This document shows, piece by piece, positions 1 through 64,000 of a stretch of 64,000 nt of DNA (positions within the stretch are counted from its first letter, which is position 1; the number at the start of each line of letters is the position of its first letter). The notes below the pieces were generated by a model. It saw only the letters and a list, made by a program, of their open reading frames with translations. It ran no database searches and was not told the origin of the DNA. The stretch comes from Fistulifera solaris (lineage: Eukaryota), in the NCBI GenBank assembly GCA_030295235.1, contig AP026127.1, positions 248,001-312,000 of the forward strand, given 5' to 3'. Both the position numbers and the translations under genes were made by a program.

Positions 1-2708
1 GATCGCGACATCAAGGGCGGAAACTTGCCGCAATACGGAGGTGTCAAAGCAGAAGAAGCGATCGATATTTTTGAGGCTCTTCTAAAAGGTGACGACTCGT
101 TTCAAGCCATGGCTCTATTGGATCTCATGGAAGACTTGATGGAGGTCATTCACGATCAGTACGTCGTTTTGAAAGAGCGCTTGAGAGGGCTCACTCGTCA
201 AGACTCGAGTTGTATGCAGGTACTGATGGAAAGTGCCGTGGTGGCGAATTCGGCTATCGAATGTGTACAGCGTGCGGAGAATGAAATGATGATCGACCAT
301 CCCCACCTTTCGTCGTTTTCGCATGTCCTTACACTCGTATTTCTAGCGCAATTCATTGCCAAGATCAACAAGAGGATTGCAAAGACGAAGCTACAGGCCA
401 ATCCCCACATGGCGCTCGATTTTGTGGCAGAAGTGTTTGAGCACGCAATTTTGAATGGGACGTACAAGAACGATCTTAATGGCATCGTCAAGCGCTTTGT
501 GAAGAAATCGGGTCTAACAACAGACGTTGTGCAGCATTATGGGGAGATCATTCAAAATATCATTTGGACGGAGACCCCTACACAGTTCGAACAACGGATG
601 CAACCGGACTTTATGGCTGCCAATGCTGCCATTGGAAGGAAAACCGCACATGTGGCTATCTCAATATGTATACATCGGCGGTGATAGTTGCCTTCTGAAC
701 ACTCACAAGATTGTTCGGATGACGATGTATTCCCTCAAAAAAGAGAAAGGGAGAATGGGTGTCGCAGAGGCAGATTGGTTCGGAAAGCCGTTCGACGAAA
801 ACAAACGTCCTGCTCGTCGTATTCTCGGTGATCTTGATGAGCCGTTCATGAATGCCATTATTCCGGAGCTCGCAGCGATTTGTAGAATCGCGCCATTTGA
901 AACTTTGCCGAACCGGTCGCATTTGATTACAGTGATAGACCTGCTCCAACGTCAGGCAAAAGGCGACCCTACAAAACCGCTGCCTGTAGCTCTGACCTTC
1001 GGTCTACATGCTGTCCTTACGTCTATCTATGTTTTACAAGGCCAAGATGATTTGGCCCGTCTTGCCGCGAAATCAAAGCGGTCGTTTGATATGCTGTTCG
1101 AGCAACTCGAAGCGGTGGCGGATTGCAATAAAACACCAGGAAACTTTCCTAGATTTTACGAAAAGGTAAATGCCTTCATTGAAATCTCAGATTTTGCAAA
1201 GTCAATTTTTGCAGTCGAAGATGGTGACGTGGGGAAGGAAGAGGAACTCAAGAAAGCTACGATGATCGCGTTTTGGAATCCAGTCGTTGCAGGCGAATAC
1301 ATGTTGTACGCGACGTACATATGTTCAGTTAAATTGGGATCAGCAACTGTGGATTCGTCAGGGCAGTTGAAGTTCGCACTTCATTTACACAACGGCCTAA
1401 AGTTCCATGACCCAACGATAGACGTTCCATTCTTGCGGGCTGTGGATACAATTTTCAAAAATACGAAAGGAGTTTGGGTTGGTGGACGTCCAGACAAGGG
1501 GTCCTGTTACAAGGCCTTCTGGATGTCATTTGGAATGAGCGCCAATCAAGCTGCTCGTTTAGCCAACTCTGGACATTCCGACAATAAGGGTGTTTTCTTG
1601 AACGATTCGTCTAGATATTGGGTGCATGATACGAGGTAAGACGATTTGAATTGTATATTGCAAGAAAGGATTGCTTACCATTATGCCATCATGCTACGCT
1701 ACGCAGAGAGTTCGTAATTCATCCCGAAAATTTTAGTTCCTCGTATCGACGACTTGTTCTCCAAGATTTGGGTAGTGGGAACGTCAGTTCCTCAGCATCT
1801 GGAAAGCACAACAGCTTTTTAACTGACTTCATATCCAAAATCAGTGAAACTCATAAAGCTATGGACGACGATAAAGATGTTCTTCCGTTGAATTTCTCTG
1901 CCGTTGGGGCAATCTTGCTGGAGTTTGTCAACGCTCTAGCCGACCACATGGGCTGGTCGGCTGGTATCCAAGATTGTCTTCGTAACACTCGTGGGCTCCG
2001 TAGCGCACGAGACAAAGCGGTGAGCTCCTTCGATATGAATATTAAGTTTGAATGGTGGTTGCACAGCTGGGCTCATATTCTGTCGTCCGTTGACAACGGC
2101 AGCACTGAAAACTTAGAACCGGAATTCGATCTTGACAAAATAGCAGCATTTACCAAGTCCTTTTTGAGGAGATCAAGACAAGTCGCTACGCCTACTTTGT
2201 CGATGAAGAAGAGACTACTGAGGCCATCACTCCACGCAATCCTTTGGACGTATCGTATCCGTATGGACGAACTGGACGGACGCCATTGGATCCGCTGCAA
2301 GGGTACGCGTCTTATCACGAAAGCAAGTGCGGAAATCCGGTGTGGAGACTTGTTATTCCTGGCACTCTCGCTCCCCTACTTGAGGGCGTGATTGTGTACA
2401 ACGGTGAAAACAAGTTGAAACGAGGTCCTCGAGGAAAATACCGCCACATTGCGAGTTACAGCCTTCAAGAATTGATTGATTTGCAATGGGATGGTTCGCT
2501 TACGCGTTCTAAAACAGCGAAGGGATACTCCGTTCCTTTCATTCCTGGCTATGACTCGGACAGTGACGATGAATACGAACCAATTGATATTGAGCGTGGA
2601 AGGCGAGAGGGTACAATTGGCCTCTCTGATTCTCAAGTTGAATTGTACTTGTTAGTGCCCGGCCCTGGAGAGAACGGGGAGCCAACTTTGGTGCAAATTC
2701 TCAAATAG
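1..2708 (+). CDS. DUF6604-like protein, copy A (5' end lies outside the window)
   Basis: ORFs 25-684, 527-1639, 1651-2391 and 2244-2708 together are collinear with the 9335-12640 minus-strand gene. GT-AG intron 1636-1706 sits at the same position as in the paralog. 1-bp frameshifts fall in the A-run near 640 and the T-run near 2161. Confidence 0.75.
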
Positions 2709-3840
2709 AACAAGACAAGAAAAGCCATATATTCTGTAGTATCATTGCCATACTTGTAACCGGCCTATCGTAGCTTCACACGGATTTTCTTGTACTCTCT
2801 TGATCATGCACTTTTCTTCAGCATGCCTCATCAGCTTAGTTCAAGAAAAGTGGACGAAGATAGGTTCATTGCAGGAGATTATGCTGTGAAGAAGGAAATG
2901 ATCGCGTGTCAATGTTTTCTCCACTGAGTTCCTTCCTCGAGAATAGGGAGTCGAAAGCATCCCTAAAGATCATTTCAAGTCAACCAGCACCAAGTCTTGC
3001 CTCGAGATTTAAGCGAAACTTGCAAATCGAAAATTAGAGCAGCAACTTGCAAGGTTGGTGTAACTGAACGCTCCTGTACACGAGAAGGATTTTGTGACCA
3101 AACCCCTCTTACAAGCATTGTCTGCTCGCGCATCTCGCAATCGTAAAGACTTCTGAACCATGGTACAACTTCGAAAGTAGGTAAAATCGGTCGCTAAAGA
3201 GTCCGCTTAATTAACTCGGAAATGTTGTCGTCGTGGAGCACAAAATAACTTTCATCAACATACACCAGTTGATTATGATCGACAAGTCGAAAGGCGACTT
3301 CAAAATCGGTTGTCGATACCCTTAGACCTGCATGTGTAGATTCGGAACCAGATCTTGTCCATCGGCGTTTGAATCTTTTCCGTAATGGGTCTCTGTTTGT
3401 CTTTCGAAAGTACGAGACGTAGATGGAGCTACAAAGACGACCAAGGCGATCCAGCGAGCGTAGTAGAACGATGCTGCGGATTGATTAGTCGTCGTCTTTC
3501 ATATCGTTTACCAGGTATCCATGTAAATTGTTTAAGAGCGGTAGATTGATGTTCAGCAATGGCATTTGTTATTGTCAGTCTGAACGGCAACATCGCTCTC
3601 CGTACAATACCGAGTACTGGCTACAAATCAGATCATAGTCGATTAAATTAGAATATCTAGCAAACATTCTCCCTTTAACTATAATATGTCGAAATGTCGT
3701 ACAATGAACCAGGCCTCTATGTATCATTAATTTCGCACGCTGGCCGACATGCTTTGGCGAGGATCGATTTTTGGACCCTCTTTCTCTTTTTTCTCACAAA
3801 TCTACATCGAAACACAGAGTTTAAGCAAACAATTTCAACA

Positions 3841-4596
3841 ATGAAACGGCCACTTGTGTCTCCTGAAGAATGGGCAAAGTTTGTGAGGTTGCTCTACTCC
3901 GACCGAACTGGTGAACACATGGAAGACACCATCCGCAGGTTTTTGAAAGATCACCCCGACTGCGTCCATCGGACTTCCATGCAGTTTACTCCCTTATTTT
4001 ATGCGTGTCAATCCAACAACATTTGTCTGGCCAAGATTCTGTTAGAACTCGGTGCGAATGTCAACGAGGGATGGGTGGATTTCGATGGGGGCTCTCCACT
4101 ATTCGCGGCCGCGGAATCTGGAAATGTGGACGCTGTACAATTACTGATTGATCACGGAGTGAGCATTCACTCGATCATGAACTACGTTATACGTAACGAA
4201 AAAGTATTTGAATGCGGTACGACGGCACTCAAGACGCTGTTGAACGTCGCATCGGATGTAGATCTCGAGACTACATGGCACGATGCGGAGGGTGAAATGG
4301 TCCGAGGATCTTACTTACATCTTGCTTTAGCGGAAGGAAGTAGCTTATCCGCCAACCTACTGTTAGAGTGTGGTAAATTTGATGTGAATGCACTGGACTC
4401 TAGAGGAAACTCTGCTCTGCTTTTGGCTATATCAAACAAACTGTGCAACGGTCTTGTAAAAGACATATTACGAACCACGACGGATGTTGAATTCGCCAAC
4501 AGTTATGGTGAATATCCGCTCTCACTTGCCACTAAGAGAGCCGACATAAATGTAATCTTTGAGCTACTATCGGCACATCCTCATTTAATCTGTTGA
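3841..4596 (+). CDS. Ankyrin-repeat protein (local family member 1)
   Basis: Ankyrin motifs TPLFYAC..LLELGANVN, SPLFAAAESGNVDAVQLLIDHG and YLHLALAEG. Start taken at MKRPL by comparison with the 41725 paralog. Confidence 0.85.
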   Translation: MKRPLVSPEEWAKFVRLLYSDRTGEHMEDTIRRFLKDHPDCVHRTSMQFTPLFYACQSNNICLAKILLELGANVNEGWVDFDGGSPLFAAAESGNVDAVQLLIDHGVSIHSIMNYVIRNEKVFECGTTALKTLLNVASDVDLETTWHDAEGEMVRGSYLHLALAEGSSLSANLLLECGKFDVNALDSRGNSALLLAISNKLCNGLVKDILRTTTDVEFANSYGEYPLSLATKRADINVIFELLSAHPHLIC

Positions 4597-4676
4597 TAAC
4601 AAATACAAAATAAAAGCAAATTTTAAGGCTAATCAGCGATCAATCGAGAAGAGTAATCAGCAACCGAGTATCAAAG

Positions 4677-6624
4677 TTATGAAGCGGCTTCAGCTAATTG
4701 TGCATGGATGTAGGATTCAAATTCGTGACACGCTCCGATGACGCCTGATTTAGACGAATCGGCAATAAGATCATCTCCATGAACGAAACGAACAGTCATG
4801 TCTAGCAGTTTCTCCAATGGCTGCTCGTGATGCACCGGACCTTCCTGTATGGCGCGGTTGTAGTTGGCTTCTTCTTTCGCAATTTTGTCCTCAAGTGGCT
4901 CTCTCAACTTTTTGACCCACGCATCACCGGTCAAAGGTTTTCCCGTCAATTCGTGCACCAGTTCCAGGAATGGTTTCGAGTTACCGGCGTTCCAGTAGGC
5001 TGTCGTCAACGTCGGTCCAACCTCAGGATTGTCTACAATGTAGCCGTATTTCTCCAAGAAAAAATCTCGGGTTTGGTATACTGCCATTTCTGCCATTGTG
5101 TATCCGTGATAGTAGCAACTGGCCTCGTCGCTGACGAGATGAGGAACACTCAACAACGGCCGAGGGCTGAGTCCTCCTTGAATTGTCAACTCAATTTGAT
5201 CCGCTAATTTTTCTATTGACTCTTCCGTGAGCTCCTCTTCGGGAAGTTCATAAAGCGCCTTTTCAAAGTACGACACGGCCAGCATAGCTCTCAAAGGAAA
5301 AACAGCAAAGGGATGTGTCGCTTCGATATTCTCCTTCAGAATATCAAAAGGGATAACTTCGGACGTTTTCGCATGTTTCGCGTATTTGGCATTCCACGCG
5401 GAGTCTTCGAGTAAACTATCCAGAAACATCGACTGTGTTTCAGCGTACGCAACGCTCGTAGGAGCTCGTTCTTGGCTAAAGAGAGGACTGGGCTGGACCA
5501 CATTCGCGAAGTGAGCCGCATGTCCCGCTTCGTGCAAGAGCGTTTTTAACGCGGTATGGCCACTTCCCACAGCTGTCGGGTCGGCCAATGACGTGAAATT
5601 GGCCACACTGGGCTGCCATGTATTATCACTCTTTTGCCACGCTGGTTGGGGCCAATGGCAGAATCCGTTGCTGTATTTCTGCGGCCGATCCAAGAGATCT
5701 AAATTAATGGTCGCCCCTTTGTACGAAATACCGAGAGCCGCATAGGATTTGACGTAACGCTCCACACTCGCGGCAAACGGGAAATAGGGATCCATCTTGG
5801 CTACAACACTGCCTGCCATTTTGTAGCTCATATTCCACGGTTCGGCGGCGTCGGGTCCGTATTTCTCCACCAAATCCTTGCGTGCTTGTTCCAAAATGGA
5901 CCGGGTACCCTGCTCCAAAGTATCCAATATTTCAAAGAGACGATCTTTTCCGAAACCCTCTGCATTGGTTACTTTGTAGTCTTTAGAGAATGTAATACTG
6001 TGAGCATGACTCTCGACTTTAGCCTTTGATCTGACACACGTCGCACGTACCATAGTAATCAACAAAACCCAAACTTTTGGCCAGACGATTGCGCAGTTTG
6101 ATGATTTCTACAAACCCGTGAGAAAGTACAAACGGCCCGATTGATCGTAGGCCTTCATAGGCAGCACGACGAACCGTTTCCTCGTCGGCCGTCCGCAAAA
6201 GGTTCCGCAATTTCACGGAAGATGCCTCCGCAAACGTCCCATCGTCCAACAAGTATCCCAATTTCATGGTATTACGAGCCATTTCTAAAGAGCTTTCGAT
6301 TTGACTCGTTTCACGTCGAATCGCTGCCGCTTCGTCGTTCATTTGATAACACTGACACGTTCGAATAATAATATCGAGTGTTTTGATTAAGAGGTCGTCG
6401 TCGGTCAACTGGGAACGCAGTTCTTGAGCCTTCTCTAAAACTGCCTTATCTTGCAGCAACGCTTCCATTTCCGTCTTGGTGCGCGTCAGTTCTTCCGCTG
6501 AATATCGAGCACCGTTCAAAGCCATTTTGGTGCCCCAAAATTGCTCTTCAAAGGCGCGATGCCGCGTTTCGTAGTCGGCATTGAATTTGTCAACGAATTC
6601 GCGCGCCTCCACTGCTGCTGTCAT
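4677..6624 (-). CDS. M3-family metallo-oligopeptidase (oligoendopeptidase)
   Basis: HExxH zinc motif (TLLHEAGH) and downstream AETQSMF. Two exons joined across GT-AG intron 5981-6050, reading GFVDYY-D-YKV. Confidence 0.9.
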
Positions 6625-7226
6625 GCTGATTTCCCCTGAAAATAAAGTGCAAATAATAATTACTGTAGAATACCGTAACATAATTATTTTTGTGCTGTCG
6701 AAGTCGGTCGAGAGGTGAACGCGAAATAGGAGCGAAAAGAGCCTGCGCTAAGCAGGAAACAACATTTCATCGCTCCGATATTTTTTTGATTTGCTAGGGA
6801 GAGAAGAGGCTGGAGCTCAAGGAAATTAGTGTCACAAATGAATCGTAATGGAAAGCCATCTAAATTCATCTATCACACGAGAAGAATCAACGTCACGCAG
6901 CACTTTCTTTTCATTTCCTATGCACGCCATTAACTCATCAGCAATGAAAACCATCATCTAAAGAAAATAGCGTGCTGTACTGTGCTCTAAACGTCGAGGA
7001 CTGGCACCCTCCAGTAGACACTTCGACCCCTAAATATTTGATGATTTGAAACCTACTGGTTATACGTGTTGATAGCATTTTGAACCCTAATATGCTACCT
7101 CACATGCTATCCAAAAGTACATTTTTGCGCAACTTGTAATCTGTTCAATTTAAGTCCGTTGATGCTAAACAAAGAACTAGAAGCTTGTTTTGATCCAGGA
7201 GAACAATCGTATACCCCCAAGTGATA

Positions 7227-7701
7227 CAGCTGGGATTCGATCGTCATTACACCATGTACACCTCGTAGAAAATGTACCAGAGAGTTTACGAAAAATTTTA
7301 CTGTATAACTTTACGTACAAATTTCCCATTTTCATGTTCATTTTTATCTTTCATGAAAACTTCGAATGAAAAAGATAATTATGTAGATAGATTCAGAATT
7401 TTGAGAGCTACAAAATATGTTTTTCGATCCGCGAACTGAGCCTTCTTTCGCGTACTACAAAAATATCCATATTCTTCGTCAAATAAGGCCCAGTTCGCGG
7501 ATCGAAAAACTTATTTTGTAGCTCTCAAAATTCTGAATCTATCTATATAATTATCTTATTCATCCGAAGTTTTTATGATAGATAAAAATAAGCATGAAAA
7601 TGGGAAATTTGTACGTAAAATTATACAGTAAAATCTTTGTGGACCCTCTGGTACATTTTCTACGAGGTGTACATGGTGTAATGACGAACGAATCCCAGCT
7701 G
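7227..7701. mobile_element. Foldback MITE, Tc1/mariner-like (MITE-1)
   Basis: About 215-bp imperfect inverted arms (CAGCTGGGATTCG...CGAATCCCAGCTG) around a ~45-bp spacer. TA on both sides (7225-7226, 7702-7703). No transposase ORF. Confidence 0.9.
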
Positions 7702-9334
7702 TAGGTGAAAATGACGTGCTCGCGACACAAAACAAGTTTCGTCCGCACGTTTTGTCAAAAAAATTTCACACCCCAAACCGGTATCGGATATACATTTTAG
7801 CTCACACTATCTGTCTATCCGGTTTCACTAAAACGTGAATTTCTCGCCAAAATCTGAAAATGACCGAAAGAATACATGCGCCGACAAGCTTCAAAACAGC
7901 ACCGTGCGGCCATGAAGACGACGGTCCCTTGGCAGCCGTGCGTCCTTTTGATCACAGGAGGACGCTGAATCCTTTCTCGTCAGACGAAAATCTATGAATG
8001 ACTGTTGCATTTGCTGAGCGAAAGCAGCGTTGACGCTTTGACCACGTCGTCGAGGCATCGCCAACATGAAAGGCCAACAGAATGAATTTGTGTGTCACAG
8101 TCAAAGCCTACAGTTTATTGCAACATTTGCTGTAATGAGAATAACCGGTATACAAGATCTGACTGTGAAAATGAAAGCAGAAGACGGTGAGACGAGTCCA
8201 CACGGCGCAAATGATACTCGCTCAGCGCAATTCGTATTATAAAGAACGTCTTGACTTCCTTTACACCTTGAATCAACGCAACTGCTTCCGTCTCATCAGC
8301 TTTTCTTACGGTTACTCTATGCTTCGACAAAAAGTAAGCGAGATCTATGTGATTGTGGATAAAAGAAGTCGGCAATTTACTTCTCGTAGGTGAGACCGAA
8401 GCACTCGTGAAATTTCTCATTTCATCATCCAGCGCTCATAAGAAGAAACAATTGCCGTGGTTCGTTTGCACATTCAAACCGTTTAAACACGGTTAAACTA
8501 ACTCATAGAATAATTTGGAGGAAAAGAGGTGGTAGCAACATGAGAGTCGGCTTAAACTGAAGTAGCAATTTTCAGCGGCACGTCGCGCAGCTTTTCGAGT
8601 ATGAATGTCGCGCTTTTTCGTCGGAAGTACATGATGTATTACTAAAAAAGCATTTTAGCCATTAACAATAAATCTATGGCCTTAAAAGCAGTTTGAAAGC
8701 GCAAAATGCATGAAGTCTAAATAGACTTCACTCGGAAAGAACGTTTAATAGTAGATGAGAGCAGAATTGTGCTTTTAACATTCTTTCCCAATCAAGGACT
8801 GCGTATTTTAAAAGTAGATAGTAGTAGGAACTGAATTGGAGAGCGATCTGGACAGGAGTTGACTCGTCCCAAGAGTCACGACCTAGGAAATTTGATAGCA
8901 TTTTACATCGAACAGTTTCTTTGATACGAAAGCCACGATTTCCTGTCCCGTGAATAGCCCAGGTTTGCCTTTACACCCAACAGACTTAGACAGAAAGTTT
9001 CCTGTCCTTATAGCCTTTAATTCATGTTTTATGTCACTTTCAACGCAAGTTTTAGCTAATATGCTATCCCATATGCTATCCCTTTCGGGGCACCTCAACT
9101 TTTGACACCGACGTCGTATCGAGCCTATTCTTGTTTCTATAAATCAAGCTCAATAAGAAGTTTTATTATATTGAAAAACAAAAGCAATCCGACATGTTTT
9201 CGAAAAGTTATGGTATCGCAAAAATAGTGAAAATGGATAGCATATGATATTCTACTACCAACACGTATAACCACTACAATAGTGACATGTAGAATGTGGT
9301 ATATTGATTGCAATTTCTTTTCTCTTCTAGACTA

Positions 9335-12300
9335 TTATTTGGCAAGTTGCACCACAGCTGGCGCTCCGTTCACTCGGACACCATCGGGCGTCAACACATA
9401 CAAACCAACAGAGCTGCCGATTGTGCCCTCTCGCTTTGCACGCTCAATATCAATCGGTTCGTATTCATCGTCACTCTCTGAGTCGTAGCCATGAATAAAT
9501 GGAACGGGGAGCCCCCCTGCCGTTTTTGAAAGGTAAAGTGAACCATCCCAATTCAAATCAATCAATTCTTGGAGACTGTAGCTCGCAATGTGACGGCACT
9601 TTCCTCGAGGGCCACGTTTCATCTTGTTCTCGCCATTGTACACGTACGTACCACTGATTGGCGGAGCAAGACTTCCTGGAATAATATATCTGTGCATCCA
9701 ATTTCCGCGCCTGTTACGACGGCAAAACTTGTACGCTTGGAGCGGATCATTTGGTGTCCGTCCAGTTCGTCCATACGGATACGATACTTCCAAAGGATTG
9801 CGCGGAGTGACGGTCTCAACAGTCTCTTCTTCATCAACAAAGAAAGCGTAGCGACTTGGCTTTATTCCGTCAAAAAAGGACTCGGTGATTGCTGCTATTT
9901 TGTCCAAATCAAATTCAGGTGCTAAGTTTTCAGTAGTTCCTTTGTCAATGGACGACAGAATATGAGCCAAGCTGTGCAACATCCAACGAAACTTCATGTT
10001 CACGTCGAAAACGTTGAGTGCCTTTTCTCGTGCGACGAGAAGCGCGGGAGTGTTTCTAACGGATTCTTGCATCTTAGCCGACAAGCCCATATGTTCGATC
10101 AGGGCATTCACAAACTCCAACAAGATGGACCCGACGACAGTAAAGTTCAATGGAAGTACATGATCTTTGTCGTCATTAATCGATTCTTGAACGACACTGA
10201 TTCTAGATCGAAGGTCAGATACAAAGCTGTCGTGTTTTCCGGTAGAAGTGTTGTTTACGCTACCAAAATCTTGAAGAACAAGGCGTCGATACGAGGAACT
10301 AAATGATTCCGGGCGGATTGCCGAATCGCTGCGTAGCATTTTGACACAAGAGGATCAGCAAGCACCTTTTTCTTGTAAACACTGGACAAACAAAACTTAC
10401 CTCAACTCCTTTGTCCAATTTTTGGGCTCATCTAAGAAACGCTGTATATTATCTTCGTGTCCCGAGGTGACTAAGCGAGAAGCTTGGCTGGCACTCATAC
10501 CAAATGACATCCAAAACGCCTTGTAGCACGATCCTTTACCGGCCTTCCCGCCAACCCAGACTGCTTTTGCATCCATGAACGTCGTATCCAAAGTCCGCAG
10601 AAAAGGAACATCCACTTTCGGGTTGTGAAGTTTTAGGCCATTGTATAAATGAAGTGCGAGCTTCAGCTGCCCAGTGGAATTAACCGTGATTGATCCAAAG
10701 TTGATGGAGCATATGTACGTCACGTACAACATATACTCGCCGGCAATGAGAGGATTCCAGAAGGCAAGCATCACAGCTTTCTTTTGTTCTTCTAGTTGTT
10801 GAACGTCATCGTCCTTGAAAAAATAACAGGACTTGGCACATTTGGAGATTTCGCTAAACGCACGGACGAAGTCGTAGAATTTAGGAAGGAAACCAGGTGT
10901 TCTGTTGCGATCCGCCACAGTGTTCAATTGCTCAAACATCATATCGAACGACTGCTTTGCGCTCGAAGCTAGACGGGACAGATCGCCTTGGCCTTGTAGG
11001 ACATAGATAGACGTTGCGATGGCATGAAAACCGAAGGTCGAAGCAACAGGCACCGGCTTTGTTGGGTCACTTTTTACTTGACGATGGAGCAGGTCAATCA
11101 ATGTAATCAAGTATGACCGGTTTGGCAAAGTCTCAAAGGGAGCGAGTTTGCAAATAGCTGCAAGTTCCGGGATAATAGAGCTCAGAAATGGTTCATCAAG
11201 ATCGCCCAATATGCGACGCGCGGGACGTTTATTCTCGTCAAACGGCGTTCCCAACAATTCTGGGTCAATAACAGCCATTCTTCCTTTGTGCTTTGTACTG
11301 CAGAACATCAACATCATCCGAACAATCTTGTGCGTGTTCAAAAGGCAACGTTCGCCTCCAATATGATGATAGAAAGAGAGCCAAATATGCGGTTTCAATC
11401 CCATCGCAGCATGTACTTTCATAAGAAGCGAATTTTGTCGTTGCTCGAACTCCAGAAAGGTCTCCGTCCAAATGATATTTTGAATGATCTCCCCATAATG
11501 CTGCACAACGTCTGTTGTTAGACCCGATTTCTTCACAAAGCGCTTGACGATGCCATTAAGATCGTTCTTGTACGTCCCATTCAAAATTGCGTGCTCAAAC
11601 ACTTCTGCCACAAAATCGAGCGCCATGTGGGGATTGGCCTGTAGCTTCGTCTTTGCAATCCTCTTGTTGATCTTGGCAATGAATTGCGCTAGAAATACGA
11701 GTGTAAGGACATGCGAAAACGACGAAAGGTGGGGATGGTCGATCATCATTTCATTCTCCGCACGCTGTACACATTCGATAGCCGAATTCGCCACCACGGC
11801 ACTTTCCATCAGTACCTGCATACAACTCGAGTCTTGACGAGTGAGCCCTCTCATGCGCTCTTTCAAAACGACGTACTGATCGTGAATGACCTCCATCAAG
11901 TCTTCCATGAGATCCAATAGAGCCATGGCTTGAAACGAGTCGTCACCTTTTAGAAGAGCCTCAAAAATATCGATCGCTTCTTCTGCTTTGACACCTCCGT
12001 ATTGCGGCAAGTTTCCGCCCTTGATGTCGCGATCAATATCGGCCCAGTCAACGTCTTCTTCCTCTTCCTCATCATCGTCGAGCGTCAACGCATGAAACCG
12101 GCCGCCTATCGCCACCTGTTCTTCACCGTCGCCTTCGTTCTTCGCTTTGCAAACAGCCGCAATACGATTCCCGAACCGCAATGCGCATCGACAGTACTCC
12201 AACACATCAATGATGTAACGGTGTCCGAGATCGCCTCCGTCTTTCGACCCAAACATTCGTGTCGTTACCCGCTCCCGCAAACGAATGCTCACTGTCAAGC

Positions 12301-12640
12301 TCGCCATGATCTCAGGTGGAGCCACAATTAGGGATGAGTCTATCATACTTTCATCCGTTGCCATGTACAACTTCATATTGTGATTCACAACGAAATCGAC
12401 ACCTTTGCGATAGTCGTCGACCGCCGACATGCGGAGCCCGGGACACGCGACTTGGGTCATCCAATTATGAAAGCGCAACGTCGCTTCCTTGTACTTTTGA
12501 TGATATCCTACGCCAGTATGTTTCACAGTTTCTTGAAGTTTCATGCGCTGTTTGCCGTGTGTTGCGGCGGGGATTCGCGGGACTGGCGTTGGCTTGTTAT
12601 TGCTTTTGCCCTTGCTTGGGCGCCCTTTCTTGGGAGCCAT
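9335..12640 (-). CDS. DUF6604-like protein, copy B (intact, about 1080 aa)
   Basis: N-terminal YHQKYKEATLRFHNWM...IRLRERV...GHRYIIDVLE resembles the DUF6604 signature. Intron 10329-10400 (GTAAGT...GCAG) joins the 747-aa and 334-aa ORFs. Confidence 0.8.
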
Positions 12641-13252
12641 TTTTCAGATTTACTTCAAAAATAGGTTGAGAACGGAAGTGCAAAAGTAAATGTTCAATAA
12701 AAAGAGCTCTCCGTGCTCTCTTGATGATTGTGAAGAATGACAAGAGACGGCAAAGTTTTTCAGCGAAAGATCATGCGTCGGGTCGAGGGCGGGAAATATC
12801 TCGAGAGGAGGCCGCCCACCCCCGAAAATCTGTCGGAGCGGTCGGCCGCCTCCTCCGTCGGGCCGCGCTTCGCGCCATAGTCTTTGTACGGAATGAGTGA
12901 AGGCAATTGGAGAATTGTTGAGAGGGAGGCAAGCATTGTTTTTGATCACACTTAGGCATTCTACGGAAAGCGAAGATTTTTATTTATTGTGTCAAACGCC
13001 GCCTCTCCTTTTTCGTCGCGGCGGGCGTGTGGGAAAATTGGCTATACGCAATGAAGTATTAAGCCGTGTCTGAGCGGTTTAATTGTTTGCTAGTTGCTAG
13101 GGCGACGCTTTTATAGTAAGTTGACGAGGCTCTACTAGTCTATGAGTTTCATGCGTTCTCTAGGACATTAAAATAGACCAACTTCTGAAGGTCAGACTGC
13201 TGCGGTAAATCGAGTCAATACTTACTTGATCTACCAATCTATCTTTCTACAA

Positions 13253-14146
13253 TCACTGCGACTCAGTTGCGTCCTCCAGTGCCGCGTGTTCCTTTTTAGA
13301 ATCAGCTGCTGACTGCTTCAACGCAACCAGGGAATAGATTTGAACACTCCCAAAGTTCAAATGCCTGATTTCGTCAAACCGAAAGGCTTTCTCCCCCGCA
13401 CACTCGAGTGACTCCAAAATGTGACCAAACTCCTTGGGCGACGGAAATTGTTGAATGGAATTCTGTAAATGCCAATATTCCCGCGGCGCTCCTGACAAAA
13501 TCGCCCCCACGGTGGGCACGGCATGACGAATGAACCAACGCGCCACCCTTCCCATCACGCCGAACGAATCATCCGGTTCCGAAAATTCCAGAATACAAAA
13601 TCGTGCCTGGTCTTTGAGAACTTGATGAATTTCGCACAACGCCTTGTTACGATTCGGGACATTACGAATACCAAAGGCCATGGTGGCACCATCAAAGTGA
13701 TTGGGACCAAATTGATAAGCAAATTGTTGCGCATCGGCTTGCTGCAGCTCAATGTGATCGGTATGCGCGGTTTTGGTTCGTCCGACGTCCAACATGTTGT
13801 TGCTGGGATCTAAGCCTACAATATGAGCCTGCGGCATTTGTTTGTGCAACAGAAGAGCCACATCGGCGGTACCGGTGGCCATGTCGAGCAAACGAGCGTC
13901 GCGCGGAACCGACGCGTCGATGATTTCCACCATGACCTGACGCCAGTGCACATCCATTCCGACAGCCAGTACTCGATTGATGAAGTCATAGCGTGTGGCA
14001 ATCAAATCAAACATGAAACCGCTTCCGAAATCAGAGGATGGCGGTGGTACGCCGGCGAATAGAATGTATTGATAAACGCCAAAGGATAGTAGAAGAGGGA
14101 GCGCCAACCACCAGCAAATCCGGCTTGGAGAACTCTTAGAGGTCAT
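13253..14146 (-). CDS. ubiE: UbiE/MenG/COQ5-family quinone C-methyltransferase
   Basis: MFDLIATRYDFINRVL, SAM motif LLDMATGTADV, FGIRNV, ILEFS. N-terminal hydrophobic anchor. Confidence 0.9.
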   Translation of the reverse strand: MTSKSSPSRICWWLALPLLLSFGVYQYILFAGVPPPSSDFGSGFMFDLIATRYDFINRVLAVGMDVHWRQVMVEIIDASVPRDARLLDMATGTADVALLLHKQMPQAHIVGLDPSNNMLDVGRTKTAHTDHIELQQADAQQFAYQFGPNHFDGATMAFGIRNVPNRNKALCEIHQVLKDQARFCILEFSEPDDSFGVMGRVARWFIRHAVPTVGAILSGAPREYWHLQNSIQQFPSPKEFGHILESLECAGEKAFRFDEIRHLNFGSVQIYSLVALKQSAADSKKEHAALEDATESQ

Positions 14147-14534
14147 GGCTTTTTTTATACGTAACTGACTCGGATCTTTTTGCTTGACGATGGCTTTATA
14201 AGCCTGTCCTCAATAATTACAGAACGCTCTTGGCTTTCCAAGTCGATAAGACCGTCACGCCATTCGTCATCGCAAACACTTTTTTCTTGTCGGTTTTGTC
14301 GGCCGAAAAAATGAAGGCCGTTTGTACTTCGACCGGCACTGACGCAGGAGGAATGACCACTCGGTACCGATACGACTTATGTCAACGGCTCTTGCGCTTG
14401 CGCCGAACATTCGATTGTCTTCTTGAAGAAACACCATCGACGTTCTACGAAACAATAAAGGAGATGTGCTGTTCTCTCCTCTTTCCTTTTGTATCATAAA
14501 CACCGGTCTATTTCAATGACAAACTGAACGAACA

Positions 14535-15074
14535 ATGATTGACCAAGCAAAAGAAAAGATCAAGGCCTACGCTCAAACGGCGGGTCAAAAGGCCGACGAA
14601 GTCACCGACTCGGTCTGCGAGAACGAAAAAGTGCAGGCGGCCAGTCAAAAGGTCCGAGACGTGGCGGAGGCCGTCGCCCAGAATCCCACCGTGCAAGCTG
14701 CGGGTCAGAAGGTCCAACAGGCGGCCGAAACGGTCGTCCAAAGTGATCTCATTCAAAAAGCCGCCGACAATGAACTGATTCAAGCGGCCAGTCGCAAGGT
14801 GCAGGAAGCGGCGCAAGCGATTGCCGAAAATGAATTACTACAAGCGGCAGCTCACAAAGTGCAAGACAAAGCACAGAAACTGGGTGCTATTTCGGAGGAC
14901 GAATACAAGGAGTTGTTTGAGAAAACCAACTTGGTGCCGACGGAGAAGGAAAAAGAGAAGGGTGCTGTGAATTTGGAAGGTGACCCTAAAGTTGTAACAG
15001 GAGAGACGCAACCCGAAACAAATAAAGACTTGGAAAAGGAGATTAAGCAAATGAAGGATATGACGAAAGGATGA
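14535..15074 (+). CDS. LEA-like alpha-helical hydrophilic repeat protein
   Basis: Repeated (N/E)xx(V/I/L)QAA(S/G)QKV(Q/R)xxAE motif. Rich in Ala, Gln, Lys and Glu. Confidence 0.7.
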   Translation: MIDQAKEKIKAYAQTAGQKADEVTDSVCENEKVQAASQKVRDVAEAVAQNPTVQAAGQKVQQAAETVVQSDLIQKAADNELIQAASRKVQEAAQAIAENELLQAAAHKVQDKAQKLGAISEDEYKELFEKTNLVPTEKEKEKGAVNLEGDPKVVTGETQPETNKDLEKEIKQMKDMTKG

Positions 15075-15451
15075 CATAATTTCTTTAGTTGCGTATAATG
15101 CAGAATTCATTATTCATATATTCATCGTCAAGAAGCAAATTCTCGCGTAGGAACCATGTATTACATATGTTGTTGATTGTTGTAGACCGCGTTGGAAAAA
15201 ACCTGACCCGATGAATCGTACAGCAGAGAAAACCGCTCACCCTGACGTCTAGATGAGTCAACAGAGAATACAGAAGAAGTCTCTATCGCCCTCCATGATT
15301 TTCTGACAAGACTCATTTGCGAACCCCTGCCCCCAGCGCATCAAATGATCAAAAGACCACTTCGTCCCACATATAGAATCATCTCACAAATCGTGGTTTC
15401 ACGCAACTTCCAACATTATTAAACGCGAAACCTTTTAACTACAACCTCACC

Positions 15452-15742
15452 ATGGCACGACCAGATCAAGATACGACGACAAACAAACCAAGCATGGTGG
15501 ACAAAGTCAAGGACAAGGTCCACGACATGTTTAGCGGGGACAGCAAAGGCAACACTGGATCGACGCAAGATAAGCCGAGCATGATGGATCAAGTCAAAGA
15601 AAAGGTTCAACATGTTATGGGCGGCGAAGATCGATACGACCATGGACACACTGGTACAACTAAAGCATCGACGCAAGAAAAGTTGTCGACCGGTGCCGGC
15701 GCCACTCCTTACGACAAGAATACCCCTACGAAGAAGATCTAA
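15452..15742 (+). CDS. Small hydrophilin (LEA/dehydrin-like), MARPDQD family
   Basis: Two KPSMxD(K/Q)VK(D/E)KV repeats. N-terminus shared with the 16597 gene. Confidence 0.7.
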   Translation: MARPDQDTTTNKPSMVDKVKDKVHDMFSGDSKGNTGSTQDKPSMMDQVKEKVQHVMGGEDRYDHGHTGTTKASTQEKLSTGAGATPYDKNTPTKKI

Positions 15743-16596
15743 AACGGGCGACGAGGCGACTCGTTTAGTTTGGCGAAAGTCTTCATATCGAAGTAATGCA
15801 TGACGGACTTACATAAAAGATTTCATATTGTTGAAGCTCCTTTAACATAGCTCGTCCGCGAAAAGGATTTAGGTATGCGGACCAGTAGCTCTTTTCTGTA
15901 GTAATTAGACCTATCAGTATTTGTTCTTTCCATTCGTTCGGTACCAAACCTCTCTTGCAACTAATACTTGATCAACGTTGCGATAACATGACGGTAATTC
16001 TCCGCTGCAACCTCTGTATAATGCACAAAAGCACGTTGTGATGCTTCTCTTTGCTACCAACACATCGTTTCATAATAAAGGTACCGGGTATCTGATTTCT
16101 TGGTAAGTTAGAGCGTATGAGCTCCGTTCCGTGATCGCGTGATCTTCCCGTCATCTTGGCAAGGGCTCAAGGAATCACGTCGTACCGGTGGTGACTCGTC
16201 GTCTTGCATTGAGCTTCAACATTTCGGAGAAGATTCTAGAGACGGCAGACATAGCAAAGTGCACGATCGACTATAGCCAGTAGCTCCCGATCAAGACACC
16301 AAACTTTGAAAAGCACTTGCGCAGTTGCAAGAACGGACCCAGAGCGGTGGAAAAGAAACACGATTCGTATTGCCTAAGTGATCCATACATCACCGAAAAG
16401 ACAGAATCCAACGAAATTCCATGAAATCGAAATACCAAGAAAAGAGAACCGTCTTTTTGATTCGACACGGGTTGATTGTTGAGAACTGCAAAAATGATCC
16501 CATTTCCCTCCTCTTATACACTCTCACAATATTGGATAGCATCCAGATACCATAAGAAACAGTAACAGAAACCAGTAAACAAACAGTAACATCACA

Positions 16597-18138
16597 ATGG
16601 CGCGACCTGATCAAGATAAACCGAAACCGAACATTGTCGACCAAGTCCGGGAAACAGTTTCGCATGTATTTGGCGGCGACAACCAAGGCGATAAAACCGT
16701 AACGGAAAGGACGGACGAGACCAAGGGAATGATTCAGGACAAGATGCCTTCCGGCACCACCACCACCAACGAGAAGACGATTGGCGACGCTACCCGCGAG
16801 AAGTACGAAGAACTGATGCAGAACGTTCAGAGCACATTGTCCGGCAACGCCAACAAGGATCTGGGTGACAAGACAGCGGACAAGTACCACGAGGGAAAGG
16901 GTGCGATCAAGGATACGTTCTCCTCGGGCGACAACAAAGATCTCGGCGACAAGGCTGCGGACAAGTACCATGAGGGCAAAGGAGCCGTTCAGGATATGGG
17001 CGACAAAGCCGCGGACAAGTACCAGCAAGGGAAAGAATCCATTCAGGATACGTACCAGCAAGGGAAAGACAAGTTCTCTGGTGAGAAGGACCTCGGCGAC
17101 AAGGCCGCTGACAAGTATCACCAGGGAAAAGGCTTCATCAAGGATACCTTACTCTCTGACGAAGGCAAGGATCTAGGTGACCGCACCGCCGACGCCTACC
17201 ACGGCACCAAGGGCATGGCCCAAGCCGCGGGTGACAAGATCGTTGGTGTCAAGGACTCGATCCAGGACAAGTTGCACCAGGGCATCGAAACGGTCCAAGA
17301 CACGCTGCACCAGAGCAAAGAGGCCGTTCAGGATCGATTGCATCAGGGCAAAGAGACAATTGTTGACAAGTACCAGCAGAGTAAAGAAGCTGCCGAGCAG
17401 AAGTACGAGCAGAGCAAGCAAGCCGCCCAGCAGACTTACGAGCAGGGAAAGGAAAAGGCTGTGCAAGGCAAAGACATGGCACAGGACAAGTTGCAACAAG
17501 GCAAAGAGATGGCCCAAGACAGGATGCAGCAAGGCAAGGAAATGGCTCAGGGCACCTACGAGCAGGGCAAGGACATGGCGCAACAGGGCAAAGAGACGGC
17601 TCAGGACAAGATGCAACAGGGAAAGGAAATGGCCCAAGACAAGTGGCAGCAGGGCAAGGACATGGCGCAACAGGGCAAAGAGACGGCTCAGGACAAGATG
17701 CAACAGGGAAAGGAAATGACCCAGGACAAGTGGCAGCAGGGCAAGGACATGGCGCAACAGGGCAAAGAGACGGCGCAGGACAAGATGCAGCAGGGAAAGG
17801 AGACTGCTCAGGACAAGTTTCAACAAGGAAAAGAAACTACCAAGGACAAGATGTCTTCCATGGGCGATAAAGCCAACCAGATGGGCGACAAAGCCAAGGA
17901 TACGTACCAGCAGGGCAAAGAAAAGACCCAGAGCAAGTTTTCGTCTCCTTCCGGCGGCTCCAGCGGCAGTCAGGATAAAGTGCCCGAAACGAGCGGAGTG
18001 ACCGTCAAGGTTATTGCCAATGACGACACGAATTTGGGTGACCAAGCCGGTGCGAAATTCAACGAGCTGAAAGGCAAGACCCACGCCGAGGACAAATTCT
18101 CTACTTACAAGGGAAACAATCCCGACAAGAAGTATTAA
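16597..18138 (+). CDS. Large group-3-LEA-like hydrophilin, MARPDQD family
   Basis: 513-aa ORF with 11-mer repeats (AQDKMQQGKEM type) and KDLGDKAADKYHxGK repeats. Confidence 0.85.
   Translation: MARPDQDKPKPNIVDQVRETVSHVFGGDNQGDKTVTERTDETKGMIQDKMPSGTTTTNEKTIGDATREKYEELMQNVQSTLSGNANKDLGDKTADKYHEGKGAIKDTFSSGDNKDLGDKAADKYHEGKGAVQDMGDKAADKYQQGKESIQDTYQQGKDKFSGEKDLGDKAADKYHQGKGFIKDTLLSDEGKDLGDRTADAYHGTKGMAQAAGDKIVGVKDSIQDKLHQGIETVQDTLHQSKEAVQDRLHQGKETIVDKYQQSKEAAEQKYEQSKQAAQQTYEQGKEKAVQGKDMAQDKLQQGKEMAQDRMQQGKEMAQGTYEQGKDMAQQGKETAQDKMQQGKEMAQDKWQQGKDMAQQGKETAQDKMQQGKEMTQDKWQQGKDMAQQGKETAQDKMQQGKETAQDKFQQGKETTKDKMSSMGDKANQMGDKAKDTYQQGKEKTQSKFSSPSGGSSGSQDKVPETSGVTVKVIANDDTNLGDQAGAKFNELKGKTHAEDKFSTYKGNNPDKKY
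17561..17820 (+). repeat. 87-bp coding tandem repeat, 3 copies
   Basis: Units start at 17561, 17648 and 17735 and encode QQGKDMAQQGKETAQDKMQQGKEMAQDKW (7+11+11 aa). Confidence 0.9.
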
Positions 18139-18866
18139 ACGTCTTCTGCATTTGATTGATAGAGCCTCTGGAGAACGAGGCAGGTGGCCAGTGTCATTAA
18201 GCACAGACGAAATGAAAACAGCCGTTTAATAGTACTGCATATTTGCACATGTCATTGCTTGCAATTGTAGCGGAATGTATAGTGTAGCCACTTGCCCATT
18301 GATTTTGTATATGCGACCGTGCGGCTTTTGTTTGTTTTTCGAGCGCATGCTTTGGCTAGACTACCACGCAAAGAAAACTTTTGTCAGTCTCAATCATTTT
18401 CTTGTCAAGGGACAGCTACATACAGAATATCTGTTATGAATTATGAATGCATGGCGATGCTTTTCATGTTTCATCGTCGTCATCGTCGCATCGCGCGTCG
18501 CCGCTCGCATCTCTGTACTCTGTACAAGAAGCAGTCACGGCGGTCATGAGAGTAATAAGGTTAGTCACGAGCATGGAGCTTCACATCTAAGCACCGTAGC
18601 GACAGGAACTTGAGTTTTAGTAGGACACGATCGCCTTTCGTTCGTTCGCCGTGCCGCGCACGTATTTTTTGATTGTGATGTTTTTAGTTTTTATTGATTG
18701 CGGCGATGCGACTGACATTATTTATACGCAATAACTCGTTTGCTTTATCCGAGACCCGAACCTTTTCCTCTCTTATCCTAACGGAATCGGGAGCTTTCGT
18801 GCGTGAAACGCAAACGACAAGGATCTTTTGCGACAGCACTTTCAGTCTTTTTGAAAGTACGAGGGA

Positions 18867-21040
18867 ATGAGGCGTTTATTGCGGTTCGGCTTCTGCCCGC
18901 TCGTGCTTTTCTTCTTGCTGACAGCCGTAAGCTGCTTCAGGGAAATACGTTATAGGCAACATCGAATCATCGAATTGAAATTAGCCGAACAGCACGAAGC
19001 TTCATCCGCAGCAACTGCGGCGATTCCATCTGATACCATCGTGACTCCAAAAGAATCCGAGGAAACAACTATCGAAAAAGGAACAAAGAGTCCGAAACAA
19101 CAACCAAAAACATTGATTTCCGATCATCCGATACTATCATTAGACCCTTCGAAAGGCTACAATGTCGTCTTGACCCATTCGACGGCCGATTTTGATTCAC
19201 TCGCTTCCGCGGTCGGCTTGGCCAAATTATGGTCGGCCGAAGCCGTCCCTTCTTCCTCGGACGTCAAATCCTTTGACAGTGCCAGTCATGTACCGACGTA
19301 CGTAGTGCTACCCCGTGGTGCTCATCCGTCCGTGCAACGTTTCCTGTCGCTGCACAAGCATTTGTTTCCCATTCGATCCTTGAAAAGTCTCCCATCTCCC
19401 GCCGGGCGTCTCAATCGGTTGGCTCTTGTGGATGCTCAACGCAAAGAACGATTAATACCGGCCGAAGGCTTGCTGGAACACGCCAAGCGTATTACGGTCG
19501 TCGATCATCATGTCGATCAAGATTCGGATATTGCGGCCGATGATTATGTCGTCGACAAGGTTGGGAGTGTGACCACGTTAATAGCCGAACGCTTGCAACA
19601 GCAAGAATTATCACTGACGGAAGCGGAAGCGACACTGCTGGCTTTGGGGATTCATGCCGATACGGGCAATTTGTGTTTTGACAATACGACACCCCGAGAC
19701 GCCTACGCATTGGCCTGGTGTTTGTCGCAGGGCGCGAGTCAAACCGCGATTGCCGAACACGTCAATTCGCCGCTCAGTCCTGAACAACAGAGTGTTTTGA
19801 CGCGGGCGTTGTTACACGTCAATACGACCGTCGTTAATGGGGTCACGATTTCGACGGTCCTGTTGCAGGCGGATGCTTTCATACAGGGCTTGGCAGCGGT
19901 CACACAAGATGCGTTGGAATTGAGCAGCAGTGATATTTTCTTGATGGGATTGGTGTACGGAACCTCGAAAAGAAAAGATGACTTTACTGTTTCAGTACAG
20001 GCTCTCCTGCCTTCCTTATTACCACTCAATAAAGATGTCTCTGAAACGGAACAGTTCTTACGTGATGCTTTTCGTGAGCGAGATTTAGATCAGTCGGGAC
20101 ATCTAGATGCTACAGAAATAAGTCGCGCTTTGAATCAAGCTGGAGTAGTGACCACTCCCTCACAAATTCAAAGGCTGGTCCATGCTATGGATGCAGACGG
20201 TGATGGTCAAGTAGATTGTCAGGAATTTGTGGATTTTGTCATGGCACAACAACAAAAGCAACAGCAGCAGACCAAGAAGAATCACATGATTGTAATTGGT
20301 CGTGTGAAAGCAAGTGCCAATTTGAAAGACGTAAAGTTAAATCATTTGTTAGAACCGTTTGGAGGAGGCGGACACCCGAAAGCAGCGTCGGCCACCGTGC
20401 GGGTCTTGGAGGAAACGCAGGCCGCCGAAATTTTGCAATCGCTCGTCGACCAACTGGTGGAACACGCCTTACCCGAACAAGCCACAGTAGCTGATTTCAT
20501 GATGAGTCCCGTCTTGTCGGTGACCCCCGACATGACTGAAGTACAAGTAGAACGCCTCTTTACACGCTTGGATGTCCGGGCCCTGCCGGTGGTCAATCCG
20601 ACCGACAATACGGTCATTGGATTAGTCACTTACAAAGAAGTGGCTGCCGCGAAGCAACGATTGTGGAATAAAGAACAGAAGCGTCAGCAACAAGAACAAC
20701 AGGCGTTGGAAAAGGTGCACCACTTCCCGTGGCGGACGAAAAGCAATTGCACACGACCGTCAAAGCGTGGATGAAACAACATTTTCAGACCGTCGAAGTG
20801 AGTGCGACGATGCAAGATGTGGAATTGATTTTGTTGGAGAACGATATTGGCTGTATACCGGTGGTAGAAACGGGAACTCACACGTTGGTAGGAATGGTGA
20901 CACGAACAGATTTGTTACGACAACATCGCTACTATCCGTCTCTCCCGTATCACAACAAAGGCATGGCCGATTCGATCGCCGCTCGGAAACCCATGATTGA
21001 ATTGCGGAAACGTCTGAAGCGATTTGATAACGAGTTATAG
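18867..21040 (+). CDS. DHH/DHHA1 phosphoesterase with inserted EF-hand pair and C-terminal CBS pair; probably plastid-targeted
   Basis: Motifs THSTADFDS, VDHH, GIHADTG and GGGGHPKAAS. EF loops DLDQSGHLDATE and DADGDGQVDCQE. CBS motifs VRALPVV and IGCIPVV..GMVTRTDL. Signal peptide ending VSC-F. 1-bp frameshift in the A-run near 20710. Confidence 0.85.
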
Positions 21041-21376
21041 AATTGATGGCTGACCATTTTCGCAATGATCGCATCACTCCAATTCACGCTATGTTTACTA
21101 CTCTTGAAACGCTTGCTACCTCTAAGCACAAACCTGATTCATTCGAATAAGACTGCGGTCTATGCTAACAACAAAATCCGATTACCCACAGATTATTCTA
21201 GCATACATTTATTTCTTGAGTTCTTGACATCATCAATCATCAGTCATCTTGCCAAGCTGGTTACTAAAGCTCTTAAACGATGATAGTGAGCATGATTTAT
21301 TTTGTTATAATTATAGTATGGCAAAGGACTAACAAAGGCGACGAAGTGATGATTCCATCCTCCAGTTTCTGCTTTT

Positions 21377-22069
21377 TTACTGAGCCCCGTAATCACATTG
21401 ATATTCCGATTGTGACAGAATTAACGCGGCAATTAATCCATACAATCCCAAGTTGGACGCAAAAACTTGAATCAATACCGTGCCCACAAAGAGCGCATCA
21501 CCACTGCTCGTGACTTGTCCACCACTATCTCCCGTAAATCCCATTTTCTTCCACGAAGCCGCCATATGCGATTGCGCTCCGACTGCCCGTGTCCCGGCAT
21601 CGGCCGCAATCCCAATCGCCAATCCCGACGCCAAACTGCACAAGCCGCAACACAACCCGGCGGCAAGGTGCGAAAAGCCATTGTATTGCGAATAGGTGGC
21701 AAAGCCGTCCGCCGCGGGCATGGTGAATTTTCCGTTCAAAATGACGGCCACGATCAATCCATAAATGCCCAAAACACCCGCCATGACGACTGGAATAATA
21801 TTTTTCATCAACAATTCCGGAGATCGAACGCCCATGGCCATGAGACCTTGTCCCGCTTTGGCCGTCCCGTACGCGCCGCCGAGGTCTTTTTGAACGAGGA
21901 GTCAGAGAATGAATTATAAATGCTGCAGTTAAAGTTCTTTCGACTTACTCGCAAACACAACCGCACTGGCAATACCGGCAAAGCCCAATACGGGCGCCCA
22001 ATGAGGACACGTATAACTGAAATTCGCATCGTTGAGGCCATTGTTTTCGTAATAATTCTGTTCGGCCAT
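21377..22069 (-). CDS. V-ATPase V0 proteolipid subunit c paralog, atypical
   Basis: [40 protein letters not shown] and LGLYGLI motifs. Intron 21886-21948. Confidence 0.9.
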
Positions 22070-22744
22070 ATTGTTGTTGTTGTGTTAATCAAAAATGAAA
22101 ACGACTGATGTTATTGATTGCTTTCCTTTCAACAGCAACAACACACGCCCATTGCAAGTCTTTATTTTCGTTGTTGTTTCGACGCGAGGACGACGAGAAA
22201 AATACGCGTGTGCGACGAACTTCCATCGGATGGTTCGTTCATCAGCGATCAACGGAAAATTGTAATATAGTACAAATACTCATTATTATACGATCATGAA
22301 GACTATTCCATCATGACCTAGCTACTTAATTAACGGCTACCAAGCGAGCCAATCCCATACGGTACTAATATTTAGACAAGCTTCTTTCAACAACGGACAT
22401 GAAAAAAGCAAGATTGGATTTTAGTCACGGCCAGATAGTCATCACCTCCACGGCTTTTTTCTTCAACCCGTTTCTTCGTCCGCACCGACGAAGCTTTTTT
22501 TGTTGACACGCAACAACATTCCTTTTTCGAGGAACAACAAATAATACAATCGACAATTCCTAATATTATTGGTCTTTTTAGCTGCGCATTTACGCATCGC
22601 AGTCTTTCCTTTGTAACTTTCATTCAAGTTATAGAAAGATCAAGTTTGAGTGTGTTGAAGCTCGGAAAGAGAAAGCACAATCACTTCGAATCGCGTTTGA
22701 CGACAAAAATTGAAAGTTTCTTATCTTTCTTTTCTGTACAAACC

Positions 22745-25149
22745 ATGATTTCCCTCCAACGACTCCTCTTCATCGTCGGCGGGCTGTTTTGTATAGAGGT
22801 TTCAGCTTTATCCAGTACAACCATCAATCCGACCAGTCGCTTGCAAAAAGCACGATTACTGCTGGAAGAATACACTTCATCCGAAGCACTTTTACTCAAC
22901 AATACTGCTGCTGCGGAAGATACGTCCCCCAATGCCGTAGCATCTTCCGCCTGGCGGAATGGGCACCTTGTCGGCAATGATAAAGTCGTAACACGATGGT
23001 CGCAAGGCGTCCAAGTGGCGGAACCCGTCAAACGGTACGATCCCATATTGGCGCAACAACAACTTTTTCGTCAACCGACCAAATGGTTGGTTCGGAACGT
23101 CCAAATTGCTTGGCCATTGGGGTGGTGGGCGGTCGGTGTCATTACCGATTATGTCTTTCAAGAGAAAAACAATCGTCGGAAACGCGCCGAACAATTGCGG
23201 CAAGCCATTTCCAGTCTCGGGCCAGCCATTATCAAAGCCGGACAAGCCTTGAGCAGTCGTCCCGATTTGTTGCCGGCGGAATATTTGGAAGAATTGCAAA
23301 AATTACAAGATGATGTCCCGCGCTTTCCCAATGAAGTGGCCTTTCGGGTGGCCTGTGAGGAATTGGGCATTGACGATTTTGAAAGTGTCTTTTGTTGGAA
23401 CAAGAAGAACCTGTGGCGGCCGCGTCGATTGGGCAAGTCTATAAGGCGCGCTTGCAAGCCAATGGGGATGTCGTTGCCCTCAAGATTCAGCGACCCAATT
23501 GTGAACAAGTCATTGCTTTGGACTTGTACATTTTGCGATGGTGGAGTGGCGTATACAATCGCATTTTTCAAATATTGCAGCGTGATATTGACTTGCAAGC
23601 TGTGATGGATGATTTTGGGGAATTGATTTACCGTGAGATTGATTATATTGCGGAAATGTCCAATGCGCAACGCTTTCAGGAGCTCTATGCTGGAGTGCGG
23701 GATGTCTTTGTGCCCCGGGTGTATTCGGAATTGACGACGAGCAAAGTACTTACGATGGAGTGGGTGGATGGATTTCGTTTGACGGATCAAGACAGTTTAC
23801 AGAAGTATGGCCTCGATAAAAGTGCTCTGGTGGATACGTTGGTGCAGTGTACATTGAAACAGATTCTCGAAAATGGTCTTTTTCACGCTGATCCGCATGT
23901 ACGTTTGATGACTTTAGATTTGTTGTTACTTGCAAGCATATTTCCTAACCTTGCTGATATTTTCCTACCAACAGGCGGGAAACTTGCTGGCTACCCCCGA
24001 TGGACGCTTGTGTTATTTGGATTTCGGCATGATGAGTTATGCAGCACAAAATCAACGCAATGGATTCTTGTTAGCAGTCGTTCACATTGTCAACAGAGAT
24101 TGGGCGGCGCTGGTACAGCTGTACGTCCAACTTGGTTTCATTCCAGAGGGTACTGATTTGGAACCCATTCAAGTGGCGTTGGAGCGAGCACTCCCAGATG
24201 TGTTGAATGCAGATATTACCGAACTGAACTTTAAGAACGTCATTAACAAGTTGGGCGATGTAAGTGTGACACGAATCATTCGCTGTTCTCGGTCTGCCAT
24301 TCTCACATGCGCTTGACTCGCTCATCGAAGATCATGTACACGTATCCATTTTCACTGCCGCCTTTCTACATTGCCATTATTCGTTGTCTTGGTGTCTTGG
24401 AAGGGCTTGCTATTCAGGTTGATCCCAAGTCACGTATTATCAGTAAGGCTTATCCTTACATCGCGAGTCGGGTATTAACCGATCCCCAAGATCCACTCCA
24501 AGAAGCTTTCAAGAGACTAGCATTCACTCCTGAAGGATCCATTCGTACAGAACGGCTGGAGAGTTTGTTGGATCAAGCAAAAGACGCGTCTGGTTACGAT
24601 GTGACTGCTGCTTTGAACTTGTTGGTGGATAAGTACTTACTAGCGCCGGATTCCGATCGACTTCTGGAGCAAATGTCTGATCAAATTGTACAAGCAGTGG
24701 ATACTTTGGGCATGGAAACCGTTCAGTACCTGGCTAAAGCCGGCCAAGCGCTGGCCATCAATGATGAAGTCGCTGCTGTTCGTGCTTTTCGATCAATACA
24801 ACAGCTGCTGGATGCCAGAGTTCGAGCGGATAGCGAGGACGAGGGCGACTCGCCAAAATGGGAAACGTCTTTGGAACTGCCGGAAATGCCTCCAACTATG
24901 CGAAGGTCCCAGAAAATTCTTGACTTATTATTATCGCAATCGGCAGAAGGTAGCGATCCTGCCAAATTCGTTCCGCTCGTACGGAAACTAATACAAGACG
25001 AACGCATTAGGCGGTCAGCGCAGGATGTGGTGGCTCGTGTCGGTGAACGAGTTCTGAGCCGAAGCTTGCGAAGTACTTTTGGGCTACCGCCTCCTCTTTT
25101 TGGAAAAGCAAGCTCACTCTCCACCGTCACGGAAGACCGAGAGAAATAA
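22745..25149 (+). CDS. ABC1K/UbiB atypical kinase, probably plastid
   Basis: IKAGQALSSRPD, AAASIGQVY, VALKIQRP, FHADPH-AGN and LDFGM motifs. Introns 23899-23974 and 24260-24330. Frameshift in the T-run near 23390. Confidence 0.9.
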
Positions 25150-25653
25150 GAAATTGTTTAATAGATACAGTAAACGATTAATGGATCGTTCGATGTACTG
25201 ATAATGTTCTCGGATCGAGATACGCACTGCATTTTGGTTGATTGTTGTCTATGATTTGCGGTTACTCATCGGCGTAAAGCACATTGCCAGTGGTCGCGTG
25301 TCATAATATAATAGTAACCTTAGCTGCTTCTCTTGATACGGCCGACTCAATTGATGAAAGAATGTTTTTGCCCGACTCCTCTAAAGGGTTCGGACCCAGT
25401 AAATTTTACTTTTCGCGTCGTCACATCGAGAACGCGAAGTTGTTCTCATTTCCAGGAAGCAACCCCAAAGTTGCGAACTGGTCATGTGAGAACACTATCG
25501 ACGTTTCATTATGGATTCCATTTGATAAATAGGTCTGAATCATCCCAAAAGAGAGCACACCATCATTTTTGGGCTGTACGAAACGACAAGAAACCACAAG
25601 ATTCATTTGTTGAAATCGTTATAAGAGAAACGTAACCAGCGAAAAGTGCAATT

Positions 25654-27676
25654 ATGAGTGACAAAGAAAGTGAAAACATTGGCGAGGAGTCGGTCACCGA
25701 ATGCTGCAAAGCAGATGTGCCGACGGTGTCGGTCGTGGACGTTGAAATTCGTCAAAGAACGGAAACTGTTACTTTCCCCGCACGCGGAAGGAAAAGGGTT
25801 TCGACCCTCATGTCAAATACAAGCACTGAAAAGAGGGTCACCAGAGCGTCTCGTCGCTTGAAGGGGAACGAACCCTTGGAAGTGTCGGCTGATCGGAACG
25901 AAGAGGGAACTGGATTAGTTGACGACAGAAACGAGAAAGAAAAAAGCAGGCGCGCCCGACAGCGGGATAGACAGGGTTACGGAAGAGGTTTCCCGTGACG
26001 ACTCCTTGAAAAAGATTGCCGAAGAAGTGCCAGAATATGATTCTCAAAAGAAAAAAGCCAACACTCTTGCTCACGGGCTCGCAGGAATTACAGGAGAAGC
26101 GTCGAATGACAAGCGGGATGAGGAAACCGAAGATAGGTCAAATAAAGAGCCTGAAAAAGTGACCGCAGAAATGTCTGGTTACGAGAGCGATAAGGAAGCC
26201 GAAGAAATGGACATTGACGAGCCCGATAAGGAAACTGAAAACTTAGGTCAAGAGTCGGACGACTCGGAAAAGAGCAGTGAAGAAAAAGCCACAGAGAAGA
26301 CCAATCAGGCGAACGCAAAAGCAAATGAAAAGGTCTCGGATAAAGAGCCTGTCGAAATGGATTCCGAACAGCCGGACAATGGGATCGAAGGCATGTCGGA
26401 CGCAGAGAAGCCGTCAGGAACAACGGAGCACGAGAGTGCGAGCGGAGCAGCAACCATGGCAAATAACGAGCCGGAACAGGAAACGGGTAAGATACCGGGC
26501 AATGAGCCAGAAAAGAGGACTGAAGGAACATCTGTAAATAACAGCGAAGAGAGTGAAGTGTCAAAGAATGAGACCGAGCAAGAAAACGAAGTCTCGAGAA
26601 AGGATTTTCAAGCCAAAAATAGCAGTAGCGAAGAGAGTGAAGTGTCAGAGAATGAGATCGAACAGGGAAAAGAAGTCTCAAGAAAGGATTCTGAAGCCAA
26701 GGATACACAAAAGTCGGATAGCGAGAGCGAAGACCCGTCAGAAATTGAAGCTGAACAAGGAAAGGAAGCTTCCAGTCCCGAAAAGGCAAATTCAAAGCCT
26801 TCGGACGACAAAGACCCAATGCCAGATGATGAGGTTGATGAAGGATATAAGGTGTCAGAAAAGGGACTGGAACAGGGGACTACCGACGCACCAGAAGACA
26901 AGAATGAAGGCGCAGACACGTCTGATTACGAAAGCGCCAAGGAAACAGAGGAACTGTCCGACGAGGAGCCGGAGAAGACAGGAGAAGAGTCTGGTGAGAA
27001 GAGCGGAAAGGGAGCTGAAGAAATGTCAGAGAAAGCAAACGAACAAGAGAAGGAACTGTCAGACGAGGAGCGGGAGAAGAAAGCAGAAGAGTCTGGAGAG
27101 AAAAGCGGAACCGGAGAAATGTCGGAGAGAGAAAGTGAACAAGAGAATGACCCAATGGACGAGCAAGAGAGCAAGAACGAAGCAAGATCTGAAGACAAAA
27201 GCGCCAAGAAGTCACCCAGCTTCCCCAAGACCGAAAAGGGCACCGCGTCCAAAAAGGCCGCGAAAGTCACACCCGAAAGGCGTCCGTCGTTTGGAAAGCA
27301 CCGTGGATACGGAAAAGGTAAGGGAGGACGCGGAGCCCGTACCTCAATTAGTAGTTCGACCCGAGCCGGCTTGCAGTTCCCCGTCGGTCGCATCGGACGG
27401 TACTTGCGGGAGGGCAAATACGCGTCGCGCCTGGGCGCCGGGGCCCCGGTCTATCTCGCAGCCGTCTTGGAATACTTGTGCGCCGAAATCTTGGAATTGG
27501 CGGGGAATGCTTGTCGTGACAATAAAAAGACCCGAATCGCTCCCCGTCATATCACCTTAGCCGTGAAGAACGATGAAGAACTGAATGATTTGTTGGGCGA
27601 TGTGACGATTGCGTCGGGTGGCGTTTTGCCCAATATCAACCCTGTATTGTTACCCAAGAAGACTGTCATTTCGTAG
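25654..27676 (+). CDS. H2A: Histone H2A with very long acidic N-terminal extension (about 670 aa total)
   Basis: C-terminal canonical H2A fold [11 protein letters not shown]...[20 protein letters not shown]...[12 protein letters not shown], in frame with more than 450 codons of E/S/K/D-rich sequence. One frameshift in the A-run near 25940 links ORF 25654. Confidence 0.8.
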
Positions 27677-28115
27677 ATGAGCATTATTAAAAGCAACCCA
27701 TTTCTTTGTTTCGTCGATATTCGCAAGTGTAGGTAATAACGATCGAAAGAAGCCTGCGGCAAATAAATAATAGAATGCGCTGCAATGAGGTTCGGGATTA
27801 TGCCTTGGCTCCCTCCATGGGATACAACAGACACGAGGATCGGCAGAAACTTTGTTGATAATAACAAGAGAAATGAAGGGCTAAGAGCAAAGCGTGAAAT
27901 TTTCATTATGGCATGATGAAACGCAACACGCAACGTAAAGCGAGGGGCGAAAACAATAAAAATAAACCTACTGAACCCTAAAATTAACCCTACATCTCCT
28001 TATCCACTTTTCGCGTCGCTTGGCGGAGATCTCGTCCGGTGCTCAGGGGCGGTGCTGCTATTGTTATTCCTTTCGCATCTCTCATTTTCTCAATATTGTT
28101 TTCTTACAACGACAA

Positions 28116-28943
28116 TTACATGGATGGAACGCACTCACACGTTGCACCAGAGGGTGCGTAGTAGAGGGGGCAGCAGCAGCAGTTTACTCCACACTGCAAA
28201 CCTGTCTCGCCAGGGCAACAGGACAAACCTTGACAGGTCAGCCCATTCTCAAAACCAACACGTTCACAGGCGTCCTTCGTTTCATCACAAGCGAAATTAC
28301 CGATTCTGTTTTGCGTGATCACGATAGCGCCGATGGCAACGGCGGCCGTCGCCGCCAACACAGCTGCCGGCACGCCAGCAAACAAAGCGGCGGCCGCCAC
28401 GGCCAAGAGCTGTCGCCGGAAGAGTGCTCCCAAGACGGCTTCGAGAGCGGGAAGTAGAGCAAAAGCGTCGCTGCATAACGCTTCCAATTCTTTGCACTCA
28501 TCGATTGTGTTACACTCGGAATCACTGTTACCACACTGCGCAGCCACCGACAGAAAGTCCGGCTGTTTGGGAGTCGTATCCATGATAGCAACGCTAGCGT
28601 CACGCGCAGAGTTCGCCATAGCATAGTCCAACATTCCCTGGTAACAGATAGAGCCCGCGGACAAGGACGCTTCCGCGGCCGCAAGGAGGCTTACGCAAAC
28701 ATCTACGTCAAAATCATCGCCATTGGAAGCTGCCAGTTCCGTGCAGTTCACGTCAATGGCGAGACTTCCCACAATGTCCACTGCTCTGGTACGAGCTCCG
28801 AGAAATGAGGTGATGTTGTTCAGTTCACTTACGTCAAAGTCGCACTCCATGGTTCGAGCAAAGGCGGAAGCTTCGCCGGGAGAAGGTACGCCTGCAGGAG
28901 TCGCATCTCGGCACGGCAGTGGGAAAAGAGGAAAGAATGCCAT
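28116..28943 (-). CDS. Cys-rich hypothetical protein with an Ala-rich hydrophobic segment
   Basis: 275-aa ORF with aaaacATGG start context and a Cys-dense C-terminus (CC, CCCC). No family recognised. Confidence 0.6.
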   Translation of the reverse strand: MAFFPLFPLPCRDATPAGVPSPGEASAFARTMECDFDVSELNNITSFLGARTRAVDIVGSLAIDVNCTELAASNGDDFDVDVCVSLLAAAEASLSAGSICYQGMLDYAMANSARDASVAIMDTTPKQPDFLSVAAQCGNSDSECNTIDECKELEALCSDAFALLPALEAVLGALFRRQLLAVAAAALFAGVPAAVLAATAAVAIGAIVITQNRIGNFACDETKDACERVGFENGLTCQGLSCCPGETGLQCGVNCCCCPLYYAPSGATCECVPSM

Positions 28944-31107
28944 GTTTTGATCGATCTATTGCTTTATTCGGTGGCTTACGAAATACTTCGTACCGGATAT
29001 CTTGACCTTTAGATTGTGATGGTATGAGAAGAGAGGAGCCAGATAATCCAATGCAGCAAAATATTTGTGCACGTCTTTTTTTGTCGTTCATTTTTTCATT
29101 CACGAAGGTCCTGCTTCCGAATTCTGCAAAGTGCTTGTAACTTGTACCTTGTACGGAGTAATTTGTAAATACGTGGTAGTACATTAGACGGTCCCTGTTG
29201 CATCCATTGTTAATTAGTACAATACAGGAAAGGACATTGAAGTTCTGACTCCAGTACAAAATCTACGTAGCAAGTAGTGTGAAAACGACGAACGACGTTG
29301 CAAGTTGTATTAGGTATTAGTAAGTTGATAAGTAATAATCCGTGGTTGGTACTTCGTACAAGTACCAGGTACTAAGGTTCTAGTATCATACGCTGTAGGC
29401 TGTAGACTAGGGTTTCTAGTTCCAGGATTAAAGGTTAAAATAACAATGGATAATGGAATAATGGATAACAGATACAAGTATTGGGATAATGGATTCCAGA
29501 TTTCCAGATTGCAGCAGCTTTTATTTGCAGGATCCGTTATTAGTTCTTATTATTTATGCCTGACGCCTGAAACTGACACTGACATCTGACATCTAAGAAA
29601 AATCAAATAATGAAATTGGTAATTGGTTATTGGCTTATCGGCTTGGTGCTGATGCTGATGATAGATGATACTAAGTACGGAGTGTAAAGTTGTCTGCAGC
29701 GTGCAGAATGCAGCATTATTTATTGTATTCTATTTATTTTACCTATTTCCTCGATAGTACTAAGCACGGTACCGCTTTCTTCCACCGACTTCACCTCTCC
29801 CGTTTGCACTCTGCAGTACACTACATCGGGTATCGGGTTATATCGGGTACCAGTAGCATGTGCTCTTAGAAGCTTCAGGGTCACGGGATTCCATTATCGA
29901 TTCCATTCATGAATCGTTCTCATTATTTTTTATTTGAGAACTCCGTTCTATTTATATCATTTATCTTTTCCATTTTCCATCGTAGCCTTTTTTCATTCCT
30001 GTGATCACAATAACTTGACTCACACTTTACGTCTAAAAAGATGGAAATGAGTAGATAGTTTCGTTCGTGATACGTGATACGAGACTCGTGACACGAATTC
30101 ACGGATTACGGATGATTGTCGAGTGTCGAGCCATTCGTTTTATAATTTGCAACCCGCTAAGTACTACGGAGTACCTAGTATATCTTAAATCAAAAGATTT
30201 AAGCCACTAGCCACGTCAGTCTAAGATCGGTTTGATCTGTGCTCTGCGACTGCGACCTGCGGACTTGGAGGTTTGTGGCTTGTGGCGTTTTTGCGTCACA
30301 GTGCGTGCGGCGCCTGAGTTCCGAGGGCTAAAGGTTATCCGCAATTCGCCAACGAGCTACAGCGTCAATGATTTAACTCCAATCTCTGCTAGCTGCTTGC
30401 CGAGAACGAGTCATGAGCAGTTATGATATCATTTTAGTTCTCAATATTTTGAGTCAATAGAGATTAGACGAATTCTATGTGTATGCATCATCAATGAGGT
30501 CCCATGGGGACGATTCCAAATTGGGAGCGAAGACTAATATCCGAAGATTGATAGGAAGATTCTCACCCGGCAACTTAGATCCGTCTTGCCAATAGGATCA
30601 TAGTCATTCATTGAACGACTGCGCATACATCGAATGTTGCAAAGCACGCTTCAATCTAGTCTGTTCGGTTGATTGTAGATTGTAGCTCAAGAATCGTGGC
30701 TAAATAGCGAAGGACCGTGAACGACCAGCTACCAGGTATGATACGTCGTACGGAGTACTATTGTTTTAAACGTGGAAGTTACTGTACGGTTAACCTTCAA
30801 AATGGTAACAACGGAAAGAAAATAGATTGATATTTAAAGTAAAAGATTTCTGTTCAAAATATTTCGAATAAATTAGCTACTTTATTCTTGTAGAGTTCTT
30901 TCCTTTTAAAAACGTGGATTTTTTTGCTTGACTTCGACGGCAATCGATACGTCACACCATCTCAAATCGCGACCCTTCCATCCGCATCCCGCAGCAATGC
31001 ATTTCACACTGCATCATTGTTCGTATTCTACTGTTGTGTAGTTGTAATCCAACTACAATTGATTAAGCATATTTCCAGTTGATTCTAATAAACAACGGGT
31101 TCATAAA

Positions 31108-31518
31108 ATGAGGAAAGTAACCGATATGAGCAGTCACCGGACGCCTATCATCCGTCCTGCGAGCTTCGATATGTTGACCGATCAAGATCTAGACCAGGGC
31201 GAATTTCTACCGATCTCAGACGATGAAATTTTTCGCTTCTTGGAGGATCAAACAAGTTTAAATGCTGACAAGGAACGCGTTCAGATTAGCGGACATGGAG
31301 ATTCCTTGACGAGCCATCGCGTTACGCCTTCAGAGACAACCTTCGACAAAAAGCGTGCCGGCCGTGACACAACCAGCTCGTCGGTCAAGCCTCCCGATCA
31401 TAAAAAAGACACGGTGTTTAGAATGTCATGTCAAAAATTTGAGCCTTATTTTCGAAACACTGAGCGCGAGTTGACGATATTGTTGGAGCTTTATCGCGCA
31501 ATCGATGTGAATGAATGA
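31108..31518 (+). CDS. Hypothetical protein
   Basis: 136-aa ATG-started ORF, more GC-rich than its AT-rich flanks. No motif recognised. Confidence 0.45.
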   Translation: MRKVTDMSSHRTPIIRPASFDMLTDQDLDQGEFLPISDDEIFRFLEDQTSLNADKERVQISGHGDSLTSHRVTPSETTFDKKRAGRDTTSSSVKPPDHKKDTVFRMSCQKFEPYFRNTERELTILLELYRAIDVNE

Positions 31519-31651
31519 CTCTGCTAATATATGCGCTTGTGAAATAGTTACTTCTAATAAAGTAACATAATTATCGGTATTTAGAACGCACGTATAATGA
31601 AAACTCGCACTATAATTTTTCACGATCACTTTAATATGGCTTCATTAAAAG

Positions 31652-33299
31652 CTACAAATCCTCTTCCAGGACGCGTTCCGCAATTGGCCTCCAAAGTTTC
31701 GCCACACTCCTCGGTTGATGAAGAGCATGACAAAGTCCTCGTAACAGAATCGACGCGCGACCAACCATGAGATAATCTTTGGGAAATGTAATGATTTGAT
31801 CGGCGGCTTGTAATTCTTCCATAAATAATTGGATGTGCTTCCCACCCGTGAGTCGTTCTTCGTCGTAGGCAACGACGGCATACTTGTACAAGCACTCGGG
31901 GATCATGTTTTCGGACCGATAGCCGGCAGCCTTGGTCAAGCGGACTATTTCAGAGAAATTGTCGTCGTCGAGTGCCATGACTAGTCGACAAAACAAATGC
32001 CGTTGCTCCTTTGTCAAACGCTTCACTTGTCCAAAGTCAATTAACCCCAAGACTGGCGGTTCATTCTTCCCATAATAGCACAAGAGAATGTTACCTGGAT
32101 GAGGATCTCCGTTGAAAAAGCCATCAACCAACACCTGCTGCCCATGGATGCGAATCACGTCGTCGACCAGTTGGGCGTGATTCAACGGCAAAGTGCTTCG
32201 GTCGCGGTAATTCATCCACACTTGTCCCGGTAACCATCCTACGCTCATATTATACAATCTCGCTCGGAGATTATGCCACCGGCGTTTCATATCTTCCACC
32301 TGAATCCAGTACGAATATTGACGATTGCTCACAAACGGAATCTTGGACTCTTCTAAGTACCGTTCTTGTTCCTTCACATACTCTTTCACAGATTTTCCCG
32401 CCAATGACGCTTGCTGTTCGACTTCACGTTTCAATGCGGCGGCCAATTTCTCACCAGGAAGATACTCCATCACCAAGACGCGCTTGGTACAATGCGCTAA
32501 AAGAGGTTTGGGAACGACACAGGGCATATTCGCTTTCAACATATTCTGCCGAACCGTTTCCATATTCATGGCTTCTTGTCGGTAATCGAATTCGGTTTGA
32601 AACTGGTGTTCCATTTCCTGCAAGGCGGGAACATGGACCGGTTGTGCCACTTGACAAAACAAGGTCATGGTCCGTACATCGCCGCGCAGCAATCGTTCGA
32701 CGTGCGGATAACACACTTTCACCACGACCGGTTCTCCAGTACGTTTCAAGACGGCCTTATGAACCTGTCCGATGGAAGCCGATCCAATGGGGATTGGGTC
32801 GATGTGCGCGAACAGATCACGCCATGAAGGCATTTCTTCGTCCAGTATGGATGTAATGACGTGAAACGGCAAGGCCGGTACTTGATCTTGCAAGGGGTGC
32901 ATCGTCTGTTGCCAAATGACCGGAAAGGCATCACCAATATTTGCTGCCGCCATTTGACCGCATTTAATGTAAAATCCTTGTAATTGCAGTATCTTTTCGA
33001 GCGCTTGTTGCGAAGCTTTGTGATCCAAGGCATCCCACGTCTCTTGCGGTGATTGTCGAAACAAATGATAGCGATACACGACATACCACGGAATGGCGAA
33101 CGAATAAAATTGAATGCTGCGCACGAGGCCTTCTATCGTGCCTCCGACCAAATCGTAATAGTAGTAACCCGCTCCGCCCAAGACGAACGCTGCGGTCGTC
33201 GTTTTCGAAAAAATATGGTTGCGTTTTTGGTTTTTCTGTCGAGAATTGTCGCGCGAGGATGCGCTTTGTGACAGTGCAATGCCTCGTCCTTTGAATCAT
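31652..33299 (-). CDS. ABC1K/ADCK-like atypical kinase, probably mitochondrial
   Basis: YIKCGQ, GSASIGQVH, VVVKV, GDPHPGN and IDFGQ motifs. Basic presequence MIQRTR...RQFST joined by a frameshift at the homopolymer near 33210. Confidence 0.85.
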
Positions 33300-33681
33300 T
33301 CTTTATCTGCGTCTGATACACGATAAATTAAGACATATTGCGATGAGTTATGAACTCTAGGATAATGGAGCCCGTACTTGCAATAGTATACGGAGCATTA
33401 TTTTGTTTTCGCTTTCGCCATCGTCGTATTTTTTTGTTCGCCATTTTTAGTCGCATCGGTACTTGATGACGTCACTTTGTCCGACGCGGGCGTTCGAATT
33501 TTTCGGTGCACGAAAAATGCAGAAACGCGAGCGTTGAAAAAAGACTTTCACAATATTCGGGGTACAAGTCAACTGGAAGCACAAAGTTGTGAGTAGATAA
33601 AGTGCAAGGGCTCAAGAGACGATAAATCGAGCTTCTTGTCTCCACGTTGGGATTATCGTTTATGAAAAGTAAGCGGAAACT

Positions 33682-34647
33682 ATGAGAACAGGACTGCATG
33701 CACTGATTTCCGTCGCGTTGTTGGCCATCATAAGTGTGGAAGCCTACTTGCACGAATGTCGTCTTCCCGATGCCATCATCGAACTACACTACAACCCTGT
33801 GACAGGCTCTTATGTACTAGAGTCGAACACTGTCAATAACACCACAGGTAGACGGCGTCTGTCAATGGAAAAATTCGATGGGAACAGCGACACGACGCGA
33901 GCGCGCTCTTGTGACTGTTTTTCCGATTACGGCGTGGAACCGTTCTACTGCCCAGCGCAGTTCCATTTTTGCGGAGCGACTCCATCCAGTGTCAGTTTCG
34001 GTTGTTTCAACAAATCGCCCTATCAAGATATTGCCAGCAATGTCTTGTTTGTCGCAGCCGCTTGTTTGTGTGCGGTATTTGCTTGGGTACTCCTCAGTGA
34101 GCCGGGCAAGCACGTTCGCAACTGTGTGATAAGTCGAGTGGCTCCCCAATGGAACGATCTTATTGTGTCCAATCTGCTGTGTCAACATCCCGAACGTGCG
34201 TTGCATATGATGCGTTTGCATTTGCGGCATCAGGCGCGAGACTCTCAGCAAGAATGGATCTTAGATGCAAATGCCGTTCGTCGATTGATGCTCGATCTAG
34301 ACAGTCCGTGGTTGATGCATAGCAAGCCAGAAGATGGAATACGGCCTGTGGCGTTAAAGTTAAGAACGTACATTTATCAGTCGGAGGAAAAGAAACCAGC
34401 ATCAGGGCAGAATGGCGAGGACGACGAAATGTTCGATGACTGTGCGATTTGCTATCAGGATCTGGTGGATGGTGATAGGGTAGGGGCGCTCGTATGTGGG
34501 CACAAATTTCACGCGGATTGTCTCAAAGAATGGTGTACTCGCCGCAATGCATGTCCTTTATGTAATTGCAATGAAATCGCCGCACCTCAATATCAGAACA
34601 ATCCACATGCTATAGCAGCGGATCTACGTCGCAACCTAAGAATATGA
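33682..34647 (+). CDS. Signal peptide + TM + RING-H2 E3 ubiquitin ligase, copy 1
   Basis: CAICYQDL...CGHKFHADCLKEW...CPLC. N-terminal signal peptide, Cys-rich lumenal region and one TM helix. Confidence 0.9.
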   Translation: MRTGLHALISVALLAIISVEAYLHECRLPDAIIELHYNPVTGSYVLESNTVNNTTGRRRLSMEKFDGNSDTTRARSCDCFSDYGVEPFYCPAQFHFCGATPSSVSFGCFNKSPYQDIASNVLFVAAACLCAVFAWVLLSEPGKHVRNCVISRVAPQWNDLIVSNLLCQHPERALHMMRLHLRHQARDSQQEWILDANAVRRLMLDLDSPWLMHSKPEDGIRPVALKLRTYIYQSEEKKPASGQNGEDDEMFDDCAICYQDLVDGDRVGALVCGHKFHADCLKEWCTRRNACPLCNCNEIAAPQYQNNPHAIAADLRRNLRI

Positions 34648-34862
34648 CCCTGCATTCCTTTTGGCAAGATCATTTACTTTCCGTCAACGATGAAAGTTTT
34701 TTATACCATTTGTTGTAAATTATTGATAGCAACCATACCAGATAGATAGCTAAATTGTATAGTGTTCTATTTATCCATTAAGCTCAACTAGACCTCAATG
34801 GAGAATGGTATGTTGTAAGCGAAAGAAAGATAGGTTCCCTGGCTTGAATGAAATGAGAGGGG

Positions 34863-34912
34863 TGGAATGGAACGGAATGGAATGGAATGAAATGGAGTCT
34901 CTCTCTCTCTCT
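34863..34912. repeat. (GGAAT)n pentamer run followed by (CT)n microsatellite
   Basis: tggaatggaacggaatggaatggaatgaaatgg followed by tctctctctctctct. Confidence 0.8.
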
Positions 34913-35291
34913 ATTACTAAACATTCCATCAGCATCTTGTCTAAGGTACCGGTACCGGTACTTGTACCGTATGGAACCTCCGTAATCCGTAATCTTACCA
35001 GGGAGGACTCATGGCAACATGGGATTCACGGGGTACCAGTTCAATTGCAGCCTGTACAGTGCTGTTAGCGTTAGAAAAAAGAAAAGACCACGTCATGCTT
35101 ACGTGGATCATGTTCTCAAGCACAAAGTTCGCAAGATTGCGCCGTGACGCTACCTGGTACCAGGTATTTTGTTGTTATTGTTTCTTATAAAACCATCACT
35201 GCTCTCCTTTTTACAAAGGACTTTTCATGATTTTTCCTCCGCCTTTTGCAGATTTGGAGCTCTATTTGATGTATTGAAGTGATAATACGGA

Positions 35292-36287
35292 ATGACGGGG
35301 ACTTGGCGCCTTTTCTTCGCAGGACTGTTATGCATAACGATTCCCATCTCGGAAGCTTACATTTCGCGCTTTCAGGGTTCTTGCTCGATGAATGATAAAC
35401 CCACTCGTTTGCAATTCAATGAAACGTCCGGTGAATACTACGAAGCAAACAGTTTGTCCAATTTTCTGACAAGGCCGCCTGAAGCGACACTATCGATCGA
35501 AGCACGCAGCTGCACTTGCTTGAACCAAACTACTGCTTTCTGCCCAATGTTCTTAGAAACATGTGATAGCAAATCAGAGTCAACGCGCTGCTTCGGGGCG
35601 AGTCCTTACCGGAATGGTTTGCGTCGTATCATGTTTGTTGGTCTTCTCTGCACTCTCGGTATTGTAGCTTTACTACTCTTTTCAAGTTACGGCATCGACA
35701 TTTTGAACTTGCTCGTCAGCTTGATCATTCCAAAATACAACAATTATCTGGCGAATCGAATTTTGACGAGGAATCCTGAGAAGGCTTTTTCTCTTAATGG
35801 CGGAAAATATTCGGTTTCGCCGTCACATGCGTCGACGGCTACCCGGCACCGATCCCGAGTGGCGTGACGATGCTCGTGCGGTTCGTCAGCTGCGTCTTTC
35901 CCGACAACTACAGCAGCCACAAAGAAACAAACAACCCATAGCACTGCGATTGAAAACTCGAATCTACAAGGTGATGGTTGATGAGAGAGTGGAAGACACG
36001 GAAGACCACAGCGACGATGAGTTCGATGAATGCGCCATCTGTTACCAGGAACTGCGTATCGGTGATCGTGTGGGAAATATCTCGTGTGGGCATGTTTTCA
36101 TGCGAATTGTCTCAAAACCTGGTGTATGCGCCGCAATACGTGTCCGTATTGTCAAAGAAGCGAAATTGCGAAGCCGATACGACGTATAACTCGTGTGGGG
36201 AAGTCAACACGGAAGCCGAAGATTCCGCATTGTAAACAAATCATACGCCTGAAATTTGAATCAGGGCCAAAGTCACTTTTAAACTAA
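35292..36287 (+). CDS. Signal peptide + TM + RING-H2 E3 ligase, copy 2 (tandem paralog)
   Basis: SEAY, ARSCTC, PIALRLKT and CAICYQEL...CGH.FHANCLKTW...CPYC, collinear with copy 1. Frameshifts at T-runs near 35788 and 36096. Confidence 0.8.
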
Positions 36288-36385
36288 TATATTGTCCTTT
36301 AGCTACTGTATGTGATAGCTGATTTTTCGCAAACGTGCTCTCTCTATGCTTAGTTCTTGCTTTTAGTCCGCGGCATCATAAGGTA

Positions 36386-36720
36386 GACCTCTGTCCGTTC
36401 TCCGTTTAACAGGGAATTCCCAACTGGGATCCCTGTTAAATTCCCTTCCCAGTTCATTTTCCAAATTCCCTGTTTAACAGGGAATGAGTGGCTGAACGTC
36501 TGACCGGCACTCACAGGCCTTTATTCCTTTGTTTGCGCGGTAAATCAACAGAAAATCTCTAATCTAAAGCGTTAAGGATTAGGGACTGGCTACAATAATT
36601 CGTACACGGGACTCATTAATTCGAACAGGGAACGCTCCCAGTTGACTCCTTGTTCGATCAAAATCCCTGTTCACTCCCTCCCTGTTGGAGTGAACTGGGA
36701 ACGGACAGAGGACAGAGGTC
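36386..36720. mobile_element. MITE with TA target duplication (MITE-2)
   Basis: TA|GACCTCTGTCC(GTTC)...(GAAC)GGACAGA-GGACAGAGGTC|TA. Internal AACAGGGAA/TTCCCTGTT motifs in both orientations. Confidence 0.8.
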
Positions 36721-37232
36721 TAATCATAAGTTTTCGATGATTCATTCACAATTCGTTCAAGACGACTCATCATACACTTACGGTACAGAACCGGTGCGGT
36801 ACCGGATCGTCATAGAGAGTTTGTGCGTCCAAAGACTGTCATCGACTCTTCTTCCCACATGGAACTGTCATAATTATGGAAGATGGAAGCTATCGCATTA
36901 TAAAGATTGAAAGAGTAGACCCCATAAACTTCTACACGCTTCCTATCGCTGGCCGTTAACAATATCAATTTCATTGTACAAAGCCTTGAAATGTTGTGTT
37001 TTCTTATCGTTCTTTTCTTATGCGTCCGGTACCGGTTGAAAATGTTCGTTCTACACCTAAATCCAGAGTACAAAAATTTGTATTCGCCTCATTGTACTGT
37101 TTATTCTCCGTTCCTTTTCAACGCATGATGACTTTTCTGTCGAAAAAACGTTTTCGTTCCAAACGCAACATTTTTTCGTTCAGTCGAAGAAAGGTTGCAA
37201 GCCATGAGTTCAATCGATTGACAAATGACACC

Positions 37233-37952
37233 ATGACAACGTCAATGCCAACTTTCAGCGATAATACTCACAAAGTTAAGACCACCGGCGATTCAGTATC
37301 TGACGAACGCTATGGCTCGATGTTTGACACGCCTCTGTACAGAGCAGCTGTGTCTGGAGATTGCAACTTGGTAAAGGCTCTTATCGAGGCAGGCCACGAT
37401 GTGAATCGTAGCATTCGCAGCCATACTGCTATAGAATTGGTTATCAATAACGAGTTACGATACGGAACCAGACCGCTGCAAATTCTCCTCGGAGCCGGAG
37501 CTAATCCAAATCTATGGGTTCGCTGGAAGGATTATTTTGGAAATATACATCAAGGCCCGTGCCTTCACCTAGCTCTTGCAACAGGAAGAATCGCGTCCGC
37601 CAAGATTCTATTGTCTTCAGCCTCGACGAATTTACATGCATGTGACTCTGCAGGTCGAACCGCACTCTACATTTCACTAGGAAACGAAGAAACTCACGGA
37701 ACGCTTGACGCCATGATCCGAGAAATGTCCATTTTGAATTTTATTGCGTCTAGCCGAGGACTACCAGCCCCAGCTGCTGCATGGAACCAGATGCCGACCA
37801 TGTTTTATACACTTCTAAGCAACGGTATTTGTCCGTTTCACAAAGAGGCGCACGAAGAAAGTGTCTTTGAGAAAGCTTGCCAAGCGGGTCAGGTTTCTTA
37901 CGTATTTGAGATAATACGCAACTATCCTCAAATTTGTATCCGGATTACTTGA
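37233..37952 (+). CDS. Ankyrin-repeat protein (local family member 2)
   Basis: TPLYRAAVSGDCNLVKALIEAGHDVN, LLGAGANPN and CLHLALATG. Start codon uncertain. Confidence 0.8.
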   Translation: MTTSMPTFSDNTHKVKTTGDSVSDERYGSMFDTPLYRAAVSGDCNLVKALIEAGHDVNRSIRSHTAIELVINNELRYGTRPLQILLGAGANPNLWVRWKDYFGNIHQGPCLHLALATGRIASAKILLSSASTNLHACDSAGRTALYISLGNEETHGTLDAMIREMSILNFIASSRGLPAPAAAWNQMPTMFYTLLSNGICPFHKEAHEESVFEKACQAGQVSYVFEIIRNYPQICIRIT

Positions 37953-39804
37953 TCCGTCGAGAAATAAATCAATTGGCGAATCCGTTCATGGCGGGCTGAT
38001 CTTAGCTGCTGCAGCTTCTATTGCGCTTGTTGACTCGCAGTCTGAGGCAATGCCGTTACGAGGTGGTCGCCTTTCAGTAGACGTAAACAAGCAAAAGCAG
38101 AACGCTCCTTAAGTGAGGGCTGCAGAAAATAGGCGGCGCGCAAGAAAGTTCGGAAAGCCGCAGTCAACAGAAATATGAGATGACGCGGACACCATGGCGA
38201 ACCATGCTTACCAATAAACAGTTAAAAATTGAAATTTTTTATGAATTTAAACCAAAATAAAACACTTGGGTCGCGTCAAACAAAAAGGCTGAAAGGCGGT
38301 CAACTCATGCTGCTCTGGCTGGAGCGGCTTTGATAACAAGGTATCTTCCGTGTTGGACTGGTTCAGGTGTGACACCAGGGTCTTCTTGTCGGGAAGATTG
38401 CAGAGATGGCGACTTGTTTTTGTTAATTTTTTCGTAAGCGGCGACCGCGCTCATGTTCTTCCAATGACACGATCGGTAGTCTGACTCGCAAAGACGTATA
38501 GGAGAATTTTTCATTGTAATTAGGCGTCTCATACATGGCAACATGACCGAAGCGAACACTCTTTTGTGGTGTGATGGAGAGCTGATGAGGTGTGGAAGGC
38601 ATGGAGGTGAATGGTGAACTGTCGTAGTATGCAAATCGTCTGTTTCTTGTAATTTAGATTGTGATAGTGGTCGTTTGGCTTTTGATGCTAGGTGGGCAAG
38701 TGATAAAGCTCGAATCTCCACTGACTTGTCATGCATCTATTTTGGACTTGTTATTTTAACTTGCTCAAGCTGGTAACAAAAATTGAATGAATGACCTGCA
38801 ACTCGACCCTTTTGTTTGTTTCTCTCCGGCTACTGTAGTTTAGGGGAAATTGTAGTGACTTTCCAAATCGTGAATCGTGATCCATGATCTACATTGGTCA
38901 TTTCTTGACTTTTAATTTCAATGTGCAACTGCAAGTCATAAGTCACAAGGGTGTCAGTCACACATCGCACGTATCATTTATCATTTTTCACTTTTCACAT
39001 TATTTATGAAGCATTCTGAATTCTGAATATATGACCTGAGAGAGCGGAGAGGCGTGAGACGTGAGACCGCGGACTCTAGAGACTTTAGTGCTAGGAGCTA
39101 ATAAGGAAAAATAAGATTGAGGATTGTGGAGAAAGGAGGAGTGAGGAGCAAGGCCATTTTCGAATAGTGTACATGGCAAGATACAAGATATGGTTCATCG
39201 TTTATCACCTTAGTACTTTATGCTTTGTAATGAGCAGGAAGCAGGAAGAAGCCTTCCAATCAGTCTATACTCTATGCGGATAATTGCGGGCTGCGGGCAG
39301 CTGGCTAGCTGGCTTCTGGCTTCGTCGTTCTTTGAATCTTTGAATGTGTAATCTACCTTCAAAGCAGCAGACAGTAGAAGGTAAACTGTAAACAAGGCAG
39401 AATGCAGAATTTCATACCTGTGCTCTGTGCTTTTATCGAACGTCTTACTTCGTCACTCTGTTTCCCGTTTTCCCCTTTCTCAGAGAGATCCCCTCTACCA
39501 CGACTACAGTGCTTCACTCTGGCTCACTACCTTGTCATCACGACAAAGTGATTTTGTTCGCCAACAGGTCTCTCTAGCTAAAGATTGGGGATCACTTAGA
39601 TTTAAAACGAGTACGATTTTCAGGAGCTTGCTTTTTCAAAGGAAGAAGTTGCTTTTTGCTCAAAGACGTCTCTTTGCGAGAACAGCGATCCTCCAATGAA
39701 GACCATCCTATTTGTAAGAGCCGAGCGTGGACCGTTTTCAACAAGGGATGTGATACAGCAAAATGAGAGCTTTCGAGTTTTCGATGAATTTACCACGGTA
39801 TAAA

Positions 39805-41237
39805 TCATCGCTCGGCTTGCTTTGCTTTCTCCAGTGCTTCTTGTAGCTGCGTGGGTCCATCAATCCGTTGCAGTGCAACCGGACCGGTATAACAAAAGGT
39901 ACCGGGTGTTCTGGTCAATCTTTCAATGATGCGTTGTCGAGCTACAGGGTCTGCGTAACGTTGCTCGGGCAAAGAGACCGTTCCCGGATCAGGGTACTCT
40001 AAACAGTCCATCGCAAATTCCGCACACGATTGTGCAACACATTGTCGAAACGAGTCGTGCGCTTGAACGATGGAAATACCGGATTGATCGTCGAGCGCTG
40101 CATCAATTCTCATGGCGTGTGTTTCGCCATTTGCAAAAGAGTTTTTCCATTGGAGCCAAGCGTCAGTAGCACTCACCAACGGTTGTGAAAAATCCGCCAA
40201 AACTTGCGAGAATCGTTCATTTCTCCACCACGACCGTGGTACAAGGTGAACAAGAACTCCCAGCATGGTATTCCAGACATCGGGTGCTGTACCCATGGCA
40301 GCCGACGAATCAATTCGACGCCATCGAAAGGAATCCGTGGCATCTTTCAAAACGGTCGGAACGGTCGCTGCCTCCGGAAAGGGCCACGCAAACACTTGTT
40401 TCGTACCAACCCTTTGTCGGACACGTTCATTGGCTTCTTTCAAATGCTCTGGAACCTGCGGCAAAAAGAAATCAACGGTTCCCAACAATCGTCCTGACAA
40501 TTCCATGAAAAACGCAAAACACCACCATCATATTGCGTCATGGGATCGCCAAAGCCCACATTGGTAATGAAGAGATTCACGGGTCCGCTACCATCCAACC
40601 CGGCCGTAAAGTACTGAAATCGCAACGATTGAAGGGTGCGTTCCGGGTCCAGTTGCGCCACCGCTTCCACGCCTAACACGTTGGACAGGCCCGGAAACGC
40701 CCCGGCGGCCACTAAGGCCGTCGTATTTCCGCTGTCGATAAGTAAAAGGCTTGTTCCAAGTAGGGCAAAGGATCCGCAACATCCACATACACGCGACAGC
40801 GTGCCAATTGCAGTGGAAATGGGTGTCCGATGCGCGTACGGTCCGGCCATATGAATGAATCAAGCAAAATCGAAAAATCGGATATCGCTTCCAACAGTGG
40901 TTGCAAGTTCCTGTGCATCCCAAATATCGGCCACGGCATGAAAATTGAACAACAGCGTGGGGATGTTGTGATTTTAACTCCAGCAAAGCGCGTTGTCCTT
41001 TGACAACATTCCGACCGACCAAATGAAGAATGGATTGGGGTTGTCTTCGCAAAAGATGATGGGCCACACTGCCGATCCAATCTGTCCCGTTCCTCCCAAC
41101 AACAAATACGAATACGCTGGTTCGTGACTAGAAGTCGCTCGAAGTGGTTGATGCTTTTTTCTTGCCTGAAAATAATAGTGTTTCGTCGAAAAGGCACATA
41201 TTCGAGCATGGTTGGAAGTCGTCAAAAGAGAGAACAT
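39805..41237 (-). CDS. Saccharopine dehydrogenase-like NAD(P)-binding protein, probably plastid
   Basis: Rossmann motif LLLGGTGQIG, then HMAGPY, YVDVAD, AGAFPGLSNV and FTAGL.GSG. Spread over several frames by 1-bp indels. Confidence 0.75.
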
Positions 41238-41724
41238 AGTAACGCCGGAAGTCGACGCATACTTTTGTTACGCGAATGATTCTTTTTCTGAGCAACTGAT
41301 AATGATAATCATTCATCAAGTTTATAATCGGTCGCTCTCGTCGTCGCGTCGCTTCGCCGCGCATATCCTCTTGTTCTGATTATTTTTTTGGCTTTCGAGA
41401 CAAGAGACGAGTGAGGTCATTCGTGACTCAAATCGTTCATTTTACTCGTTCGTGCTATTTATTTCTTCATCGTGAGCCACGCACGCCATCCTTTTAACGT
41501 GCACCTTCGACCCGAGACCTACTTTTAAAGTAGATACTGCTGGTTCATTGGCAGTTTGTCGGAATTTCGTTGCAGCTCCGTTTGTTCCTCTTTTCGATCT
41601 CTATTTTTTCGTCGTCGTTTCAATTACAATTCTTCTACTTTTGCTTTCTCTTTCAAATTTTTCAAAAAACCAATCTCTTCCTCCTCCGCAAAAGAAAGAA
41701 GAAGACTTTGTTGATTCCTTTCAT

Positions 41725-42614
41725 ATGCCGCGACCACGTTTAACGGTACAAGAATGGGACTGCGCTCAGCGCGTGTTTCAACGTCAACGACCGGACGAAA
41801 TTCGTTCCTTTCTTCAGAATCATCCGAAATGTGTCCACCACACCAACCATCTGACCCAAAGTACCTTAAAGTATGCCATCATGACGCAAAACACACCCCT
41901 GTGTGAAGTATTGATTGAATTGGGAGCCGATATTCACAATGGATGTCATTGGCAGAACATTCCCCATTCGCCCCTCTTTGTCGCACTTGTCACACACAAT
42001 TTCCGTATGGTCGACCGTTTACTGCAACACGGAGCCAACATGAACCGTAATTTGAACGGTGGTATGACCATTCTACGACGATTGATATTGAACGAAGAGG
42101 AGTATGGACTCGAGCCGTTGCAGTATGCGCTCCAAAAGGGGGCCGATCCCAACGGTAGGACAACATGGATCGATCGTAGCGGCAAACACCGAAACTCCGG
42201 ATCACTACTGGTAATGGCGTTGGCGTTGGGTCATTTGTCATCGGCAAAAGTGTTGTTGGATCATCCAAACACGGATATGACGAAATCATCACCAGGTGCA
42301 TTGGCCGTGGCCATTGCACACAATTCTACCAATGGAATGGATCTATGCCCTATTTTCCAAGCAAAAGTGTCATTCGGATGACCTACCTTTAGAAACGGCG
42401 GTGCGATGTGGAAACACGGACGCCGTTCGTCTTTTTGCAAAACGGCGCCGATCCGTTGCAACGCATCAAAACCGGTATTACTGTCTTGGAACTGGCCTGT
42501 TCGGAAGCCAGTGTCTCCATCATCTTTGAATTTTTACAGGCTCATCAGACTCTTTGTTGTTGCAATCGAACGACAAAAAGGAACAACAACATGAAATCAC
42601 TTTGCAGAATGTGA
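41725..42614 (+). CDS. Ankyrin-repeat protein (local family member 3)
   Basis: LIELGADI, SPLFVAL..LLQHGANMN and LQKGADPN. Frameshifts near 42350-42435. May extend into the acidic ORF ending at 42873. Confidence 0.75.
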
Positions 42615-43201
42615 CGAATTCACAAAAGGGTTGTCGTTCCGAAACGACGATGCGTTACATCATGGCGTCATGGATTGTTCCATTCGGGAGAGCCGCGACG
42701 ACGACGAAAGTTCCACTCGTTATTCGAGTTGTCATTCTCACTTTAGCTCAGAGGAATCAAGTCGGGGTAACTATTCCTTTGAATGGGAGACGCTGGACAT
42801 GCAGCAGAGCAATGATGATGATGACGACGATCAAGTCTCGTTCTATACCTGTTTCGAAAGGTTCAACGTATGATCGATTTGCTTACAAACTATGAAAGAA
42901 ATGCAGCGTCAAGTAATTCTGTAACTAACAATAAATGATAAGGGTGTAAGGTGTACAGCGTTAGGATTGGTACCGGTTGGACATTGGCCACTGTGACGTC
43001 ATCGGCATAACGAAGAGATGGAAGATGGAACAAAACGCACAACACCATAAACAGCAACAACAAACCTTTCATTCTCATTCATATCTTGAATTCTTATTAG
43101 CTATTGACAAGGTGGAACACTTATTGAGTCGCTGAAGGGAAATTTACGCCGGCTTTCGTTCAAAAACCAATAATCAGCAAACTGCAAATCATTCCAATTT
43201 C

Positions 43202-44336
43202 ATGTTCACTCCGTTTTCCCTTATTCTCATGTCCGTTCTACTCGTCCGGTCGATCGGGGCGTGGCAATCTCCAGCACTGTCTCGGCTACATCATCGTCAT
43301 TCGTGGCTATGCCTGTATTCGACCAAACGAATTGTGTATTTGGGTACACCCGAAGTGGCCGCAACGACACTTTCGACCTTGCATGACGCTTCTCTCGACC
43401 AAAATTGGGAAATTGTCAGTGTCGTGACCCAACCACCGACACGACGACGTCGAAAAGGTGACAAATTGGAACCCAGTCCGGTCGGAAAGACGGCTGAATT
43501 GCTCGGAATCCCGGTACTGACTCCGCAAAAAAGCCAACGATCCGCAATTTTTAGATGCCCTGCAAGACTTGCAACCCGATTTGTGTATTACGGCGGCGTA
43601 CGGACAATACTTGCCAAAACGATTCTTGGCGACACCAACGGCTGGAACGGTCAACATTCATCCAAGCTTGTTACCGAAATGGCGGGGAGCCAGCCCGGTG
43701 CAACGATCGTTGCAAGCCGGAGACAATCCGGTCGGAGTGACGGTCCTCTATACCGTCTCGAAAATGGACGCGGGGCCCATTATTTCGCAAATTTCCGTGC
43801 CCATCGAAGATACCGAAACATCCATTACGGTGTTACCGAAACTATTCGAAATTGGTACAAAGGAATTGATTCGAGTCTTACCCGACATTTTGTCGGGCCA
43901 AATCACCGAAACGGCGACACCCCAAGACGACGCGCAAGCGACGGCGGCCCATTTGATTTCGACCGCAGAAAGTGAACTCAAAGTATGGAATCAAACCGCA
44001 CGCGAATGTCACAATCAAAATCGTGGTTTTGCCATGTGGCCGCAAACGTATTTGTGGATTCAACCGGGGGATCGGGAACCGATCCAAATCAAAGTGTTGG
44101 AGACGCGAGTACCGGTGATGGATCCCATCGAACCGGTCACCAACACTATCACGGTCGGTCCCACCAGGCAGGATGGATTGTATGTCACATGCTTTGACGG
44201 TTCCGTCTTGGAGCTTCTCAAAGTCCAACCTGCGACCAAAAAGGCATTTGCGGCGCGCGATTTGCAAAATGGTTATCCCGGAGAGACGTTACGGTGGATT
44301 CGTCAGATCAAAGACGACGAGGAATCATCCAGTTAG
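43202..44336 (+). CDS. fmt: Methionyl-tRNA formyltransferase, organellar
   Basis: IVYLGTPE, VVTQP, TAAYG, NIHPSLLPKWRGASP and MDAGPI. Signal peptide + AW leader. Frameshift in the A-run near 43530. Confidence 0.93.
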
Positions 44337-44422
44337 TTCTTAGTATGTAAAAAAATGGCTATTGATTCATTTAATAACAATACAATTACATTATTACACT
44401 AGCAACACAGCGAGGGATTATT

Positions 44423-45909
44423 TTATTCCTCTACCAGAATACTCTCTTCGTCCACACAATTGTTGATTTGTCGGCGACACGTCCGTTGATGCAAATCCAG
44501 AACCGGAAAGCCGGTACCACCTTCCACGTACAAAAACGGATAATTCACAATATGACGGTGCAGGTCTTGAATGGTCGTTAGATTGTAATACCGGTACTTG
44601 GCACGACGAAATCCACACTGCCACCAGAATTCGGCAATCCCTTCGCCACACGCCCGGTTGTTGAGCAACGGTTTAGAATGATTCATGCCCGGATTACTCG
44701 CATACCATTTTCCTTGATCGCAACAGGCCATCTGTTCATTGAGTGGATCCAACGTCCACATTTGGGTGGTGAAGTCTCGCGGCAATATTTTTTCTTGGCG
44801 TGTATAGAGTGGAAAATTCTTCTCGAAAGGCAACGGCTGAAACCGATGCGCCGAAATGCTTTTGTTTTCTCGCAAAATGGCAGTAAAAGCCGGTAACGCA
44901 CTCGGTCGGGCATGTAGGATCAAATCCGGTTCGGTAAAATACACAAACTCCCACCGTGACGCATTCGGTCCCAACCATTGATCGGCTTGGGTCTGTTTGA
45001 TTCGTGCGGCTTGGAGTTTGGCTTGTGCCGTCGTGTTCGACACGACCGTGGGTAAGGACCACGTTTGTGTCAACAATGCCGTCTGCAATTGTTCCAAGGC
45101 CGTCTTCGGCAAGAATTTGGTGTCAACATTTGACATCGGAATGACTTGTAATTCCATAAATCGCATCTGAATCTTGTCTTGGATGGACGCAAAGACTTCT
45201 TCGACTTGTTGGGTTTCATTTTGATCCAAACGTCCCCCGACCGCCACCACACACCGTCCCATCCCCATTTGCCACAACGACACCAAAGTCGCCCGAAGGG
45301 CGGTTTCCGGCAATCGATGATCACTGTTCGGTAACGGCGCCAAATACGGCAAAACGGCAATCGTGTTGGGTGCCGGTGAATCGGGAAAAATGGGCCACGG
45401 CATGGTTTGTTGCGTATAATTTTGCAAATGCTCTTCAATGACGGCAAAGGCTTCCAAGTCGTGATCGGTCTGACGTTTTTGGAAATGTTTCCAAAAGACC
45501 GACAAATGCGTCACGGACAAATCGATCCAATCGACCGGTTGATGGACGGGAAATTTGCGAAACAGTTTGAAGGAAGCCGCTTCGAGTTGTCGAAAATACG
45601 CCGACCATTCGACCTGTAAAAGGAATCACGGGAGGCCCACCACATGCCCGCGTACGCTTGCGCCAACGTCGCCCAATCACTGCCGTGCAACCATTGGACG
45701 GGTCTAGCTGCTGTTGCATTCGAATAGTAAGCGAGTGGTGTCGGTGCATTGTCGTGTGATATACTAGAACTAGTAGTGCTGTTTTCTGAAGCAAACGAAA
45801 GGACGGTGCCGTAACGATGAACGAGATTTTGTTGTTGTTGCAGAATCAGTGTCGCGGCGGCTGCCATCAAATAGAGAAACGCATAATAACGATACGGTCG
45901 AGAAGTCAT
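44423..45909 (-). CDS. Type II membrane protein, possible glycosyltransferase-like
   Basis: N-terminal signal-anchor (ORF 45511-45909) joined by a frameshift near 45520 to a 365-aa ORF containing FVYFTEPDLIL. Function is a guess. Confidence 0.55.
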
Positions 45910-46275
45910 AATTGTTGATTAGACAACATAAGAAGCAGTATAGTTGATAATGTTGATAGAAAAGAAACAAAAGGTCGATTGCGATTGTGGATTGTGTGTT
46001 TTGTGATGTCTTGCTTTTTGTCTTGCAAGTTTCTGAAAAGCTCCTGTGAAAATAATGTGAAAGTTCTTGTCGTTGATTTTATACGACGTTCTACGTAAGT
46101 TTGCGTCACTGGAATGAATCATCATTGGCACGTTTGACTTTCTACAATTCGTGCTAGAGTTCCAACATTTACTTAGACCAACTCGGAAGCCCATTGGCAA
46201 CGGTCGGAACATTTTGAGCGATAGTCGATAGTCGCGTTTCTCAACAGAAATCGATGATGATTCACGAATAGTGAT

Positions 46276-47611
46276 TCACGAATCAGCCGCCATTCCCGTC
46301 CGAGCCTCCCAACCGAACCGTGTGAGCGGATGCGTGACACGGTAACAAGTCCCGTGAATTTCCACCCTACCATCTCGGCGTTGATGATAGTCGTGGACCA
46401 ATTGAGACACCGAAGGCAAGGGTGTGGTTTGAATTTGGATAGAAGAAGGAGGATCTAGCATCGGCTCCAGCAATTGTGTCACGTAGCGGCCAATGCCTAA
46501 ACTCGCGGTCAAACCTATGACGACGACACAAACAATGGTGTGAGCCCCCACCGACAAATTTGATCCTCGATTGGCTTCACTTACCCGTAGAACGTATACT
46601 CGCACAAGCAATCCAGTTGTGCGACACGGATATTTGGTAATCGCGATGCTCTGTGCCGGGTCGGAGGCCCACATAGTCGCCTACATGCGACAGAGGATCC
46701 AATGGAGGCACCATACGTAAGGCGAGTTGCTCCAACGCGGCACTCACGGAAGGATCGACGGAACGATCCTCCCGGGATTCTTGATCCACGGCCGTCGGTC
46801 CTACCACGAGTTGATCGTACAGCGTCGAAAAGACAAAAATGCCCTTGGTTCGGTCGGTTGGTACCGGTTGGATGGGACGTTGTACTAAAGTTGGAGATGA
46901 ATAAACGCGATATTGTCCGCGGCGGGGTTGGGCGGTCCAATGACAGGTTCCGTTCGCCAATTGCACGAGATCGGTCCAGAGTCCCGTTGCATTGACGACC
47001 GTGCGAGCATGTAATTGAGTGGGATTGAGACTTGCTGCGTCGGTCTGTTTTCGCTGGATCGTCCATATACCATCCTCACCCTGCGCGGATGTGTCAGGAT
47101 CCATTTCGAATTGTGTGAAAATGGTAGCGCCATTTTGTTTGGCGTGAACGGCCAAGGCAATCGAAAACAACCACGGATCGACCACCATTTCTCCCGGAAT
47201 ATGAACCGCTCCGGTGCATTGTTGACTCAAATGAGGCTCCCATTGCCTTACTTCCTCTCGTGTCAGTCGTTGGGCACCGAGCGATTCGTGTAACACCGCG
47301 TCGAGATCGCCGTCCTCCCACGGCCAAGTACACACGAGCGAACCACAATCCCGGTACGGCACATTCATTTCGTGACAAAATTGTCGCACATTTGAGTTCT
47401 GAATCAAGGTACGTTCTAACGGCGCCGCATCGACGCCCGTACAAACAATCCCCGAATTGCTCCCACTGGCCCATTCCAACAGATCGGATTCACGTTCGAC
47501 GAGGGCACATCGCCATCCCTTTAAGGTCGCGGCCCGTAAGACGGCCAAACCAACGACACCTCCACCAATTATGATGACATCGTAAGGATCATCTGCCGAC
47601 GAAGTATTCAT
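46276..47611 (-). CDS. FAD-dependent oxidoreductase (DAO / glycerol-3-phosphate dehydrogenase / L2HGDH-like)
   Basis: DVIIIGGGVVG, ASGSNSG, RRGQY, GPTA, GLRP and IRST-GLTAS. Intron 46515-46584. Confidence 0.9.
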
Positions 47612-47974
47612 GCTGAAAGAGAATAAAGATGGCAACCTTTTTAGATATTTGTGTTTTGGAAAAATGCGGCGGAGAAAAATGCTTCTTCGAAGAAAATGGG
47701 GTCAGCCGAAGATACGAGTAGGACGTGTCGTAGCATGATTTATTACTCTGATACAAACTGTACCCGGGCATTCGTGTGTTCGTTTTTTTTCTCCGTGCAG
47801 CAAACTGCGGAGAGAGTTCGGCCGCTTCGTGGTGTTGATGTTCCTGTCTCTTTGTTCCTGTCATTACCTTTCAACCATACATTCCTTACTATATTTCCCC
47901 CCTTATTGTTCTCAGAGCAACAACGACAGGATCAGCGTTGACAAGAAATTGAGAGAGACAGTACTTTTTGTAAC

Positions 47975-49061
47975 ATGACACGGCTGCAATATTCGGGACG
48001 CTGGAAGCCTGTGAACTCGAAGAAATGGGTGCGTACCGTGGAGCCAGCCAACGTACCTAAGCATTCTTGGAAACGCCCCGTGCCAGAAATGACTTCTTCT
48101 TCTTTGAAGACGCCAAAGGAAGCCTTTGAATCGTCGGAAATGACGGTCTCGGCGGGCTATCAAGTTTCTCGCAATAAGCTGATACGAAAGGATGTTGAGA
48201 GTGAAACAGTGACCTCAGCGAACCACGGAATGACTGCTTCCGAGCCGATACAAACGATTGAAACGAGTCAAAAGGATGCTAAAGCAAAGGAATCATCGTC
48301 GCAAATGGCTGCCCCCTCCGGCTATCTAGTGTCTCGAAACAAACTGATACGCAAGGATGTGGAGAAAGAGACAGCTCTCACACCACATCACGGAATGACT
48401 GCCTCGATACAAATCGAGGAAGCGGCATCGAATGAAACGGCGGGAGGATACAAGGTGTCCCGAAACAAATTAGTACGAAAGGACGCGATAACAGAGCCAA
48501 CGAATGGCAACTACAAGATAGACAAGAAAAATAGTCGACGACTCACCGAAGATGATGCTGCGAAAGAGGTACCGTCACAGCCGGTATCCCAAAATTCAGA
48601 TGCTGTTTGCAAATATTCGCGAGTTTCAAAAGCGTAAGCGCCCGGCACCCGCCAAACGCATTCACGTAGACTCGACAGACGAAGAAAAGCCAGAAGATGA
48701 GGAGGAAGAACGAGGTAAGAAAGTGTTGACTGATTTTGCGTACCGTGAAACCAAGTCGCAAGGCTTGGTGCGTGTGCAGAAAGATGCAGTGTGTCCCACA
48801 TTCTTGCAAGGCATCGAATGCACCAACGTTCGTTGTCTGAAGCGACACGATGTGCCTGCCGAACAAGCAATGCCCATTTGCTCCTTCTTTCAACGCAAGG
48901 GCATGTGTTTGAAGGAGGACTGTAAGTTTCGTCACGTCAAAGTGAGTGTCGGTGCTTTGAATTGTCCCAACTTTGAGCGGAAGGGGTATTGTGATGATGT
49001 ATCGTGTAAATTGATGCATCGGAACCGACCGCGGGTTCAGCCCAAGCGCTCGATCACGTAG
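47975..49061 (+). CDS. CCCH zinc-finger protein, ZC3H3-like
   Basis: Three C-terminal CCCH fingers (CPTF..C..C..H, CSFF..C..C..H, CPNF..C..C..H) and three GYxVSRNKL(I/V)RKD repeats. Frameshift near 48590. Confidence 0.75.
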
Positions 49062-49161
49062 TTTTGTTTCGTAAAGAAAAGTTAGTACAATATAAAGCAC
49101 ACATGTCTAGTTTATAATTGGATGGTAGCAAAGCTTGCAGGCAAGATCACGATAAAACTCG

Positions 49162-50683
49162 CTAATGACTGGGAATCAGAGAGAAGATTTGTCGGGCCAA
49201 ATTGGTCAGGGGTTCTCGCGACAACCATTGCGGATGATGCTCCGTTTGTTGAAGAACCGCAGCCACTTCGGCATTTTGTAATCGCAAAGCCCACTGTAAG
49301 CTGGTGTAACCATTGACTGCCTCCACATCCTTGGCGCCGTGACGCAGCAAAATTTGTACGGTGGACGGATTGTTGGAGCCCGCTGCGAAATGAAGGGCAC
49401 TCCAGCCGTTCACGTCCCTCTGATTCACATCCGCCATGCCACCATCTCCACTGGCGGTATCATCTACACCACGACAGAGAAACTCGAGAACTTGAAGAGA
49501 CCCGTGGAACGCGCTAGCGTGCAAGGGGCAGGTCTGTGTCCCATCGGAGCCCACATGAAACTTGTCGATGGGGACACATTGTTGTTGTACCAGCAGCTTG
49601 ACCGTCTCTAACATATCATCGCTGGCGCATGCATCGATTAAAAGCGTTGATAGTTGATTTTGAATGTGTTCCGAGTACAAAGAAAATTTTTCGGCGCGTC
49701 GAGCAGTGATAATTTCGGCCACAACACTTCGCGAACTCGCTAGCGCCTTGCGAAATGCTCCTACACATCCAGACGGTACTTGTTTTGGTATTTGCGACAC
49801 GCTGGATGCCTCCTCCGTCCCCTGAAACCTTGCATTGGCTTTATAAGCTTCGTAGACTTTGGCTGCTGACATGCTTTGCATACTGTGTGCCAGAGCTTCC
49901 ATGCGTTCGAGCATGGAGCGTTTTTCCGTTTCGGATACCATGGCAGCTCCCATTAAACTTCCCACTACACCCAATCGTAATATAATGTGAGAGAAGTCCG
50001 CGGCTGGAATGGAGTGTTCGGTCATCAACGACGCGGCGCCGCCGAGCAATGTGACCAAAAGAGCGGCACGAGCGGCGAGAGCCGAGCGATGGGGTGGGTG
50101 ATGTACATGATTTTTGATCCACTTTCTCAGCATCGTGAGAGAGAGGGGAGGATCTCGTAAAGATGTATTCGAACATAGGTACTCTTGGAGAATGCATTTT
50201 AATCGGGACCCATCCAAGGAAGCCAAGCGGGCCACAATCTCCAAGCCGTGTGCGGAAGGAACATCCTGCAGTGAAGCTCGTTGTAACTGGTGCTGTAAGA
50301 AATAAAAGCACTCGTAATTGGAAGTCTTTGACGTTTCGGAAAAGGCCGCCAGATCCGGTAAATCCAGATAGCTCAATACATGCATCATCACGTCGTTGTA
50401 AAGGATTTCGTTCGCCGACGATGACGCTTCTTCTTCGGTGTGCTCATCCAGCAACGACAACAAATCATTCACACTGTCTTTCGCCGCATCCGAGGCGGCG
50501 ACCGAAAAAGTAACAAGAGGAAATTTTGACCAAAGAAGTGTTAATACTCGTAGTTAGCGTTGCTTCTTCCGTGACATCGAATTCTACAGAGGAGGATGAT
50601 TCGTTCGAATCGTTTTCCGGTAGCAGCTCTGTGTATTGTTCCCAGCCTTCATTCGCTATCAAATTATCATGACTATTAGACAT
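49162..50683 (-). CDS. F-box-like + ankyrin-repeat protein
   Basis: LYNDVMMHVLSYLDLPDLAAFSETSK (F-box-like). Ankyrin repeats CPLHASA, SALHFAA and TSLQWAL. 5' ORF 50465-50683 probably joined through a frameshift; start uncertain. Confidence 0.75.
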
Positions 50684-51195
50684 CTTTGCTGAGATTCGGT
50701 GAGTGTAATGTAATCTAGATTGGAAGATACGTCTTACTCGCTTGAATTATGATGAAATGAGTTGTTTCTCATGAACGCTGAAACCCAAAGGTCTCAGACT
50801 CCAGAAAAGTCGCGCAGACTTTTCTCATCGAACAATCAATCGCCTGGTGTACACGTAACACTTACAGTGCATTCCCAACAGCCGTCTCAGTACTTAGAAC
50901 ATGTATACTTCCGGTCCTGGATATTTTTACAGACACTCAAAATGTAGCCGTGGCACTGACGAAAGCGTTCTCTGTTCTCCGTTTCTATTCTGTTCTACCA
51001 GGGACGAAGTTAACTATGTCTCCCATTGTACTTAAAATCCACAGTCACATTATTACTTCGGACAAGGGTCAAAGAAACGGGAATCAAAGATAGTACATTT
51101 TTGTAGCATTTGTCAATGTAATGACGTTTCGATATTTAAGCCTGTACAATACTATATGGAAGCTAAATAAGTAAATATATTTTTTAGTACTAGCG

Positions 51196-51361
51196 AAGAC
51201 ATCGTCTCGAACGAAGACTTCGTCTCCCAATGGGAGACTTCGTCTTCGCTACTGGAGACTTCGTCTTCGCTATAGGAGACTTCGTCTTCGCTATGGGAGA
51301 CTTCGTCTTCGCTATGGGAGACTTCGTCTTCCAATGGGAGACTTCGTCTTCGTCTTCGTCT
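51196..51361. repeat. Minisatellite of GGAGACTTCGTCT(T)C, 20-21-bp units (left array)
   Basis: About 8 units of the atgggagacttcgtcttcgct type. Confidence 0.9.
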
Positions 51362-51896
51362 ACACAAAATCGAAGACATTTCGTTCATACACGATGTCTT
51401 CTTTCGAAGACATATTGCTTTTTTTCGCGAAAAACGTTGTTTCTCTCATACAAAAGAGTAGCGAAAGGTATTGGTATTTTGCGCGCTTATTATTTCCGAA
51501 AAAATCATCAAATGACAAACGACGATGACGAATGACGACTCCTCTCGACTTGAGGGCACATGCCTCATTATTCATACCTTCCTTCGGCTCCGCCCCTCTA
51601 AATGAACCAGATTGGAACAAGAGCTGTTTTTACCATTACTCGTGCGCTTTGGTTACGTCAAAACAGTATTCTCCATGAAATCGACGCGGCTGGCAGGAAA
51701 AGGCCGAGGTCGCAACGTTAGGCGACGAATTACGTACCCAATATCTCCTCGGCCCAAACGGCCTCTTACCGGAGGACCGCCCGTTGCTCGACGTTTCTCT
51801 CAAAGCAGCTCTCTCTCTCTCTACCGGATCAACGTGCTCTGTTGATTCAATTGAGGCATTTTCGTCTCCCAACTCCCAACTCCCAACTCTCCCAAC

Positions 51897-52046
51897 GAAG
51901 ACTTCGTCTCCCAATGGGAGACTTCGTCTCTAAATGGGAGACTTCGTCTCTAAACGGGAGACTTCGTCTCCTAAACGGGAGACTTCGTCTCCTAAACGGG
52001 AAACTTCGTCTTCCTATGGGAGACTTCGTCTCCTTTTATGGGAGAC
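51897..52046. repeat. Minisatellite of GGGAGACTTCGTCTC, 20-21-bp units (right array)
   Basis: About 7 units in the same orientation as the left array. Confidence 0.9.
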
Positions 52047-52104
52047 ATTTTTTCGATACAAGACAGTACATGCTGAGTCGTGGAAAACACATGGGGCATA
52101 TATT

Positions 52105-52221
52105 TTAAAACGTTTAAGTAAGTAGAGTCACTGGACAACCGAAGTATAATGCCCGATAGTAAGTTAAAACGTTTAAGTAAGTAGAGTCACTGGACAACCG
52201 AAGTATAATGCCCGATAGTAA
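52105..52221. repeat. 59-bp tandem duplication
   Basis: ttaaaacgtttaagtaagtagagtcactggacaaccgaagtataatgcccgatagtaa at 52105 and 52164. Confidence 0.95.
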
Positions 52222-52304
52222 AAATACTACTTAAGTACACTATAAGTCCCTGTCAAGTACCGTCACGTTGAGTACTATGGAGATATATTTAACTTCGTCC
52301 CAGG

Positions 52305-52747
52305 CAAGGGGAAATCACTGGGGGACTCGCTTTTGCAGTCACGAGAAAAAGGTACACTTTTTGATATAGTCCATCCTTGAAGCAAATCGACCGCTTATTG
52401 CCCCCAAACGCCTGAGTGCCGCCAAAATCGAACTGTGATTTTTTTGTGTACCACGCTCGCTGCCACGAGCTCCGATGAAATTTTGAAAAAGTTCATTACG
52501 ACGCATCACGGCATGAATGACAACCTTTGCCATTGAATTTCATTGTATTTCAGGTTCGTTCATGGGTGACGGAAAACGGATTTCGACTAAAGTTATTATC
52601 AAGAGTCATATTCCGAATCGCGTCTACCATGAACGACCCCGCAATAAATTCCTTATTGTGAGTGAAAATAACAGGAGTTTTCATGGGATGGGGGCAAAAG
52701 CGGTACACGTGACTGGATGAAGCGAGTCCCCGAGTGATTTCCCCTTG
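52305..52747. mobile_element. MITE with ~40-bp TIRs (MITE-4)
   Basis: Left CAAGGGGAAATCACTGGGGGACTCGCTT, right AAGCGAGTCCCCGAGTGATTTCCCCTTG, followed by TA. Confidence 0.85.
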
Positions 52748-53146
52748 TACCAGGTAACGTCTTCTACGGTCGTCCACTTTCGTCGTAATGGCATCTAAGC
52801 TAGCGCCATCATTTCCATCATCCTAGCTCATCATTTCAAAGTGAACCTACAACGTAGTCGAGCAACATTATTTTCATTTACACCATAATGACAAGAAAAA
52901 ATAGAATAGACCGACGACAGTGGCGGCGTTGTGCCCGCAATTTCCCAACCTTGCCTTTCAACACGGCCAGGAGTGATGACGCGGCCGCTCCAACGACGAC
53001 GAACCACCACCAGCCCATACGGAACCGACCACAGATGCACCTCCAACGCTACTTCAAATCTACGCGACCGTGTCGCCCATTCCACGTTCTCTTGTCATTT
53101 TCCCAAACAGAACAATGCTACTCCCATCTTCACTTGCCCACGGACT

Positions 53147-54807
53147 TTAAAGTCCGAAAGCACCCATACCTTCCTTCTGTTCCTTGAGGAAAGCTTCGTA
53201 AAAGGTAAAGATAATGGTGACCGCCAAAAGGATACCCGTTCCGGTACCAATGGCTCCCATAAAGTCGGCAATGACCGAAAGAGCGCCAATGCACATACCA
53301 CCAAAGGCGGCCGCCGTGGGGATGTAGCGGTTCAACACATGGATCAAAGCAGAATCGCGGTGACCTTTCATGACCATCTGGTTGTCACGCAATTGCTTGG
53401 CGACGTCGCGGGCCGAGGCTCCCGACACTTCAATCCAAGTTTTGGAGAAGAGTGCGCAGGCCGTCAAAATGAACGTCAAATAAAAGACGGCATGGAACGG
53501 GTCATAGATGATTTCGGCCAGGGATTGTGGGGGTGAAATGTAGTACGCAATACCACCGACGGGGATCTTTTGTCCCGGAGATCCTTCGACTTCTTGCCAT
53601 TTTCCCAACAAACGCACCAACACGTTCGTGGGCGCGCGGTTGTAAAGAAGTTGCGAAACAAAGTAGAGATTGGACACCAATGCCGTTTGTAGAATGATGG
53701 GCATGTTGGATGTGTAAAAGAGCTTGATGGGGTAGTTTCCTTCCTGGCCACGGTATTTCTGGTACTTGACAGGCAAGTTGACTCTCCATCCTTGAAAGTA
53801 AATGACAATGACAAAGACGAGGACTGTAGCCAAAAGATTGGTCAAGTTGGGCAAGTTCTGACGATACAATGCTTCCTGCAAGGCTTGGACCTTGTTGCTG
53901 CGCGTAATCATTAAATGAAAGAGAGCCACAATGGCACCTTCAAACTCGGTGCCACGACCCGTATTGATCGTGGTGGGAGAAAAGGCCTTCCAGATAATGG
54001 TTTCACAAATGTTGGTAGCAATAAAGAGCGAAATACCGCTGCCGAGTCCGTACCCTTTCTGCAACAATTCATCGAGTGTCAAAACGATAAGACCAGCACA
54101 AAAAAGTTGCGCAATGATCAAAAGAGCATTACCCGCTCCAATCGATCCCAAATCACCGTACATGCCCGAAACAACATACGCAATGGCTTCTCCGACCGTA
54201 ATGAGAATACCAAACAATTTTTGGGCACCGGAAAACAGGGCCCGATCTTCCTTGACATTGTAATCGACTTCAATGATGCGAGAACCGGCCAAAAGTTGCA
54301 TAACCAAGCCGGATGTGACAATTGGACTGATACCGAGTTCCATGAGAGTCCCACGATTCGAGGCCATAATGACACGCATCCAATAAAAGGGATCCGAGGA
54401 TTTGGCGCTCTGGACACCGTAGATGGGGATTTGACAGCACACCAAGAAGATGAAAAGTGTGATTGTCGTCCATAAGAGCTTTTCACGGAAAGGAATCTGA
54501 CGAAAGGAGGAAAAGTGTGTGTAAGACGATTGAAATGCGTACAAAAGGAAATGCCGCACACGTCTCGGAAGAATTCAAGCAAACGTGGTATGCTGCATAT
54601 CCACCGCAAACACCTTTATTCAACCCGTATCTACAGAATGAATAGCTTAAAGGGATAAAAAACGATCGGCATACAACAGGCGTCGAAACGAAACAAAGAC
54701 TGTCATCGGATGGGTCATTTTCACAAATCATTGCTCACCTTACGATCCGGACTGGCGACCTCCGGGAGGACGCACATTACGGGACGAATTAAATGAAGGA
54801 ATCTCAT
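53147..54807 (-). CDS. SEC61A: Protein translocon subunit Sec61 alpha
   Basis: Exon 1 [23 protein letters not shown], then intron 54497-54738, then IPFREK...[16 protein letters not shown]...[13 protein letters not shown]. Confidence 0.97.
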
Positions 54808-55370
54808 GTTTGTTTAGGGTAAAAACAATCAAATATGAGTTACCCAAATGACCGCGTTCAATGTGTCGTGCGCAACAAGATGCCCACAAGAATTAAATGC
54901 GGCCCATCGTCATCGCGACCCATCGAGAGGCGAGCGGGAGAGACCGCCGATCGCGGATGGTAGGACCGACCAAGATAATGTGGCTGTGTGGAGTGTACCT
55001 GGTACGATTTTTAAGTACGGTACCGAAAGCTAAGCAATCCACGTGGAGAAATACAAGTCGAGGGATTTGGGACCTGGGAGACTGCTAGTCTAGAATGAGC
55101 CCTCAACTTAAAGCATTCAATAAAGGTCAATTAATAAAAGATGATATGGTGTTCTTGATAACTTGGTGTCTTGATTCACATCTGCTTCAGTTCAAAAATG
55201 GCTTCCCCGACCTAATTCAGTCCCATGATTTGTCAAACTCTACGACATAATATTATCACCTCTCTGAGATGATCCGGCGTATAATCTAGCTCTGAAGATG
55301 GTTATGCAAATGACAACATCAATAACCATGTTCCATAGTTAATCAAAAAGAACAATGTCAATGATCACTT

Positions 55371-56384
55371 TCATCTATTTCGGAGTGCCAAAACATCTTG
55401 CACGAGTTGTTGATTGATGGGACACAACAGGCCCCGTTGTTGACCCTGTTGTACCACAAATCCATTCAAATAGTCAATTTCAGTGTCTCGTCCTGCCAAT
55501 ACATCTTGGAACATGGACGATTGGTTGGCGGAAGTAGCGTTGATGACCGTTTCGACGTATATTTGCAGCGTTTCCACCGGATATTCTTGCCCAGTCATTT
55601 CGTGTGCGACCATCGAAACTTCTTGTAAAATGTCAGCCATGTAAGTGCCAAACGAAGATTTTGGATTTCTTTGTTCATACGATCGTCGTACTTCGCCATT
55701 CCGACAGCGATACAGCGCTGTCAGCGGATTGATGACACAATTGGCGGCCAATTTGTACCATAAATCCCGATCTAACGTCAAAGACGTTGTGCAGTTCAAG
55801 CCGGCGAGATCCAAGAGTTGCGCCATGGCGGGATAATCTTCGATGGACGTGCTGCCGTATCCGGCGTGAACGACGTGAAAGAGTTCGTCGTCGTCGTCGT
55901 CACGATACGCACCGTGCGTCGTCATGGCCAGGTGGATACGGGATCGTTCCTTCAAAAAAGTCTCGCAAGGTTTCCCGTATCGCCAAAGCACCATTGCAAA
56001 GAAGAATGATACGAGTTTGGGGAGAAATGCGATCGACGACCGCCGTCAGGGCCGGCAAAGCTTGATGCGCTTTTGTCGTGACAACAAGGTTCTGAAACGG
56101 TCTCTTCGATTCCCCGATCAAGGTGGCGGGAACCTGGACGGTGCGGGGGCTCTTCGAGTAACATTATTGTGTTTGGCGTGCACGCAAATGGCGACTTTCG
56201 ACCCGCCCAGGAGACGATGTTGATGATGCTTCCGCAACAACAATTGGACGGGATAAGACGGAAACGCACTTCGAATCGATGCCGCCCACAGTACACCGAT
56301 GGAACCAGCTCCCAAGATATGAATGGGTTCTTGAAAATCGAAAAAAGCCGCATTCGTCGTTCGTTGTTGTGCTGCCGAAATCAT
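55371..56384 (-). CDS. panE: 2-dehydropantoate (ketopantoate) reductase
   Basis: IHILGAGSIG, VTTKA, LCNG, KLAANCVINPLTA and SSMFQDV..GRDTEIDYLNG. Two frameshifts; start uncertain. Confidence 0.85.
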
Positions 56385-56953
56385 TTTCTCTCTGAAAATT
56401 GATCTTGTGTTCCCGCTTTCGGCCGCGATACTTCAACAGAGATCAATGATAATGGATGATGATTCGATGAAATGGTGATATTTGTGTAATATGAAATATG
56501 AAAGGAGGAAGGAATGATTTTCATGGCCTATTGCGAGGTTGCAGAATTTCTTTTTTTTTTGTCGCACTGAGTCGGAAGTCTCGCACCCGGAGGTAGAATT
56601 CAAAGGTAAGGTTGCTACGTCGAAAGCCATCGTTAGACTAATAGTCTGTGTACGCATGAATGCAAAACTAAAACCTACAAAAATGCGATAGCTCCTTGCG
56701 ATTGCACGCTCTAAGCAGGGCAAAGGCTCAAAAGAAGGGAGATTGCAATGGTGAAATCAGAAATCCTTTGTATGTAATTTACCACAATCTAACGTGTTTT
56801 CTATGAAGATGATCGCATTGTTGACTTTACGAAAAACACACATACGTAACGTTCGGTAGAGAGAGCGAGTTTCCCCTTGCGGAATTGCCTTATTTCCAAA
56901 CGCCCGAGATGCTTTGTTTGTAGAAAATCCCAATCAACTCGCTCACAAACGTT

Positions 56954-57529
56954 TCAAATGTAATACGAATCGGAAGACCCCGTGGAAGGAAGCAAGTTTC
57001 CAGACGATCCAGCATTGGCAATCAACGATGTGGCGACACTCACTGCGGCGAGAACACCAATCCAGAACTGCAAAATAAACAAACGTATTGAGCGGCTTCT
57101 TCTTTCTCACAACCCTCGTCTTCTCTCGACACGTACCTTCCAATCCCCCTTGACAGCATTCCACGTTGGCAATGAAGGCATATTCGCCGCCGTTTGTAGA
57201 GCTTTTTCTCGCGCTTGATTGGCCGCCCGCAACGCCGCCAATTCGGCGTCACTCTTGTAATAGCCCTTCCCGGGCCGTTCTTCCGGTTGTCCTTGATTCG
57301 CAACGACTTTTTTCCATTCCGCGTCCCAATCCACACTGTAATCACTCTTGCCTTCGATAGTAAAATCGGAGAAATCGGAAGAATCCTCTTTGGGTGCCTT
57401 GGCTTCCTCGTCACTCGCAGCGAACAAGAAGGAATCACACGACCGTCGTGGTGAAGTTGCCATGGGAGCAAACGAAGTGACCAGCGGTCCGAGGAGTGTG
57501 ACGAACAGGAGGTATTGTACAACAATCAT
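56954..57529 (-). CDS. Small plastid-targeted protein with a C-terminal TM helix
   Basis: Signal peptide + VTS-FAP motif, VDWDAEWKK motif. Intron 57068-57136 leads into FWIGVLAAVSVATSLIA. Confidence 0.75.
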
Positions 57530-57999
57530 GTTGTGTGTGAGTGTTGATTGCTAGTGTTGGAAGAATAAGAAAGGAATGATCGCGAGCTTTATTAGTGCTT
57601 CTTTGTGGGAAAGAAAGAGGCGCCATGGTGGCAGCGGACGACGTTATCGCTTCTGTTTTGGATCTGAGTGCCGGTCGCAAGAGAACCCCACGTAGAAAAT
57701 CGTACTGCCGGGAACTTCCTACTATATGCATTACAGTCGAAGAGAATTCGGGTGTGACGTCATGCGCAAAGAAAGCATCTGTCGGTCTGTCAGTCGTACG
57801 CAATTGTATGGTGTCGCACAGAGGACAAAAGGCCGGCTTTTCGGCCTAAAGATGAGCGGCCTTGGACCTTGGACGCGACCATGGCCGCGTTGCTCTTTTA
57901 TCATCAAAAAAATGATAATAATGATTTAGAGCGAGAATAGCACTCGTTTCCTTTGTATAACCTTCGAACCAATTACTGTTCGATAACGTTTTGTATATC

Positions 58000-59983
58000 C
58001 CGATAAAAAGACACCCTGTCGATCCCCGAACACCATCCTCCGGAGGAGTGAAACTCCTTCGTTCGTTGACGCTTTTGCGACACTCGAACTCGACGAAGAG
58101 GCGTTCTTTACGACTGACGAGCTCTTGTATGCCTTGGATGGTATAGACGAAATCGGTGACGATCTCCTTTATACGGGTGAACAAGAAGAAACCCTGCTAG
58201 AACCCATTCCCGTCCTTTCGTCGTCGCCCTTGCCCGATTTCCCGTTGCGCTGGAACGACAACGATAGCTTGTTGAAGGAAGAAAGTGAAGAAGAGAGCGA
58301 GAGTTGGTTAGAAACAACTAGTGATTTAGCAACCGAAACGGTAGATCCGTCAATTTTAGATCCGCCCGACGACCTGGACGATTTGAATTTACTAGAACAA
58401 TTGCAAAGCTTATCGCTGGGCATCGATCCTACTATGGCAGCACAGAACGCGGAGTTTTCCAATAACGAAGAAGAAGAGGATAAATTACCGCCGTATATGT
58501 ATTGTCAGCCGTGCGACGATAATTTACCCGAAGCCACCGAGTTGGACTGGATTGACGAACCGGCGGAAGAAGAGTATTCCTTTCAACCACGCCAGGAAGC
58601 CGTGGAGGCGGCAGAGCACTTCATAAAAGCTATGAGTCCTATGAAAAAAATACACCAAAAAACGAACGATCTTGTTTGGGGCATAAGGAGCGTATCTTGG
58701 GTTTGGATTTATCGGAATGTGGCAAGTTCTTGGCGACCGCCAGCGAAGATTCGACCGTCCGAATATGGGACACGAAATCCAATCGTTTACTGGCGACCAT
58801 GGATCATAATAAAAAGTTTGAGTGTTTGCGTGTCATTTGGGCACCGCAGAGCTGGCGTCAGGAGGAACGATGTCTGGACGATCCACTTCAGTATTTGCTA
58901 GCAACCGGAAGTGCGGATGGTGTCGTTTGTCTCTACTCGTGCTCGGATCCATTAACCAAACCGTGGCTCCTGCAGTCAAAAATCGATCATTCCCAGTTAT
59001 CGCATTTTGCCGCCACGGAAGACCCGGATGATAAGCCCCAAGTATACTCACTGCAATTCATTGACGATTGGAAAGGTTTAGGAAGTACGGGGGAGCAGAA
59101 TAGCTTCTTGTTAACTTCTTCGGATGATCATGTACATTTGTGGGAATGGGATATGCTGAAAAAAGTCAAACTAGAGAGCGGAACGTCCGAGACTCGAGTC
59201 GATTTTCGTGAAGTAATCAGTATCAAGTTTTCCAATTTACATGGACACGGATACGGTGTTCGTGTCGGTCAAGTGTCTAGTTCGGGGATGTTCTCGTTAC
59301 CGCCAACGGTCGTGCCGGAGGAAGAGCGTAATTTGACCAACGATATGATGCCAGCGGAAGGCACGTTCGGTGGAGATCGAAATCCCAATGGGCTTACATT
59401 TGTGTTTGATGCGCAATACAATGCTACGAACGGTTTCTTGGGAGTCGCTCTGTCGGATGGGAGTCTACGAATACTAAATGGACGCGGAATATGTTTATCA
59501 GTCCTCCAGTTGCCGGGTATGAACTCTCATCTTACGTCGTTTGCCTGGGACCGATCGGGGAGGCGCTTAGCTACCTGCGTGGCATCGGGGCACATTATCA
59601 CCTGGAGCTTAGAGTTTCACGATTCGGATGTGCGAGCTACTTGTGTTGCTATTTTTGAAAGGGGGCACGAAGTAGGTAGACCGCTGTTCGGGGCTCGGTA
59701 CATTGAGAATCACCAGCACACGGAAGATATTCTTCTGTCTTGGGGTGTGGACGGGCGACTCTGTCTATGGGATGCTTGTGCGGAAGGAGAAGCTCACGGT
59801 CCACTTGCAATCCTTCTCGCGAAAGAATCGTACCCAATCTATTGTGTTGGTCTTCGACCAGGCCTAATGGCTGTAGGCGGTGGGGATGGCCAAAACGACT
59901 TTATCGGTGTCCCCGTCTATTTGTATGACTTTGAACCAAAGTCGCCTTCAACGGAGAGTACAGCAACGTTGACGGGTCCTTGA
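58000..59983 (+). CDS. WD40-repeat protein with acidic N-terminal region
   Basis: GHKERILGLDLS...LATASEDSTVRIWD, LATGSADG and LSWGVDGRLCLWD. Acidic ORF 58125 joined by a frameshift in the A-run near 58645. Start undetermined. Confidence 0.8.
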
Positions 59984-60146
59984 TGAGCTCCTCTAACCCA
60001 GTTGAAATTTTTACTTACGAGTGTCTATGATTTCTCGGTCTCTAAAAATTAGAAGTAGTATCATGGGCATAAATCAAATTATTACATTCAGATTAAATCA
60101 CAAAAGTGTAACCATAACACCTCTGTAGCTCCGTTAGATGGATGCC

Positions 60147-61046
60147 TTACTCTTGGATATCCTCTTCAACAATTTCTTCGGGTTCTTCAGCAACAAGAGC
60201 ACGGTCCTTGCTCTTGCTGGACTCCTCAGGCTCGTCGTGGCCGTGTTCCTTACCACTTAGTGCGCGGCTGAAGAGGGCACGGTCCTTGCTCTTGCTGGAC
60301 TCCTCGGGCTCGTCATGGCCGTGTTCCTTGCCACTAAGTCCTCGGCTGAAGAGGGCACGGTCCTTGCTCTTGCTGGACTCCTCAGGCTCGTCGTGGCCGT
60401 GTTCCTTGCCGCTGAGGCCGCGGCTGAAGAGGGCACGGTCCTTGCTCTTGCTGGACTCCTCAGGCTCGTCGTGGCCGTGTTCCTTGCCGCTGAGGCCGCG
60501 GCTGAAGAGGGCACGGTCCTTGCTCTTGCTGGACTCCTCAGGCTCGTCGTGGCCGTGTTCCTTGCCGCTGAGGCCGCGGCTGAAGAGGGCGCGGTCCTTG
60601 CTCTTGCTGGACTCCTCAGGCTCGTCGTGGCCGTGTTCCTTGCCGCTGAGGCCACGGCTGAAGAGGGCGCGGTCCTTGCTCTTGCTGGACTCCTCAGGCT
60701 CGTCGTGGCCGTGTTCCTTGCCACTAAGTCCTCGGCTGAAGAGGGCACGGTCCTTGCTCTTGCTGGACTCCTCAGGCTCGTCGTGGCCGTGTTCCTTGCC
60801 GCTGAGGCCGCGGCTGAAGAGGGCACGGTCCTTGCTCTTGCTGGATTCCTCAGGCTCATCATGGCCGTGTTCCTTGCCACTAAGTCCGCGGTCGAAAAGT
60901 CCAGCACCAGGGGCAACACCACTTGCGGCGGCGAACATGAAGGTTCCAGCAATAATGGCTCCGTAAATAGCGCGCTTGCGGAACTTGCTCTCGGTGGCAA
61001 CGGCTCCGTCAATGACGGTGTTCATCTCGACATCAAAGTTAGACAT
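60147..61046 (-). CDS. Repetitive peptide-precursor protein with RXL motifs (silaffin/silacidin-like architecture)
   Basis: Signal-anchor RKR-AIYGAIIAGTFMFAAASGVA, then 9 x SGKEHGHDEPEESSKSKD separated by RAL-FS-RGL. Differences between units are almost all synonymous in this frame. Confidence 0.8.
   Translation of the reverse strand: MSNFDVEMNTVIDGAVATESKFRKRAIYGAIIAGTFMFAAASGVAPGAGLFDRGLSGKEHGHDEPEESSKSKDRALFSRGLSGKEHGHDEPEESSKSKDRALFSRGLSGKEHGHDEPEESSKSKDRALFSRGLSGKEHGHDEPEESSKSKDRALFSRGLSGKEHGHDEPEESSKSKDRALFSRGLSGKEHGHDEPEESSKSKDRALFSRGLSGKEHGHDEPEESSKSKDRALFSRGLSGKEHGHDEPEESSKSKDRALFSRALSGKEHGHDEPEESSKSKDRALVAEEPEEIVEEDIQE
60195..60890 (-). repeat. 78-bp coding tandem repeat, 9 copies
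   Basis: 26-codon unit with two synonymous variants, CGA GGA CTT AGT and CGC GGC CTC AGC. Confidence 0.95.
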
Positions 61047-62341
61047 GGTTTGAAAAGGCTTTGAAGATAGGCTGAAGTATGAATCGCTGGATATGATTTT
61101 TTGTCAGTTTGTGAGCGCGAAAGTGATGAAGCACGCAAAGATCTGCTTTCTCGAAGCACCGACGATCGGCACTGGCACTTCGCAAAGGATGACCTGGTGA
61201 GATTGAGGCGATACAAAAGTGTACCCTCATACCCAGTTTCAACCGACAGCCCTTTTTTACGCTTGCCTCTTTCGGCGGTGGTTACATAGGAAAGGTCTTC
61301 GTTGGCGAGGTACACAAAATTAGCCGCAATCCTTAAATACGTGTGTCACTTAGAGAATTTGGAAGAAAAGTCTCGTGTCAACGGACAATCGTGCGCCTTT
61401 GAGTGGTAGTTCAACGTCAAACGAACTGTAAGAAAAGCGGTACAAATTAGGCGGGAGAAGAGAGCAAGACGTTGAGAACTTTCCAGGGAAATAATCTGAA
61501 GTCCGAAGTCCTTTCCCACTGTCGGCTATGAAGTACTAATTAATTTTGTGTTTTTGCTTATTGTGATCTACTCCGGCGTACTCTGTTATAAATCAGATTT
61601 TGAAACATCCGTTGGGGGTTTTTACAGTCTAATTGACAGTAAGCAGCAAATCGTTATGCGTCTTCCCGCACAAGGTCAAGGATACTACAGTAGGAGCGGA
61701 GAGACGTTACCTGGTATGATGTCAAACAGTAATGATGACGACAAGCTAAGGTTAGGCAAGGTCAATTTGTCACGTCAACTTTCCTTGCAGGAACGAAAAA
61801 CGAAGAGAGTGCGACAATATTAAATTATTATGCTATTTTCCAAGAATAAGTATTTGTAAAGAGTAGTTCGTAGCTGGTCACTCCTTTCAAATGCGATGTC
61901 TGGCACGTAACGTCAACAAAGTAGCGTAAAACCTGGTGCTAGAGTGTCGAAAGAAGCCTTGTGAAAGGATGCTGCGTTCGCATAGAGCACTTTAAAATGT
62001 TTTTGACCGATGAGAACGCTCGTTTTATGTTGATTCGTCTCTCAGACCACACTTATGCAGGATCTAAGGTGCCTCAAATTACGGAGTAATCACCTAGATA
62101 CATACTGTAGTAAGCGCTTGTGCGACACGCGATACGCAGTCAGAATAATGGCGTTTGGTCTGTGCAGGACACTCTAGAATGCAAGCGCGTGGGCATGAAT
62201 TGCATCAAGTTAGATGTGAAAAATATAATTTACAAGCTTCGTGACCATTAACGTGTTTCGAATGTATTCTGTCATAATGCCCGACCAGTCCGGCTTTTTT
62301 CGACCTGTATCCAGCCATTTTCATTCCTTACATTCGACTCT

Positions 62342-62889
62342 CTAAAATATGTCATCTTCTAATCCCCGCAAATACTCTCCGACATCCGCTTGATGCAGTA
62401 CCACATTCCCTGTTGGATCCAACTGTTGCGAGTGTTCCGTACTTTGCGCCGCCACGCCGAATCCGAGGGGCGTATCCGTCGACATGCTGTACACGACGAC
62501 ACCCGCATATTGTGGGGTATTTTCCGTCATGCGCGCCAATCCGTTCTTGGTAATGTGACTTCCATATAAGAAACTCATTTCCGCCGATGTTTTGACCCAA
62601 ACTTTGTACAGAGCGTGTTGGGCCAAATAATCGAGGGCCGTAATGTGCAATCGAAACTTGCCGCTTTTGGTGAATTTTCCCAAACAAGTACCGGCGTGTA
62701 GTAAATTGTCGCGACTGATACAGGTGGATGCTTTCATGAGTGATTCGCTAATATAGTAGACACGGTCTTTGATGAGACGAAAACAATAACGCTCGTCACT
62801 GCGATTGATGAGATGCTCGACGTTCTTGCCGATGTATTCGGAGAGTTTCAAAAGACCGATTTCGTTTCTTCTTCAGTCAACGGTCTCAT
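62342..62889 (-). CDS. NIP7: 60S ribosome biogenesis protein NIP7
   Basis: [39 protein letters not shown] and [10 protein letters not shown]. Frameshift at the homopolymer near 62851. Confidence 0.95.
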
Positions 62890-63329
62890 TCTTTATATAT
62901 TTGCTGAGATTCACAGCGCTTTGTTGTTATCAATGTGATTATTATATGACTTGACGCTATCGGTGGCGATGGAATGAAAGAACAAAAAAAGCGAGAAAAA
63001 ATCTCTTGGAGGAGAAACTCGTTTCGCCTGTCCGCTTCCGGCACCCTATAATCCTTTTGTGTGCGGTACCCAAAGCTCTATGCTCGAAAACTGACGAGAA
63101 AAATAAATAGAAAACCGATTGCCGTTACGACCTCGATGAGAAGGCTGCTTGGATTGATTTTCGACTTCGACGAACGCAAACAAAATTTATTTTCGTATTG
63201 TTGTTGTTGTTGTACCTGGTATTGCAGGCTTTCTTGACATTCTCTTTTCAAAACTAACAGAAGCCGTCGCGGTTGTGAAGAAAGGGTCAGAAGCCGTCGC
63301 GGTTGTGAAGAAAGCATATTGACGGATAA

Positions 63330-64000
63330 ATAAAATCCGTTACTGTCAAGGAACGACGAAGTCCTAATAAAGGGTTCTTTTCAATATCCCATCGTTCGAT
63401 TAATAATAAGTCCTGAGCTTCCAATCATTTCCCAGCATGTCATCAACACCCGGATCTCGTGTGCGTCGAGGTGGTGTTACTCGTACATCAACCGGGTCAC
63501 CATTGAGAGGAAAACTATTCAGCAATGCCAGTCAAACAGAAGACTCTTCCTCGAAAACGATATCACGATTGTATCAAGGACTTTTGCAATTTCGGAAATT
63601 TCGAAACAAGGAGAAGCACGATTCGTTACCGCATCATCACACGAAAGACAATGTGCATATACAAATTCCTTTGCGCATGATGATATCGACCTTGTCGATT
63701 TTCTTGTTAATTCCTTTGCTATTGTTTGGTTGGCGGCAACTATTTCATCCTCCGACGGTCGCTAGTATGGAAATCCGCAATAGTAGCAAAGTACTTCACA
63801 ACAATCATAACAAGTTTCCCACGTGGATGGATGAGATTCAGTTACCGCCGGAAATCAGTGACGAAGCGAAGAATGAGACGACAGCTGTCGACTCCCTTCG
63901 CGCGGATCCACTAGCGAACGATCCTGTTTCGAAAAATGACAGTCAACATGTGTCGGGTTCACAAAAAGAAGAAGCGGGGGAAGAATTAGAGGAAAGAATA
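63330..64000 (+). CDS. Partial hypothetical membrane protein running off the window
   Basis: Manual translation gives a stop-free frame from about 63330 to the end, with a hydrophobic segment MMISTLSIFLLIPLLLFGW. Start unknown. Confidence 0.4.

Follow-up and report, generated by a model that had tools for sequence, protein, structure and literature searches.

In this study, we examined a gene on the minus strand of a 64,000-nucleotide stretch of Fistulifera solaris DNA (the window in what follows) and, going by its sequence, its predicted structure and its relatives, we identify it as a putative non-protonatable paralogue of the V-ATPase proteolipid c, in which the four-helix double-hairpin fold is kept and the proton-carrying glutamate of helix 4 is replaced. 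It has been stated that every eukaryotic V0 ring proteolipid carries an essential glutamate and that losing even one of them stops the yeast pump (PMC7541076, cited here and below for the part of its text that was available). The significance of the diatom protein lies in this conflict, because the yeast work predicts that a Glu-free gap stalls the pump, yet the protein is conserved across diatoms. In the full-text literature outside subscription journals and supplements, we found no account of a eukaryotic V-ATPase c paralogue that lacks the Glu, and a prior description elsewhere is possible.

The gene is organized as follows.

21377..22069, minus strand: whole coding sequence of the Glu-less V-ATPase proteolipid c paralogue, two exons and one intron (strand reading, translation and database match).
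21949..22069, minus strand: exon 1, encoding Met1 to Ala40 and the first base of the Asn41 codon, spanning the N-terminal tail and helix 1 as far as its middle (translation; cDNA-type contigs join 21949 to 21885).
21886..21948, minus strand: intron of 63 nt with GT..AG ends (GTAAGT...AAG) and in-frame stop codons (sequence, and contigs in runs X2 and X3).
21377..21885, minus strand: exon 2, running from the remainder of the Asn41 codon to Gln209 and then the TAA stop codon at 21379-21377 (translation; X2 contig unbroken).

By direct reading of the minus strand, the ATG start codon lies at 22069-22067. Exon 1 translates into 40 aa and exon 2 into a stop-free 168 aa (P0001), with the Asn41 codon split by the intron. 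The 209 aa gene product is, by database match, 100% identical to the F. solaris hypothetical protein FisN_2Hh110 (P0003), and a tblastn search of the 64-kb window with this protein found no second proteolipid gene, the locus at 21377-22069 being the sole match. The locus is present in four runs, whose contigs were aligned to 21250-22250, and two of these, X2 and X3, each include one contig that leaves out precisely 21886-21948; the ends of the skipped block read CT..AC on the plus strand, which is GT..AG on the gene strand. The X2 contig (record 9) is continuous over 21279-21885, including an insertion described further below. The transcript nature of the X2 and X3 contigs rests on the spliced joint, the RNA label of the runs being a guess and their depths not an expression ranking. 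Because the two contigs skip exactly 63 nt and the X2 contig is continuous elsewhere, the intron is real, transcripts of the gene exist and the insertion lies within the mRNA; the original prediction, made from the sequence, had already described the frame and the intron as intact, and the contigs bear this out. That the insertion is itself a hidden intron (an in-frame 51-nt GT..AG stretch at 21504-21554) was ruled out by the continuous X2 contig and by conservation of the insert as protein. A second expressed version of the gene is present in the same runs and shows 18 base differences in 17 codons, all of them synonymous (18/18). F. solaris is allodiploid, and this second version is either an allele or a homeologue; in both cases the differences show purifying selection on the gene.

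The assignment of the protein to the proteolipid c family, and its departure from it, centre on the following two features.

21416..21505, minus strand: helix 4, residues 168-197, the helix that bears the essential Glu in canonical c (alignments to solved chains and AlphaFold2 model).
21455..21457, minus strand: TCC codon of Ser184, where canonical c has its essential Glu (yeast Vma3 E137; reading, translation and phmmer alignments).

The Pfam ATP-synt_C domain (PF00137) was detected in two stretches, the E-value being 3.4e-23 with exon 2 alone and 1.9e-25 with the complete protein. Using phmmer, solved V-ATPase c chains were matched at 4.1e-32 to 8.3e-25, c'' chains at 6e-16 to 1.6e-11 and Enterococcus hirae NtpK at 8.5e-4, and among the solved chains compared the sequence of the protein is thus nearer that of c than those of c'' and the bacterial/archaeal K subunits. 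An AlphaFold2 model (pLDDT 77.3, pTM 0.69) places helices at residues 25-61, 63-92, 107-154 and 168-197, and a Foldseek search with this model retrieved c chains of the yeast, mammalian and citrus V-ATPases, with target-normalised TM scores of 0.85-0.93, rmsd values of 1.5-3.0 and identities to the solved c chains of 42-47% among the top 15 matches. Two tandem ATP-synt_C hairpins with four transmembrane helices, as expected of class c, are therefore present according to Pfam, AlphaFold2 and Foldseek. The proton-carrying Glu expected midway along helix 4 is absent, both in this protein (Ser184) and in its best database matches (0/120 with Glu). In the phmmer alignments Ser184 stands opposite the Glu of the 'lilifaEalalyg' segment of solved V-ATPase c chains, and it is from these alignments that Ser184 is taken as the essential-Glu position. 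The reported replacement of this Glu by a serine encoded by TCC at 21455-21457 was thereby confirmed, together with the minus-strand reading; as had also been pointed out, GAA or GAG differs from TCC at all three positions, and helix 2 (MAGVLGIYG) is likewise without a Glu. By fold and sequence the protein thus belongs to the V-ATPase c family, but the defining functional feature of that family, the helix-4 Glu, is missing, and because of this we treat it as a variant rather than an ordinary c member, predicted to be without the usual means of proton binding.

A comparison of alignment columns between 63 full-length members of the clade formed by this protein and its close relatives and nine canonical ochrophyte c proteins shows consistent differences in helix 4 beyond that of the glutamate. 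The residues concerned are listed here with helix 2.

21479..21481, minus strand: ACG codon of Thr176, which is Thr in 61/63 clade members and Met in canonical c (reading and column comparison).
21467..21469, minus strand: CAA codon of Gln180, four residues or one helical turn before residue 184, Gln in 63/63 clade members and Leu in canonical c (reading and column comparison).
21452..21454, minus strand: AAC codon of Asn185, Asn in 63/63 clade members and Ala in canonical diatom c (reading and column comparison).
21731..21820, minus strand: helix 2, residues 63-92 (column comparison and AlphaFold2 model).

Position 184 itself is Gly in 36 and Ser in 27 of the 63 full-length members, so that the canonical helix-4 series Met176-Leu180-Glu184-Ala185 reads Thr176, Gln180, Ser/Gly184 and Asn185 in the clade, while the LGLYGLI part of the helix is kept. 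With their i, i+4 and i+8 spacing, residues 176, 180 and 184 fall on a single face of helix 4, namely the Glu-bearing face of canonical c. In helix 2, the clade consensus over residues 69-89 (21 residues) is identical to that of canonical diatom c, and Met75 and Tyr82 are invariant (63/63). These two residues can be mapped, via the conserved M-x6-Y spacing, to what would be M59 and Y66 of yeast, where the Glu is held by the backbone carbonyl of M59 and the hydroxyl of Y66 (PMC7541076). From these patterns, the surfaces for c-c packing and for facing subunit a appear to be retained. Further residues invariant in and specific to the clade are Trp24, Val37, Gly44, Ala51, Arg61, Ser62, Lys68, Asn91, Ser127, Ala135, Thr139 and Ala144, which lie mostly in the inner helices and the loops. 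Trp24 belongs to an N-terminal tail that is longer than in canonical c; the first 24 residues are unstructured in the AlphaFold2 model, with pLDDT below 50 for residues 1-17. No conserved acidic residue was found inside any of the modelled membrane helices in the 63 full-length members. The conserved acidic positions of the clade are Glu/Asp64, Asp136, Asp160 and Asp170. Two of these sit at cytoplasmic helix ends and have acidic counterparts in canonical c, namely Asp136, which is the same there, and Asp170, in place of which canonical c has a Glu; Glu/Asp64, a Gly in canonical diatom c, belongs to the cytoplasmic 1-2 loop, and Asp160 to the cytosolic insertion.

This insertion is the second feature that sets the protein apart from canonical c.

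21500..21571, minus strand: insertion of 24 residues, Ser146-Gly169, in the cytoplasmic loop that joins helix 3 to helix 4 (a gap in all nine canonical rows; present in the mRNA-type contig).
21536..21553, minus strand: WKKMGF motif within the insertion (63/63 full-length clade members and Tetraparma).

A loop insertion of about 22 residues had been predicted between helices 3 and 4; its place was correct and its length, 24 residues, is close to that estimate. The insertion is conserved as strongly as the helices, with the core S-x-M-x-x-S-W-K-K-M-G-F-[TS]-G-D-x-G-G-Q, and M148, S151, W152, K153, K154, M155, G156, F157 and G159 are found in 63/63 sequences. In the AlphaFold2 model helix 3 runs on into the insertion as far as Lys154, beyond which lies a low-confidence loop, and the insertion region has block pLDDT values of 52-56. 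The 3-4 hairpin of V-type c proteins is cytoplasmic, and together with the extension of helix 3 in the model this suggests that the hairpin probably protrudes beyond the neighbouring subunits. A hairpin pointing to subunit d could clash with it and not dock. The second half of the insertion and the start of helix 4 also align, in phmmer, to the canonical loop GDAGVRGTAQQPRLFVG, and on this basis the insertion may have arisen through a partial duplication of the 3-4 loop.

Glu-less proteins of this kind are widespread in diatoms. In a word-indexed protein search, 7079 proteins at E <= 0.001 were obtained among 7321 candidates, and the best 120 of the 7079, at 79-100% identity to the query, were compared: the Glu position is occupied by Gly in 61 and by Ser in 59 of them, none has a Glu, and 119/120 carry WKKMGF, the remaining one having WKRMGF. 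The recurrence of both the Glu loss and the insert in all 120 closest database proteins is far beyond chance. An alignment of paralogues had been proposed as a way to see whether a Glu-less clade is conserved, and such a clade was indeed found. Its named members are pennate and centric diatoms, including Epithemia, Seminavis, Craspedostauros, Pseudo-nitzschia, Attheya, Odontella and Cyclophora, and many of them are MMETSP transcripts. An exhaustive search of 50%-identity representatives gave 3213 matches; among the best 150 of these were a parmalean member from Tetraparma gracilis (P0302) with WKKMGF and QVFASN, and unlabelled proteins similar to that of Tetraparma. The same search added a divergent subgroup, with Aulacoseira subarctica among its members, which reads QVFAGN and has a Lys/Gly-rich insert replacing WKKMGF. 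Among the same best 150 of 3213 representatives no named member outside diatoms and Parmales was found, which does not imply absence elsewhere, and matches in the ESM Atlas were to generic proteolipid clusters only.

The clade was recovered as one group in two quick maximum-likelihood trees, with SH-aLRT values of 97 (25/52 rows) and 96 (18/54 rows). Canonical diatom c (FAEALGLYG) is distinct from it and more strongly conserved still: sequences from diatoms including Nitzschia, Amphora, Fragilariopsis, Skeletonema and Thalassiosira mostly share 97-100% identity. Both kinds occur in A. subarctica (P0129, Glu-less; P0346, canonical). A canonical c labelled F. solaris was found neither among the 120 matches listed nor among the cluster members examined, which does not imply that the species is without one. 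Trees that held classes I, II and III together, or class I (the diatom/parmalean clade) together with canonical diatom c, scored slightly better than the quick free tree, and the phylogenetic use made of the trees is limited to class I itself (SH-aLRT 96-97). The other c-type paralogues met include a class with an acidic loop that keeps the Glu (P0140) and class III, which like class I is Glu-less (P0196, P0199).

A comparable replacement occurs in haptophytes. Prymnesium parvum has a Glu-less c (KAL1525071.1; P0146), for which a search listed 120 matches; of the 109 sequences examined (the query, 106 newly stored matches, P0149 and P0232), 42 carry GMVLIQG[TC][AG]SAL[GAS]MYG, with Gln at -4 and Ser at 0 relative to the Glu position and without the long insert. 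The haptophyte protein thus resembles the diatom one in being a c paralogue that combines Ser at the Glu position with Gln at -4, and it coexists in P. parvum with a canonical c (P0536, FAEALGLYG); however, it lacks the WKKMGF insertion and has Gly-Thr/Cys for Val-Phe and Ala for Asn at +1. The haptophyte Glu-less clade groups with haptophyte canonical c (SH-aLRT 98), and a single origin of the diatom and haptophyte Glu-less groups was not rejected by an AU test (p 0.457). Finally, a single protein from the nematode Acrobeloides nanus (P0260) reads ILIQAFASVLGLYG, again with Gln at -4 and Ser at 0. Across these sequences, a small residue at the Glu position, preceded one turn earlier by a Gln, is a recurring replacement of the carboxylate, by convergence or by descent.

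How does the diatom protein compare with known rotor subunits? With canonical V-ATPase c (Vma3, ATP6V0C, VHA-c; 36qu, 7uw9, 6vq6, 6o7u) it shares the four-helix double hairpin and the two PF00137 repeats, but it has Ser/Gly in place of Glu, Gln at -4, Asn at +1 and Thr at -8, in addition to the 24-residue 3-4 insertion and the longer N-terminal tail. Subunit c'' (Vma16/ATP6V0B) has an extra N-terminal helix, and its essential Glu is located on the counterpart of c helix 2. An identity as c'' was ruled out by the Glu-free helix 2, the lack of an extra N-terminal helix and the weaker scores against c'' chains. Yeast c' (Vma11) is likewise a lineage-specific duplicate of c that is kept beside it, and 5tj5_D is among the best PDB matches (4.1e-28). 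It occupies a single fixed ring position, and according to work by Finnigan et al. of 2012 it reportedly evolved by complementary loss of interfaces. By analogy, yeast c' is the likeliest model for how a paralogue may become an obligatory single-position member of the ring. Subunit c' is reported to be specific to fungi. Unlike the diatom protein, c' keeps its essential Glu (E145), and the diatom clade is unrelated to it in trees; mutating E145 abolishes proton pumping in yeast (PMC7541076). An identity as fungal c' was ruled out by the missing Glu and by the composition of the clade, which consists of diatom and parmalean sequences. In functional terms, the analogy points to engineered yeast rings with mutated c' E145 or c'' E108 as what the diatom protein most resembles, as these too have one ring subunit without a proton carrier, the ring membership of the diatom protein being predicted only. 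The engineered rings are dead, however, whereas the diatom protein is conserved and has co-varying polar residues and a new loop motif. A looser parallel is provided by the F/V-hybrid rotor of Acetobacterium woodii (4bem, of which chain 4bem_J was a Foldseek match to the model at an E-value of 2.2e-6), a mixed ring in which a special subunit has fewer sites than its helices would allow. According to the part of PMC9171764 that was available, this ring contains nine one-site subunits and one V-type subunit with only one site. It may serve as a precedent for rotors that tolerate missing sites, but it is bacterial, Na+-coupled and F-type, and its special subunit keeps one site where the diatom protein has none.

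We propose that the Glu-less protein is a low-copy 'blank tooth' in the V0 c-ring beside canonical c, which lowers the H+/ATP ratio and/or brakes the rotor, and we would give this reading about an even chance. The Glu-less c would occupy one or a few ring positions and pass subunit a without delivering a proton. Its neutral polar stripe, with Met75 and Tyr82, would offer hydrogen-bond partners to the two subunit a arginines, which in yeast (R735 and R799) engage the ring glutamates in turn (PMC7541076), and with these partners the ATP-driven rotor would step over a gap that would otherwise stall it. One proton fewer would be moved per turn, so that n/3 becomes (n-1)/3, for example 9/3 in place of 10/3 for a yeast-like ten-site ring, and because H+/ATP is lower the attainable pH gradient would be steeper. 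The broader Glu-free gap would at the same time form a wider barrier to passive back-rotation and make free V0 tighter against proton back-leak, and the protruding basic WKKMGF hairpin would probably flag the subunit's place in the ring to a partner in the cytosol, with subunit d and the N-terminal domain of subunit a as candidates. We infer this role from the fold, the expression of the gene, the selection acting on it, the ring-packing surfaces, the coexistence with canonical c and the recurring design. The yeast data argue against it, as by analogy such a gap should stop the pump: in the part of PMC7541076 cited, the '0-glu transition', which involves the Glu-free stretch of ring, is the slowest and rate-limiting step, uneven Glu spacing is one cause of the autoinhibition of free V0, mutation of c'' E108 or c' E145, each present once per ring, abolishes proton pumping, and even ATP hydrolysis cannot drive a Glu-free gap that is three or four helices wide. 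It is here that the Gln/Ser/Asn stripe is proposed to rescue the crossing of the gap. A predicted complex of canonical diatom c and Glu-less c scored 0.01 (mark 0.34), a value that counts neither for nor against binding.

The same yeast observations can be read in another way, namely that the Glu-less subunit leaves V0 unable to rotate or pump and acts as a built-in dominant-negative or parking subunit, which could yield a proton-tight V0 for membrane fusion, scaffolding or sensing, or set the fraction of active pumps. The loss of pumping in single-copy Glu mutants, the rate-limiting '0-glu' transition and the autoinhibition of V0 by uneven spacing (PMC7541076) all favour such a lock, the ring-packing surfaces it would need are retained, and the conserved cytosolic motif could recruit partners other than V1. 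We nevertheless regard it as unlikely: any hydrophobic residue would be enough merely to kill the site, for which the invariant Thr176/Gln180/Asn185 stripe is unnecessary, and the recurrence of Gln(-4)/Ser(0) in haptophytes suggests that the site still acts at the interface with subunit a. Another idea is that the protein has left the V-ATPase and forms a homomeric or mixed ring or pore of its own, channel-like or structural, with WKKMGF as its own interaction surface. Loss of the sole catalytic residue combined with gain of a conserved cytosolic motif is a pattern of change of function, and the inner-helix residues Val37, Gly44, Ala51, Ser127, Ala135 and Thr139 differ consistently from canonical c and could alter the packing partners. 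The identity of the helix 2 consensus to that of canonical c over 21 residues is, however, hard to explain unless packing against canonical c or subunit a continues, and no independent function of a dedicated c paralogue was found in the literature searched, so that we hold a separate assembly to be quite improbable.

Two simpler explanations can be largely or wholly set aside. Protons might still be carried by a cryptic carboxylate or another titratable group, for which Glu/Asp64, Asp136, Asp160 and Asp170 come into consideration as conserved acidic residues; none of the conserved carboxylates, however, lies in the membrane-embedded part of a helix in the 63 sequences, and this explanation is very improbable and largely refuted. 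A sequencing or assembly error, or a decaying pseudogene, is refuted by the intact frame, the intron spliced in the contigs of two runs, the 18/18 synonymous differences and the absence of Glu from all 120 best matches, and we attach next to no probability to it. The view put forward in the original prediction, that this is a non-protonatable c paralogue and neither an error nor a product of decay, thus gained support from the spliced transcripts, from a second copy with synonymous differences only and from the Glu-free matches (0/120). Three observations had been named beforehand as speaking against it, namely Glu in the orthologues, an unexpressed or decaying copy and a compensating carboxylate; each was looked for and none was found. 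The roles suggested there, an altered H+/ATP coupling, an inhibitor or assembly factor, and a V0 function other than pumping, are all candidates for this protein.

Returning to the proposal of a blank ring position, a wider form of it is that two of the dominant mineralising algal groups of the sea, diatoms with Parmales on the one hand and haptophytes on the other, equip their V-ATPase rotors with a proton-blind tooth made for the purpose, whether the design was inherited in common or arose convergently. Gln(-4)/Ser-or-Gly(0) would serve as a polar stepping stone on which the subunit a arginines get over the Glu-free gap at which the yeast enzyme stalls, H+/ATP would be lower and the possible pH gradient steeper, the tooth would double as a parking brake that keeps detached V0 free of leaks and, in diatoms, WKKMGF would index the tooth to a partner. 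We put this forward tentatively, as a possibility that is more doubtful than not. If it were true, it would represent a new natural principle of gearing and braking for eukaryotic rotary pumps. The named members of the clade belong to silicifying lineages, the diatoms and Parmales, and a similar Glu-less clade exists in haptophytes. The K02155 proteolipid orthogroup has been listed among silica-associated proteins, and nothing on the Glu is said in the available part of that report (PMC13403384).

That strong purifying selection maintains a Glu-less c across the diatoms, a group of major importance in both primary production and silicification, points to an unstudied tuning or braking of the V-ATPase. 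If the protein is a member of the ring, both the gearing of the rotor (H+/ATP) and its leak-proofing would be tunable by a dedicated blank subunit, and the combination of Gln at -4, Ser/Gly at 0 and Asn at +1 would be a natural sequence solution that is directly testable in yeast mutants. If it acts outside the ring, it would be a proteolipid with a new function and a new conserved cytosolic motif. Either way, the protein may offer an experimental route into the acidification or sealing of diatom compartments, the silica deposition vesicle among them.

A second expressed copy of the window's Glu-less V-ATPase proteolipid c gene was seen in the sequencing runs X1-X3, whose contigs match the gene locus, and this copy is an allele or homeologue of the one in the window. 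The differences between the copies are listed here with the open frames found on either side of the gene.

Window 21642-21787 and 21949-22037: second-copy differences in runs X1-X3, 18 bases, all synonymous
Window 20672-21040, + strand: open frame encoding a CBS domain (PF00571, E 1.3e-10)
Window 22439-23605, + strand: long open frame on the other side of the proteolipid gene, no Pfam match at E <= 0.001

The CBS-domain frame lies approximately 340 bp downstream of the proteolipid gene's stop codon on the opposite strand, and the two genes are therefore convergent. One X1 contig lacks 108 bases immediately 5' of the start codon (window 22077-22186); this gap may mark an intron in the 5'-UTR or an indel that belongs to the second copy.

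In many metagenome-predicted canonical diatom c proteins (P0132, P0133, P0135, P0156, P0170 and P0187), unrelated sequence follows directly after LGLYG; two of them, P0132 and P0187, return to the normal C-terminus after this stretch. Such read-through with a resuming C-terminus suggests that the canonical diatom gene has an intron just after LGLYG, unlike the window's paralogue, which has none at this site. In a further database protein, P0130, a first half resembling the Glu-less clade is followed by a canonical second half (FAEALGLYG), so that the record represents either an assembly chimera or a genuine intermediate.

Haptophytes have a conserved Glu-less proteolipid c clade of their own (P0146, P0149, P0476-P0514 and P0517), of which Prymnesium parvum is the only named member. 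The motif of this clade, GMVLIQG[TC][AG]SAL[GAS]MYG, was present in 42 of 109 sequences inspected, and in it Ser replaces the helix-4 Glu (position 0) and Gln occupies position -4, one helical turn before. These proteins are without a long loop insert, and in P. parvum the Glu-less protein occurs alongside a canonical c (P0536).

Another c class with a loop insert, class III, comprises P0199, P0196 and P0209, none of which has Gln at -4. The Glu is absent from P0199 (SFAGALGLYG) and P0209 (SFAGATALYG), the two proteins in which its state could be read, the P0196 record ending ahead of the helix-4 motif. Two isolated c proteins lack both Glu and insert, namely P0260 from the nematode Acrobeloides nanus (UniRef A0A914C1A8), which reads ILIQAFASVLGLYG with Gln at -4 and Ser at 0, and P0255, with the sequence YAGALGLYG. 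Both are known from one record apiece, sit on long branches and may represent errors or pseudogenes.

The Glu is kept (FSEALALYG) in a further paralogue class, consisting of P0140, P0294, P0190, P0181, P0186, P0213 and P0214, which carries 'WGTWKSG' in helix 1 and a strongly acidic insert in the 3-4 loop, with a net charge of -7 in P0140 as against +1 for the insert of the window's protein. Constraining this class to group with class III and the clade of the window's protein gave a tree with a slightly better score than the unconstrained quick tree, and therefore a long-loop paralogue may have predated the loss of Glu.

Follow-up and report, generated by a model that had tools for sequence, protein, structure and literature searches.

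We report here that the window, which is the whole 64-kb stretch of DNA that was analysed, contains a locus whose sequence leads us to lean towards a single diatom-like nuclear gene, in which one translated open reading frame (ORF) gives a fused histone H2A of about 673 residues. Such a protein would consist of four parts: a basic head, an acidic tract of about 400 residues, a K/S/P-rich linker some 50 residues long, and a diatom-type H2A (Table 1). As judged from the sequence, the most likely reading is a young, lineage-restricted fusion that gives rise to an N-terminally giant H2A variant, and this protein, if expressed, would count as an unusual histone variant. Few known proteins are as constrained as the core histones. 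Sizeable additions to them are seldom seen, examples being macroH2A, H2A.Y and the long tails of CenH3, and each of these large additions has taught something about chromatin.

Table 1. Features of the proposed fused H2A gene, in positions of the window
Feature	Position	Strand	Remark
Proposed initiator ATG	25654..25656	+	First ATG past the in-frame TAA stop at 25633-25635, 6 codons after it
N-terminal head, 97 codons, mixed charge (net -2)	25654..25944	+	RGRKR and a second basic cluster, NLS-like
A-run, six As in the window	25940..25945	+	One A fewer in an X1 contig, bringing the head and the remainder into one frame
Acidic Ser-rich tract, predicted disordered	25946..27154	+	No homologues found
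Tandem duplication, 84-bp (28-codon) unit SEESEVS.NE.EQ..EVSRKD	26543..26710	+	In frame
Second in-frame duplication	26949..27116	+	Spacing 102
Linker, acidic start, then basic and K/S/P-rich	27155..27310	+	Begins at the last in-frame ATG
H2A proper: GKGKGGRG tail, helices, acidic patch, docking domain to LLPKK, TVIS tail	27311..27673	+	
Stop codon TAG	27674..27676	+	

Results

Reading frame and coverage by public runs

In the window as given, the long frame runs from stop to stop at 25919-27676 on the plus strand, comprises 585 codons (its translation is referred to as P0001) and is open upstream only as far as 25919. The ATG at 25654 and the motifs RGRKR and KRVTRASRR lie in another frame of the window (ORF 25636-25998), which overlaps the long frame at 25919-25998, around the run of six As. 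The initial annotation had described a single frame from 25654 with basic NLS-like motifs at its far N-terminus, and had flagged the A-run near 25940 for a check against reads. The motifs are present, in the other frame as the window stands, and the single frame is interrupted there by the frameshift. When contigs of four public runs, X1 to X4, were aligned to 23300-29000, an X1 contig (25481-26172) was found to omit one base at 25940, at a depth of 16.3 of 16.3. The flag was therefore well placed, and with five As in 25940-25945 the ATG at 25654 reads directly into the long frame, so that the single frame holds in this version. Run X1 appears to be genomic DNA of the same strain, since it extends through intronic and intergenic sequence and 22 of its 37 aligned contigs match the window at 99% identity or more. 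The window may have been assembled from this very sample, and the correction of the A-run is for this reason read-derived and not fully independent. A second homopolymer-type discrepancy, a T missing in the window after 23389 and present in X1, X3 and X4, suggests together with that at 25940 that the window assembly is prone to homopolymer errors. Most of the fold is joined to the linker and the acidic tract in a second X1 contig, 1475 nt long (26149-27623), which shows 0 differences from the window. The corrected ORF has 97 + 576 = 673 codons and computes to a protein of 73.5 kDa with a pI of 4.57 (about 4.6), in agreement with the size of about 73 kDa first estimated for this H2A.

None of the runs found to contain the stretch is registered as RNA. 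By their behaviour, however, X3 and X4 are RNA, as they carry GT..AG joints at 23898/23975 and 24259/24331 in the upstream gene, a neighbour whose introns are 71-76 nt long. Their poly-T loose end at 27957 corresponds to the poly(A) site of the neighbour on the minus strand. The contigs of both runs give no usable cover of 25210-27300 and are neutral as to expression. A low-depth X3 fragment touches 27088-27108 and 27191-27237, with 21 letters on one side, too short for bridging. A 41-nt X4 piece at 27470-27510 has 4 mismatches and is probably derived from a canonical paralogue; this piece and the loose end of an X1 contig at 27510 indicate a canonical paralogue with the sequence NAARDNKK in the same organism. 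Run X2, which we rate as probably DNA, has a perfect 189-nt contig at 27738-27926, downstream of the stop codon.

The H2A fold

The protein is an H2A family member by every feature that can be tested in sequence. Pfam Histone_H2A_C (PF16211) matches residues 553-582 of P0001 (E = 1.4e-17, 63.6 bits, cut-off 20) and Pfam Histone (PF00125) residues 439-550 (E = 3.2e-11, 44 bits, cut-off 26.4), so that both families indicative of core H2A membership score above their curated cut-offs, while no family, including a chaperone core such as nucleoplasmin or NAP, was matched in residues 1-438. The AGLQFPV motif, the acidic-patch residues (E in LEY, AEILE and NDEEL) and the docking end LLPKK are all present, and the acidic-patch residues and LLPKK form invariant columns in a 34-sequence alignment with diatom-type H2As. 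Helices predicted by AlphaFold at residues 479-482, 489-497, 509-534, 542-550 and 553-558 of P0001 follow the expected H2A pattern. These results agree with the intact H2A fold and acidic patch of the initial annotation, and the absence of an H2A.X SQ tail was also correctly recognized: the protein ends in LLPKKTVIS, four residues past LLPKK. The consensus of related diatom-type H2As has an SQ motif near the C-terminus.

The closest named proteins are diatom H2As from Striatella, Cylindrotheca, Fragilariopsis, a Bacillariaceae MAG and Skeletonema, with 83-89% identity over about 83% of the query, and no protein identical to the fold is on record. Compared with the consensus of 107 related sequences, the fold shows 82% identity, the third lowest of 108. 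Seven changes at well-conserved sites are unique to it (Q42E, M49L, A76C, V85A, K101D, H118N and A119P), which fits either specialisation or relaxed constraint; position 76 is Ala in 100% of the relatives and Cys here. Except for A76C all invariant structural positions are kept, and so are those of the acidic patch. A dN/dS ratio for the fold, as suggested in the initial annotation, could be approached in part: against the nearest metagenome loci pN is 0.07-0.08, and pS is saturated (0.75-0.99), so that these data yield no lineage-specific estimate. The median dN is 0.10 between the fold and the loci, compared with 0.054 among the loci themselves. On these values the fold is long constrained and mildly accelerated, and from its sequence it looks competent to pair with H2B and to dock on H3-H4.

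Loss of the H2A start

The initial annotation stated that the usual initiator before GKGKGGRG is absent, and there is indeed no ATG at this place. Our comparison set consisted of the best 80 metagenome loci encoding close relatives of the fold, each walked upstream in frame. An ATG was found within 26 codons of the aligned fold in 64 of the 80; the remaining 16 include 14 without an in-frame upstream ATG and two (L009 and L017) with one only 50 codons up. Close reading of 15 loci (13 of the 14 ATG-less ones, L009 and L012) identified in 11 of them a tiny ATG-bearing first exon, in which ATG TCN G is followed by an intron beginning with GTAAG or GTACG and ending with AG, after which the frame resumes with GA AAA GGA. 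At the equivalent place the window reads ...CGTGGATAC followed directly by GGAAAAGGTAAGGGAGGA, with neither an ATG nor an AG acceptor, so that the fold can be translated only as a continuation of the upstream frame. The sole nearby upstream AG (27297-27298) could serve only with a first exon of phase 0, which would be without precedent. Within the long frame, ATGs occur in frame at 26171, 26207, 26357, 26393, 26456, 26819, 27023, 27119 and 27155, the last being 52 codons upstream of GKGKGGRG, which matches the distance of about 50 codons given before for the nearest in-frame Met. Either the ATG at 25654 or one of these internal ATGs would serve as the translation start.

Probable coding character of the extension

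Between 25946 and 27286 the frame has 0 stops in 447 codons, whereas the two alternative forward frames have 5 and 41 and the reverse frames 4 to 12. None of 2000 dinucleotide-preserving shuffles was free of stops (mean about 15), so that the low T content (12.6%) alone is insufficient to explain the open frame, and the stop-free frame rich in E, D, S and K that had been seen upstream of the fold is beyond chance. Codon-position bias is strong, with G at 0.48 in position 1 and A at 0.52 in position 2, and all repeat spacings are multiples of three. We read this as an acidic tract that is translated in this frame, now or very recently.

The same segment (25946-27286) consists of 22% E, 12.5% S, 11.4% K and 8.5% D, leucine accounts for 1.6% of the extension, and the net charge of the acidic tract is about -77 across residues 51-400 of the long frame. 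Both internal duplications of the initial annotation are real. The 84-bp unit at 26543 and 26627 is recovered by TRF (26543-26700, period 84, 1.9 copies, 87% matches), and the second pair, which starts at 26949 and 27051, 102 nt apart, consists of 66-nt copies (26949-27014 and 27051-27116) with 88% identity. The pN/pS ratio is 0.48 between the 84-bp copies, over only 28 codons, and 0.35 between those of the second pair, over only 21 codons. The basic stretch that follows the acidic tract extends over about 50 residues; this linker contains two S/T-P sites (KKSPSFPK and KVTPERRPS) and ends in HRGY, which replaces the canonical M-S. AlphaFold, for which the alignment was informative for the fold only, predicts no secondary structure in residues 1-478 of P0001. 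Its confidence is low throughout (mean pLDDT 46, pTM 0.26), and the model was used for helix positions in the fold and for the lack of secondary structure in the extension, being unfit for a fold search.

Acidic Ser clusters are candidate phosphorylation sites. The 28 CK2-type [ST]..[DE] sites observed are not enriched beyond composition, as 229 of 1000 shuffles reach 28, and the stricter pattern [ST][DE].[DE] is mildly enriched, with 14 sites observed, a number reached by 19 of 1000 shuffles, whose mean is 7.5. S/T-P sites are not enriched. With regard to the head, a Pfam scan of the 114-aa ORF that includes its 97 residues gave no family match. A targeting presequence was considered for the head and rejected, because by eye it is hydrophilic and has no hydrophobic stretch like that of a signal peptide.

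Search for the fusion elsewhere and genomic setting

The initial annotation had raised the question of whether related diatoms carry the same fusion, and it was not found either in the 80 metagenome loci or among representative proteins. The extension had no homologue at E <= 0.01 when 7999 candidates 321-1024 aa long were scored, and a filter-only HMMER scan across 1.84 billion representative proteins likewise gave 0 at E <= 0.001. Upstream of the fold, the frame stays open for at most 90 codons in the 80 loci, and this longest stretch is not acidic. None of these loci matches the linker, as the alignments begin at query residue 53 or later. The extension shows no cross-species conservation, with 0 of the 80 related metagenome H2A loci carrying a comparable one and no homologues. 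Among the best 120 of 1070 long proteins (321-1024 aa) with an H2A fold, the named ones are animal, plant and green-algal, and none of these 120 has a diatom-type fold. Many of the named long proteins are concatenated histone-cluster models, and identity among the matches listed is at most 80%. Diatom-type folds score 212-219 bits, and the protein searches of the fold omitted lengths of 227-320 aa. In the ESM Atlas only plain H2A clusters were matched, at 0.84-0.85, below the counting threshold.

No other H2A is encoded in the 64-kb window. A histone cluster context was rejected, as this is the sole H2A in the window and the neighbours are ordinary genes, including those for an EF-hand/DHH/CBS protein, an ABC1 kinase, a RING protein and a methyltransferase. 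Transposon capture was likewise rejected, since direct or inverted flanking repeats are absent in 23000-30500.

Discussion

The non-random frame, the codon bias, the in-frame duplications with pN/pS below 1, the bridging contig and the loss of both ATG and acceptor support the structural reading of this locus as one continuous ORF. A recent gene fusion, one of the origins offered in the initial annotation, also fits the absence of any relative of the extension, and on this sequence evidence we consider fusion probable. We propose that a copy of H2A may have lost its own ATG and 5' intron and come to form the 3' end of a rapidly evolving acidic ORF lying upstream; alternatively, an acidic ORF may have grown upstream of an H2A duplicate. 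In either event the acidic tract would have grown partly through in-frame tandem duplication.

Several other explanations have to be weighed against the fused gene. One is that the locus is a young chimera, non-functional or barely expressed, in which a start-less H2A duplicate is decaying behind an acidic ORF. The fusion is seen nowhere else, the window carries the frameshift at 25940, and the fold has diverged more than its relatives; the birth and death of histone duplicates is also common. We nevertheless consider such decay rather unlikely, because the read-derived version is free of stops over about 2 kb, the invariant structural positions are kept save for A76C, and pN/pS is below 1 between the internal repeats. 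Somewhat less credible to us is a product that is only or mainly short, made by transcription from inside the acidic tract with a start at the ATG at 27155 (or 27119 or 27023). This H2A would have about 173 residues, some 50 of them in a basic, SPKK-like N-tail, and would be comparable to the brown-algal H2A.N; the upstream ORF would then be a 5' leader or a separate feature, and both isoforms could coexist. The three in-frame ATGs just named speak for such a product, as do the resemblance of the linker past 27155 to a histone tail and the modest N-tail extensions of H2A known in stramenopiles (PMC12459048). However, a short product leaves unexplained the 447-codon frame without a stop (0 of 2000 shuffles) and its codon-position bias, as well as the first ATG six codons past the upstream stop and the lack of any stop between tract and fold. 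Since there is no such stop, the upstream part, if translated, reads into the fold.

A spliced gene model, in which one or more introns remove or reframe the acidic tract to leave a much smaller protein or two products, appears very unlikely. Introns of 71-76 nt do occur in the upstream neighbour, and donor-like GTAAG or GTGAG sequences lie at 26487, 26994 and 27318. However, the frame is open throughout and needs no intron, the GGTAAG at 27318 represents the codons for the conserved G-K of the H2A tail, and no spliced contigs were seen over the gene. Least credible of all is a chimeric junction created by the assembly between an acidic gene and an H2A gene, and we give it hardly any weight: the homopolymer-type errors of the window at 25940 and 23389 could be held in its favour, but the X1 contig at 26149-27623 spans the junction with 0 differences, although it possibly derives from the same raw data.

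If the single fused gene is the correct reading, a role in chromatin can be envisaged. The basic head would direct nuclear import, and the H2A part would pair with H2B and enter nucleosomes. As the N-tail of H2A exits at the nucleosome surface, a polyanion of some 540 residues, its net charge close to -80, would lie outside. Before deposition, the tail could cover the surface through which its own H2A-H2B dimer binds DNA and act as a built-in chaperone. Once in chromatin, it could mimic DNA, push DNA away and sequester basic histone tails, so that the chromatin stays open; by competing for H4 tails and linker histone, it could also counteract compaction. We offer this mechanism, a built-in chaperone or an opener of chromatin, as a tentative idea. 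In the same speculative vein, this may be a nucleosomal H2A with a covalent, phosphorylatable, disordered polyanionic arm of about 60 kDa, that is, a natural histone-chaperone fusion; it might then be the first H2A with a giant N-terminal extension, having arisen de novo or by fusion in one diatom lineage, and might mark special chromatin, for example chromatin that is permanently open or that excludes linker histones or histone tails. If true, a DNA-like polyanion on the nucleosome would be a natural experiment on charge, compaction, tail binding and chaperoning, and the locus would be a clean case of very recent fusion or de novo birth of sequence on an ancient fold. If unexpressed, it would be a mere curiosity of histone gene turnover.

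The initial annotation took extended H2A variants to be extended C-terminally. This is incomplete, as the N-extended H2A.N and nucleomorph H2A are known and H2A.Y carries a leucine-rich-repeat (LRR) domain. The LRR domain of H2A.Y is N-terminal. N-terminal additions to H2A are therefore known, but they are different in kind from the extension described here. Like this protein, macroH2A combines the H2A fold with a large non-histone part into a giant H2A; its macro domain, however, is folded, C-terminal and ancient, whereas the part added here is N-terminal, disordered, acidic and orphan. No macro domain was matched by Pfam, and the protein ends four residues after LLPKK. Its closest relatives by fold are diatom H2As of the canonical/H2A.X type, and the H2A.X motif SQ[E/D][F/Y] is absent from its C-terminal end, LLPKKTVIS. 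H2A.Z is described as having a LEYLTAEVLELAGNA signature, an insertion of one residue in L1 and a docking domain shorter by one residue (PMC12459048); these features are absent from our sequence, which is of the diatom canonical type.

The brown-algal H2A.N resembles our protein as a stramenopile H2A with a longer N-tail that lacks a reliable AlphaFold structure, but according to the available part of the source its extension is about 30 aa long and is marked by a QSLRA alpha-N motif and a PLRP motif (PMC12459048). Here the extension is about 540 aa long and acidic, the alpha-N region is different, and neither motif was seen by eye in the translation. Tetrahymena H2A.Y is likewise an H2A with a large non-histone domain, in its case an LRR domain with phosphatase-regulating activity (PMC3380720), whereas no LRR family was matched here at E <= 0.01, nor any other domain in the added part. 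In cryptophytes, the nucleomorph H2A shares the presence of an N-terminal extension, which there is a targeting sequence in which a signal peptide is combined with a stretch resembling a transit peptide, as opposed to the hydrophilic head of our protein (PMC5443833). Arabidopsis H2B.8 is also a core-histone variant marked by an extended N-terminus, which alters its nuclear distribution; it is an H2B, however, with a much shorter extension that contains a conserved domain and is associated with chromocentres and compaction, as far as the available text describes it (PMC11351261). In diatoms, the consulted portion of the Phaeodactylum histone inventory mentions 'two variants' of H2A and no giant form (PMC4504042), and we found no description of an N-terminally extended or acidic H2A in the literature on diatom and stramenopile H2A, with supplementary tables outside the scope of this search. 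The closest likeness in composition is to the long, disordered E/D/S-rich tracts of Npm2 and Nap1, acidic regions described in the accessible text as DNA-mimicking histone-binding elements (PMC10987829). Our protein has no folded Pfam core of a histone-chaperone family, and its likeness to these regions is one of composition alone. In Npm2 and Nap1 the acidic tracts belong to separate chaperones with folded cores (PMC10987829), whereas the tract described here would be joined covalently to the histone itself.

Diverged copies and transcripts of the flanking sequence

The region 23300-29000 around the giant H2A gene was also represented by contigs from public sequencing runs, and those of X1, which behaves as genomic DNA, contain a diverged second version of the flanks. 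This second version, whose differences from the window are listed in the table, points to two haplotypes or homeologues that are approximately 7-8% apart. Over 25592-27310, no second version was aligned at 90% identity or more among the X1 contigs, which therefore do not show a second copy of the giant H2A gene, should one exist.

Features of the flanks of the giant H2A gene (window positions)
Feature	Position	Detail
ORF of upstream gene	22439-23605	overlaps next ORF
ORF of upstream gene	23383-24156	overlaps previous ORF
GT..AG intron, upstream gene (+)	23899-23974	76 nt; spliced out in X3 RNA contigs
GT..AG intron, upstream gene (+)	24260-24330	71 nt; spliced out in X3 RNA contigs
X1 second version	24240-24618	29 differences in 379 nt
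X1 second version	27687	5-nt deletion
X1 second version	27739-28116	394 other letters in place of 376 nt
X1 second version	28116-28766	51 differences in 651 nt

Comparison of the contigs with the window also reveals an extra T after 23389 in all three covering runs, at full depth in each of them (53/53 in X1, 10.6/10.6 in X3 and 6.98/6.98 in X4). Position 23389 is probably a second homopolymer-type error of the window, and a T missing here would explain why the two ORFs of the upstream gene overlap. On the other side of the giant gene, contigs of both RNA runs, X3 and X4, have a loose end of poly-T at position 27957, which is the poly(A) site of a minus-strand cysteine-rich ORF (28116-28955).

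Farther upstream, a 519-codon open frame at 16579-18138 overlaps several further long frames on both strands. It gives a weak, sub-threshold match to the LEA_4 repeat (26 bits; cut-off 51.1) and may represent a further gene for a low-complexity repeat protein.

Related H2A genes and other long H2A-bearing ORFs

A phase-1 intron directly 3' of 'ATG TCN G' is conserved in 11 of the 15 diatom-like H2A loci read among the 80 fetched from metagenomes (L051, L009, L037, L074, L072, L078, L079, L065, L071, L004 and L005). Because of this intron, the initiator lies on a first exon of 7 nt or slightly longer, and such a tiny exon means that the initiator of these genes is easily missed by gene callers.

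Four metagenome ORFs place the H2A fold on the C-terminal side. They may be real fusions, or gene callers may have read through from one gene into the next on contigs of eukaryotic or viral origin. In P0037 (395 aa) and P0069 (324 aa), about 210-240 non-histone residues, in which no Pfam family is found, precede the H2A fold. P0075 (444 aa) and P0101 (515 aa) carry an H2B-like fold followed by the H2A fold in a single frame, that is, an H2B-H2A arrangement.

Follow-up and report, generated by a model that had tools for sequence, protein, structure and literature searches.

A tandem-repeat gene of a diatom encoding nine identical histidine-containing peptides between RXL motifs: a candidate precursor of silaffin- or silacidin-like peptides

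The window, a 64-kb stretch of DNA, carries on its minus strand an open reading frame (ORF) of 299 codons that is, from the sequence evidence, almost certainly a real protein-coding gene. The frame is closed by a stop codon 57 nt ahead of its ATG. The product consists of an N-terminal region with a hydrophobic segment, a short spacer, nine tandem units, and an acidic tail with the sequence VAEEPEEIVEEDIQE. The features are as follows.

60147..61046, minus strand: complete single-exon CDS, 299 codons plus the TAA stop (60147-60149); from the ORF list, homologs, and variants
61046-61044, minus strand: ATG of the 299-aa ORF; from the ORF list
60972..61046, minus strand: hydrophilic N-region, residues 1-25, up to the invariant E19..F22-R23-x-R25; from alignment A1 and the AF2 helix
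60915..60971, minus strand: hydrophobic segment, residues 26-44 (core of a signal peptide or signal anchor), containing the invariant A40-x-S42; from Kyte-Doolittle values, pLDDT, and A1
60882..60914, minus strand: short spacer, residues 45-55, closing in the first L-F-D-R-G-L site; L50, F51, R53, and L55 are invariant
60195..60896, minus strand: nine tandem units of 78 nt (26 aa), each F-[SD]-R-[GA]-L, an 18-mer, and R-A-L; from repeat finding and the motif scan
60828..60881, minus strand: first copy of the 18-mer, residues 56-73, with the next copies at 78-nt steps
60204-60257, minus strand: ninth copy of the 18-mer; from the unit comparison
60150..60194, minus strand: acidic C-terminal tail, 15 residues past the last R-A-L; from the ORF translation
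60142..60966, plus strand: antisense ORF of 274 aa opened by the repeat, judged noncoding from variants and homology

Sequence similarity places the host among the diatoms, because the best named matches of the Sec61alpha ORF in the window are diatom proteins (95% identity to that of Phaeodactylum tricornutum and 91% to that of Conticribra weissflogii). Near-identical sequence occurs in a metagenome from a wetland and in a metatranscriptome from freshwater. Runs X1 to X4 were used in the comparison; X5-X7 have small shares. The RNA-Seq metatranscriptome X3 has 11 contigs on the CDS (eight of them at least 99% alike), and X4, a small run guessed to be RNA, has 26; contigs of both are silent on strand and RNA level and give a weak hint of transcription. 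In X3 and X4, the flanks 59990-60173 and 61002-61350 are bare and coverage ends inside the CDS, and runs X1 and X2 cover both flanks. No conclusion on the ends or level of a transcript is drawn from these edges, or from the word depth of X4, which is high when summed.

Tandem Repeats Finder reports one array in the gene (60199-60891; period 78, 8.9 copies, 95% matches, zero indels, score 1218), by a wide margin the strongest in the window, and a scan with the unit motif found nine sites in the gene and none elsewhere in the window. The preliminary description counted nine identical 18-mers followed by an acidic tail. All nine were found: the peptide SGKEHGHDEPEESSKSKD recurs without change, starting at residues 56, 82, and onward to 264 with a constant spacing of 26 residues. 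Ahead of each copy stands F-[DS]-R-G-L (F-S-R-A-L in the case of the ninth), and behind it R-A-L. From its F-x-R-x-L site onward, a 26-residue module runs through x-G-K-x-H-x-H and an acidic core to S-K-S-K. RXL motifs number 18 in the protein, whereas 2000 shuffles of its sequence average 1.24 and never exceed 5; their density is 6.0 per 100 aa versus a median of 0.53 among 49 ORFs of at least 150 aa in the window. Dibasic pairs are absent beyond residue 30. The 18-mer has three Lys, six acidic residues, two His, and no Cys, and is an acidic peptide with a computed net charge of -2.9 at pH 7. Across the whole protein, Asp and Glu make up 22.4%, Ser 15.7%, and Pro 3.7%.

The gene is under purifying selection. 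Among units, 15 of 78 columns vary; 12 of these are third codon positions and all 12 are synonymous, in keeping with the earlier statement that units differ almost only at synonymous sites (the probability of at least 12 of 15 falling at third positions is 2.9e-4). The three nonsynonymous columns are all in the linkers of units one and nine, and every one of the six variable columns within the 18-mer is synonymous. The unit comparison alone leaves the strand undecided because the wobble-coincident antisense frame is almost equally invariant (two variable residue columns versus one in the minus frame), and for this reason unit-to-unit synonymous sites were rejected as a strand test. Codon-usage log-odds, computed relative to 12 Pfam-supported ORFs of the window, were also rejected because they do not discriminate (-0.10 for the target, -0.01 and -0.05 for antisense frames, and -0.03 to 0.19 for the references). 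Variants between public sequencing runs are more informative with respect to strand. In the CDS, 24 of 25 are synonymous, including nine of nine in the unique N-terminal part, versus 17 of 22 in the antisense frame at 60142-60966, outside of which lie three more variants that are synonymous in the minus frame. These variants, together with the nonrepeat N-terminus shared by homologs, settle the minus strand.

Alternatively, the locus could hold no gene but a minisatellite with chance openings in several frames, or the true gene could be the antisense ORF. Four long ORFs overlap the array, the wobble-coincident frame is almost as invariant, codon usage gives no support to the minus frame, and the exact protein is absent from a collection of 15 billion proteins. 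However, it is with the minus-strand product, in its unique N-terminal 55 residues, that the homologs align, the variants are to a greater extent synonymous in the minus frame, and the array is free of indels while all indels listed among the run variants are in its flanks. We consider this alternative extremely improbable.

By sequence comparison, the gene is not an orphan but a member of a small family. An exhaustive phmmer search of 1.84 billion representative proteins returned 17 matches at E ≤ 1e-3, all of which were inspected and none of which is a named silacidin. Three unnamed metagenome proteins, all singletons, P0001 (E = 1e-16), P0002 (E = 8.7e-11), and P0007 (E = 3.9e-7), have the nonrepeat N-terminus and the module grammar in common with the window protein; the other 14 matches were dismissed as unrelated repeat or low-complexity proteins. 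Alignment A1 of the window protein with these three has 20 invariant columns, including F22, R23, R25, A40, S42, L50, F51, R53, and L55, followed by G57, K58, and H62, and then by F77, R79, L81, K84, H86, and H88. The pattern common to the family is E..F-R-x-R, A-x-S, and then a repeated F-x-R-x-L-x-G-K..H-x-H. The pairing of RXL motifs previously noted holds for the window protein but not for the family, in which the first RXL of a pair is absent from two of three homologs. Only the second, F-x-R-x-L, is kept family-wide, at every unit boundary in three of three homologs. The peptide between sites is strongly divergent among homologs, with F-x-R-x-L unchanged. RxL and an acidic tail follow the final peptide not only in the window protein but also in P0001 and P0002.

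Other searches did not extend the family. A profile search with A1 found no members beyond P0001, P0002, and P0007, a word-indexed homolog search had none of 7,999 scored candidates at E ≤ 0.01, and the ESM Atlas gave no usable match to the whole protein or to residues 1-82. Two scans of metagenome contigs with the family alignment each yielded 49 pattern matches, of which none was confirmed. No RNA family was found within the window using Rfam. A Pfam match to PF24410 (wHTH-Hsp90_Na-associated) was rejected as spurious because its score sums over repeats: the whole-protein E-value is 3.7e-8, no single stretch passes, and the best stretch spans 14 residues (72-85) of a 55-position model. A literature search with the 18-mer string found no paper; supplementary tables of diatom proteome and transcriptome papers might contain related unnamed proteins. 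Literature matches for histidine-rich RXL proteins of diatoms concern only export in malaria or oomycetes, and judged from titles and abstracts, none of the papers matched on diatom biosilica, histidine, and silica precipitation covers such a peptide. In the protein collections searched, the gene and its relatives either lack a name or do not occur.

The N-terminus suggests that the protein probably enters the secretory pathway. The maximum of the Kyte-Doolittle profile (19-residue window) is 1.68 at residues 27-45, past KFRKR, and four basic residues precede the hydrophobic segment. AF2 models a helix at residues 3-41, with pLDDT values of 72-75 for residues 21-40 and below 50 for the remaining chain; beyond residue ∼45, the chain is predicted to be disordered. 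The hydrophilic n-region, at 25 residues, is atypically long for a signal peptide. The first RXL is 11-13 residues beyond A-x-S, and two RXL are located at each unit boundary. The preliminary description saw a signal-anchor after KFRKR. The hydrophobic segment is there, but instead of an anchor it may be the core of a signal peptide that is cleaved off and whose n-region is long, because A-x-S is conserved past the hydrophobic core. Plastid targeting was dropped in view of the motif rule for such targeting, as the putative A-x-S site is followed by Gly and then an acidic segment.

The protein could instead remain uncleaved as a type II membrane-anchored disordered protein, with RxL having a structural or sorting role and the repeats forming a brush for hydration, pH buffering, or surface coating. 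The 19-residue segment is hydrophobic and helical enough to span a membrane and has basic residues ahead of it, the n-region is conserved (E19, F22, R23, and R25), which is unexpected if it is discarded with a signal peptide, and even in known cases RXL cleavage is described as one that "remains to be proven" (PMC5647440). In contrast, A40-x-S42, a small-x-small motif right past the core, resembles a signal-peptidase site. Divergence of the peptides around an invariant F-x-R-x-L is the pattern expected of processing sites, and polyprotein precursors typically keep their repeats identical while synonymous sites change. An uncleaved, anchored protein is judged quite unlikely.

The best reading, held tentatively and by analogy, is that of a secretory polyprotein cut at RXL into silaffin- or silacidin-like peptides. 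Taken separately, processing at RXL is somewhat favored. In precursors of silaffins and silacidins, repeat units are described as closing in RXL, which is taken to be where a protease recognizes the chain (PMC4557024, PMC5501833), and such sites are reported to have been found so far only in biosilica-associated proteins (PMC5647440). On the other side, RXL is a short motif of three residues. Silaffins are recovered from biosilica, have phosphorylated Ser and polyamine- or methyl-modified Lys, and precipitate silica. Sil1p, the precursor of silaffin-1 in Cylindrotheca fusiformis, is described in PMC4557024; like it, the window protein has a putative N-terminal ER-targeting sequence, an RXL past the leader, and tandem Ser/Lys units that each close in an R-x-L-type motif. 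The two are 265 and 299 aa in size, respectively. Units of Sil1p end in RRIL or RRNL, which are reported to be absent from mature peptides (PMC4557024), and are polycationic Lys clusters, whereas those of the window protein combine their three Lys with six acidic residues and two His. Relative to Sil1p as described, the window protein also has a single Arg (RxL, not RRxL), an extra conserved Phe, and the 25-residue n-region. No sequence similarity to Sil1p was found in the homolog searches.

Compositional tests of silaffin likeness diverge. A published screen for silaffin-like proteins uses at least 18% Ser and at least 10% Lys per 100 aa (PMC3478156), and 146 of 200 100-aa segments of the protein pass it. 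A pentalysine cluster, five Lys in 12-14 residues, is attributed to "all silaffins known to date" (PMC9650480); none was found in the protein, which has at most two Lys per 14 residues. KXXK is likewise absent from the repeats, which have KXK, and the only KXXK is in the N-region. With no pentalysine cluster, no KXXK in the repeats, and an acidic character, the peptide therefore lacks traits that have been described for every known silaffin. The silacidin precursor of Thalassiosira pseudonana, as described in PMC4557024, is also highly repetitive with RXL at unit ends, and is reportedly processed to short acidic peptides rich in Asp, Glu, and Ser (PMC4557024, PMC5649158). Silacidin activity is stated to need extensive Ser phosphorylation (PMC4557024). 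Compared with this description, the window peptide has Lys and the invariant H-x-H and is zwitterionic instead of purely acidic, and the homolog search found no sequence similarity to silacidin. The initial assignment to a silaffin/silacidin-type precursor is supported by the layout, the RXL motifs, and the Ser/Lys screen, but not by the lysine signatures. Silacidin itself is described as lineage-restricted, lacking homologs in both P. tricornutum and F. cylindrus, and as 80-100% alike among its homologs in centrics (PMC5649158). We propose that the gene is restricted to the diatom lineage; its family is otherwise known from the three metagenome proteins.

Membrane-associated proteins of the silica deposition pathway, SiMat7-like/Silicanin and SAP, are also described with RXL soon past an ER-targeting sequence (PMC5501833, PMC5525289, PMC5647440). 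An "RXL domain" is said to come after the signal peptides of diatom silica proteins (PMC5525289, PMC5647440), to which the spacer at residues 45-55 is comparable. As described, these proteins are type I, with an N-terminal signal peptide, a C-terminal transmembrane helix, and a lumenal domain that is either folded or rich in Ser, and they have no more than one or two RXL, whereas the sole hydrophobic segment of the window protein is N-terminal and its RXL number 18. Outside diatoms, Siliplant1 (Slp1) of sorghum is reported as a repeat protein, predicted to be disordered, that precipitates silica; like the window protein, it is His/Asp-rich with Lys stretches and has RXL, and its description cites the sponge protein glassin (10.1101/518332). 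Slp1 is basic (pI 9.28), with Pro/Lys-rich repeats, 20% Pro, 524 aa, and three RXL, whereas the window protein is acidic with 3.7% Pro; no homology links the two, and the lineages are unrelated. Slp1 shows that chemistry of His/Asp plus Lys can act on silica (10.1101/518332).

Histidines of the repeat bear on another explanation, which does not involve silica: modules of His, Asp, and Glu, located in the lumen or outside the cell and either cleaved or intact, would bind Zn, Cu, Ni, or Co for buffering, storage, detoxification, or cell-surface capture. H-x-H is typical of metal ligands and is not known from silaffin or silacidin. In four of four family members, it is invariant at a fixed distance from RxL, with acidic residues flanking His. 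His is more conserved than the Ser-Lys part because it rises in P0002 and P0007 (8.7% and 9.9%, respectively) and Lys falls in P0007 (to 3.0%). Sources of the sequences are wetland and freshwater habitats, in which metal supply is variable. The preliminary description suggested that HGH might bind metal or sense pH, and the invariance of H-x-H in the family argues equally for metal binding. On the other hand, the 18 residues include merely two His and no Cys, and a metal-binding polymer needs neither RxL at every boundary nor nine identical copies. No metal-related gene adjoins in the window annotation, and no such protein is found, by title or abstract, among the matches listed from the literature on diatom histidine-rich proteins and zinc. 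Metal handling is unlikely overall.

Layout alone also resembles that of precursors of secreted peptides. In fungal alpha-factor and other Kex2-processed precursors, a secretory leader is followed by identical peptide copies with dibasic (Lys-Arg) spacers; the window protein likewise has a leader and a repeated peptide but F-x-R-x-L in place of dibasic spacers. It could be a precursor of signaling or defense peptides, like yeast alpha-factor or neuropeptides, in which nine copies amplify dose. Many identical copies between processing motifs, behind a secretory leader, are consistent with this, as are a fast-evolving peptide next to a conserved processing site and the peptide nature of diatom pheromones stated in a 2025 review (PMC12352721). 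However, the diatom pheromones named in that source are small, cyclic, and with unusual residues, not linear acidic 18-mers (PMC12352721). Dibasic Kex2-type sites are missing past residue 30, the disordered make-up of Ser, Lys, Asp, Glu, and His is that of mineral- or metal-interacting peptides, and there is no receptor or mating-type context within the window. A signaling or defense function is distinctly improbable.

Under the preferred reading of an RXL-processed secretory polyprotein, the hydrophobic segment would direct the protein to the ER and leave its repeats on the lumenal side. In a late secretory compartment, a diatom endoprotease cutting past the Leu of RXL would free nine 21-mers, along with eight F-S-R-x-L pentapeptides and the acidic tail. 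Trimming of RAL from their C-termini, like that of RRIL in silaffin-1, would turn the 21-mers into 18-mers. Proteases of the S1P type (R-x-hydrophobic-x) and PEXEL type are possible analogies for the cutting enzyme. In the most speculative step, the peptides, possibly phosphorylated on Ser, would work within or at the silica wall as it forms, in the manner of silacidins or silaffins; by analogy, such a role in silica or the cell wall is possible, at less than even confidence. The calculated net charge of the peptide shifts from ∼-3.5 at pH 8 to ∼-0.6 at pH 5 as its two His titrate, and this His-driven shift could lead to pH-dependent association with polyamines or silica. A broader proposal, which we regard as doubtful, is that the family represents a new chemical class of ribosomal, RXL-released, His-switched zwitterions whose charge flips between the acidic silica deposition vesicle and the external medium, with F-x-R-x-L as the protease motif.

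New here is a small family defined by an invariant F-x-R-x-L/H-x-H grammar. The search continues for the protease responsible for cutting silica proteins of diatoms at RXL. If the window protein is cleaved, its 18 sites and F-x-R-x-L would make it a convenient natural substrate with which to find the RXL enzyme and define its specificity, and the invariant Phe at P5 would be, if true, the first extended specificity motif for a diatom RXL endoprotease. Histidine is described as having been linked to silica so far only in sponge and grass proteins (10.1101/518332). If located in the wall, the peptides would add histidine, which is pH-titratable, to the diatom peptide repertoire and could serve biomimetic silica as a short tag that is genetically encoded and switchable by pH. 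If the peptides instead bind metal or signal, the gene would be the first polyprotein-type precursor of that sort in diatoms.

The open reading frame (ORF) at 60147-61046 on the minus strand encodes a protein of 299 residues. An in-frame stop lies 57 nt before the ATG at 61046, with no other Met between the two. From N- to C-terminus, the protein consists of

Residues 1-25, minus strand: hydrophilic start, ending KFRKR
Residues 26-44, minus strand: hydrophobic stretch (Kyte-Doolittle 19-residue maximum 1.68)
After the hydrophobic stretch, minus strand: short spacer, ending LFDRGL
Repeats, minus strand: nine identical copies of an 18-mer, exact period 26 residues, between F-S-R-G-L and R-A-L
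C-terminus, minus strand: acidic tail of 15 residues

The ninth 18-mer is preceded by F-S-R-A-L in place of F-S-R-G-L. The preliminary description was right in all these details: the nine identical 18-mers, KFRKR, the bracketing motifs, and the acidic tail. Tandem Repeats Finder reports a single array at 60199-60891 (period 78, 8.9 copies, 95% matches, 0 indels, score 1218), the strongest in the 64-kb window, and a motif scan found no paralog of the gene elsewhere within the window.

The window holds ordinary, densely packed eukaryotic genes, among them those for ankyrin proteins, an M3 peptidase, a COQ5-type methyltransferase, H2A, ABC1 kinase, RING, DAO, Sec61alpha, and WD40 proteins. Features of its remainder are

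3694-4596, 37020-37952, and 49162-50388: three separate ankyrin-repeat ORFs in 64 kb
16597-18138, plus strand: ORF of 513 aa with repeats at a period of 33 nt (11 residues), the arrays lying at 17368-17853
18867-20774, plus strand: ORF of 635 aa with an unusual domain set (DHH, EF-hand pair, DHHA1, and CBS)
26171-27676, plus strand: ORF of 501 aa whose final ~150 residues are histone H2A (PF00125, PF16211)
51215-51352, 51899-52034, and 52105-52221: two 20-21-nt tandem arrays and a duplication, intergenic, beside the Sec61alpha gene
53147-54379, minus strand: Sec61alpha ORF, best named matches diatoms

The genome is a diatom's, since the best named matches of Sec61alpha are diatoms (P. tricornutum 95% identity, Conticribra weissflogii 91%, Entomoneis paludosa 86%, Epithemia 86%); these matches also include MMETSP entries named "Lepto..." and "Rhizosol...". 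At 95% identity, the source is a diatom other than P. tricornutum. The two arrays near Sec61alpha have a common core, AGACTTCGTCT, at 6.7 copies each with ~550 nt between them, and are adjoined by a perfect 59-nt duplication. The ORF at 16597-18138 matches LEA_4 weakly (E 7.9e-6, short of the Pfam cut-off), has a strong AT skew of 0.37 in its region, and looks like a diatom group-3 LEA-like hydrophilic protein. In the ORF at 26171-27676, a purine-rich extension of ~350 residues (84-nt repeat at 26543-26700, AT skew 0.40) precedes the H2A part; either the H2A is extended far at its N-terminus, or the ORF simply runs on through upstream sequence.

The nine 78-nt units of the repeat gene differ in 15 columns, 12 of them at third codon positions and all 12 synonymous, which bears out the earlier claim that units differ almost only at synonymous sites; the other three are non-synonymous and lie in linkers of outer units. 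Within the 18-mer, all six variable columns are synonymous. Unit-to-unit variation cannot by itself choose the strand, because an antisense ORF with coincident wobble positions (60142-60966, plus strand) is nearly as invariant (two variable residue columns versus one in the minus frame), and the codon-usage score is uninformative on this point. GC3 of the gene is 0.74, while 12 Pfam-supported reference ORFs of the window average 0.51; conversion driven by the repeats could account for this, as could codon preference if the gene is highly expressed.

Matching contigs from public sequencing runs list 25 differences within the coding sequence, 23 at third positions (P = 1.5e-9 for position bias) and 24 synonymous in the minus frame, although some in the repeat part may come from contigs placed on a neighboring unit. 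The unique N-terminal part holds nine of the differences, every one synonymous, and three of these lie beyond the antisense ORF, for which 17 of 22 differences are synonymous. Listed indels all fall in the gene flanks. The minus strand is settled independently by coding variants that are synonymous there and by homologs that match the non-repeat N-terminus of its product. The gene is under purifying selection, and that the ORF is not a gene is very improbable. Upstream, at 61100-61185, one contig of run X2 has 89 other letters for 84 nt, accompanied by several flank variants, which suggests that the promoter haplotype has diverged or that strains differ here. The coding sequence, by contrast, changes only synonymously. 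Near-identical sequence occurs in a wetland metagenome (X1) and a freshwater metatranscriptome (X3). Eleven X3 contigs lie on the coding sequence, eight at ≥99%, as do 26 from X4, a small run guessed to be RNA; these are a weak hint of transcription and give neither RNA strand nor level.

A word-indexed homolog search returned 0 of 7,999 candidates at E ≤ 0.01. Exhaustive phmmer against 1.84 billion representatives gave 17 matches at E ≤ 1e-3, 14 of which were rejected on inspection as unrelated repeat proteins. The other three are relatives from metagenomes:

P0001: 120 aa, E 1e-16
P0002: 150 aa, E 8.7e-11
P0007: 101 aa, E 3.9e-7, its end falling within a repeat

Each is a singleton from a metagenome contig of 643-2182 nt; a profile search found nothing beyond them, and the window's own protein is absent from the collection searched. 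They share the non-repeat N-terminus, each with a lengthy hydrophilic start, E..F-R-[KR]-R, and a hydrophobic segment with an A-x-S end; the gene is no orphan. Each carries two to three modules that open with [LM]-F-[SDN]-R-x-L-x-G-K..H-x-H, followed by S-K-S and an end of acidic G-G-D-D type; their alignment with the window protein has 20 invariant columns. The paired RXL (Arg-x-Leu) of the preliminary description does not hold as a family feature. Conservation is limited to the second RXL of a pair and the Phe two residues ahead of its Arg; the first is missing from P0001 and P0002, though the window protein and P0007 have it. After their last peptide, P0001, P0002, and the window protein all show another RxL and then an acidic tail.

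The protein has 18 RXL versus a mean of 1.24 and a maximum of 5 in 2000 shuffles (6.0 per 100 aa versus a window median of 0.53). Cuts after every RXL Leu would yield nine 21-mers, seven FSRGL, and one FSRAL, leaving the acidic tail and an N-terminal piece of 55 residues. The 18-mer has three Lys, two His, and six acidic residues, with a computed net charge of -0.6 at pH 5, -2.9 at pH 7, and -3.5 at pH 8. Single-sequence AlphaFold2 predicts one helix at residues 3-41 (pLDDT 72-75 at 21-40) and pLDDT <50 for nearly all else, consistent with disorder beyond the helix.

Known precursors offer a partial match. The silaffin-1 precursor is described as having 265 residues, a signal peptide, and repeat units ending RRIL/RRNL, which mature peptides lack; repeats of frustulins, cingulins, and silacidins end in RXL too, perhaps because a specific endopeptidase recognizes it, and the highly repetitive silacidin precursor yields Asp/Glu/Ser-rich phosphopeptides (PMC4557024). 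The RXL protease is described as not known (PMC5525289; PMC5501833). Biosilica-associated proteins are reported as the only ones with RXL sites found so far, the part of RXL in processing being still to be proven (PMC5647440). Ser/Lys-rich repeat proteins are many in diatom genomes, with 89 from one T. pseudonana screen, and the source quotes a silaffin-like composition of ≥18% Ser and ≥10% Lys per 100 aa (PMC3478156), found here in 146 of 200 windows of that length (whole protein: S 15.7%, D+E 22.4%, K 9.7%, H 6.0%). Layout and composition agree with the initial reading of a silaffin/silacidin-type precursor, which is supported in part. One or more pentalysine clusters are reported for every known silaffin (PMC9650480), whereas no 14-residue window here has more than two Lys; Lys spacing in the repeats is KXK, without KXXK, and no dibasic pair occurs beyond residue 30. 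Despite its precursor-like layout, the protein should not be classed as a silaffin or silacidin, because it lacks a pentalysine cluster, polycationic character, and silacidin homology. P. tricornutum and F. cylindrus are reported to be without silacidin homologues (PMC5649158). Sorghum Siliplant1, with His/Asp-rich and Lys-rich repeat domains and RXL, is described as precipitating silica (10.1101/518332).

The architecture and how it is conserved are established, as are the purifying selection, the diatom host, and the disorder predicted for the protein; the mechanism that follows is proposed. The hydrophobic segment would bring the chain into the ER with the repeats lumenal, because basic residues stand before it. 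To judge from sequence, the conserved A-x-S suggests signal-peptidase cleavage, the conserved 25-residue n-region being unusual. That the protein instead stays uncleaved, anchored, and disordered is improbable. In F-x-R-x-L, an endoprotease would cut behind the Leu, and it would cut R-A-L likewise in this species, setting free nine identical peptides. Speculatively, these may be a zwitterionic, His-titratable equivalent of silacidins or silaffins, at work where the silica wall forms. As a whole, the chain from ER entry through RXL cleavage to the wall is tentative, at somewhat under even odds. The main rival, metal handling by the peptides, draws on the invariant H-x-H of the family and the homologs' higher His and lower Lys, and we consider it unlikely. 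A signalling or defence peptide precursor is quite unlikely; diatom pheromones are described as small, cyclic peptides (PMC12352721).

The protein is best called a new form of RXL-repeat precursor. By term search of the literature, the 18-mer turned up in no paper, and no description of a His-rich RXL repeat protein from diatoms came to light. What is new is the longer conserved site F-x-R-x-L, the hydrophobic anchor or leader, which is N-terminal rather than C-terminal and has a motif conserved on its cytosolic side, and the zwitterionic peptide with His. The protein is a well-defined candidate open to testing and would make a handy multi-site substrate for the RXL protease.
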